Assembly: GCA_965648905.1 (NCBI GenBank)
Contig: CBFGIT010000027.1
Coordinates: 1 to 34,589, forward strand
Direction of reading: 5' to 3'
Source of the DNA: a candidate division WOR-3 bacterium
GTDB lineage: Bacteria; Hydrothermota; Tepidihabitantia; Tepidihabitantales; Tepidihabitantaceae
Length of the DNA: 34,589 bases
Positions 1 to 34,589 of the stretch are shown one piece after another. The notes under the pieces were generated by a model. That model was not told the origin of the DNA, ran no database searches, and was given only the letters and a program-made list of their open reading frames with translations. Position numbers and translations under genes: made by a program. Position 1 is the stretch's first letter, and every line of letters starts with the position of its first letter.

Positions 1-28
1 TACCAGCCGGGGGATGGTCATATGGTAG

Positions 29-101
29 GACGAAGGTAGAATGCAGAAGGCAGAATACAGATTGCAGAGTGCAGAATGGCAGAGGTGCAGAAAAGACGAA
101 A
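29..101 (+). repeat. Degenerate 7-bp tandem repeat (consensus GCAGAAT)
   Basis: GACGAAG GTAGAAT GCAGAAG GCAGAAT ACAGATT GCAGAGT GCAGAAT at 29-77, then looser units to about 101. Confidence 0.85.
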
Positions 102-207
102 GTAGGCAGGAGTGCGGACAAAGGCCGCAGGCAGAGTGAGAATCGACTGCCAAGATGGCTCCTGCGGACACCCAGTGCCAGCGCGGCTTTCTGAAGACAG
201 GGCCAGA

Positions 208-235
208 CCTGCCCGCCTGCCTGGGCGCGGGCAGG
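208..235. repeat. GC-rich palindrome (REP-like hairpin)
   Basis: CCTGCCCGC (208-216) is the reverse complement of GCGGGCAGG (227-235); intergenic. Confidence 0.55.
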
Positions 236-439
236 CCCGACTGGTGATAGTATCGGAGGTTGGCGCAATCTGGAAATCGAGCTGTTCCTGGGTTACGCCT
301 AAGTACCTGGCTGCCTTTCATGTCACCTGACGGGTGAGGTATTTGCGTAATCATTAGACGCCGGCGACTGAAGCAAGACAGCCTCGCTTCTTCACTCCAG
401 TTCACACCGCAATGTCGGAACTAAGGAGGCTCTGCGCGC

Positions 440-467
440 TTGACAAGCCGGCCAAGTAGGATATGAT
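440..467 (+). promoter_or_regulatory. Sigma70-type promoter
   Basis: TTGACA (440-445) - 16 bp - TATGAT (462-467) upstream of ORF 533. Confidence 0.65.
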
Positions 468-532
468 GGCGGCAGAATGGCTGCCGCCGCCGTCTTCCTG
501 AAGATGCCGCGCTGCGGCAAGAGGAGGTAAGT

Positions 533-1267
533 ATGGAGATTGTGAAGGCTCTGCCCGGCGTGAGCACTCCGGTGGTTCTGCTCTGCTTGCTGGGTGTCGT
601 GCTCTTTCTCGTTCTTCTCGTTGTCCTCATCATCTTCGTGGTGCAGCGACGTGAGCTGAAAGTGCTGCTGCCGTTTTTCTTGCTGCCGATTGTCATGATT
701 GGCTGGCCGACCATCCAGAGCATCAAGTTTGGGAGCGACATCGAGGTAACCAAGACCGCCGCCGACCAAATCAGGTCCGGACAGGCCACCCCAGACCAGG
801 TGGCCGAGGTCGAGAAGAAGGTCGGTGAGCTTGAGGCCCGAAGTAACGTCACCACGGAACAGAAGATGGTGCTCGTAAACGCACGTGAGAGTATCAGGAA
901 GTACCGGTTCGACCGGGCGCTGGCAGCGGCAACCGAAGCCGGAGTTCCAACGGAATCGCTCGCCTCAATCATCACGTCTGCGACCACGCTGGCCCGTACA
1001 CCTGAGGAGAGGGCCGCGGTCCATGACGTGGCGATTCGCGTTCAGGAGAAGGTGCTGGCTGCGGCCGACTCGGTCCTTCGGCACGTTGAAACAACCACCG
1101 GACACCTTGCTCCCGAAGACCCGGCACGTGCCATCATGGCGACTCGACTGGATTCACTCAACATGGTACTGAACCAAGTCGACGCCCTTCCCAAGACACC
1201 GGAACAGCGCGAGAAGAGCGACCTGATGCGTCTCAGAAATGCAAGGCTCAAATCTCAAATTCACTAG
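533..1267 (+). CDS. Hypothetical membrane protein (two N-terminal hydrophobic helices, helical soluble domain)
   Basis: 244 aa ORF, strong SD GAGGAGGT before ATG, two hydrophobic stretches; no family recognised. Confidence 0.8.
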   Translation: MEIVKALPGVSTPVVLLCLLGVVLFLVLLVVLIIFVVQRRELKVLLPFFLLPIVMIGWPTIQSIKFGSDIEVTKTAADQIRSGQATPDQVAEVEKKVGELEARSNVTTEQKMVLVNARESIRKYRFDRALAAATEAGVPTESLASIITSATTLARTPEERAAVHDVAIRVQEKVLAAADSVLRHVETTTGHLAPEDPARAIMATRLDSLNMVLNQVDALPKTPEQREKSDLMRLRNARLKSQIH

Positions 1268-1316
1268 GCAGAACCAGAGACCGGCGCGGCTTCGCCACGG
1301 GCTGCGCGCCTGTGCC

Positions 1317-1345
1317 TTGACACAGCGCCGGGCTGTTCGTAGCAT
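1317..1345 (+). promoter_or_regulatory. Sigma70-type promoter, probably leaderless transcript
   Basis: TTGACA (1317-1322) - 17 bp - TAGCAT (1340-1345), 6 nt before ATG 1352; no SD. Confidence 0.65.
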
Positions 1346-1351
1346 TGGGTG

Positions 1352-2014
1352 ATGAAGTTTTCTCAGTCTGTTCTTGCTCTTTGTGCCTTGGCCGTGCTTT
1401 GCCTACCTGCCTTCGCCGGGAAGACCCCGGATTCGCTCTTGAACGGCTCTTTCTCTTCTCCGCTGACCAATGGCTGGCAACAGGAGGCGCGCGACTTTGT
1501 CGGCTATCACAACATCGCCCTGCTCAAGGATGGCGGGGTCAGGGTCGTCAAGGAGATGTGCGGTCGGGCCCGGCTGTTTCAGGAAGTCAACCTTCCGGAC
1601 CTGAACCGAACCTTCTCTGCCCGGGTGCAGTTCAAGGCCCAGTCGACCACGCCCGGCTACTTCTCGTATGGTGCACTCATGCTGCAGTTCGTCGACAGCA
1701 CGGGTAACACCCTGGCCGAGACCCGGTTCTACAGTGCCGCGGGCATGCTGCCGTGGAAGAACACAAGCCGACTACGGCTTGTGCCCGTGGCCAAGTCGGG
1801 CACATGGACCGATATCTCGCTCAATCTCGCCGATGAACTGAAAACGAACCTGAAGGACGTTCACCGGACCGAAGTGAAGGGCCTGAGGGTCGTGATCGAG
1901 GCGTTCGGCTCAGGTCGGAGCGGCTGTTGAGGGCTCTATCTGGGGGCAGAGGTCTCTGCCCGCTATGTTAAGCTTTCTACCTCGGTTACAAACGATTCCA
2001 AGAAGGGTAGCTAG
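1352..2014 (+). CDS. Secreted beta-sandwich/CBM-like hypothetical protein, candidate selenoprotein (TGA 1928-1930 read as Sec; ends at 1930 if not read through)
   Basis: Signal peptide MKFSQSVLALCALAVLCLPAFA; LLNGSF..GW N-terminal motif typical of CBM4/9-like domains; ...SGC-TGA-GLYLGAEVSARYVKLS... stays open to TAG 2012-2014; SECIS-like hairpin. Confidence 0.7.
1944..1961 (+). promoter_or_regulatory. Putative bacterial SECIS element
   Basis: Stem GGGCAGA/TCTGCCC with GGTC loop, starting 13 nt after the in-frame TGA. Confidence 0.65.
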
Positions 2015-2017
2015 CCA

Positions 2018-3019
2018 TTGACCGGTCGCACATGCCTGAGCCGGACAACTGCTCTGCTTCTGGCCTTGTGCGCGTCTGTATTCGGCTGGTGGGACTTCTG
2101 GCCCTACACCGAACACCAGAACTTGGTCTCGCGCTCAATTGACATCTGTGCCGAGCGCTACCCGGACATGGCTTCGGAGATAGTCGCGTACCGGGCCGAG
2201 CTCAAGTCCGGGGTTCACGACGAAGACTTTGACTCCGACGAAGTCAACGGCTCGTACTGCGACTATTCAGGTTACTCGCCGGCCGTGCCGGGCGCGTGGT
2301 GGCCGACCGCACGCCGACATCTGACCGCCATCCAATGGGTACTCGATTCGCTCAACCCGAACAACTGGACCGCAGCGGTCGTCAGGTACGCCTCAAGCAA
2401 GGCCGACGCTTACAACATGCTCGGTCACATCGTCCACAACCTACAGGATTTGTTTGTCCCGGCCCATTCGCACATCTCCCCTCACGGTCTGGGCACTGGC
2501 GGCCTGGTCGAGAACCACTCCTGGCCGGCCTACTTTGACAACTTCGAGCAGTACTGCGAGGTGACCGACAACGAACTCCGGCTTGCCCGCGCTGACCGCA
2601 TTCCCGAACTGGCACTCGAGACCCTGATGGTGCGAGCCGCGGTCTTCTCAAACACCGACGCTGAGTCGGCCGGGTTTCTGCCGAGCGAGTACTACGCCCA
2701 TCCTGACACTGCCGGCGGTTGGGGCAGGTACCGGCCCTATCCTTCGGGCGGCTATCCGTGCGGCCGGGACCGAATTGACAACGCGCTGGCCGATGCCTGG
2801 TCGTTCTGGATTGTGCCGACGTGCTGTGAGTATGGGGCCGCAGCGCTGCGAGAGTTCTACCTTGCCTGCAATCCGACCGCGGTCAAGGAACAGGCACCGG
2901 AACCGACCCGTCCCCTGACCCGGCTCTACGATGTTCTCGGCCGCCGGGTAAGTCCGAACTCTACCCGACCCGGCGTGTACTTCACGCGCAGCGGCAAGGC
3001 CCTGCGTCTTCAGCCCTAG
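2018..3019 (+). CDS. Secreted zinc-dependent phospholipase C / S1-P1 nuclease-like protein with T9SS-like C-terminal tail
   Basis: Signal peptide, mature N-terminal W...H, GHIVHNLQD..VPAH and H...FE metal-ligand motifs; tail LYDVLGRRV...PGVYF; TTG start uncertain. Confidence 0.65.
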   Translation: MTGRTCLSRTTALLLALCASVFGWWDFWPYTEHQNLVSRSIDICAERYPDMASEIVAYRAELKSGVHDEDFDSDEVNGSYCDYSGYSPAVPGAWWPTARRHLTAIQWVLDSLNPNNWTAAVVRYASSKADAYNMLGHIVHNLQDLFVPAHSHISPHGLGTGGLVENHSWPAYFDNFEQYCEVTDNELRLARADRIPELALETLMVRAAVFSNTDAESAGFLPSEYYAHPDTAGGWGRYRPYPSGGYPCGRDRIDNALADAWSFWIVPTCCEYGAAALREFYLACNPTAVKEQAPEPTRPLTRLYDVLGRRVSPNSTRPGVYFTRSGKALRLQP

Positions 3020-3762
3020 CGGAACAGGCTGAAGCGCAGCTTCAGGTAACGCTCCGGATTCTCCCGGAAATCCTTGACCAGAGTCTGCAGTTCGGCGTTG
3101 GTCTTGCGCACCTCGTCATAGAGCTCGGAGCTGGAAATCAGCTTACCCGCACTCGACTCGCGGCTGATTGACTGGACCAGGGTATCAAGCCTTGCCGATA
3201 ACCGGGTCAACTCGACCGACGCAGTCGAGAAGCTGGTGTTGAATCCGGTAAGCTGGGCTCTGACGGTCTGCATCAGCTCATCGCGCAGCCCTTTGAGCTC
3301 GCCGGTCAACTCGGTCGGGTTCAGACCCCCAAGCAGCCGGTCGAGTCGCAGGAATGTCTCCTCAAGGTCGAGCGCCTCGTTCGCGCCCTGGAACCGGTGA
3401 GCATCCGGCGCAACCGGCCCGGTCCCGGGCACGACCATCACGTACCGGTCGCTGCCCAGGTAACTGACCGACCGAATCGCGAACCTCGTGTCAACCGCCA
3501 GTGCGACATCGCGGTCCAGAGCCACGGTCGCCCGCACCTGGCCGTTGTCGAGCGCGAGACCCGCGACCTTGCCTTTGTCTATCCCCAGAACCGAGACCGG
3601 GTCTCCGGCACGGAGTCCGGACGCGTCGCGGAAATAGACCGTGACCAGCCGACGGTGAGCCTGCACCAGCCGGCCCGAAAACCAGACGAATGCAAACACC
3701 GCCAGGGCGATGCCGCCCAAGACAAACAGAGCAACGAGCACCTCACGAATACGCCTGCTCAT
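3016..3762 (-). CDS. mlaD: MCE-family (MlaD) substrate-binding protein
   Basis: N-terminal TM, F.DASGL..GDPV...G...G.V MCE motif, ENPERY tail; ATG 3762 with GGAGG SD. Confidence 0.9.
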   Translation of the reverse strand: MSRRIREVLVALFVLGGIALAVFAFVWFSGRLVQAHRRLVTVYFRDASGLRAGDPVSVLGIDKGKVAGLALDNGQVRATVALDRDVALAVDTRFAIRSVSYLGSDRYVMVVPGTGPVAPDAHRFQGANEALDLEETFLRLDRLLGGLNPTELTGELKGLRDELMQTVRAQLTGFNTSFSTASVELTRLSARLDTLVQSISRESSAGKLISSSELYDEVRKTNAELQTLVKDFRENPERYLKLRFSLFR

Positions 3763-4441
3763 AGTCCTCCTTTCTTGCGTCATCCGCCGACTCAAGCATG
3801 CCGCGTCTGAGCATGTAGAGCCGGTCGGCCACGTTCCGGGCCGCAGCAAGGTCATGAGTGACAACGACCACAGTCCGATGCTGATGGTCGCGCAGTTCCC
3901 GGACTAGCCCCAGCACCCGTTCGCGCATCACCGGGTCCAGACCGGTTGTCGGTTCATCAAAGAAGACGTAGCGCGGCTCTGTGACTATTGCCCGGGCGAT
4001 TGCCACCAGCCGCGTCATACCGCCGGAAAGCACGCGCGGATATAGACTGGAGTTCTCCCCCATGCCAACCAAGTCCAGCGCTGCGGCCACGCGCCGCTTC
4101 ACCTCTGAACCGGGCAGCCGGCCCGTCTCCTGAAGCGGCAGGGCAACGTTCTCCTCAACGGTCATCGAGTCGAACAAAGCCCCGGCCTGAAACACATACC
4201 CGAGTCCGCCGGTCACGCGCTGATTGTCGGAGAACTTGTGGTAGTGCAGGGGTCGGCCGTCGTAGAGAACCCGACCCGAATCGGGCGCAAGCAGCCCGGC
4301 CATGATGCGCAGCAGCACGCTCTTGCCGATGCCCGACGGCCCGAGAATCACCACCGTGGTCTGGTCGGCCACGACCAGGTTCACCCGGTCAAGCACCCGG
4401 ATGCTCCGAAACGCCTTGGACACGCCCTGGACTTCAATCAT
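3743..4441 (-). CDS. mlaF: MlaF-type ABC transporter ATPase
   Basis: GPSGIGKS, VFQAGALFDSM, LSGGM, FDEPTTGLDP. Confidence 0.92.
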   Translation of the reverse strand: MIEVQGVSKAFRSIRVLDRVNLVVADQTTVVILGPSGIGKSVLLRIMAGLLAPDSGRVLYDGRPLHYHKFSDNQRVTGGLGYVFQAGALFDSMTVEENVALPLQETGRLPGSEVKRRVAAALDLVGMGENSSLYPRVLSGGMTRLVAIARAIVTEPRYVFFDEPTTGLDPVMRERVLGLVRELRDHQHRTVVVVTHDLAAARNVADRLYMLRRGMLESADDARKEDYEQAYS

Positions 4442-5178
4442 GTCGAGAAGAACACGAGGGCGATGACGAAGTCGATCATCAGGATGAGCGTAGCCGAAAG
4501 CACGACCGCCGAGGTCGTGGCTCGACCGACCTGCTCGGCACCGCCCGAGACGTTGAACCCGTAGTAACAGCCGCTGATGCCAATGACCAGCCCGAAAAGC
4601 GCGGCCTTGGCCAGCCCGCCGTAGAAATCCCGTACCATGAAGAAGTGGGTCACGCCATAGGTGAAGGTCGAGGGTGCGATATTGAGCAGTGTCGCCGAGA
4701 TGAACAGCGCGGTCATGATGGCAACCACCTCCATCGTGACGACCAACACCGGCAGACCGAACGTCGTGCCGAGCACGCGTGGCAGGCAGAGATACCGGTA
4801 CGGGTCGACCGCCATCACCTCAAGCGCATCAATCTGCTCGGAGACCCGCATCGCGCCGAGTTCGGCCGCAATCGCCGACGCTGACCGGCCGGCAACGATG
4901 AACCCGGTTAGGACCGGAGCCAGCTCAATCAGCACCAGCCGCCCCACCCCCATGCCAACAAAGTACTTCGGCACCACTCCCATCAACTGATAGCTGGTTT
5001 GCACCGCGGTCGTCAGACCAATGAAGACCGAAGTCAGACAGATAATCGGCAGCGCGCTCGCGCCATGAAGGTACAACTGCGCGACAAACCTCGGCCAAGT
5101 CCGTCGCAGGTCATATGACCCGAGCAGAGTCCGGGCGGCAAAGGCCAGGAAGTCAACCGGCGCCGTAAGCGCTTTCAC
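4438..5178 (-). CDS. mlaE: MlaE-type ABC permease
   Basis: ELAPVLT..IVAGR.ASAIAAELGAMRVSEQIDALEVM, VGRATT.AVV. Confidence 0.95.
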   Translation of the reverse strand: MKALTAPVDFLAFAARTLLGSYDLRRTWPRFVAQLYLHGASALPIICLTSVFIGLTTAVQTSYQLMGVVPKYFVGMGVGRLVLIELAPVLTGFIVAGRSASAIAAELGAMRVSEQIDALEVMAVDPYRYLCLPRVLGTTFGLPVLVVTMEVVAIMTALFISATLLNIAPSTFTYGVTHFFMVRDFYGGLAKAALFGLVIGISGCYYGFNVSGGAEQVGRATTSAVVLSATLILMIDFVIALVFFST

Positions 5179-5185
5179 TCAGCCA

Positions 5186-5248
5186 ATCATACCTCTCCGA
5201 CCGACCACGTCAAACTCCGCTTGACTCACCTAGGTTCATGCCGAGAAT
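5186..5248. promoter_or_regulatory. Back-to-back divergent promoters for mlaE (-) and lptE (+)
   Basis: Minus: TTGACG (5213-5208)-16-TATGAT (5191-5186), 7 nt before GTG 5178. Plus: TTGACT (5221-5226)-16-GAGAAT (5243-5248), 6 nt before GTG 5255. Confidence 0.6.
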
Positions 5249-5254
5249 CTTACT

Positions 5255-5734
5255 GTGAGACCTATCCTGCTGTTTCCCGCACTGGCCCTCATCGCCGGCT
5301 GCTGCGGCTACTCGACCCGCTCGCTCCTTCCGTCGCACCTGCGCACCGTCGCTGTCAGCCCGGCCGAGAACGCGACCGCCCAACCCGGACTGGGCGAAGC
5401 ACTGACCGACTCCCTGATTGCCGCCTTCAATCGTGACCGCAACCTTCGGGTCACCAATATCGAAGCCGCGAACCTCGTGGTCACGGCCCGGGTCGAAACC
5501 TATTCCCGCTCAGCCGCCTCTTACACCGGCAACCAGGAGGTCAGCACGTACGAACTGCTGCTCGCTGCCCGGGTTCAGGCCCACGACCAGGTTCGGGATG
5601 AGGAGTTCTACTCGGGCAGTTCATCGGTACGTACGACCTACAACCCGGCTGCCAAGACCGAAGAACAGGCCGCAGTCGAAGCGGTCGGCCGCCTTGCTCA
5701 GGAAGTCGTGCGTCAGGTCCTGACCGCATGGTAG
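5255..5734 (+). CDS. lptE: LptE-family lipoprotein
   Basis: Lipobox LIAGC followed by CGY, LP..L.TVAV...EN.T..PGL, C-terminal E..A...A...LA..V. Confidence 0.75.
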   Translation: MRPILLFPALALIAGCCGYSTRSLLPSHLRTVAVSPAENATAQPGLGEALTDSLIAAFNRDRNLRVTNIEAANLVVTARVETYSRSAASYTGNQEVSTYELLLAARVQAHDQVRDEEFYSGSSSVRTTYNPAAKTEEQAAVEAVGRLAQEVVRQVLTAW

Positions 5735-7110
5735 TTGACCTGTTTGTCGAGCGCCTGGTTCAGGGCGGTGACGGTCTGGCCCAGCTCGACGGGCTCAAGG
5801 TGTTTGTCCGGTTCAGCGCACCCCAGGAAAAGGTGCGGGCGCGAATCGTCGAGCGCCGGCGCGACTATGCCGTAGCCGAGGTTGTCGACGTTGTCGAACC
5901 CTCTCCTTTGCGTGTCGCACCGGCGTGCCGATACTATGGCCGGTGCGGCGGTTGCCAATTGCAGCACATCGACCACCAGGGCCAGCTTGTGGTCAAGAAA
6001 GTCCTCGTCAACGAGACGCTCCAGCGCGTCGGCAAGGTATTCCTCCCGGTCGCCAACATCACCGGACCGGTTGTCCCGTGGCATTACCGGAACAAGACCC
6101 AGTATCCGGCCCGCCACAGCAACCGCGGGCTCCGGCTCGGTTTCTTTCGCCGGAACTCCCATGACCTGCTCGACATTGAAGAATGCCTGCTCCAGCCCCG
6201 GTTGTTCGACCGTGTCCGGCAGGCCGTGCTCGCAGCCAGCCGCGACTCAGGCGAGCACGGCTACGACGAAACCGGCCATTCGGGCAACATCCGCCACGTC
6301 ATCCTGCGCCAGGCATCGGCCCGGGATGAGGTCGTCGTAATCGTCGTCACTCGAACCCGAGCTCTGAGCGACCGATTCACCGCGACGCTGGCCGATACTC
6401 CCGGCGTCGTTGGCATCGTCCAGAGCATCAACCCGGTCCACACAAACCGCATCCTCGGCCGAAAGCAGCATCGGCTCCACGGCAGTGACGCGACCGGCGC
6501 GACCGTGCTCGGCAAGGAGCTGCGTGCCTCAGCCACCTCGTTCTTTCAGGTCAACACGGTCCAGGCCGAAGAACTCTGCCGCAAGGTGCTCAGGCATGTC
6601 GCACCTGAGGGTAGCGAGACCGTGCTCGACCTGTACAGCGGCGTCGGCATGCTCTCCCTCGTCCTTTCGGACTTTGTCAAACAGGTCATCGGCGTGGAGA
6701 TTGACCCTGATGCAGTCCGCGATGCCCAGGCCAATGCCCGTTCGCTCAACGCCGCCAACGTCGACTTCGTCTGCGGTGATGTTGACCGCGTGCTCAGCAG
6801 TCTGACACGTGCCGACATTGTGCTGCTCGACCCGCCGCGTCGCGGCTGTCTGCCCGGCACCTTGAGCCGCATCGCCGAAATGCGACCCAGACGTATCGTC
6901 TACGTCTCCTGCAACCCGGCAACCCTGGCGCGGGACTTGGGCATCCTCGAACAACTGGGCTACGAGACCCGCGCGGTCGAACCGCTCGACATGTTTCCCC
7001 AGACCGCCCACGTTGAGACCGTTGCCCAACTAGCCTGGACCGGCCGGAAAGCAGTCCCCCAGCCCGACTCGTCGGAAATGCCGGAGTCTCCGCTGACCGG
7101 CCCTTCCTAA
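5728..7110 (+). CDS. rlmD: 23S rRNA m5U methyltransferase (RlmD/RumA, TRAM domain)
   Basis: TRAM N-terminus, CxxYGxCGGC Fe-S motif, SFFQVN, DLYSGVG, DPPR.G, YVSCNP, DMFPQT.HVE. Confidence 0.93.
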   Translation: MVVDLFVERLVQGGDGLAQLDGLKVFVRFSAPQEKVRARIVERRRDYAVAEVVDVVEPSPLRVAPACRYYGRCGGCQLQHIDHQGQLVVKKVLVNETLQRVGKVFLPVANITGPVVPWHYRNKTQYPARHSNRGLRLGFFRRNSHDLLDIEECLLQPRLFDRVRQAVLAASRDSGEHGYDETGHSGNIRHVILRQASARDEVVVIVVTRTRALSDRFTATLADTPGVVGIVQSINPVHTNRILGRKQHRLHGSDATGATVLGKELRASATSFFQVNTVQAEELCRKVLRHVAPEGSETVLDLYSGVGMLSLVLSDFVKQVIGVEIDPDAVRDAQANARSLNAANVDFVCGDVDRVLSSLTRADIVLLDPPRRGCLPGTLSRIAEMRPRRIVYVSCNPATLARDLGILEQLGYETRAVEPLDMFPQTAHVETVAQLAWTGRKAVPQPDSSEMPESPLTGPS

Positions 7111-7111
7111 C

Positions 7112-8602
7112 ATGCGTCTTGCCGGATTCCTGATTACCGACCCCGAAGCTCGACCCGTGTCCGGGTCGCTGCTTGTTGAGCAGGGCCGAATCGCTGCGGT
7201 CGAGCAGACTCCCGGAACGACGCCTGCTGCCTGGATTGTGCCCGGGCTGATTGACGCCCATCTGCACCCGCTTGAAGTCGGACTCGAACTGCTGTTCGCC
7301 AATCTGGCCGGCGCGAGGACGATTGACGAAGTCCTCGGCCGGCTTGCCGAGCGCCGGGCCGACGCCGCAGAATCAGGCATGATGCTCGGATTCAACCTTG
7401 AACCGGACAAGCTTGTCGAACGCCGCTACCCCTGCCGCGCTGAGCTCGACCAAATCATCGCTGATGTGCCGGTGCTGGTCTACCGGGTTGACGGCCATTC
7501 TGCCGTCACCAACACCGCAGGTCTAGCCCTGCTCTCGCCGCTCAATGCGATTGGTGCCGAGGTGAACAGCCGAGGCGAGCCGACCGGAGTCCTGCGCGGT
7601 CCGTCGTACGAACAGGCTTCACGCCGGTTCAAGCGTCAGCTTCCGGCCGAGGTGGTGCGCGAGGCTCTGCTCCGGTGCGGCCAGCAAGCAGTCCGGCAGG
7701 GCGTGACAACCATCGCCGCCCTCGTCGGCACCGAAGACACGACCGCCGACGAACTCGGGCCCATGCTCGATGCCCTCGCGGCCGGGCCGCTGCGCGCGAT
7801 ACCGTTTGTCCAGACCTGGAACCATGAACTTGTGCTCGAGTTCGGTCTTGACCGGATTGGCGGCTGTCTCCTCATCGACGGCTCCTTCGGCTCACACACG
7901 GCTGCGCTCAACCGTGACTACACCGACGCACCCGGCGGTTCCGGTATGGCATTCGTCACCGATGAGAAGCTGGTCGCGTTCCTGCGCCGCAGCGAGGAAC
8001 TCAAACTCAGCACGGCATTCCATGCCATTGGCGACCGGGCGGTCGAGCAGGTTGTCCGCTGCCACGAGCAGGTCGGCCGGTCGTCACTCCGCCACCGCAT
8101 CGAACACGCCGAGTTGCTCAACCCGGGCCTGATTGAACGCATCGCCCGGCTCGGGCTCGTGCTTGGTGTCCAACCGGCATTCGAAGCAACCTGGGGCGGC
8201 CCTGACCGGATGTACTCCTGTCGGCTCGGCGAACGCTGGCGTCTCACCAATCCCTTCCGCAGTTTGGCCCGAGCCGGGGTCATCCTTGCCGGCAGCTCAG
8301 ATGCTCCGATAACACCGACTTGCCCGCTCGCCGGCATCCGCGCCGCGATCGAGCATCCCAATCCTGAGCAGCGTGTCACCCCGGAACAGGCCTTGGCAAT
8401 GTTCACCCGGAATGCGGCCTTCTCACTCGGGCTTGAACAAGAGGTCGGTCGACTCGCACCCGGGTTCAGTGCCGACCTCACCATCCTGACCGGCGACCCG
8501 CGCACCAGACCCGACTGCCGCGTTGCCGCCACCTGCCATGCCGGCAATTGGGTCTTCAGGGACACAAAGCTGCTCAGGTCACTCGGCTTCGAGCCACAGT
8601 GA
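7112..8602 (+). CDS. Amidohydrolase family 3 (YtcJ-like)
   Basis: PGLIDAHLH, RVDGHS, DGSFGSHTA, HAIGD, HRIEH, SSDAP. Confidence 0.9.
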   Translation: MRLAGFLITDPEARPVSGSLLVEQGRIAAVEQTPGTTPAAWIVPGLIDAHLHPLEVGLELLFANLAGARTIDEVLGRLAERRADAAESGMMLGFNLEPDKLVERRYPCRAELDQIIADVPVLVYRVDGHSAVTNTAGLALLSPLNAIGAEVNSRGEPTGVLRGPSYEQASRRFKRQLPAEVVREALLRCGQQAVRQGVTTIAALVGTEDTTADELGPMLDALAAGPLRAIPFVQTWNHELVLEFGLDRIGGCLLIDGSFGSHTAALNRDYTDAPGGSGMAFVTDEKLVAFLRRSEELKLSTAFHAIGDRAVEQVVRCHEQVGRSSLRHRIEHAELLNPGLIERIARLGLVLGVQPAFEATWGGPDRMYSCRLGERWRLTNPFRSLARAGVILAGSSDAPITPTCPLAGIRAAIEHPNPEQRVTPEQALAMFTRNAAFSLGLEQEVGRLAPGFSADLTILTGDPRTRPDCRVAATCHAGNWVFRDTKLLRSLGFEPQ

Positions 8603-10329
8603 AGAACCAGGAACTGTCGCGCCTGTTCAGCCGAATCGCTGATGCACTTGAAATCAAGGGCGAAACCGGTTTCCGCGTGCTCGCGTATCGGCGCGCAGCC
8701 CGAGTCCTTGCTGACCTGACCGACGACGTCGCCGTGCTCGACCAGACCGGCAGTCTCGAACAGGTGCCCGGCATCGGCCCGGGGATTGCGAGGAAGATTC
8801 GGGAGTTCCTTGCCACCGGCCGGATGAAGAAATACGACGAGTCTGTCGCCGGATTGCCGCCGGGTTTGTTTGACCTGCTCGACCTTCAGGGCATCGGCCC
8901 CAAGACCGTCAAGCTCCTCTACGAGCAGCTTGGCGTCTCCGACCGACAGATGCTTCAGGCCGCAGTCGAAAGCGGCAAGTTCGCGGCCCTGCCCGGCATG
9001 GGCGAAAAGAAGGCTGCAAACGTCATCCAGGCCTTGAGAGCCGGCCGGACAACCGGCGAGCGGATGTATCTGGACGAGGCATTCGAGCTGGCCGAGTCGG
9101 TCGTGGAGCACCTCTTGAGCGCGCCGGGCGTGCGCCAGGTCAGCTATGGCGGCTCCCTACGCCGGGGCTGCGAAACCATCGGCGACATCGACATACTCGC
9201 CACCGGCACGAAACCCGAGCGGATAATCGAGCACTTCCTCGCTCATCCGTCGATGCGACAGCAGTTAGGTGCCGGCCAGACCAGAGCATCAGCCCGGTTC
9301 GAGATTCGAGGCCGCGAGCGCCAGGTGGACCTGCGCGTAGTCCGGGACCATCTTTACGGCGCGGCCCTTCAGTACTTCACCGGCTCGAAGGAACACAACG
9401 TCGCGGTGCGCGCGCTGGCCCAGAAAAACGGGCTCAAACTGTCTGAGTACGGCCTCTTTCGTGGCAGCCGCCGTATCGCCGGTCGAACCGAAACCGAGGT
9501 GTACCAGACCCTGGGACTGCCGTACATCGAACCCGAACTGCGCGAAAACCGGGGCGAGCTCGAGGCCGCAGCAAGAGGCGAACTGCCCGAACTCGTGACG
9601 ACCGCCGACATGAAGTCCGACCTTCACATTCACACCAACCTGTCAGACGGCACGGCCACTTTCGACGAACTGGTTGCCGCAGCCCGCAATCGCGGCTACA
9701 CCCACGTCGCGTTTGCCGACCACTCGGTTTCGGCCCACTACGCCGGCGGTCGGTCAGCCGAGCAACTGCTCCGCCACTGCGACGCGGTCGACGAGTTCAA
9801 CCGGCGCTCACCAAGGTTCAAGGTTCTCAAATCCAGCGAAGTCGATATCACTCCGGACGGACGGCTCGACTTCCCTGACGTAGTGCTGGCGCGGCTCGAC
9901 TTCGTGATTGCATCAGTCCATCAGGCCTTCAAGAAAGACGTAACTCATCGGGTCTGCGACGCACTGGCTCATCCCTTGGTCCACTGCATCGGCCATCCGT
10001 CAGGCCGGCTCATCGGCCAGCGACCAGGCTACGACATCGACCTTGAAAAGGTAATAGAGACCGCGGCAAAGCACCGTAAAATACTGGAAATCAACTCGTT
10101 CTACGCTCGACTCGACCTGAGCGATGTCTGGGCCCGCAAGGCCGGCGAGGCAGGCGTCAAGGTCGCCATCAACACCGACGCTCATGCGGTGAACGACCTG
10201 GACTGGATGCGGTTCGGTCTGCTTGTCGCTCGCCGTGCCTGGCTGGAGAAGAAGGACGTGGTCAACACCATGTCCTTCAGTCAGCTTCTCAGGTTTCTTT
10301 CTACCATCAGAAATCAGACCACTGGCTGA
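8599..10329 (+). CDS. polX: DNA polymerase X with PHP domain
   Basis: GTG start overlapping upstream TGA; FR..AYR, GSLRR..ETIGDID, QVDLR, YFTGSKEHN; PHP motifs DLHIHT..SDG and NTDAH. Confidence 0.95.
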   Translation: MKNQELSRLFSRIADALEIKGETGFRVLAYRRAARVLADLTDDVAVLDQTGSLEQVPGIGPGIARKIREFLATGRMKKYDESVAGLPPGLFDLLDLQGIGPKTVKLLYEQLGVSDRQMLQAAVESGKFAALPGMGEKKAANVIQALRAGRTTGERMYLDEAFELAESVVEHLLSAPGVRQVSYGGSLRRGCETIGDIDILATGTKPERIIEHFLAHPSMRQQLGAGQTRASARFEIRGRERQVDLRVVRDHLYGAALQYFTGSKEHNVAVRALAQKNGLKLSEYGLFRGSRRIAGRTETEVYQTLGLPYIEPELRENRGELEAAARGELPELVTTADMKSDLHIHTNLSDGTATFDELVAAARNRGYTHVAFADHSVSAHYAGGRSAEQLLRHCDAVDEFNRRSPRFKVLKSSEVDITPDGRLDFPDVVLARLDFVIASVHQAFKKDVTHRVCDALAHPLVHCIGHPSGRLIGQRPGYDIDLEKVIETAAKHRKILEINSFYARLDLSDVWARKAGEAGVKVAINTDAHAVNDLDWMRFGLLVARRAWLEKKDVVNTMSFSQLLRFLSTIRNQTTG

Positions 10330-10331
10330 TG

Positions 10332-11213
10332 TCAGCTCAGTGCGCGGACGTAGTCACGGAAAGCGGCCTGCAGGCGACGCGTCAGACTGCCAGGCACGCC
10401 CGGTCCAACCGGTCGCTGGTTGAGCCGGATAACCGGGATAACTTCGCCCGTAGTGCAGGCAAGGAACACCTCATCGATTTCCGCAAGGTCCGCCTCCCTT
10501 ATCGGCGTCTGGTCAACGGCGATGCCGAGTGACGTGCACAGGTTGAGAACCACGGCGCGCGTAATGCCGGCAAGAATCCGCGTATCGGCCGGATGAGTCA
10601 CGACGGTCCCGTTCCTCACGCCGAATACGCTCGTGTGTGCGCCTTCAGTTACAAGGCCGTTCCGGACAAACACCGCCTCGTCGGCCTGCTGTTCCTGTGC
10701 CGCGAACCGGGCCAGGACGTTCGGCAGCAGGCCGATCGCCTTGACGTCACACCGAGTCCAGCGTGTGTCGGGCACGGTAATGACCGAGACGCCGCTCTCC
10801 TGCGCCCGCACATCCGGCTCAATCCGATAGACGCCGACATACACTGTCGGCCGGACCGGTTCTTCAGGCCTGGGGCCGAATCGTGGCAGTACGCCGCGGG
10901 TGACTTGAATGTAGACAACTGCGTCGCCTTCGGTCAACCGGTTCTTCCTTATCAGCTCGAATCCGATTCTTTCAAGCCGGTCAAGCTTGTCGAGTTCAAT
11001 TCGCACTGCGGCCAGGCTGTGCCGAAACCGAGCAAAGTGCTCTTCAGGATGAAATAGCCTGCCTGAGTAACTTCTGATGACCTCGTAGACACCGTCGCCG
11101 AGCTGAAATCCCCGGTCTTCAGGCGAAATCACCACCCGGTCCAGAGGCAGAACCGCACCCTCAGGCAGACTGCGGGTCTGGAAATAGGCAAGACCGAAGT
11201 CAGATTGACGCAT
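10332..11213 (-). CDS. dat: PLP-dependent class IV aminotransferase (D-amino-acid aminotransferase-like)
   Basis: EDRGF.LGDGVYE, YIQVTRG, RW.RCDVK (PLP Lys), LLPNVL, ILAGITR. Confidence 0.85.
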   Translation of the reverse strand: MRQSDFGLAYFQTRSLPEGAVLPLDRVVISPEDRGFQLGDGVYEVIRSYSGRLFHPEEHFARFRHSLAAVRIELDKLDRLERIGFELIRKNRLTEGDAVVYIQVTRGVLPRFGPRPEEPVRPTVYVGVYRIEPDVRAQESGVSVITVPDTRWTRCDVKAIGLLPNVLARFAAQEQQADEAVFVRNGLVTEGAHTSVFGVRNGTVVTHPADTRILAGITRAVVLNLCTSLGIAVDQTPIREADLAEIDEVFLACTTGEVIPVIRLNQRPVGPGVPGSLTRRLQAAFRDYVRALS

Positions 11214-11222
11214 CGCCGTACG

Positions 11223-11292
11223 ATGTTACGGCTGCTTCCGTACAAGTCAATGATTCGGCTTCGCTTGACAGGGCGGCGGATTCGGGTAGAAG
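11223..11292. promoter_or_regulatory. Divergent promoters for dat (-) and dnaN (+)
   Basis: Minus: TTGACT (11250-11245)-16-TAACAT (11228-11223). Plus: TTGACA (11265-11270)-16-TAGAAG (weak -10). Confidence 0.5.
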
Positions 11293-11330
11293 TATAGTCG
11301 TCGTGCTCCATCTCCCTGAAAGGAGTCTCC

Positions 11331-12425
11331 ATGCGCTGTGAAGTTGAACGAACCGGCTTCACCGAAATGCTCGTCGGCGTGGTCAACGCGCTGCCGAGCA
11401 AGTCCGCCTATCCGGTGCTGCAGAACCTGATTGTCGAGGTCTCGGGAGGCAGGTTGTCAGTGTCCGGAACCGACCTGGACACCTATGTCCGCCGCAACTT
11501 GGTGCTCGAAGGCCCATCTGAAGACGGTCGGGTAATGGTGCCGGGCCGAAAACTGGCGGAAATCGTCCGCGAGACATCGGCCCCGACCCTGACGTTTGCC
11601 AACAAAGACCTGGCTCTGCATCTGAAGGCCGGTAACACCCGGGCGGTGTTCAACGGACTCGACCCGGCCGAGTTTCCCGAAGTCCCGGCCCTGCCTGAAG
11701 GCGTAACCATGGAATTCCCCCTGGCTCAACTGATGGAGCTGTTCGACGCTACTGCATTCGCCGCGTCACGGGACGAAGGCCGACCAGCCATGACCGGCGT
11801 CAACTGGGAAGTAAGTAAGACCGAGACGCGTATGGTCGCCACCGACGGCCACCGGTTGGCAATGGTCACACGCCGGGGCAAGAGTCCGGGCAAGATCAAG
11901 GTGATCGTCGCAACCAAGGTCTTCAACCTGTTCCCGCGGGGCGAGGAGAAGGTGACTGTGCACCTTGACCCATCCAAGGTCGGCTTCGTGTTCCAGAACA
12001 CGACGATAATTGCCCGGGTCATCGAAGGTCCATATCCGGACTACGAACGCGTCATCCCCAAAGACTATCCGGCCCGGGCGATAATCGACCACGAAGTCCT
12101 CTCCGCGTCCCTGCGGCGGGCCATGGTCTTCGCTCATCCGGTCGGCCGGCTCGTGGCCTTCCGCTTCAGCAAAGCCGGACTGAAGCTCGAAGCCGAAGCT
12201 CCCGACCTCGGTCGCAGCGAAGAAGAAGTCGAGTGCGAGTACCAGGGCGAAGAAGTCCGCATTGGATTCAACGTCGGTCTGGTCCTTGAGATAATGCGCC
12301 ATATGGCAACCGACAAGGTCGCCATCGAGCTTTCCAACCCGCTTGCTGCCGGGCTGTTCAAGCCGGTCACGCCCAAGCCCGACACAGACGAGCTCTACCT
12401 GCTCATGCCCATTCGGCTGGACTGA
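11331..12425 (+). CDS. dnaN: DNA polymerase III beta sliding clamp
   Basis: GTDL, R..MTGV, VATDGHRL, EGPYPDYERVIP, IGFN, C-terminal LLMPIRL; AAGGAG SD. Confidence 0.96.
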   Translation: MRCEVERTGFTEMLVGVVNALPSKSAYPVLQNLIVEVSGGRLSVSGTDLDTYVRRNLVLEGPSEDGRVMVPGRKLAEIVRETSAPTLTFANKDLALHLKAGNTRAVFNGLDPAEFPEVPALPEGVTMEFPLAQLMELFDATAFAASRDEGRPAMTGVNWEVSKTETRMVATDGHRLAMVTRRGKSPGKIKVIVATKVFNLFPRGEEKVTVHLDPSKVGFVFQNTTIIARVIEGPYPDYERVIPKDYPARAIIDHEVLSASLRRAMVFAHPVGRLVAFRFSKAGLKLEAEAPDLGRSEEEVECEYQGEEVRIGFNVGLVLEIMRHMATDKVAIELSNPLAAGLFKPVTPKPDTDELYLLMPIRLD

Positions 12426-12431
12426 GGCGCG

Positions 12432-13265
12432 ATGGCACGCCCGAGCCTGGTCTTGATCGCCGGAGCCTGCCTTCTCCTCGGCGCGTGCAAGTTGCGAGAA
12501 GGTAACCCCGAGCTCAACCCCAACTACCGCGAGCCGATGATAAACGGCTGGGTGTACAAGACCGAGTACTGGGACGGCTCGATTGACTACGACAAGAACG
12601 TCGAGGTAGTCGACAACGTCGGATTGCGCATGGTCCCGGTGGTGACGCTCAACGGCCAGCCGCTCGAAATCTACTATTACGGTACGACCACCTTCCGCTA
12701 CGGCGACGAATACTACAACCCGGTCAGGCAGAAGTACGAACTGAACGTCCGTCACTACTGGGGCGAGGCATTCAGCCGGGTCGTGCTGCCCGGCGACTTC
12801 CGTATCACCGGCCCACGGTCGCGTTCGATACTGCATCGGGAATCAACTCTGGTAGCGACCTGGCAGTCGTCGTTCGCCGCTCAGTGGTACTGGGTCGGGA
12901 TCTACTGCGACTACGACTTCTACGATTCGCTGGGCGACTGGGACGACTACACGTTTCAACTCGACACACTGGTCTTCGACACCGTGCTGACCGTCAGCCC
13001 GACGCGCATCTTCCCCGGCTTCGTCGACTCGGTTATCGAAGGCGACGGCTCGGTAATGGTCTGGGCCGGCAACGGCCCGTCAATAGAACCGGGCGACGTC
13101 GGCAACGTGCGCGGGGCCGGGTTCGGGTTCTTCCACGCCATCAACGAGCCCAGCGAGCAGTACTTCTACGTCGTTGCACCGCCGCTGAGCCGACGAACCG
13201 TGAGTCAGCCCACGGCTCGTGCTCGGTTCCAAGCCCTGCTTCAGGCCCGCAGTCCCGCTCGGTAG
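12432..13265 (+). CDS. Hypothetical lipoprotein
   Basis: Lipobox LLGAC; 277 aa, aromatic- and beta-rich; 6 nt after dnaN. Confidence 0.75.
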   Translation: MARPSLVLIAGACLLLGACKLREGNPELNPNYREPMINGWVYKTEYWDGSIDYDKNVEVVDNVGLRMVPVVTLNGQPLEIYYYGTTTFRYGDEYYNPVRQKYELNVRHYWGEAFSRVVLPGDFRITGPRSRSILHRESTLVATWQSSFAAQWYWVGIYCDYDFYDSLGDWDDYTFQLDTLVFDTVLTVSPTRIFPGFVDSVIEGDGSVMVWAGNGPSIEPGDVGNVRGAGFGFFHAINEPSEQYFYVVAPPLSRRTVSQPTARARFQALLQARSPAR

Positions 13266-13280
13266 GACACAGGTCCAACA

Positions 13281-15134
13281 ATCAGACAGTACCGCCTCTC
13301 CCCGGTCCGGTTCCCGAGAGAGACGAGCATCCGGGCCGGGCTGCTCCTGCTTGCGGCACTTGTACTACCCGCCTCGGCCAAGTCCTACCATTACCCTCTG
13401 GTCTCAACCGAGGTCACGCTCGAACCAACCGGCAACGTGCGTATCGTTCAGCAGCGCACCTACCGGTTCGAAGGTCGATTCTCCTGGGCCGACCTTGACC
13501 TGAAGAAGCGCGGCGCGCAGGACATCATGCTCAACCGATTAGCTGAGCTGACCCCGGAAGGCTGGCGCGAGGTCATCCCACTTGAGCTGGAAAGCAGCAG
13601 CCGCTCGCTCTACGTCAAGTGGGACTACTCGGCCGAAGACGAAGAGCGGACCTTCCTGCTCGACTACACCCTGGTCGGTGCGGTTCGACGCTACTCGGAC
13701 GTAGCCGAGTTCTACTGGAAAGTTGTCGAAGACGAACACGAACCCATCGATGAGGTTGTGGTCGCGCTGCAACTACCCGGGCCTTCGCCCGGGCTGTTCA
13801 AGGTCTTCGTTCACTCCGCGGCACGGCCCGGCACACTCACCTTCTCCGACAAGATGGACCGTGCCCGCGTACGCCAGAACGAAATTCCCCGCAACTCCTT
13901 TGTTGAACTCAGGGTGTTGTCCACACCGGCGCTGTTTTCTGAGGCGACGCCGGTCCCGGAGCAACGGTACGCCGCCATCCTCGCGCAGGAGAAGAGGAAC
14001 TTCATCATGTCCGGAGTCCGCAAGTACCTGTTCATCCCGCTCGGGATTGTGCTGACGATAGCTATCCCGCTCGCCCTGCTGCTCGTGCTCTACTTCAGGC
14101 ACGGACGCGAACCAAAGCTCGACTACGAGGCAATCTACGAACACGAGCCACCCCGCGACGCGCCGCCGGTGGCCGTACCGGTCATCATGTACCAGAGCCC
14201 GGACGAGAGCAGCCTGACCCAGCCGCTGTTCCGGGGCATGATGGCAACACTGCTCGACCTCGCCCGCCGGGGCGTGGTGTCGGTGCACGAGGTCAAGCAA
14301 GGACGCAAGAGACAGTACGAGTTCCGGCTCGACCGGCCCGGTGGTGCGGTCACGTCGTTCGACCGGGAGGTGCTCGACTTCTTCTTCCAGCAAGTCGGGG
14401 CCGAAAGCGGCCGGTTCGACGAGAAGATGCTCAAGGACTACGGCACGCGCCATACAAGCGAAACACGACTACTGATTCGTGAGTTACTGCGGCAGGGAAA
14501 AGAATGGTGGGTCGCGCAACTGGGAGCCGAGTTCGTCGAGCGGACCAGCAGCCGGGCATACACCCTTTTTGTCCTCGCCGCCGTAGTTGGTGCGGTACTC
14601 GGCGGTCTGGCAATAGCCTTCGGTGTCCAGGCAATTACCGGCGGGCCGGGCCGGGGCTCGCTGCCATTCGGCTTCACTGTCGCCGGCGCAGCGTGCGTGG
14701 CGTTCGTGCTCATTGGCCGGGCGATTCGCCGCTGGACCCCGGTTGCCTACCTCGAACACAGACGCTGGCACAGGTTCAAGAAGTTCCTTGCCGACTTCTC
14801 GGCCATTGAGCAAGCGCCGGTCAAGCTGCTTGCCATCTGGGAGCAGTACTACGTCTATGCGGTAGCCCTGGGTGTGGCCGATGAGTTCCTGAAACACGTC
14901 GGCAGACTCGCCGAGCAGACTAACACGGCCCTTGTCATGCCGGTCTGGTACCACGGCGCTGCGGTCCAGACCACGGGCCTCTCCTCGTTTGCTGCAGGCA
15001 TGGTCGGGTTCCAGACGTTCGCCTCCAACCTCGGCAGCATGATGCAGTCATTCTCAACCGCGTCATCCTCGGGCGGCGGCTTCTCCGGTGGTGGTGGCGG
15101 TGGTGGCGGTGGCGGCAGCTCGGGCGCAGGCTAG
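13281..15134 (+). CDS. DUF2207-family membrane protein (start probably ATC 13281; first canonical start GTG 13437)
   Basis: Y.DVAEFYWK, ATLLDLARRG, W..FKKFL.DFS, WEQYYVYAVALGVA, Gly-rich tail; signal peptide lies upstream of 13437 in frame. Confidence 0.85.
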   Translation: MRQYRLSPVRFPRETSIRAGLLLLAALVLPASAKSYHYPLVSTEVTLEPTGNVRIVQQRTYRFEGRFSWADLDLKKRGAQDIMLNRLAELTPEGWREVIPLELESSSRSLYVKWDYSAEDEERTFLLDYTLVGAVRRYSDVAEFYWKVVEDEHEPIDEVVVALQLPGPSPGLFKVFVHSAARPGTLTFSDKMDRARVRQNEIPRNSFVELRVLSTPALFSEATPVPEQRYAAILAQEKRNFIMSGVRKYLFIPLGIVLTIAIPLALLLVLYFRHGREPKLDYEAIYEHEPPRDAPPVAVPVIMYQSPDESSLTQPLFRGMMATLLDLARRGVVSVHEVKQGRKRQYEFRLDRPGGAVTSFDREVLDFFFQQVGAESGRFDEKMLKDYGTRHTSETRLLIRELLRQGKEWWVAQLGAEFVERTSSRAYTLFVLAAVVGAVLGGLAIAFGVQAITGGPGRGSLPFGFTVAGAACVAFVLIGRAIRRWTPVAYLEHRRWHRFKKFLADFSAIEQAPVKLLAIWEQYYVYAVALGVADEFLKHVGRLAEQTNTALVMPVWYHGAAVQTTGLSSFAAGMVGFQTFASNLGSMMQSFSTASSSGGGFSGGGGGGGGGGSSGAG

Positions 15135-15166
15135 CGCGCAACCTGACCTTCGAACGACCGACCAGC

Positions 15167-15208
15167 CCTCCATCCTCATTCCTCCCTCCTCCGTCCTCCA
15201 TCCTCAGC
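15167..15208 (+). repeat. Six 7-bp tandem units (CCTCCAT-like)
   Basis: CCTCCAT CCTCATT CCTCCCT CCTCCGT CCTCCAT CCTCAGC. Confidence 0.85.
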
Positions 15209-15214
15209 CTCGGT

Positions 15215-15242
15215 TTGACCCCTGTCCACACCGTGGTATAAT
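15215..15242 (+). promoter_or_regulatory. ssrA promoter (extended -10)
   Basis: TTGACC (15215-15220)-16-TATAAT (15237-15242), preceded by TGn. Confidence 0.8.
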
Positions 15243-15278
15243 GTGGGTGATTGCGACCGGTTCTTCGGGCAACTCATC

Positions 15279-15629
15279 GGGGGCGAACGGCTTCGACGGA
15301 GTGCCTGAGGGGCCCGGGTGCATGGCGAGGTTCCTCGTTCACCTCGTAAATCACGACGAGGAAACACAGCTGCCAATAACAGCTACGCACTGGCTGCCTA
15401 ACCTAAACAGCAGCCCCTTGAACCGCGAGCTCACCCGGCGCGGATTCAGGGTCTACTAGGGTGATTAAGGCTGTGGTCGCGTCTCAGGGCATCAGCCGGA
15501 TTATCACTGGGACTGGTTCTGTTGCGCCCGTCAGTTGGCAAACAACCGGACGAGAAACAAAGGCTGACTAACCATGTAGGTCCTTGGTCCTGAACTCTCC
15601 GGACGCGGGTTCGATTCCCGCCGCCTCCA
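15279..15629 (+). ncRNA. ssrA: tmRNA; tag peptide (A)ANNSYALAA
   Basis: 5' GGGGGCG...TTCGAC pairs with 3' CGCCTCC-A with a G3.U wobble; T-arm GCGGG-TTCGATT-CCCGC; tag reading frame 15372-15401. Confidence 0.97.
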
Positions 15630-15632
15630 TTG

Positions 15633-15657
15633 CCGGCAGCCGCCCAGAGGCTGCCGG
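15633..15657 (+). terminator. Hairpin directly after ssrA
   Basis: CCGGCAGCC-7 nt-GGCTGCCGG; weak U tract. Confidence 0.45.
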
Positions 15658-15719
15658 CTCGGCTTTCAGGCAGAGTGCTCTCCTCCTCGCTCACTCACAA
15701 CACCATCGGGCAGCTCCTT

Positions 15720-15747
15720 TTGACTGACGCTCCTGCCTGGCTATACT
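15720..15747 (+). promoter_or_regulatory. Sigma70-type promoter, near-leaderless
   Basis: TTGACT-16-TATACT, 9 nt before ATG 15757; no SD. Confidence 0.7.
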
Positions 15748-15756
15748 GGCTCGCCC

Positions 15757-16707
15757 ATGCACCGTCGCACGCGTGAAGCGCTGCTCGCCCTGACCTACCT
15801 GTTGCCCGCGCTTGTCATCCTGGCAGTGTTCCGCGTCCTGCCCATAATCCTGTCGGTACGCATGAGCCTGTACGACTGGGGCATGGCGGGCGCGCGCGCG
15901 TTCGTCGGCCTCGGCAACTACCTGGCCGTGCTGCGTGACCCGGTCTTCTGGAAGTCGCTGCTCAACACCGGCTGGTACTGCCTGTTCGAAGTGCCGGTCA
16001 CCCTGTTTCTCTCGCTCTTCATCGCGCTGCTCCTGAACCAGAAGATACGCGGCCTCGGTGTATACCGCACGGTCTACTACCTGCCGGTTGTCACTTCGAT
16101 TGTCGCCGTGTCGGTAGTCTGGCGCTGGATCCTCCAGCCCGACCGCGGCCTCCTGAACTACCTGCTGTCGCTCGCGGGCATCGGTGGGCTGCGCTGGCTA
16201 CAGGACCCGCGCGGCCTGTTTCAGCTCCTGCTCGGACCGCACGGCTCCAGTCTGCCATCGAGTCTGCGCGGGCCGTCGGTCGCGCTGCTCTCGCTCGTAA
16301 TGATGGGTATCTGGAAATCCCTGGGCTACAACATCGTCATTTTCCTGGCCGGACTGCAGAACATCCCGAGGACCTACTACGAGGCCGCGCGCATTGACGG
16401 TGCAGGCAGGTTCCGGACGTTCCGGAACATCACCTGGCCCCTGGTGTCACCTACAACTTACTATGTGCTGATAATGAGCTGCATCGGCGCATTCGAAACC
16501 TTTGCCCAGGTCTGGATCATGACCGGCCCACCCGCGGGCGGGCCCCTGTCCACGACCAAAGTCGTGATGTACTACTTCTACGAGAACGCTTTCGAGCTCT
16601 GGCGCCTGGGGTACGGCGCGGCCATCGCCTTCTTCGCCTTTGTCATCATCCTCACACTCACCCTATTCCAGCGTCTACTGCTCGAAAAACGGGTTCAGTA
16701 TGGATAA
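15757..16707 (+). CDS. Carbohydrate (CUT1) ABC permease, subunit 1
   Basis: FVGL.NY...L.DP.FW.SL.NT, FLAGLQ.IP..YYEAA.IDGA (EAA loop). Confidence 0.93.
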   Translation: MHRRTREALLALTYLLPALVILAVFRVLPIILSVRMSLYDWGMAGARAFVGLGNYLAVLRDPVFWKSLLNTGWYCLFEVPVTLFLSLFIALLLNQKIRGLGVYRTVYYLPVVTSIVAVSVVWRWILQPDRGLLNYLLSLAGIGGLRWLQDPRGLFQLLLGPHGSSLPSSLRGPSVALLSLVMMGIWKSLGYNIVIFLAGLQNIPRTYYEAARIDGAGRFRTFRNITWPLVSPTTYYVLIMSCIGAFETFAQVWIMTGPPAGGPLSTTKVVMYYFYENAFELWRLGYGAAIAFFAFVIILTLTLFQRLLLEKRVQYG

Positions 16708-17569
16708 ACAGAGACTCAAGACCCGACCGTCCGGGCCCTCCGGTTCAGCGATGGCACGCCTGCGTCATCTGCCGATTCATGCCTTGCTTGTGGTGATGGG
16801 GTTGGCCATGGTTCTGCCGTTCTTCTGGATGATATCGACGTCGCTCAAGACCCCGCTTGAGGCCCTCCGGTTCCCTCCGACCTGGGTTCCGAGTGCTCCC
16901 CAGTTCGGCAACTACGCCGAGGTCTTTCGCCAGATACCGCTCTGGCGCTACCTTGCCAACACTGTGCTCGTTGCCCTGCTGTCGCTGGCCGGCGTACTCG
17001 TGACCGGAGTCATGGCCGCCTACGCCTTTGCCCGACTCCGCTTCCCGGGCCGCGAAATGCTGTTCATGGCATTTCTGGCCCTGATGATGATACCGCTGCC
17101 GGTCTATCTCGTACCCAGCTACACTATCCTGTTCCGTCTCGGCTGGATTGACACCTACGCGGCGATGATTGTCCCGTGGGTGGTGAACATCTTTGCCATC
17201 TTCCTGCTCCGTCAGCACATCCGGCAACTGCCTCAGGACCTGTTCGATGCGGCCCGGATTGATGGCTGCTCACCCCTGCGCACCCTGACAACGGTCGTCA
17301 TTCCGCTCTGCAAAGCGCCGATTGTCACGGTCGTGGTCTTCAACATCATCGGGTCCTGGAACTCATTCTTCTGGCCCCTGATTGTCACCAACTCGGACCG
17401 AATCCGACCGCTCCAGGTCGGCCTGGCCTACTTCTCGCGCGAACAGAGCACCAACTACACGCTGCTGATGGCGGCGACGACGCTGGCCATTATTCCGCTG
17501 GTCCTGCTCTTCTTCCTGGCCCAGAAACAGATTATCCAGTCCCAGGCCCGCTCCGGGCTGAAGGAATAG
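16700..17569 (+). CDS. Carbohydrate (CUT1) ABC permease, subunit 2
   Basis: PFFWMISTSLK, AAYAFARL.FPGR, LFDAARIDG, WNSFFWPLI; ATG 16700 overlaps upstream stop. Confidence 0.93.
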   Translation: MDKQRLKTRPSGPSGSAMARLRHLPIHALLVVMGLAMVLPFFWMISTSLKTPLEALRFPPTWVPSAPQFGNYAEVFRQIPLWRYLANTVLVALLSLAGVLVTGVMAAYAFARLRFPGREMLFMAFLALMMIPLPVYLVPSYTILFRLGWIDTYAAMIVPWVVNIFAIFLLRQHIRQLPQDLFDAARIDGCSPLRTLTTVVIPLCKAPIVTVVVFNIIGSWNSFFWPLIVTNSDRIRPLQVGLAYFSREQSTNYTLLMAATTLAIIPLVLLFFLAQKQIIQSQARSGLKE

Positions 17570-17583
17570 CCGGCCGGGCCGGA

Positions 17584-18936
17584 CTAGGTCGCGGGCGCAA
17601 CCGGGATGAAGCCTTCGCGCATCATCGCCGCGGTCATGTCGCGGGCCTGCTTGATGGTCGCGGTCGCTTTCTTCAGCAGTTCCTCGCGGGTCATGGTGAT
17701 GCGGGCGACGCCCTGCTCGATCGCTTTCATACCCACGGCCACAGCCTCACGCGGGAATACCTCCCAGTCGTCCATCGTCGGGACCAAGTAGTCCTCACGC
17801 AGACCCCGGTCTGCAGCGACCTTGGCCAGTTCCAGAGCTGCGGCGATACACATCTCATCGGTGATAGTCTTGGCGTTGACGTCCAGCGCACCGCGGAAGA
17901 TGCCCGGAAAACCGAGCGAGTTGTTGACCTGATTCGGGAAGTCGCTTCGACCGGTGGCAACTACTCGGGCGCCGGCTTCAATCGCCTCCCAGGGCCAGAT
18001 CTCGGGGATCGGATTGGCGCAGGCGAACACGACCGCATCTTTGGCCATGGAACGAATCCACTCGGGCTTGACCGTACCCGGGCCGGGCGTGGACAGCGCA
18101 ATCAGAACGTCTGCGTCTTTCATCGCATCGGCGACCGTGCCGCGTACGTCCCACTTGTTCGAGATTTCGCACATGTGCCACTTTTCCGCGAATTTCTCCT
18201 TCAGCTCGGTCCGGCCTTTGTGGAGCGTGCCCCTGGAGTCGCACATGATTGTATTCTCGGCCGCCACGCCGCCTTTGATGCAGACGCGGGAGATGGCGAT
18301 GTTCGAAGCGCCGGCTCCGAAGAAGACGACCTTGACTTTGCCGATGTCCTTGCCCACGAACTTCAGGGCATTGACCAGGCCGGCATAAGTGACCGCGGCC
18401 GTACCCTGCTGGTCGTCGTGCCAGACCGGCACGTTCATCTCGGCGCGCAGGGTATCGAGGATGCGGAAGCACTTCGGCTGCGCGATGTCTTCGAGATTGA
18501 ACCCGCCGAATGAAGGCTCCAGGAGCTTGGCCGTGCGGATGAACTCGTCCGAATCCTTGGTTCTGAGAGCGATGGGCACGGCGTCAACGCCGCCGAGGTA
18601 CTTGAAGAGCAGAGCCTTGCCTTCCATCACCGGCATCGAGGCCTCGGGCCCGATGTCGCCAAGGCCCAGCACCCGGGTGCCGTCGGTCAGGACGCAGATG
18701 GTGTTGGCACGGTTAGTATGCACAAACGACATCTGCGGGTTCTGCTGAATGTCTTTACAGGGCGCGGCAACACCCGGGGTATACCAGATGGCGAAGTCGT
18801 TGAAGTCGCGCACGCAGCACTTGGCCGCGACCTGGTACTTGCCCCGGTAGAACGGATGGAGCTTCATCGCGTCGGCCGCGGGTCTCTTGGCCCGTTCGAC
18901 CAGTTGATCGATTTCAGCTTGGGACAGCTTTTTCAC
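17584..18936 (-). CDS. NAD(P)-dependent malic enzyme (short type)
   Basis: YTPGVA, DGTRVLGLGDIGP, MPVMEGKALLFK, NLEDI, HDDQQGTA, GRSDFPNQVNN. Confidence 0.96.
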   Translation of the reverse strand: MKKLSQAEIDQLVERAKRPAADAMKLHPFYRGKYQVAAKCCVRDFNDFAIWYTPGVAAPCKDIQQNPQMSFVHTNRANTICVLTDGTRVLGLGDIGPEASMPVMEGKALLFKYLGGVDAVPIALRTKDSDEFIRTAKLLEPSFGGFNLEDIAQPKCFRILDTLRAEMNVPVWHDDQQGTAAVTYAGLVNALKFVGKDIGKVKVVFFGAGASNIAISRVCIKGGVAAENTIMCDSRGTLHKGRTELKEKFAEKWHMCEISNKWDVRGTVADAMKDADVLIALSTPGPGTVKPEWIRSMAKDAVVFACANPIPEIWPWEAIEAGARVVATGRSDFPNQVNNSLGFPGIFRGALDVNAKTITDEMCIAAALELAKVAADRGLREDYLVPTMDDWEVFPREAVAVGMKAIEQGVARITMTREELLKKATATIKQARDMTAAMMREGFIPVAPAT

Positions 18937-18954
18937 GAACTTACTCCTTGTCGG

Positions 18955-20250
18955 TTATGCCGGAGCCTGCTTTGCCGAGGGCGGCCGGATGAAGAAGCTC
19001 ACCACCGCGGCGGCAAGGCAGAGGACCCCGGTCAGGATGAATGCGAAATTGTAGTTGCCGGTCAGTTCTTTCACGCGCGGGGCGAAGATGTTCGATAGCA
19101 GGCCGCCAACCCCGTAAGCCGTGAAGATGAAACCATAGTTGACGCCGGCGTGGCGCGTGCCGTAGTAGTCGGCGTTGATTGCCGGGTAGAGCGCAAGATA
19201 GCCGCCAAAGGTCGCGCCGACCAGGGCGATGCCAAACCAGAATACAACCGGCGCAGCCGGAATCAGGAAGTAACCGAACACCGCGACCGCGTTGATGAGA
19301 TACATCAGAAAGAGCGTGCGCGAGCGGCCGATGGAATCCGATATCCGGCCCCAGAGAATGCGGCCAAGCGTGTTGAAGATGGCAAGCACCGACACGCCGA
19401 CCGCGGCAGCAGCACCGCTAAACCGCGCCAGCTCCTGGGCAATCGGCGAGGTCTGGCCGATCATCATCAGACCGGCAGCACAGCCGGCAAAATACATCAG
19501 CCAGATGACCCAGAACTGCCAGGTCGAAAGCATCTGGCCCGACGAATAGTCGGTGCGCACCGACGCCCCGGCTGCGGGCTGGGGTGGGTTCCAGCCGGTC
19601 GGTCTGTAGCCGACCGGCGGGTTTCGCAGTATCAGCCCGCCAAGCACAACCAAGACAAGGTAGGCGATGCCCAGGTATAGAAACGTCTTGTAGACCCCGA
19701 TGCCGGGCAGCGGGAAGAGGTTTGCGCCAATCAGGTTGTACGGTTTGCCTGTTATGAGACCCTGGGCCAGCGGCGCAACGAAGAACGCACCGGCCCCGAA
19801 CCCGGCAACAGCAAGCCCGGTGATCAGGCCCCGCTTGTCCGGAAACCACTTCACGCCCGCGGCAATCGGACAGACGTAGGCGAAGCCGATGCCGATTCCA
19901 GACACGACGCCATAGGCAACCACCAGCATGGCAATGCTCCGGGCGAAGCTCGCCAGAACCATACCCAGTGCCAGCAGCACGCCGCCGATGATGGCAACGA
20001 TTCGAGGCCCGAGCTTGTCCTGAAGCCGACCTCCGACCACGGTCGCAAGCGCGAAGAATATCAGCACGAACGAGAACGGCAGCGATGCCTGGGTCGGCGT
20101 GATGCCGAGCTCGGCCTCAAGCGGCTTGCGGAATACGCTCCAGGCGTAGATTGCGCCCAGGCAGACCTGAACCATGATTGCGCCGAGCACGATGTACCAG
20201 CGGTTGAAAGGACGACCAGCAGGGGCGCTGGCGGAAGGCGTATCAGCCAT
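18955..20250 (-). CDS. OFA-family MFS transporter (oxalate/formate/lactate antiporter-like)
   Basis: G.IYAWSVF, KWFPDKRGLITGLAVAGFG.G, FN..GRI.WG.ISD.IGR, NYG.IFTAYG. Confidence 0.92.
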   Translation of the reverse strand: MADTPSASAPAGRPFNRWYIVLGAIMVQVCLGAIYAWSVFRKPLEAELGITPTQASLPFSFVLIFFALATVVGGRLQDKLGPRIVAIIGGVLLALGMVLASFARSIAMLVVAYGVVSGIGIGFAYVCPIAAGVKWFPDKRGLITGLAVAGFGAGAFFVAPLAQGLITGKPYNLIGANLFPLPGIGVYKTFLYLGIAYLVLVVLGGLILRNPPVGYRPTGWNPPQPAAGASVRTDYSSGQMLSTWQFWVIWLMYFAGCAAGLMMIGQTSPIAQELARFSGAAAAVGVSVLAIFNTLGRILWGRISDSIGRSRTLFLMYLINAVAVFGYFLIPAAPVVFWFGIALVGATFGGYLALYPAINADYYGTRHAGVNYGFIFTAYGVGGLLSNIFAPRVKELTGNYNFAFILTGVLCLAAAVVSFFIRPPSAKQAPA

Positions 20251-20281
20251 TTCTGAACCTCCTTGGTTGAACGAAAACGGA

Positions 20282-20326
20282 CGCCCTGCGCCTCACGCGG
20301 GGATTGCCGGTGTCAGGCGCAGGGCG
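20282..20326 (-). terminator. 12-bp-stem hairpin between acs and the MFS gene
   Basis: CGCCCTGCGCCT / AGGCGCAGGGCG, followed on the minus strand by TCCGTTTT. Confidence 0.5.
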
Positions 20327-20343
20327 CAAACCGTCTAGCGTAG

Positions 20344-22248
20344 CTACTCGTCCAGGGTCGAGATGTCGCCGACCGGCTTGCCGAGGGCCTCGGCTTTGAG
20401 CAGGCGACGCATGATTTTGCCCGAACGGGTCTTGGGGAGCTTGTCGCGGAACTCGATCGAATCGGGCCGGGCAATCGGGCCGATTTCAGTCGAGACCCAC
20501 TTCTTCAGCTCATCCTTCAAGGCGTCGGACTTCTCGAACCCGACTTTCAGAGTGACGTAGGCCTTGGGCACGTCGCCCTTGATTTCGTCTGGCACGCCCA
20601 CGACCGCGGCCTCGGCCACCGCGGCATGGGCAACAAGCGCCGACTCGATTTCCGCAGTCCCGAGCCGGTGGCCTGCGACGTTCAGCACTTCGTCGGCTCT
20701 GCCCCGGAACCAGAAGTAGCCGTCCGCGTCCTTAGTGCAGGAATCACCGGTCAGGTACTTACCCGGGAAGCGCGACCAGTAGGCTTCCTTGTACCGCTGC
20801 GGGTCCTTGTACAGAGTGCGCAGCATCGCCGGCCAGGGTCTCAGGAGTACGGCAAAGCCGTTCTCGCCCGGCTCTATCGGATGGCCGTCACCGGTGACGA
20901 CGTCGGCGAGAATGCCGGGCAGGGGCCGCGTGGCCGAGCCGGCCTTGAGCGGCGTGATGGGGAGCGGCGATATCATGAACGTCCCGGTCTCGGTCTGCCA
21001 CCAGGTATCCATTATCTGCAACTTGCCGCCGCCGATGTGCTCGCGGTACCAGCGCCAGGCCTCGGGGTTGATGGGCTCGCCGACCGAGCCGAGCAGGCGG
21101 AGCGACTTGAGGTTGTGCTTAGCCGGGAAATCACCACCGAACCGCATGAACATCCGGATGGCAGTCGGCGACGTATAGAGAATCGTCACTTTCTCGCGTT
21201 CGATGATTGACCACCAGCGGTCCGGAGCCGGAAAGTCGGGTGCACCTTCGTAGAGAATCGAAGTCGCGCCGAGCATCAGAGGAGCGTAGACAATATAGGA
21301 GTGACCAGTGACCCAGCCGACGTCGGCCGCACACCAGTAGATGTCGTTCGGCTTGATGTCGAAAACGAACTTGAGGGTCGAAGCAGTACCGACCGCGTAG
21401 CCGCCGTGGACGTGGACGATGCCCTTGGGCTTGCCGGTCGTACCAGAGGTGTAGAGCGTGTACAGCATGTCTTCCGGGTCGAGCCGCTCGGCCGGACACT
21501 CGTCCGATTCCCGGGCCGTAATCTCGTGCCACCAGACGTCGCGTCCCGGTTTCATCTCAACCTGGTTGCCCGCGCGCTTGAACACAATAACGTGTTCAAC
21601 TGAAGGGCACTCGGCCGTCGCGGGGTCCGAATTGGCCTTGAGCGTAACGAGTTTGCCCCGGCGGAATGCGCCGTCGGTCGTAATCAGCGCCTTAGCCTCG
21701 GCATCCTGGATCCGGTCGCGCAACGAAACAGAAGAGAAGCCAGAAAAGACCACCGAGTGCACAGCGCCGATCTTCGCGCAAGCCAGCATTGCGACCGGCA
21801 GTTGCGGAATCATCGGCATGAAGATGGTGACGCGATCGCCCTTCTTGACGCCCAGCTTCTTCATTGCATTGGCCAGCCGGTTGACCTCCTTGTAGAGCAT
21901 CGCGTAGGTCCAGCGCTCGACCTTCTGGTCGGTCGGCTCAGGCTCATAGATGAATGCGACCCTGTCCTTGACCGAAGTCTTCATGTGGCGGTCCAGGCAG
22001 TTGTGAGTGATGTTGAACTTGCCGCCGGTGAACCACTTGAAGAACGGGGCGTTGGAGTCGTCGAGCACCTTGGTGAACGGCTCGAACCACTCCAGCTCCT
22101 TGGCGACCTCACCCCAGTACCAGACCTGGTCCTCGGCACGCTTCAGGAGCTCATCGTAGCTCTTGATACCGTGCTTCTTCATGAAAGCCATGATGTTCGA
22201 ATTCTCGACCAGCTCTTTGGGCGGCTGGAATACCTGCTCGTCTGCCAT
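20344..22248 (-). CDS. acs: AMP-forming acetyl-CoA synthetase
   Basis: [59 protein letters not shown]. Confidence 0.96.
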
Positions 22249-22367
22249 CGTGATTACCTCCTTTGCGGAATGACTTTGGGCAAGAGCTTCGGGCTTAAGA
22301 GTATTCTTTCGGGTTTGACTGCACCGGTCTTGAGGCCGGACGGACGATGCCTCAGTGCCGGATGGTG

Positions 22368-22395
22368 AGTATAGTTACCGAAGGCCGGGTGTCAA
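22368..22395 (-). promoter_or_regulatory. acs promoter
   Basis: TTGACA (22395-22390)-16-TATACT (22373-22368). Confidence 0.7.
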
Positions 22396-22415
22396 GCCAG
22401 GCAGATGCGGAGTGT

Positions 22416-23321
22416 TCAGCTCTCCACCAGGGCCCGGGCCCAGGTGTAGCCGCTGTCGACCGTGTAGAGCAGGGTCATCTCGTCGCCGCCGATGATTCCC
22501 TGCCGGCCGTCGGCAAAACACCGCACACTGTAAAGGTCGGTCTCGACCCCGGAGTCAAGCTGCTCCCAGGTCGTGCCGCCGTCCGCGGTCGTTATCAGCG
22601 TGCCTCGAGCTCCGACCGCAAAAGCCCCCATCGTGTCGTGACGCACGTCCAGCGAATAGAGCGCCGGCAGCGGGAACTCGATACGCATCGGGCGCCACAC
22701 CTCACCGCCGTCAGGCGTAAAAAGCACCAGACCGTTGGCAGTTGTGGCGAAGCCAACCAGGTCATCAGCCGGAAAATGGACTGCGGTGATGTGAGTATTC
22801 GGCAGCAGACCCTGAATGTTGGCGGTCTGGGAAAACCAGACTGAACCGCCGGTTGTGGTCTTGAGGATTGTGGCGTTAGGTCCGACCGCATACCCGGTTG
22901 TCTCGTCCGACGGAAAGTTCATGTCCATTATCTTGTCCCCGGTGGCGACCACGAGCCGCTCCCAGGTTCTGCCGCCGTCTGCGGTCCTGAGCACCACGCC
23001 CGCGTCCCCGGCCACAAACCCGACCTGCGGGCTGACCGGGAACTTGACCGCACGCAAGTCCTCGGTCACGCCCGAGCCAAGCCGCTGCCAGGTGCGGCCT
23101 TCGTTCTCTGTCTTCAGGATTGTGCCGGCGTCGCCGCAGGCATAGCCAATCACGGCTTGACCGGGAAAGCAGACCGTGTAGAGACTCTCAGTCACGCCGG
23201 AATCAAGCCGGGTCCAGCGTGCGCCGCCGTCGCCGGTCCTGAGAACAAGTCCCTGGTCGCCGACCGCGTAGGCAATGAGCGAATCCTCGACAGCGAATAT
23301 GGAGTTGATGCGCCGGGCCAC
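22416..23321 (-). CDS. Ycf48/BNR (Asp-box) repeat beta-propeller protein
   Basis: About 7 repeats of FP....GYA.G..G.IL.T.DGG.TW. Confidence 0.85.
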   Translation of the reverse strand: MARRINSIFAVEDSLIAYAVGDQGLVLRTGDGGARWTRLDSGVTESLYTVCFPGQAVIGYACGDAGTILKTENEGRTWQRLGSGVTEDLRAVKFPVSPQVGFVAGDAGVVLRTADGGRTWERLVVATGDKIMDMNFPSDETTGYAVGPNATILKTTTGGSVWFSQTANIQGLLPNTHITAVHFPADDLVGFATTANGLVLFTPDGGEVWRPMRIEFPLPALYSLDVRHDTMGAFAVGARGTLITTADGGTTWEQLDSGVETDLYSVRCFADGRQGIIGGDEMTLLYTVDSGYTWARALVES

Positions 23322-23555
23322 GCTCTTATCATCTCCATTCCGGGCGGCATGTCAAGGCGCGCGTTCAGCCCCAGCTCTGCGTAACCGGGAACCTGTGGCC
23401 GGAATCGGAAGGCGGCTGGCAGAGCGACGCGCGAAGCGGTTTTCGTCTCTGTCTAGGCCAATCCCGTGATAGTCAGAGACTTGAGCCTCAAGAACGGCCA
23501 AGTTGCCTTCTATTGCTTCACCAAGTGGTTCTTGAGTCGGTGTGCGTTGGGCTCG

Positions 23556-23957
23556 CTAGACCCGGTCCGGGAACTTCTCTTTCAGGTATGCGACGATGTC
23601 GCTGGTGGGCGTACCCGGCCCGAAAAGGCGGCCGACGCCGTGTTTCTCAAGTGCCTCGACGTCTTCTCTCGGGATGATTCCGCCGCCGATTACCAGGATG
23701 TCCTCCCCGCCTTTCTCTTTCAGCAGGCGCAGGGTCTCGGGGAACAGAGTCATGTGCGCACCGGAAAGCACGGACAGCCCGACGACGTCAACGTCTTCCT
23801 GAATCGCGGCCTCGGCAATCATCTCTGGTGTCTGGTGAAGACCGGTGTAGATTACCTCAAACCCGGCATCGCGTAATGCCCGGGCTACAACCTTCGCCCC
23901 GCGGTCGTGTCCGTCCAGACCCGGTTTGGCAACCAGTATGCGCAGTTTCTTTGCCAT
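23556..23957 (-). CDS. icmB: Cobalamin-binding small subunit of acyl-CoA mutase
   Basis: [33 protein letters not shown]. Confidence 0.9.
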
Positions 23958-24005
23958 CAATCCTCCTGACTGCAGGCAACACGGCGACCCGTGGTCGCCG
24001 CTCCT

Positions 24006-25664
24006 CTAGTACATCGGCGGTTCTTCATACGTACCGAAGACGTCCTTCATTGCGCCGCAGATTTCGCCGAGCGTGGCATAGGCCCGCACCGCATCCATAA
24101 TCGGCGGCATGACGTTGTCCTTGCCGGCACAGGCCGAGCGCAGGTCATCAAGACAGCGCTTCACCCGAGCGTTGTCACGGCGGGCCCGCAGCTCCCTGAG
24201 CCGACGGCGCTGTTCTTCTTCAACCGAGTAGTCAATCCTGAGCAGCGGAATCTCCAGCTTCTCCTGTTCCAGGACGTGCTTGTTGACGCCGACGACCGTG
24301 CGCCGGCCCTGCTCGACGAGTTTCTGATATCGATAGGCAGCGTCGGCAATCTCGCGCTGGGGAAAACCGTGTTCAATCGCCTTGACCATGCCGCCCAGCG
24401 CATCAATCCGGCGGAAGTAGTCGTACGCCTGACGTTCCAGTTCGTTGGTCAGCGCTTCGACGAAGTACGAGCCGCCCAGCGGGTCAATCGTATTGATGAC
24501 CCCGGTCTCTTCGGCAATCAGTTGCTGGGTGCGCAGGGCGATGAGCACGGCTTTCTCGGTCGGCAATGCCCAGGTCTCGTCCATTGAGTTGGTGTGCAGG
24601 CTCTGGGTACCGCCGAGGACCGCGGCCAGGGCCTGAAATGCGGTCCGAACGATGTTGTTCTCAGGCTGGGCCGCGGTCAGACTGCAACCCGCGGTCTGGG
24701 TATGGAATCGCAAGAGCCACGACTCGAGCCTTTGGGCCTTGAACGTTTCCTTCATCTCCCGGGCCCAGATTCTTCGGGCAGCCCGGAACTTGGCAATCTC
24801 CTCGAAGAAATCAAGGTGAGAGTTGAAGAAGAACGAGAGCCGGGGAGCAAAGGTATCCACGTCCAGTCCGGCCTTGATGCCGGCCTCAACATAGGTCAGG
24901 CCGTCTTTGAGCGTGAACGCGAGTTCCTGGGCCGCGGTCGAACCGGCTTCGCGGATGTGGTACCCGGAAATCGAGATGGTGTTCCACTTCGGGACGTGCC
25001 GGGCTGCATAGGCCATGATATCGGTAATCACGCGCAGGGACGGCTCGGGCGGGAACAACCAGGACTTCTGGGCGATGTACTCCTTGAGCACGTCGTTCTG
25101 AATCGTACCGCGCAGCTTCTCGCTCGGCACGCCCTGCTTTTCGGCCGCGGCAATGTAGAAAGCCCAGACTACCGACGCCGGGCCGTTGATGGTCATCGAG
25201 GTCGAAACCTCGCCCATCGGGATACCGTCAAACAGCGTCTCCATGTCCGCAAGCGATGAAATCGCCACTCCGCACTTGCCGACCTCACCGTGCGCCAGCG
25301 GGTCGTCGGAATCGCGCCCATATAGGGTCGGGAAGTCGAAAGCAACCGAAAGCCCGGTCTCGCCGTGACCGAGCAGGAACTTGTAGCGCTGGTTCGTGTC
25401 CCGTGCCGTGCCGAAACCGGAGAACTCACGCATGGTCCAAAGCCGGCCCCGGTACATGTTGTATCGCACCCCGCGCGTAAACGGGTACTGCCCGGGCAAG
25501 CCCAAATCGCGCAGGTAGTCAATCGATTCGATGTCAGCCGGCGTGTATAGAGGATTGACCGGCACGCCTGACAGTGTGCAGAAATCGGACGGGTCACCGG
25601 CCTCAATGCCGGCCAGCCATTTCTCCTGTTCTTTGCGGATGGACTCAATGTCGTCCGGAGGCAT
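24006..25664 (-). CDS. icmA: Acyl-CoA mutase large subunit, isobutyryl-CoA-mutase type
   Basis: [50 protein letters not shown] 25664 with AAGGAG SD. Confidence 0.85.
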
Positions 25665-26644
25665 CAGGACTCCTTTCTTGTTCGGGTCGGACCGGGCAGC
25701 AGTCGACCGACCATTTCCTGTGCGGCCCGGTATGGGGTCGAAGTACCCTGCATCACTTTTCGGACTTCTGCGGCAAGGCATTGGTCTGCCCCGGGTCGGG
25801 CCCAAAGGTCGCGCCGGACCTGCTCGTTGACCAGAGCAATCACCTCGTTGGCCACGGTCTGCTCCCTGCGCTGGTCGGCAACGCCGGTCTGCTCGAACCA
25901 GCTTCGATACTCCTCAAGCCGGTCGAGAAGACTCGGAACTCCCAGCCCGGTGGTTGCCACGGTCTTGGTAACAGGCGGAATCCAGCCATTGCCCTTTGCG
26001 CTCAGCTCGACCATCGCCTCGACCTCCATGGCCAGCCGGTCCGCACCCTCGCGGTCCGACTTGTTGACGCAGAACACCTGCCCGATTTCCATCAGCCCTG
26101 CCTTCATGGTCTGAATCGCGTCGCCCGATTCAGGCACAAGCACGACCACGGTCGCGTGCGCCGCGTCCACGATGTCAAGCTCCACCTGACCAACGCCGAC
26201 GGTCTCAATGATGATGTAGTCCCGGCCAAAGGCATCGAGCACGTCGCAGACTTCCTTGGTCCGGACTGCCAGACCGCCGATGCTGCCGTGAGTCGCCATT
26301 GAACGGATGAACACGCCCGGGTCGGTGAAGAGTGTCGGCATTCTCACCCGGTCGCCGAGCACAGCCCCGCCGGAAAAAGGTGAGGTCGGGTCAACAGCAA
26401 CAATGCCAACGGTCCGTTTCCTTGTCCGACACTCACGCGCCAGCTTCTCAACCAGAGTGCTCTTGCCTGCGCCGGGCGGACCAGTGATACCGACGCGAAA
26501 AGCCCGGCCGGTCAAAGGATAAAGCTCGTCGAGTACCGGAATCGCAGCCTGAGGCTCATTCTCGACCAGAGACAGAAGCTGGCCGCAGGCCCGCTTGTCC
26601 CCGGCCTTGAACGCGGTGACGAGTTGTTCAGTAGTCGATGCCAA
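25664..26644 (-). CDS. meaB: MeaB/ArgK G-protein chaperone of B12 mutases
   Basis: [43 protein letters not shown]; probable TTG start 26644. Confidence 0.92.
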
Positions 26645-27137
26645 CGCGGCTGACAATCCCTTTCTGGTACGGGTGCTTGATTTCGCGAACCTCGCTGACC
26701 AGGTCAGCACGGTCGAGCAGTGCCGGCTTCGCGCCTCGGCCGGTGACGACCAGTTCAACGTTAGCCGGGCAGGCGTCAACCAGCGCAAGCGCATCTTCAA
26801 GCGAAACAAGCCCGTAGTCGACCGCCACGTTCAGCTCGTCGAGGACAACCATCTGGTACCTACCGGACGAGATGGCTTCACGGGCAAGCCGAAGACCGCG
26901 CCCGGCCTCGGCCCGGTCTTCAGGTCCGGGATTGCCCTTTTCGACAAAGGTCGGCAACCCGGTCTGGATGACCTCCAGCCCCTTCACCTGCCGGGCGGCA
27001 ATCACCTCGCCGTAGCTCGGGTCGCCTTTCATGAATTGGATGATGAGGACGTTCCAGCCATGTCCGGCAGCCCGTATTGCCAGGCCGAATGCCGCAGTGG
27101 TCTTGCCCTTGCCGTTCCCGGTGTAGACCTGAAGCAC
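26628..27137 (-). CDS. cobO: ATP:cob(I)alamin adenosyltransferase (CobO/BtuR)
   Basis: QVYTGNGKGKTTAAFG, QFMKG, LDE.N, TGR, KHP...G...R.GIDY. Confidence 0.95.
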   Translation of the reverse strand: MLQVYTGNGKGKTTAAFGLAIRAAGHGWNVLIIQFMKGDPSYGEVIAARQVKGLEVIQTGLPTFVEKGNPGPEDRAEAGRGLRLAREAISSGRYQMVVLDELNVAVDYGLVSLEDALALVDACPANVELVVTGRGAKPALLDRADLVSEVREIKHPYQKGIVSRVGIDY

Positions 27138-27152
27138 CTGTCCGGACGACTC

Positions 27153-27659
27153 CTAACCGACGTCCGGGTTGAATTCAGGTCCGAGCTTTGCCCGGAACAG
27201 GAGCGAAAGTATCTTGTTCCAGGTATGGAACAGATAGACCTCGCGGACTACGGGTGATGTGGCTGCCATACTGGCGACCTCGCCATTTGCACCCTGGGCT
27301 TCGATGATAATCCGCAGGACCATGTGAGCAATCGTCCAGCCGGCAACGATACCGAAGATGAAGCTGAAGAATCCGTCCAGGGACTGGAATGATGTCCCGG
27401 TCAGGGAGAAAAGCCAGCGCCCGAGCACGAGCGCCAGCACACCGAACACGAGAAACAGGACAATCATCGCGGTCCCGGCCCGGACGTGCAACGACTCGCC
27501 CAACGGGCCGGACAATTTGGTTGCGCCGACCGCGGCGACAATGAGACCTGCGGCCTCGTACATCGGCAGGCCAAGGCCGCCGGCCTTGACCCCTCGCACC
27601 GTCTGGATTATCGCGACGCCAACGACAATCCCAAGAGACATCCAGTCAAACCACTGCAT
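27153..27659 (-). CDS. cvpA: CvpA-like membrane protein
   Basis: M.WFD...., RG...G, four hydrophobic segments, LD.......FG...G. Confidence 0.6.
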   Translation of the reverse strand: MQWFDWMSLGIVVGVAIIQTVRGVKAGGLGLPMYEAAGLIVAAVGATKLSGPLGESLHVRAGTAMIVLFLVFGVLALVLGRWLFSLTGTSFQSLDGFFSFIFGIVAGWTIAHMVLRIIIEAQGANGEVASMAATSPVVREVYLFHTWNKILSLLFRAKLGPEFNPDVG

Positions 27660-27692
27660 CGCACACTCCTGTCTGGTTAGGTAACGGCCGCA

Positions 27693-27989
27693 CTAGTCAA
27701 TGTCGTCGCCCAGGTCGTCCATCTCGTCCGAGCCGTAGTCGTCAAAGTCATCGAGCCCCGAGTCGGTGTCAGACGCGCCCAGGTCATCGTCACCCATGTC
27801 CTCATCACCGAAATCGTCGCTCTCCGACTTGGACCCGGTCAGGACTGTGAAACGGCTGAAAACCTGACGGACGCGTCTGCTCCGGCACTTCGGGCAGACC
27901 GGTTCGAGCCCGGCTTCCTTCTCACCGAGGGTAGCAACGACGTCGAACTTCCTTTTGCAGTCTTCACACTCATACTCATATACGGGCAT
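27693..27989 (-). CDS. FmdB-family zinc-ribbon protein with long acidic tail
   Basis: MPVYEYECEDC...F...CPKC.S....VFS; Asp/Glu-rich C-terminus; GGAGGT SD. Confidence 0.88.
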   Translation of the reverse strand: MPVYEYECEDCKRKFDVVATLGEKEAGLEPVCPKCRSRRVRQVFSRFTVLTGSKSESDDFGDEDMGDDDLGASDTDSGLDDFDDYGSDEMDDLGDDID

Positions 27990-28195
27990 CACTGACCTCC
28001 GGATTCATCACTATAATGAGTAGCAAAACCTGGCTCCAAGTCAACCGAAACCGGGCCGCTGCCTTGAGCCGACCACAGCGGCGCAGCACGCATTGTCAGG
28101 AGGCTTTCCGCTCCGTACGGATTGAAGCAGAGGGCCGAACCGCCATCAATGGCGAATTCGCAGCCTTGTATGCGGACCAGAGGCAGTCCCTGGGG

Positions 28196-28223
28196 TTGAC
28201 AGCCGGTTCGTGCGGACTATTCT
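28196..28223 (+). promoter_or_regulatory. Sigma70-type promoter for the activator gene
   Basis: TTGACA (28196-28201)-16-TATTCT (28218-28223); implies ATG 28240 is the start. Confidence 0.6.
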
Positions 28224-28239
28224 CATTACCGGTCCTTCC

Positions 28240-30792
28240 ATGAGCGACAGGAACGTCCGTAGTCAGGCCGGAGAGCTGCTCGCGCAGGCCCGGAAGTTGG
28301 CCGAGCGCGACCGCAGCGGTGCGGCTGGCATAGCCCGGGCCGCGTTGGCTGCGGCGCAAGAGCACGCGGAGCGCGGGCTCGAGGCTGAGGCGCTGAACTT
28401 CCTCGCCGACTCTGAGCGGATGGCAGGGAACATGAGTTCGGCCCAAGCGCTGGCTGAGCAGGCGCTCTCGACCGCCGAGGCCGCGGGCGATGACCGGGCT
28501 GCTGGCTCTGCCTTCAACACCCTCAGTGCCCTGGCCTGGCACCGGGGTGAGTTTGACCAGGCCATCGAGTTCTCAAGCCGTGCGCTGAAGCTACGCGAAG
28601 CCACGAATGACGAACGCGGCATTGCGTCGACGTGCGGCAATCTTGCCCTGCTTCACACCGAGAAGGGCGACCTGGCCCGGGCCATGAAGTATCAACAGCG
28701 GTGTCTGGCCTTGCGCGAGAAGCTGGGGGACCATCGGGGCCTGGGCACTTCGCATCTGAACCTTGGCGTGCTCTATGCCGACCTCGGCGATTGGGACAAG
28801 GCCTTGGAAAGCTACTTCCGTGCGCTCGCGGAAAAAGAGCGGGCCGGGGACTCAGCACACGTCGCTCTCTGCTACAACAACATCGGCGAACTGTATCTGA
28901 ACCGGGACAAACTGGACCGGGCCAGGTTCTACCTGGAGCAGGCGCTGGAGCTGGTGCGGACCACCCCGGCCAAATGGATTCTGGCCGAGGTGCTCGGAAC
29001 ACTGGGCGACGTGGCCCTTGCCAAGGGCGACCTGGCCGAAGCTCAGTCCTGCTACGAGCAGGACCTGGCCATCTGTGAGGAGACCGAGGAACGCGAGGAG
29101 CAGGCGGAAACCCTGCGCCGCCTGGCCGAGCTCAGCCTGGCCCGGGCTGAGTACGACGAAAGCCGCAGGCTGCTTGAGCGGTCGCTTGCACTCTGCATCG
29201 AGGCGGGCGCGCGCAAGGAAGAAGGAAACGTGCGCCGGGTCCTGGCCGAGCTCGAAGCCCGCAGCGGTAACCTGACTGTGGCCCTAGCCCTGTTTGAACA
29301 GAGCGAGAACCTGCTCCGAACCCTGGGCCGCAGCTTTGAGCTCGGGCTTACGCTTCTTGCCATGACCCGAGCCGGCCTGCCTGAGCCTGCCAGCGAGCGT
29401 CGGGCCAAGCTGACCGAGGCTCAGGCCATCTTTGACGGGCTCGGGGTTACGCGTCGGGCCAGAGAGGCCGAGCACTTGCTCGGGCAGGCGACAACGCCGG
29501 CCCTGACCGCAGACCTGTTGGCAGACTTGGTCGGGCTTGCCTGCCAGGGACTCCCGGTCGCGGACTTGGCGAGCAAGGCTCTGGAACTCGCCTGTTCCAG
29601 ACTGAACCTGGCTGGCGCGGCCATCTTCATGCGCGACGGCCGCGTGTTCCGGCACGGAGCCGCGGCTCCCGGGCTTTCCGGCGTTACGTTCGCCCTGGAG
29701 ACCGGAGGTCAGCGTCTGGGCACTTTGCTGTTGCTGGGCCCGGTTGACGTCGCACGAACGCGGGCCGCGGTCAAACTCTTGTCACTCGGTCTGGCCCAGG
29801 CCGGAGCTGGCCCGGCCAAGGAGTTACCAGACACCAGGACGAAGACCAGCTTCCCCGGTATCATCGGCGCAGACACGACCCTGCGCTCGGTGTTCAAGAC
29901 CATTGAGCAGGTCGCTCCGACTAGAGCGAACGTACTTGTGCTCGGCGAGTCCGGTACCGGCAAGGAGATAGTCGCACGAACCATCCACGAACTCTCCGAC
30001 CGCAGACCGGGCCCGTTTGTGGCCGTGAACTGCGCCGCGATTCCCGAAGCGCTGCTGGAGAGCGAGCTGTTCGGAGTAGAAAGAGGAACCGCAACCGGAG
30101 TCTCGGCCCGCATCGGCCGGCTTGAGGCCGCGGATAAGGGCACGCTCTTCTTGGACGAAATCGGAGACATGAGTCTGGGTTTGCAGGCCAAGCTGCTACG
30201 TGTGCTCCAGGAACGGAGCTTCGAGCGCGTGGGCGGCCGGACCCAGGTGAATGTGGACATCCGGGTGATTGCCGCCACCAACCGGAACCTGGAGAAAGCG
30301 ATGGCCGAGGCCAGGTTTAGACCGGACCTGTTCTTCCGCCTGAACGTCATCACGATTTCGCTTCCACCACTGCGCGAGCGCAGGTCCGACATCCCGGCCC
30401 TGGTCAACCTGTTCCTCGGACGGTTGAGCCGGGAGTACGCCAAACCGGTACGCGGTGTGACTGACGAGTGCCTGGCCTGCCTGGTCAAGGCTCATTGGCC
30501 AGGCAACGTGCGCGAGCTGGAAAACGTGATCGAACGGGCGGTGATTCTGGCTCGGGGCGAGCTCGTCACCTTGGCCGACCTGCCGCCTGCGTTTCAGACC
30601 GCGGATCCAGGTGACGGCTGGCGCGAGGCGCGCGCGGTTGCCTCAGGCTCGGTCGAGGCCGCGGCCCTTCTCAATGCTTTGGAGAGTTCTGGTTGGGTAG
30701 TGACCAAAGCCGCGGCCAAGCTCGGCCTCAGCCGCCGCCAGATGTACCGTTTGATGACCCGCCACGGCCTCTCCCGACCGGCAGACACCTGA
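28240..30792 (+). CDS. TPR-repeat sigma54-interaction (bEBP) AAA+ activator with Fis-type HTH
   Basis: About 10 TPRs, GESGTGKE, VNCAAIPE.LLESELFG, FLDEIG, WPGNVREL, C-terminal HTH; loop 1 reads GTATGV. Confidence 0.93.
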   Translation: MSDRNVRSQAGELLAQARKLAERDRSGAAGIARAALAAAQEHAERGLEAEALNFLADSERMAGNMSSAQALAEQALSTAEAAGDDRAAGSAFNTLSALAWHRGEFDQAIEFSSRALKLREATNDERGIASTCGNLALLHTEKGDLARAMKYQQRCLALREKLGDHRGLGTSHLNLGVLYADLGDWDKALESYFRALAEKERAGDSAHVALCYNNIGELYLNRDKLDRARFYLEQALELVRTTPAKWILAEVLGTLGDVALAKGDLAEAQSCYEQDLAICEETEEREEQAETLRRLAELSLARAEYDESRRLLERSLALCIEAGARKEEGNVRRVLAELEARSGNLTVALALFEQSENLLRTLGRSFELGLTLLAMTRAGLPEPASERRAKLTEAQAIFDGLGVTRRAREAEHLLGQATTPALTADLLADLVGLACQGLPVADLASKALELACSRLNLAGAAIFMRDGRVFRHGAAAPGLSGVTFALETGGQRLGTLLLLGPVDVARTRAAVKLLSLGLAQAGAGPAKELPDTRTKTSFPGIIGADTTLRSVFKTIEQVAPTRANVLVLGESGTGKEIVARTIHELSDRRPGPFVAVNCAAIPEALLESELFGVERGTATGVSARIGRLEAADKGTLFLDEIGDMSLGLQAKLLRVLQERSFERVGGRTQVNVDIRVIAATNRNLEKAMAEARFRPDLFFRLNVITISLPPLRERRSDIPALVNLFLGRLSREYAKPVRGVTDECLACLVKAHWPGNVRELENVIERAVILARGELVTLADLPPAFQTADPGDGWREARAVASGSVEAAALLNALESSGWVVTKAAAKLGLSRRQMYRLMTRHGLSRPADT

Positions 30793-30816
30793 ACCGACCA
30801 GCCGTCCCCGGGCACA

Positions 30817-30843
30817 GAAGTGTGCCGCGAGACGACACACTTC
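30817..30843. promoter_or_regulatory. Palindrome, candidate enhancer (UAS) for the activator
   Basis: GAAGTGTGCCG-5 nt-CGACACACTTC, 10/11 inverted match, about 60-85 bp upstream of a -24 element. Confidence 0.5.
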
Positions 30844-30900
30844 CCGAAAGGTCCTTAAGCTAAGTCACCTAATTCCCTGCTTTGGCGCGTCGCGCGGACG

Positions 30901-30916
30901 TGGCACGGGTCGTGTC
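30901..30916 (+). promoter_or_regulatory. Variant sigma54 -24/-12 promoter
   Basis: TGGCACG-GGTC-GTGTC: consensus -24 box, GT instead of GC at -12. Confidence 0.45.
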
Positions 30917-30979
30917 CTTGTCAGGGTCATGAAGCAAACAAACCGAGGCCTCGCGCCTCATGACCTTAAGGAGGTCGTT

Positions 30980-32647
30980 ATGACACGCTCCACTAGTCTG
31001 ATTCTCTCAGTGCTCATGCTCCTGGGGACCGCATCTTCCCAGGTGCTGCCAGTCCGGCTCTATGGCGGCGCTCAGTCCGAACGCGCGACCGCGCTGGCCC
31101 AGGGCATGGACATGGGCTACTGCATGGCCGGCTGGACCAGGAGCTTCGGCCCGGGCACGCCCAACACCTCGAACGTACTCGTGGTCAAGACCGACCCGGC
31201 TGGCATCCCGATCTGGTCGCGCGTCTCAGTCGGCTCAGCCGACGACGAGGCGCACTCGATAGTCCGCACCAGAGATGGCGGCTGCGTCATCACCGGCTGG
31301 ACCCGCAGCCACGGGCTCGGCATTCCCAATAAGAACATCTTCTGCATCAAGTTCGATCCGATGGGCAACCAGCTCTGGGGTTGGGTCTACGGCGGGATGC
31401 AGGACGACGAGGCCTACTCGATCATCGAGACCAGCGACGGCGGTTTTGCCCTGACCGGCTGGACCACGAGCTTCGGCCCGGCGCCGATACCCAACGTCTT
31501 CATCCTGCGGCTGAACCCGCAGGGTTGGCCGGTCTGGTTCCAGGTGTACTGGGGTCAACCGATGCACACGGAAGACGAGGGCCATTCGATTGTCCAGACG
31601 CCGGACACTGGGTTCGCGGTATGCGGACGGATGAAGGCCACAACGCCGAACAACTACGACCCGTTCCTTCTGAAGCTCGACCCGTCGGGCAACGTGCAGT
31701 GGGCGCGGGTCGTGCCGGGCGTGGCCGACGAAGAGGATGCCTGGTCGGTCGCGCTCGACCGGGAGAACAGAATCCTTGTTTCCGGCTGGACCAGGAGCTT
31801 CGGCACCAATCCCCAGGTGTCTGCCGACGCCTTTGTCGCGCGGTTCGCCCTGGATGGGTCGCTGCTCTGGTCCAAGACCTATGGCTGGCCCAACGGGAAC
31901 GAGCAGGTGCTGGATGACCGTTCCCTGGTTGCGACTGTGGACCACGGCAGCGCGTTCTGCGGTCTGACCACGAGCAAAGGCCCGGGTGTCCCCAATCCGA
32001 ACATGCTGGTCGTGAAACTGACGGCCAATGGCGTGCCGATGTGGACCAGGTCCCATCCTAGCTCGTACTGGCCCGGCCTCGGCTCCGACGTGGCCCTGCC
32101 GATGGTCGAGCAGGCGCTGGGCGGGTACGCGCTGGCCGGCTGGTCAAACAGCTACGCCGTGCTGGGTGCAGACAACTTCGTGCTCGCGACCTTCGACGCC
32201 CTGGGCAACCGGCCGGTCTGCGCCGAGCCGCAGGAACCCGAGGTTGACTCATTACCCTGGGCGGAGTGGATCATCGCTTCGAGAGGATACTATGTGTCCG
32301 AAGACTCGATGCCGACGATGGAAATCACGGTCCAGCACGACTCGGTCTGCTACGATACCAGCCACACTGGAACAAAGGAAAAGACCAGCCAACCGTCGCC
32401 AATGACTAGGCTCGGCATCGGGTTGCGCGCAGTTCACGGCACGGTGGAACTGAGCCTGGCCAGAAGCAGCCACGCCCGCGTGCAGGTGCTGACCATTGAC
32501 GGCCGGATAGCCGGCAGTCTCGCCGACTGTGAGTTCGCGGCCGGCCGGCACGTGCTTGCCCTGCCGCCCGGGCTCGCGGACGGACTATACCTGGTTCGCT
32601 GCGAGGCGAACGGCTCGTCTCGAACCGTCAAGGTCGTCCGGTACTAA
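30980..32647 (+). CDS. Secreted beta-propeller repeat protein with T9SS-like/FlgD-Ig C-terminal domain
   Basis: Signal peptide, repeats YGG...D.A.SI..T.DGG..L.GWT.SFG, tail DGR...L.DGLYLVR...KVVRY; AAGGAGGT SD before ATG 30980. Confidence 0.88.
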   Translation: MTRSTSLILSVLMLLGTASSQVLPVRLYGGAQSERATALAQGMDMGYCMAGWTRSFGPGTPNTSNVLVVKTDPAGIPIWSRVSVGSADDEAHSIVRTRDGGCVITGWTRSHGLGIPNKNIFCIKFDPMGNQLWGWVYGGMQDDEAYSIIETSDGGFALTGWTTSFGPAPIPNVFILRLNPQGWPVWFQVYWGQPMHTEDEGHSIVQTPDTGFAVCGRMKATTPNNYDPFLLKLDPSGNVQWARVVPGVADEEDAWSVALDRENRILVSGWTRSFGTNPQVSADAFVARFALDGSLLWSKTYGWPNGNEQVLDDRSLVATVDHGSAFCGLTTSKGPGVPNPNMLVVKLTANGVPMWTRSHPSSYWPGLGSDVALPMVEQALGGYALAGWSNSYAVLGADNFVLATFDALGNRPVCAEPQEPEVDSLPWAEWIIASRGYYVSEDSMPTMEITVQHDSVCYDTSHTGTKEKTSQPSPMTRLGIGLRAVHGTVELSLARSSHARVQVLTIDGRIAGSLADCEFAAGRHVLALPPGLADGLYLVRCEANGSSRTVKVVRY

Positions 32648-32661
32648 GTCCGACTCAGGTC

Positions 32662-32687
32662 AGGGGCGGCCCAAAGCCGCCCCTCTT
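32662..32687 (+). terminator. Probable intrinsic terminator
   Basis: AGGGGCGGC-CCAAA-GCCGCCCCT followed by CTT, 15 nt after the stop. Confidence 0.6.
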
Positions 32688-32881
32688 GCATTGGGTTGAC
32701 GCCTCCTACGCAATCCCCAGAGATACAATACCTAGTCACGTATTGTCAACATGTGGGCAGGACAACCAAGGCGGACCACAAGTCGCAGCGTCTGCCTGCT
32801 CAAGCTCGCCGGGGCTAGCAAACAGGCGACCTGCAAGCTGCTGGTGCGGTGGCAGGACAGGAAGTGAGCCAACGCGCGAGG

Positions 32882-32909
32882 TTGATATGGCTCTGCTGGA
32901 CGGTAGACT
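32882..32909 (+). promoter_or_regulatory. Sigma70-type promoter
   Basis: TTGATA-16-TAGACT; overlapped by palindrome CTATCTC-5 nt-GAGATAG (32908-32926). Confidence 0.5.
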
Positions 32910-32927
32910 ATCTCGTGCGGAGATAGC

Positions 32928-34232
32928 GTGAACGCTTCTAGATTCCGGTTGATGCTCCTGGCCTGCTTCCTGCTGGCCGGCGGGGTGAGCTATGGTCAGT
33001 ATCTCCAGGCGACGCTCAGGGTGAACTTCCGGCCGAACGGCATCATCTGGACGCCGACGAGCAACAAGGTCTACGTATCGAGCCCCTACGACGAGAACGT
33101 GGTCATCATCGACGCGGCGACACTCCAAGTGCGGACTGCCCTGGAGATGGGCGACCAGCCGAACTCGATGTGCTGGAACTCGGTCAACAACAAGCTCTAC
33201 GTGGCAACCTGCGACAACAACAGCATCGTCGTGATTGACTGCTATGGAGATTCTGTAATCACTACCATGCACGTCTCGGGTGCGCCGGTCCCGATGGCCT
33301 ACAACTCGACGCTCAACAAACTCTACGTCGGCGCGTACGAGAACCGATTCGTCTCGGTATTCGACGGTGACGGGGATTCTCTGCTGGGACGGGTGTACGT
33401 GGACAACCTAGGCATCCAAGGCATCCAAGGGCTGCTCTGGCACCCCGGCACGAATCGCGTCTTCTGCACGACAGCACACGATTCCATCAAGGTGATTGAC
33501 TGCGCGACAGATGAAGTCATTTACGCGCATGGGGGGGGGGCTGGCTCGTTCGGGCTCACCCGAAATCACGTCAACGACCTCGTCTACGCGATCTGGTTCC
33601 AGTCAATGCAAGCTCTGACGGCTGCGGGTGATTCCGTCGTAGCCACAATGCCTTTTCAGATGCATGGTGCCTGTCCCGTGCCCTACCCGAACAAGCTCTA
33701 TGGACGCGGGTTCGACACCATTAGGATGGTAGACTGTCGGACTCACACAGTCACGCGCACGATTCGCGTCCCGCATGAGGGATTCCCGATGCTCTGCGAC
33801 ACTGTTGGAGGCCGCGTCTACGCAGCCAGCCCTGCGCCGCAGAATGTAGTGTTCGTCATGGACCCGTGGGCCGACTCGGTGCTCATGGAGGTCTCGGTCG
33901 GCCGGAGTCCGTCGGCCATGTCCTGGGATTGGCTCGACAATCGGGTCTTCGTCGCCAATGGCATGGATACGACAGTAAGTGTGATTCACACGAACGTCGG
34001 TATTAGCGAAGGGCCTCGGCGGACTGAGTTGGGCCGAGGCCAGACAATTACGGTCAGGAATGGCGTGTTGGAGTGGCGCGCCGATGTTCCAGGGCGGCTG
34101 CTGGACCTGTCCGGCCGGCTGCTGGCTCGGCTGGAGCCGGGCCTGAACCGGCTTCCTGACCTCGCGCCGGGGGTGTACTTCATCCAATGCGAGGACAGGT
34201 CCGGGGCCATCAAGGCCGCAGTGATGCGGTAA
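32928..34232 (+). CDS. Secreted YVTN/YncE-type beta-propeller protein with T9SS-like tail
   Basis: Signal peptide; repeats P....WN..NNKLYV.....V.VID; tail LLDLSGR...L.PG.N....LAPGVYF. Confidence 0.88.
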   Translation: MNASRFRLMLLACFLLAGGVSYGQYLQATLRVNFRPNGIIWTPTSNKVYVSSPYDENVVIIDAATLQVRTALEMGDQPNSMCWNSVNNKLYVATCDNNSIVVIDCYGDSVITTMHVSGAPVPMAYNSTLNKLYVGAYENRFVSVFDGDGDSLLGRVYVDNLGIQGIQGLLWHPGTNRVFCTTAHDSIKVIDCATDEVIYAHGGGAGSFGLTRNHVNDLVYAIWFQSMQALTAAGDSVVATMPFQMHGACPVPYPNKLYGRGFDTIRMVDCRTHTVTRTIRVPHEGFPMLCDTVGGRVYAASPAPQNVVFVMDPWADSVLMEVSVGRSPSAMSWDWLDNRVFVANGMDTTVSVIHTNVGISEGPRRTELGRGQTITVRNGVLEWRADVPGRLLDLSGRLLARLEPGLNRLPDLAPGVYFIQCEDRSGAIKAAVMR

Positions 34233-34301
34233 TCCTGTCCGGCGCTGGGCGCGACCACTCCGCGTCGCGTTCAGGGGCGCGGGCAGACAAAGGAGGTCAG
34301 T

Positions 34302-34589
34302 ATGGGAACGCGGAGAGTGGCGGCCATCGTGCTGCTCGGTCTGGCGCTGGCTGCGCCGGGGGTCTGGCAACGACTGGCAGGCTACGTTCGGGCTGGTCAC
34401 CGATGGCGAGGACCTCGGTGTTGCGACCAAGACCGACGACTCCGGCAACATCTTCGTGCTCTCGACCTTCGACGCCCTGGGCAACCGGCCGGTCTGCGCC
34501 GAGCCGCAGGAACCCGAGGTTGACTCATTACCCTGGGCGGAGTGGATCATCGCTTCGAGAGGATACTATGTGTCCGAAGACTCGATGCC
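34302..34589 (+). pseudogene. Partial, frameshifted secreted propeller-repeat gene ending in a copy of 32176-32313
   Basis: AAGGAGGT SD, signal peptide in one frame, continuation DWQATF...DGED.G...KTDDSGNIFV in the +1 frame after G5 (34358-34362). Confidence 0.55.
34452..34589 (+). repeat. Direct repeat of 32176-32313
   Basis: 138 bp with one mismatch (G32186 vs T34462); runs to the window end. Confidence 0.95.

Follow-up and report, generated by a model that had tools for sequence, protein, structure and literature searches.

The stretch of DNA analyzed here (the window, 34,589 nucleotides from a candidate division WOR-3 bacterium) raises the question of whether the TGA at 1928-1930 ends a gene or is read as selenocysteine (Sec). 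The frame opened by the ATG at 1352 runs to GGC-TGT-TGA, and a 27-codon extension follows that is closed by the TAG at 2012-2014; the TTG of the following ORF lies at 2018. The initial annotation had proposed an exported selenoprotein of about 220 residues made by read-through of this TGA. The sequence confirms that the frame stays open for 27 codons past the TGA, and the read-through frame has 220 residues. The features of the locus are as follows.

1317 to 1345, + strand: promoter-like site, TTGACA-17 nt-TAGCAT (10 of 12 consensus matches; a weak lead only)

1352 to 2014, + strand: proposed complete coding region for the selenoprotein precursor (220 residues, Sec as residue 193, TAG stop), with conserved read-through

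1352 to 1417, + strand: predicted Sec-type signal peptide MKFSQSVLALCALAVLCLPAFA, then GK (read from the sequence, with putative cleavage after A-F-A)

1433 to 1978, + strand: beta jelly-roll domain of CBM-like fold (182 residues in the model; pLDDT 96.2, pTM 0.91)

1559 to 1561, + strand: codon of Cys70 in a K-E-M-C-G turn, kept across the stand-alone subfamily; candidate partner of the Cys-Sec pair

1925 to 1930, + strand: TGT-TGA, read as the vicinal pair Cys192-Sec193 (TGA column common to 84 of the 87 loci inspected)

1931 to 2011, + strand: the 27 codons 3' of the UGA (GLYLGAEVSARYVKLSTSVTNDSKKGS), encoding the last strand and then a short variable tail

1944 to 1961, + strand: SECIS hairpin with stem GGGCAGA (1944-1950)/TCTGCCC (1955-1961) and loop GGTC (1951-1954), encoding G-A-E-V-S-A

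The promoter-like site ends 6 nt upstream of the ATG, and the lineage may use a promoter type other than the one scored. The N-terminus is hydrophobic in all aligned homologs. A look-up of sequencing runs for the locus, RNA or DNA, returned none.

At the window locus alone, the combination of TGA, hairpin and open extension is not above chance. Past the stop of the longer ORFs of this genome (300 codons or more), the median open run is 35 codons, whichever stop is used, so the extension is present as claimed but unremarkable by itself. The fold of 71 nt at the locus gave z = -1.96. In the whole genome, 212 hairpins have a GGTC loop and a stem of 6 bp or more; a TGA lies at an offset of 17, 20 or 23 in 13 of them, and 6 of these 13 look like chance occurrences. 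A search of the genome contigs with the single window protein found no relative. The feature stands far above chance because of the comparative evidence, which comes from homologs, paralogs, covariation and a sample of the phylum.

TGA was found at the same column in all 27 homologous loci that were picked regardless of stop codons, namely the top 20 matches (the window's own locus among them) and the other 7 matches in its own genome. Among the 20 matches flagged as having no stop inside, 17 had a TGA just past the end of the match. Among the 32 profile matches from 61 sampled genomes of the phylum, 31 carried TGA at the column. The TGA column recurs in 28 or more genera and in 8 paralogs encoded by the source genome. 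The window gene sits at a conserved chromosomal position, where the conserved neighbor is a convergent transporter operon, and the position is syntenic in 9 of 17 ortholog loci. For a neighboring transporter ATPase, one close relative was found (82%), and all other matches were at 48% or lower. Downstream of the TGA, the aligned homologs share a conserved AEVSAR[YF]V.L sequence. In 7 paralogs from the same genome, the frame continues for about 100-450 residues or more past a single in-gene TGA. Six of these 7 extend to a Por_Secre_tail sorting domain, in most cases scoring under the Pfam cut-off; in the remaining one (L035) the frame is still open where the contig ends. Of the 150 best public cluster representatives, at least 96 end at the TGA column. 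The gene is almost certainly a member of a large uncatalogued selenoprotein family that is routinely shortened by gene callers.

The residues around the column vary among subfamilies. The orthologs have [G/A/T]-C-U-G, in which the first Gly varies, and other subfamilies have G-G-U-G or G-T-U-G. Homologs that align past the TGA mostly carry TGA themselves, and a few have Cys, Ala or nothing there. Cys homologs of the family are few: P0016 reads S-C-G in place of the T-U-G of the Sec proteins nearest to it, and in P0084/L179 a Cys adjoins the Sec column. Neither Cys nor Sec occurs at the site in P0104, P0131, L176 and L181, and some homologs have Ala or nothing; the Sec site is therefore dispensable for the fold. 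Every Sec-bearing subfamily has at least one further conserved Cys. The positions of these partner cysteines differ between subfamilies, and a specific selenenylsulfide therefore cannot be assigned. In one homolog (P0022), Cys70, Cys192 and Sec193 were all lost together.

The hairpin 3' of the TGA had been described as E. coli-like, and its stem, loop and spacing were verified on the sequence. The 7-bp stem begins 13 nt after the TGA and the loop 20 nt after it. Across the family, the UGA-to-loop spacing is 17, 20 or 23 nt. The apical loop of 84 sequences is GGUC in 78, AGUU in 5 and GGUG in 1, with invariant G and U at loop positions 2-3. The hairpin is both conserved and covarying in these 84 sequences. 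Pair 8/17 occurs as GC (57), AU (9), CG (3) and UA (1), pair 9/16 as AU (36), GC (32) and GU (3), and pair 10/15 as AU (60) and GC (10). Six of 8 stem pairs have changes at both partners, and the observed covariation was not reached in any of 500 shuffles. As outlined in a 2026 catalogue of prokaryotic selenoproteins (PMC13188914), the published bSECIS model specifies a loop of 3-9 nt, a stem of 4-16 bp, a G in the first two loop positions, a UGA-loop distance of 16-37 nt and an MFE of -7.5 kcal/mol or lower. The window hairpin agrees with all four bSECIS constraints as given there: its GGUC loop has 4 nt and its stem 7 bp, the loop lies 20 nt from the UGA, and the 20-nt core has an energy of -13.1 kcal/mol. 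Of the 84 family hairpins, 79 have a core of -7.5 kcal/mol or lower. Rfam returned no SECIS family match to the hairpin, its sole match being a chance microRNA. Neither a terminator-like site nor a T-run was found at the locus.

The stem also leaves its mark on the protein. Two covarying pairs, 8/17 and 5/20, join third codon positions; the Val codon is GTC in 78 of 84 sequences (46% genome-wide), and the first Ala codon is GCG in 68 of 84 (30% genome-wide). The peptide reads AEVSA, AKVFA or ARVLA in 79 of 84 sequences, exactly as base-pairing requires. The motif A-E/K/R-V-S/F/L-A is thus dictated by the pairing of a SECIS stem that lies inside the coding sequence.

The genome carries the machinery for Sec insertion: selA, selB, selD and tRNA-Sec were all found when their presence was checked. 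The tRNA-Sec scored 72 bits, with the anticodon tca assigned by ARAGORN; SelA and the SelB wing domain were both detected. There are two copies of selD, each with one in-frame TGA, and their SECIS-like hairpins look different from that of the window. The SelA and SelB frames have no internal TGA. Genome-wide, the open run after ORFs is 35 codons for TGA, 35 for TAG and 38 for TAA, indicating that TGA is otherwise an ordinary stop. SelA was detected in 57 of 61 relatives and in 51 of the 53 genomes that have the selenoprotein family; the two others are G022 (92% complete) and G058 (76% complete).

The extension had been suggested to supply the last beta-strand of a CBM-like sandwich, and the AlphaFold model, a jelly roll, places a strand there. 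This strand, E170-181 of the model (Leu197-Leu208 of the precursor; pLDDT 96-98), corresponds to residues after the UGA. Modelling with and without the extension does not discriminate in favor of read-through, because the truncated form is nearly as confident (pLDDT 94.8 vs 96.2) and only residues 66-71 drop their strand assignment. Structural superposition gave Z of 10-13.8 to CBM-type modules, and a protein atlas placed the table-11 ORF of the gene near CBM-cenC and CBM_4_9 clusters, with candidate division WOR-3 as its hint to the phylum. Pfam CBM_4_9 (PF02018) did not match the window protein; one of 26 members matched it at E 0.067, and none was above the threshold. Pfam identified neither an oxidoreductase domain nor a Por_Secre_tail in the window protein, and PDB sequence searches gave no match.

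These results allow the possible readings of the TGA to be weighed. If it were a true stop, the product would have 192 residues, and the hairpin and downstream frame would be a terminator, an attenuator or a small ORF. Gene callers do end the gene at the TGA, the 27-codon open run is at chance level, and AlphaFold still folds the truncated form. However, the conserved amino acid sequence that follows the TGA supplies the last strand, covariation of the stem is seen within the codon frame, and there is neither a T-run nor a terminator-like site; in addition, the paralogs of the same genome run on for about 100-450 residues or more, and the secretion signal that six of them reach would be useless without the N-terminal signal peptide. 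A true stop is accordingly very improbable. It is even less probable that an altered code or local near-cognate read-through places one of the standard amino acids (Trp, Gly or Cys) at the TGA. The frame is also open under code 4 or code 25, but TGA terminates like TAG and TAA genome-wide, the SelA and SelB frames lack an internal TGA and selD has exactly one, and a complete Sec machinery is present together with a dedicated SelB-type hairpin. A single in-frame stop could also mark a pseudogene recently inactivated by a nonsense mutation; this is refuted by the recurrence of TGA at one column across genera and among the paralogs, and by the syntenic orthologs, and its probability is negligible. 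The TGA is very probably a real Sec codon in a single exported jelly-roll protein, as judged from sequence comparison.

For this Sec reading, SelB with Sec-tRNA would decode UGA 1928-1930, guided by the hairpin at 1944-1961. Removal of the signal peptide would leave a mature jelly roll of about 198 residues, with Cys192-Sec193 in the loop directly before the final beta-strand. This strand would be encoded 3' of the UGA, and a stop at the UGA would therefore yield a product short of one strand of the sandwich. The window protein is the stand-alone member of the family; in other members, type IX secretion cargo proteins begin with the same Sec domain.

The closest parallel for the RNA signal is E. 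coli fdhF, in which an in-frame UGA is also followed by a hairpin inside the coding sequence. The loop, GGUC, is identical, as had been pointed out; in the K-12 sequence it lies 18 nt after the TGA, compared with 20 nt in the window. Unlike that of fdhF, the window stem is perfect (6-7 bp in the family) with no bulged U, and the hairpin dictates a conserved peptide motif. The window protein is unrelated to formate dehydrogenase and is predicted to be exported; SelB would presumably bind the hairpin. In the protein, the likeness is to CBM_4_9/CenC-type modules. The jelly rolls 8xmz, 4d0q, 2zew and 1gui superpose with Z of 12.7, 12.4, 11.4 and 10.5, respectively (rmsd 2.3-3.1 Å over 123-136 residues), and most subfamilies have the N-terminal N-G-D-F..G-W strand and C-terminal A-D-D-h-x-L strand of such modules. 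This likeness is one of predicted fold; the window domain differs in its Sec loop before the last strand and lacks sequence-level membership.

Mammalian thioredoxin reductase has a C-terminal Gly-Cys-Sec-Gly redox center, and a vicinal Cys-Sec can form a selenenylsulfide. The initial annotation had compared the window motif with this center. The tetrapeptide G-C-U-G with its vicinal Cys-Sec is indeed shared, but nothing further is: the window motif is internal (residues 191-194 of 220, 27 before the C-terminus) and leads into a beta-strand, its first Gly is variable, and its Cys is absent from other subfamilies. Furthermore, the window protein has no flavoprotein domain and is predicted to be extracytoplasmic. 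Within the family, the multidomain type IX secretion cargo selenoproteins found in this genome and elsewhere in the phylum (e.g., L034, 616 residues) have the same N-terminal domain, TGA column and GGUC hairpin, whereas the window protein is a stand-alone form with no passenger or sorting domain. The window has C-U-G-L where the multidomain forms have G-[G/T]-U-G, and the partner Cys lies in a K-x-M-C-G turn in the former and within S-S-T-C-W-P in the latter.

No known selenoprotein family had been recognized in this protein, and the searches agree. Pfam and NCBIfam (including selenoprotein models and DUF1573, PF07610) gave no family that any of 26 members matched consistently, the PDB sequences gave no match, and Table 1 of the 2026 catalogue, which covers 119 prokaryotic selenoprotein families, lists no comparable family (PMC13188914). 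According to that source, adjacent Cys-Sec or a Sec in a small secreted beta-domain also occurs in HgcA, SaoL, SaoC, MbdU, KCU-star and the DUF1573 'UGC' proteins (PMC13188914). These differ in fold and context, and their Pfam/NCBIfam models match 0 of 26 family members. A literature search on selenoproteins with type IX secretion, WOR-3 or a carbohydrate-binding module found nothing relevant.

Computation shows the recoding signals with their conservation and covariation, the Sec machinery and the fold, while the export of the window protein and the role of its Sec are inferred. Partnered by Cys192 and/or Cys70, Sec193 possibly, at somewhat under an even chance, forms a reactive selenolate/selenenylsulfide center on a binding scaffold; this center would exchange with or bind a sulfur-containing or other soft extracytoplasmic ligand. 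Rather doubtful is a role of Sec193 and Cys192 as a site on the binding module for a soft metal or metalloid, such as Hg, Cu or As, or for the surface of a metal sulfide. The scaffold is a binding-module fold, and the catalogued families with an adjacent C-U motif are mostly metal or organometal proteins, namely HgcA, MerB-like SaoL, MbdU and a 2Fe-2S protein (PMC13188914). Nevertheless, Cys stands beside Sec in some subfamilies only, others having G-G-U-G or G-T-U-G; no metal-handling genes adjoin the gene, whose conserved neighbor is the transporter operon; and no match to metal-binding families was found in Pfam or NCBIfam. It is still less likely that Sec193 is purely structural, a selenenylsulfide staple with Cys70 or Cys192 that stabilizes the exported protein and has no chemistry of its own. 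The further conserved Cys in every Sec-bearing subfamily, the joint loss of all three residues in P0022, and the predicted extracytoplasmic setting, where cross-links are common, would fit such a staple. Against it, the four homologs with neither Sec nor Cys at the site remain in the family, the Sec column is conserved (84 of 87 loci) while the partner Cys positions are not, and a disulfide would do the same job without the cost of Sec. A further reading, which we consider unlikely, is a 'seleno-lectin', in which the Sec loop makes the CBM scaffold a reusable extracytoplasmic module with ligand capture that is covalent or by soft coordination. It may capture polysulfide, elemental sulfur, a metal sulfide or a surface polymer that bears thiols.

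In sum, this analysis points to Sec in an exported binding-module fold, which would be a new kind of selenoprotein. Almost all prokaryotic selenoproteins described so far are, to our knowledge, redox enzymes of the cytoplasm, and most have thioredoxin-like folds. Since so many of the best cluster representatives are shortened at the UGA, and multidomain members are annotated as two pieces, the surface proteomes and selenoproteomes of these bacteria are mis-annotated. The family is also an unusually clean case of an RNA signal shaping a protein, in which the SECIS stem forces the pairings E/S, K/F and R/L. With a GGUC loop like that of fdhF, the hairpin allows read-through to be tested in E. 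coli. The Sec domain has multiplied within genomes, and in part of an uncultured phylum it is joined to type IX secretion cargo. If the 'seleno-lectin' reading is true, the lineage would have spread the module over many secreted cargo proteins, with 8 paralogs in this genome, and much of its selenium would be needed at the cell surface and not for redox enzymes of the cytoplasm.

The frame, TGA, 27-codon extension, TAG and GGTC hairpin described in the initial annotation were all confirmed in the sequence. They are listed here with the neighbouring genes.

1352 (+): ATG start of the selenoprotein frame, which reaches GGC-TGT-TGA
1928-1930 (+): in-frame TGA, directly after GGC-TGT
post-TGA open frame (+): 27 codons, GLYLGAEVSARYVKLSTSVTNDSKKGS, ending at TAG 2012-2014
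1944-1950 and 1955-1961 (+): base-paired hairpin arms GGGCAGA and TCTGCCC, loop GGTC at 1951-1954
2018-3019 (+): 333-residue ORF, TTG at 2018, 3 nt past the selenoprotein TAG
3016-5178 (-): transporter operon of three overlapping ORFs (282, 232 and 246 residues)

Each alone, the TGA, the hairpin and the open extension are unremarkable at this locus. The 71-nt fold gave z = -1.96, and the median open frame past the stop of own-genome ORFs of at least 300 codons is 35 codons for TGA, 35 for TAG and 38 for TAA. Among the 212 GGTC-loop hairpins with a stem of at least 6 bp in the 3.0-Mb genome, a TGA sits at offset 17, 20 or 23 in 13; early stops follow 6 of these 13, which look like chance. The argument therefore has to come from other sequences. 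By eye, the N-terminus is a predicted signal peptide of the Sec type with an A-F-A site; no C-terminal sorting domain was found in the protein, and no terminator-like site in window 1100-3200. A sigma-70-like candidate site (1317-1345, +; 10/12 matches) ends 6 nt upstream of the ATG; transcription from it, if any, would give an almost leaderless mRNA.

In a six-frame search, the read-through protein matched 53 of 61 lineage genomes, with eight paralogs in the own genome. The 27 loci inspected first, chosen with stops ignored, were the top 20 matches (the window's own locus among them) and the other seven own-genome matches. All 27 carry TGA in one alignment column, displaced by one residue in one case, with a conserved motif downstream. 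Sixty further matches were then fetched. The 40 pre-flagged as having one TGA all have it at the family column, although they were chosen on this feature and test position only; among the 20 pre-flagged as having none, TGA lies just beyond the match end in 17, while L179 has a Cys nearby and L176 and L181 have neither. Counting all 87 loci examined, 84 bear TGA at this column, and homologs align past it. An independent profile search of 61 genomes sampled evenly across the phylum gave matches in 15 genomes, with one TGA in 31 of 32 matches.

The 84 family hairpins were aligned in register (that of L145 was set by hand). The apical loop is GGUC in 78, AGUU in five and GGUG in one, the last being L164, the sole poor hairpin. 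Loop positions 2 and 3 are invariably G and U, and the UGA-to-loop spacing is 17, 20 or 23 nt in all except L164. SelB would recognise this G-U of the SECIS loop. The six core pairs covary, for example 8/17 (GC 57, AU 9, CG 3, UA 1), 9/16 (AU 36, GC 32, GU 3), 10/15 (AU 60, GC 10) and 5/20 (GC 58, AU 4, GU 3, CG 1, UA 1). The observed score was reached in 0 of 500 shuffles, a count that is not a probability because the sequences are related; sliding the 3' partners out of register lowered pairing from 84% to 26-58%. Pairs 8/17 and 5/20 connect third codon positions, sites open only to selection at the RNA level. The Val codon is GTC in 78/84 hairpins vs 46% genome-wide, and the first Ala codon is GCG in 68/84 vs 30%. 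The stem-encoded pentapeptide is AEVSA (35), AKVFA (32) or ARVLA (12) in 79 of 84, so that the stem ties E to S, K to F and R to L, precisely the combinations that base-pairing demands; in Sec-less homologs this motif is relaxed. The hairpin proposed from one locus is thus conserved and covarying in the family. In the window, the hairpin combines a 4-nt loop with G in its first positions, a 7-bp stem, a 20-nt gap from the UGA and -13.1 kcal/mol, and satisfies all four constraints that PMC13188914 places on bacterial SECIS elements. The suggested likeness to E. coli K-12 fdhF also holds: both have the GGUC loop, 18 nt after the UGA on a UGCA/UGCA stem in fdhF vs 20 nt here.

The machinery called for by this reading is present in the own genome, which is 99.6% complete and has the window as its contig C27. 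It encodes tRNA-Sec (72 bits vs a 47-bit cut-off; anticodon tca by ARAGORN), SelA, SelB with a wing domain, and two selD genes (G000:C4:87631-88554 and G000:C8:88040-88942), each containing a single in-frame TGA. The C8 gene adjoins selB (C8:89016-89141); hairpins downstream of the selD TGAs are unlike the family's GGUC hairpin. A genome-wide TGA sense code was excluded: of the 3588 stop-to-stop frames that reach 200 codons or more, 1998 end in TGA, and in the extension test TGA performed like the other two stops. This organism decodes Sec; elsewhere, TGA is a stop. SelA was detected in 57 of the 61 related genomes: both family and SelA were found in 51, the family only in two (G022, 92% complete; G058, 76% complete), SelA only in six, and neither in two (G014, G039). 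In G050 (C37) and G052 (C59), selA lies within a few kb of family members on the same contig (in G050, C37:7320-8422 and C37:1377-3890).

The own-genome paralogs L031-L037 have a signal peptide and the domain upstream of the TGA, and their frames continue for about 100-450 residues or more without another stop; that of L035 runs off the contig end. A Por_Secre_tail type IX sorting domain terminates six of the seven, two scoring above the Pfam cut-off and the others at 20-24 bits. Because a C-terminal sorting signal needs an N-terminal signal peptide on the same protein, we take this as proof that the predicted frames on either side of the TGA are one gene. L034 shares the domain, TGA column and GGUC hairpin with the window's gene. 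The 640-residue paralogs L037 (G000:C14) and L032 (G000:C30) and public cluster representatives P0047, P0104 and P0107 have in common a central passenger region of about 350 residues, for which neither Pfam (at E 0.01) nor the PDB sequences gave a match.

When 1.84 billion cluster representatives were searched with a profile, 353 relatives scored E <= 0.001 (240 at <= 1e-10). Among the best 150 of the 353, at least 96 terminate at the Sec column or immediately ahead of it, 17 span it with no stop, three are fragments, and in 34 the local alignment stops earlier. Public gene calls of this family are cut at the Sec column. Sec-less members also occur: P0016 reads S-C-G against T-U-G in its closest Sec-bearing relatives, P0047 has Ala at the column (G-C-A-E-G-H-C), P0104, P0131 and P0098 span it entirely without Cys, and the stand-alone P0022 has lost Cys70, Cys192 and Sec193 together. 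More distant Sec-less homologs (P0127, P0136, P0141, P0144, P0147; P0013) differ in architecture: a group of proteins about 400 residues long combines another N-terminal domain with a Cys in the equivalent loop, and a further homolog, of 2727 residues, has three stretches matching the domain profile.

AlphaFold with a 26-sequence alignment gave an all-beta model (pLDDT 96.2, pTM 0.91) with Sec in loop 160-169 (domain numbering), immediately before the last strand, residues 170-181, which is encoded 3' of the UGA (pLDDT 96-98). Foldseek and a wide structural search both returned CBM-type jelly rolls: a phage tailspike C-terminal domain (5w6h_A, Z 13.8), a porphyran-binding CBM (8xmz_B, 12.7), a hyaluronan-binding module (4d0q_A, 12.4), and CBM16, CBM4 and others (2zew_A, 1gui_A and others, 10.5-11.4). 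These modules share the fold but not family membership. The model thus agrees with the idea that the extension supplies the last strand of a CBM-like sandwich. Modelling without the extension was less decisive: the truncated alignment was modelled nearly as well (pLDDT 94.8), and residues 66-71 alone lost strand assignment, which suggests that they pair with the last strand.

In other genomes, 9 of 17 ortholog loci have the selenoprotein gene arranged tail-to-tail with this transporter operon, so the window's copy is an ortholog that was inherited vertically. By eye, the transporter ORFs look like Mla-type ABC components (substrate-binding protein, ATPase, permease). The ORF at 2018-3019, without a Pfam or NCBIfam match, intervenes only in the window and in a same-genus genome (L022, 76% identity). 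The neighbouring genes offer no functional clue.

As to function, Sec is retained in 84/87 loci over 25-50% sequence identity, and its companion cysteines vary by subfamily: the stand-alone form has Cys70 and Cys192, the G-G-U-G forms have a Cys within S-S-T-C-W-P, and others have C-U-x-x-H-C. Sec-less members often lack Cys as well, so the fold can do without a cross-link and Sec has no fixed partner. We tentatively favour a chemically active selenolate or selenenylsulfide site on a binding scaffold, which the sequence patterns may reflect. A soft-metal site at Sec ranks below this and seems unlikely. A purely structural staple is more improbable still. The active-site reading would thus remain the preferred, if possible rather than probable, one.

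The window's protein has no match in Pfam or NCBIfam, none of their models consistently hits any of 26 members, and no PDB sequence match was found. Table 1 of a 2026 review (119 families and subfamilies; PMC13188914) lists neither a CBM-like family nor one of type IX cargo, the family is not among the nine new ones in the passages covered of the deep-Sep paper, and full-text searches on selenoproteins with type IX secretion, WOR-3 or a carbohydrate-binding module found nothing relevant. The initial view that no known selenoprotein family matches therefore stands within these sources, and the candidate is judged real.

In sum, the window's gene is a stand-alone Cys-Sec member of a predicted-exported selenoprotein family that is uncatalogued in the sources compared. 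Its recoding mechanism is canonical; the protein family and its predicted cellular location are new.
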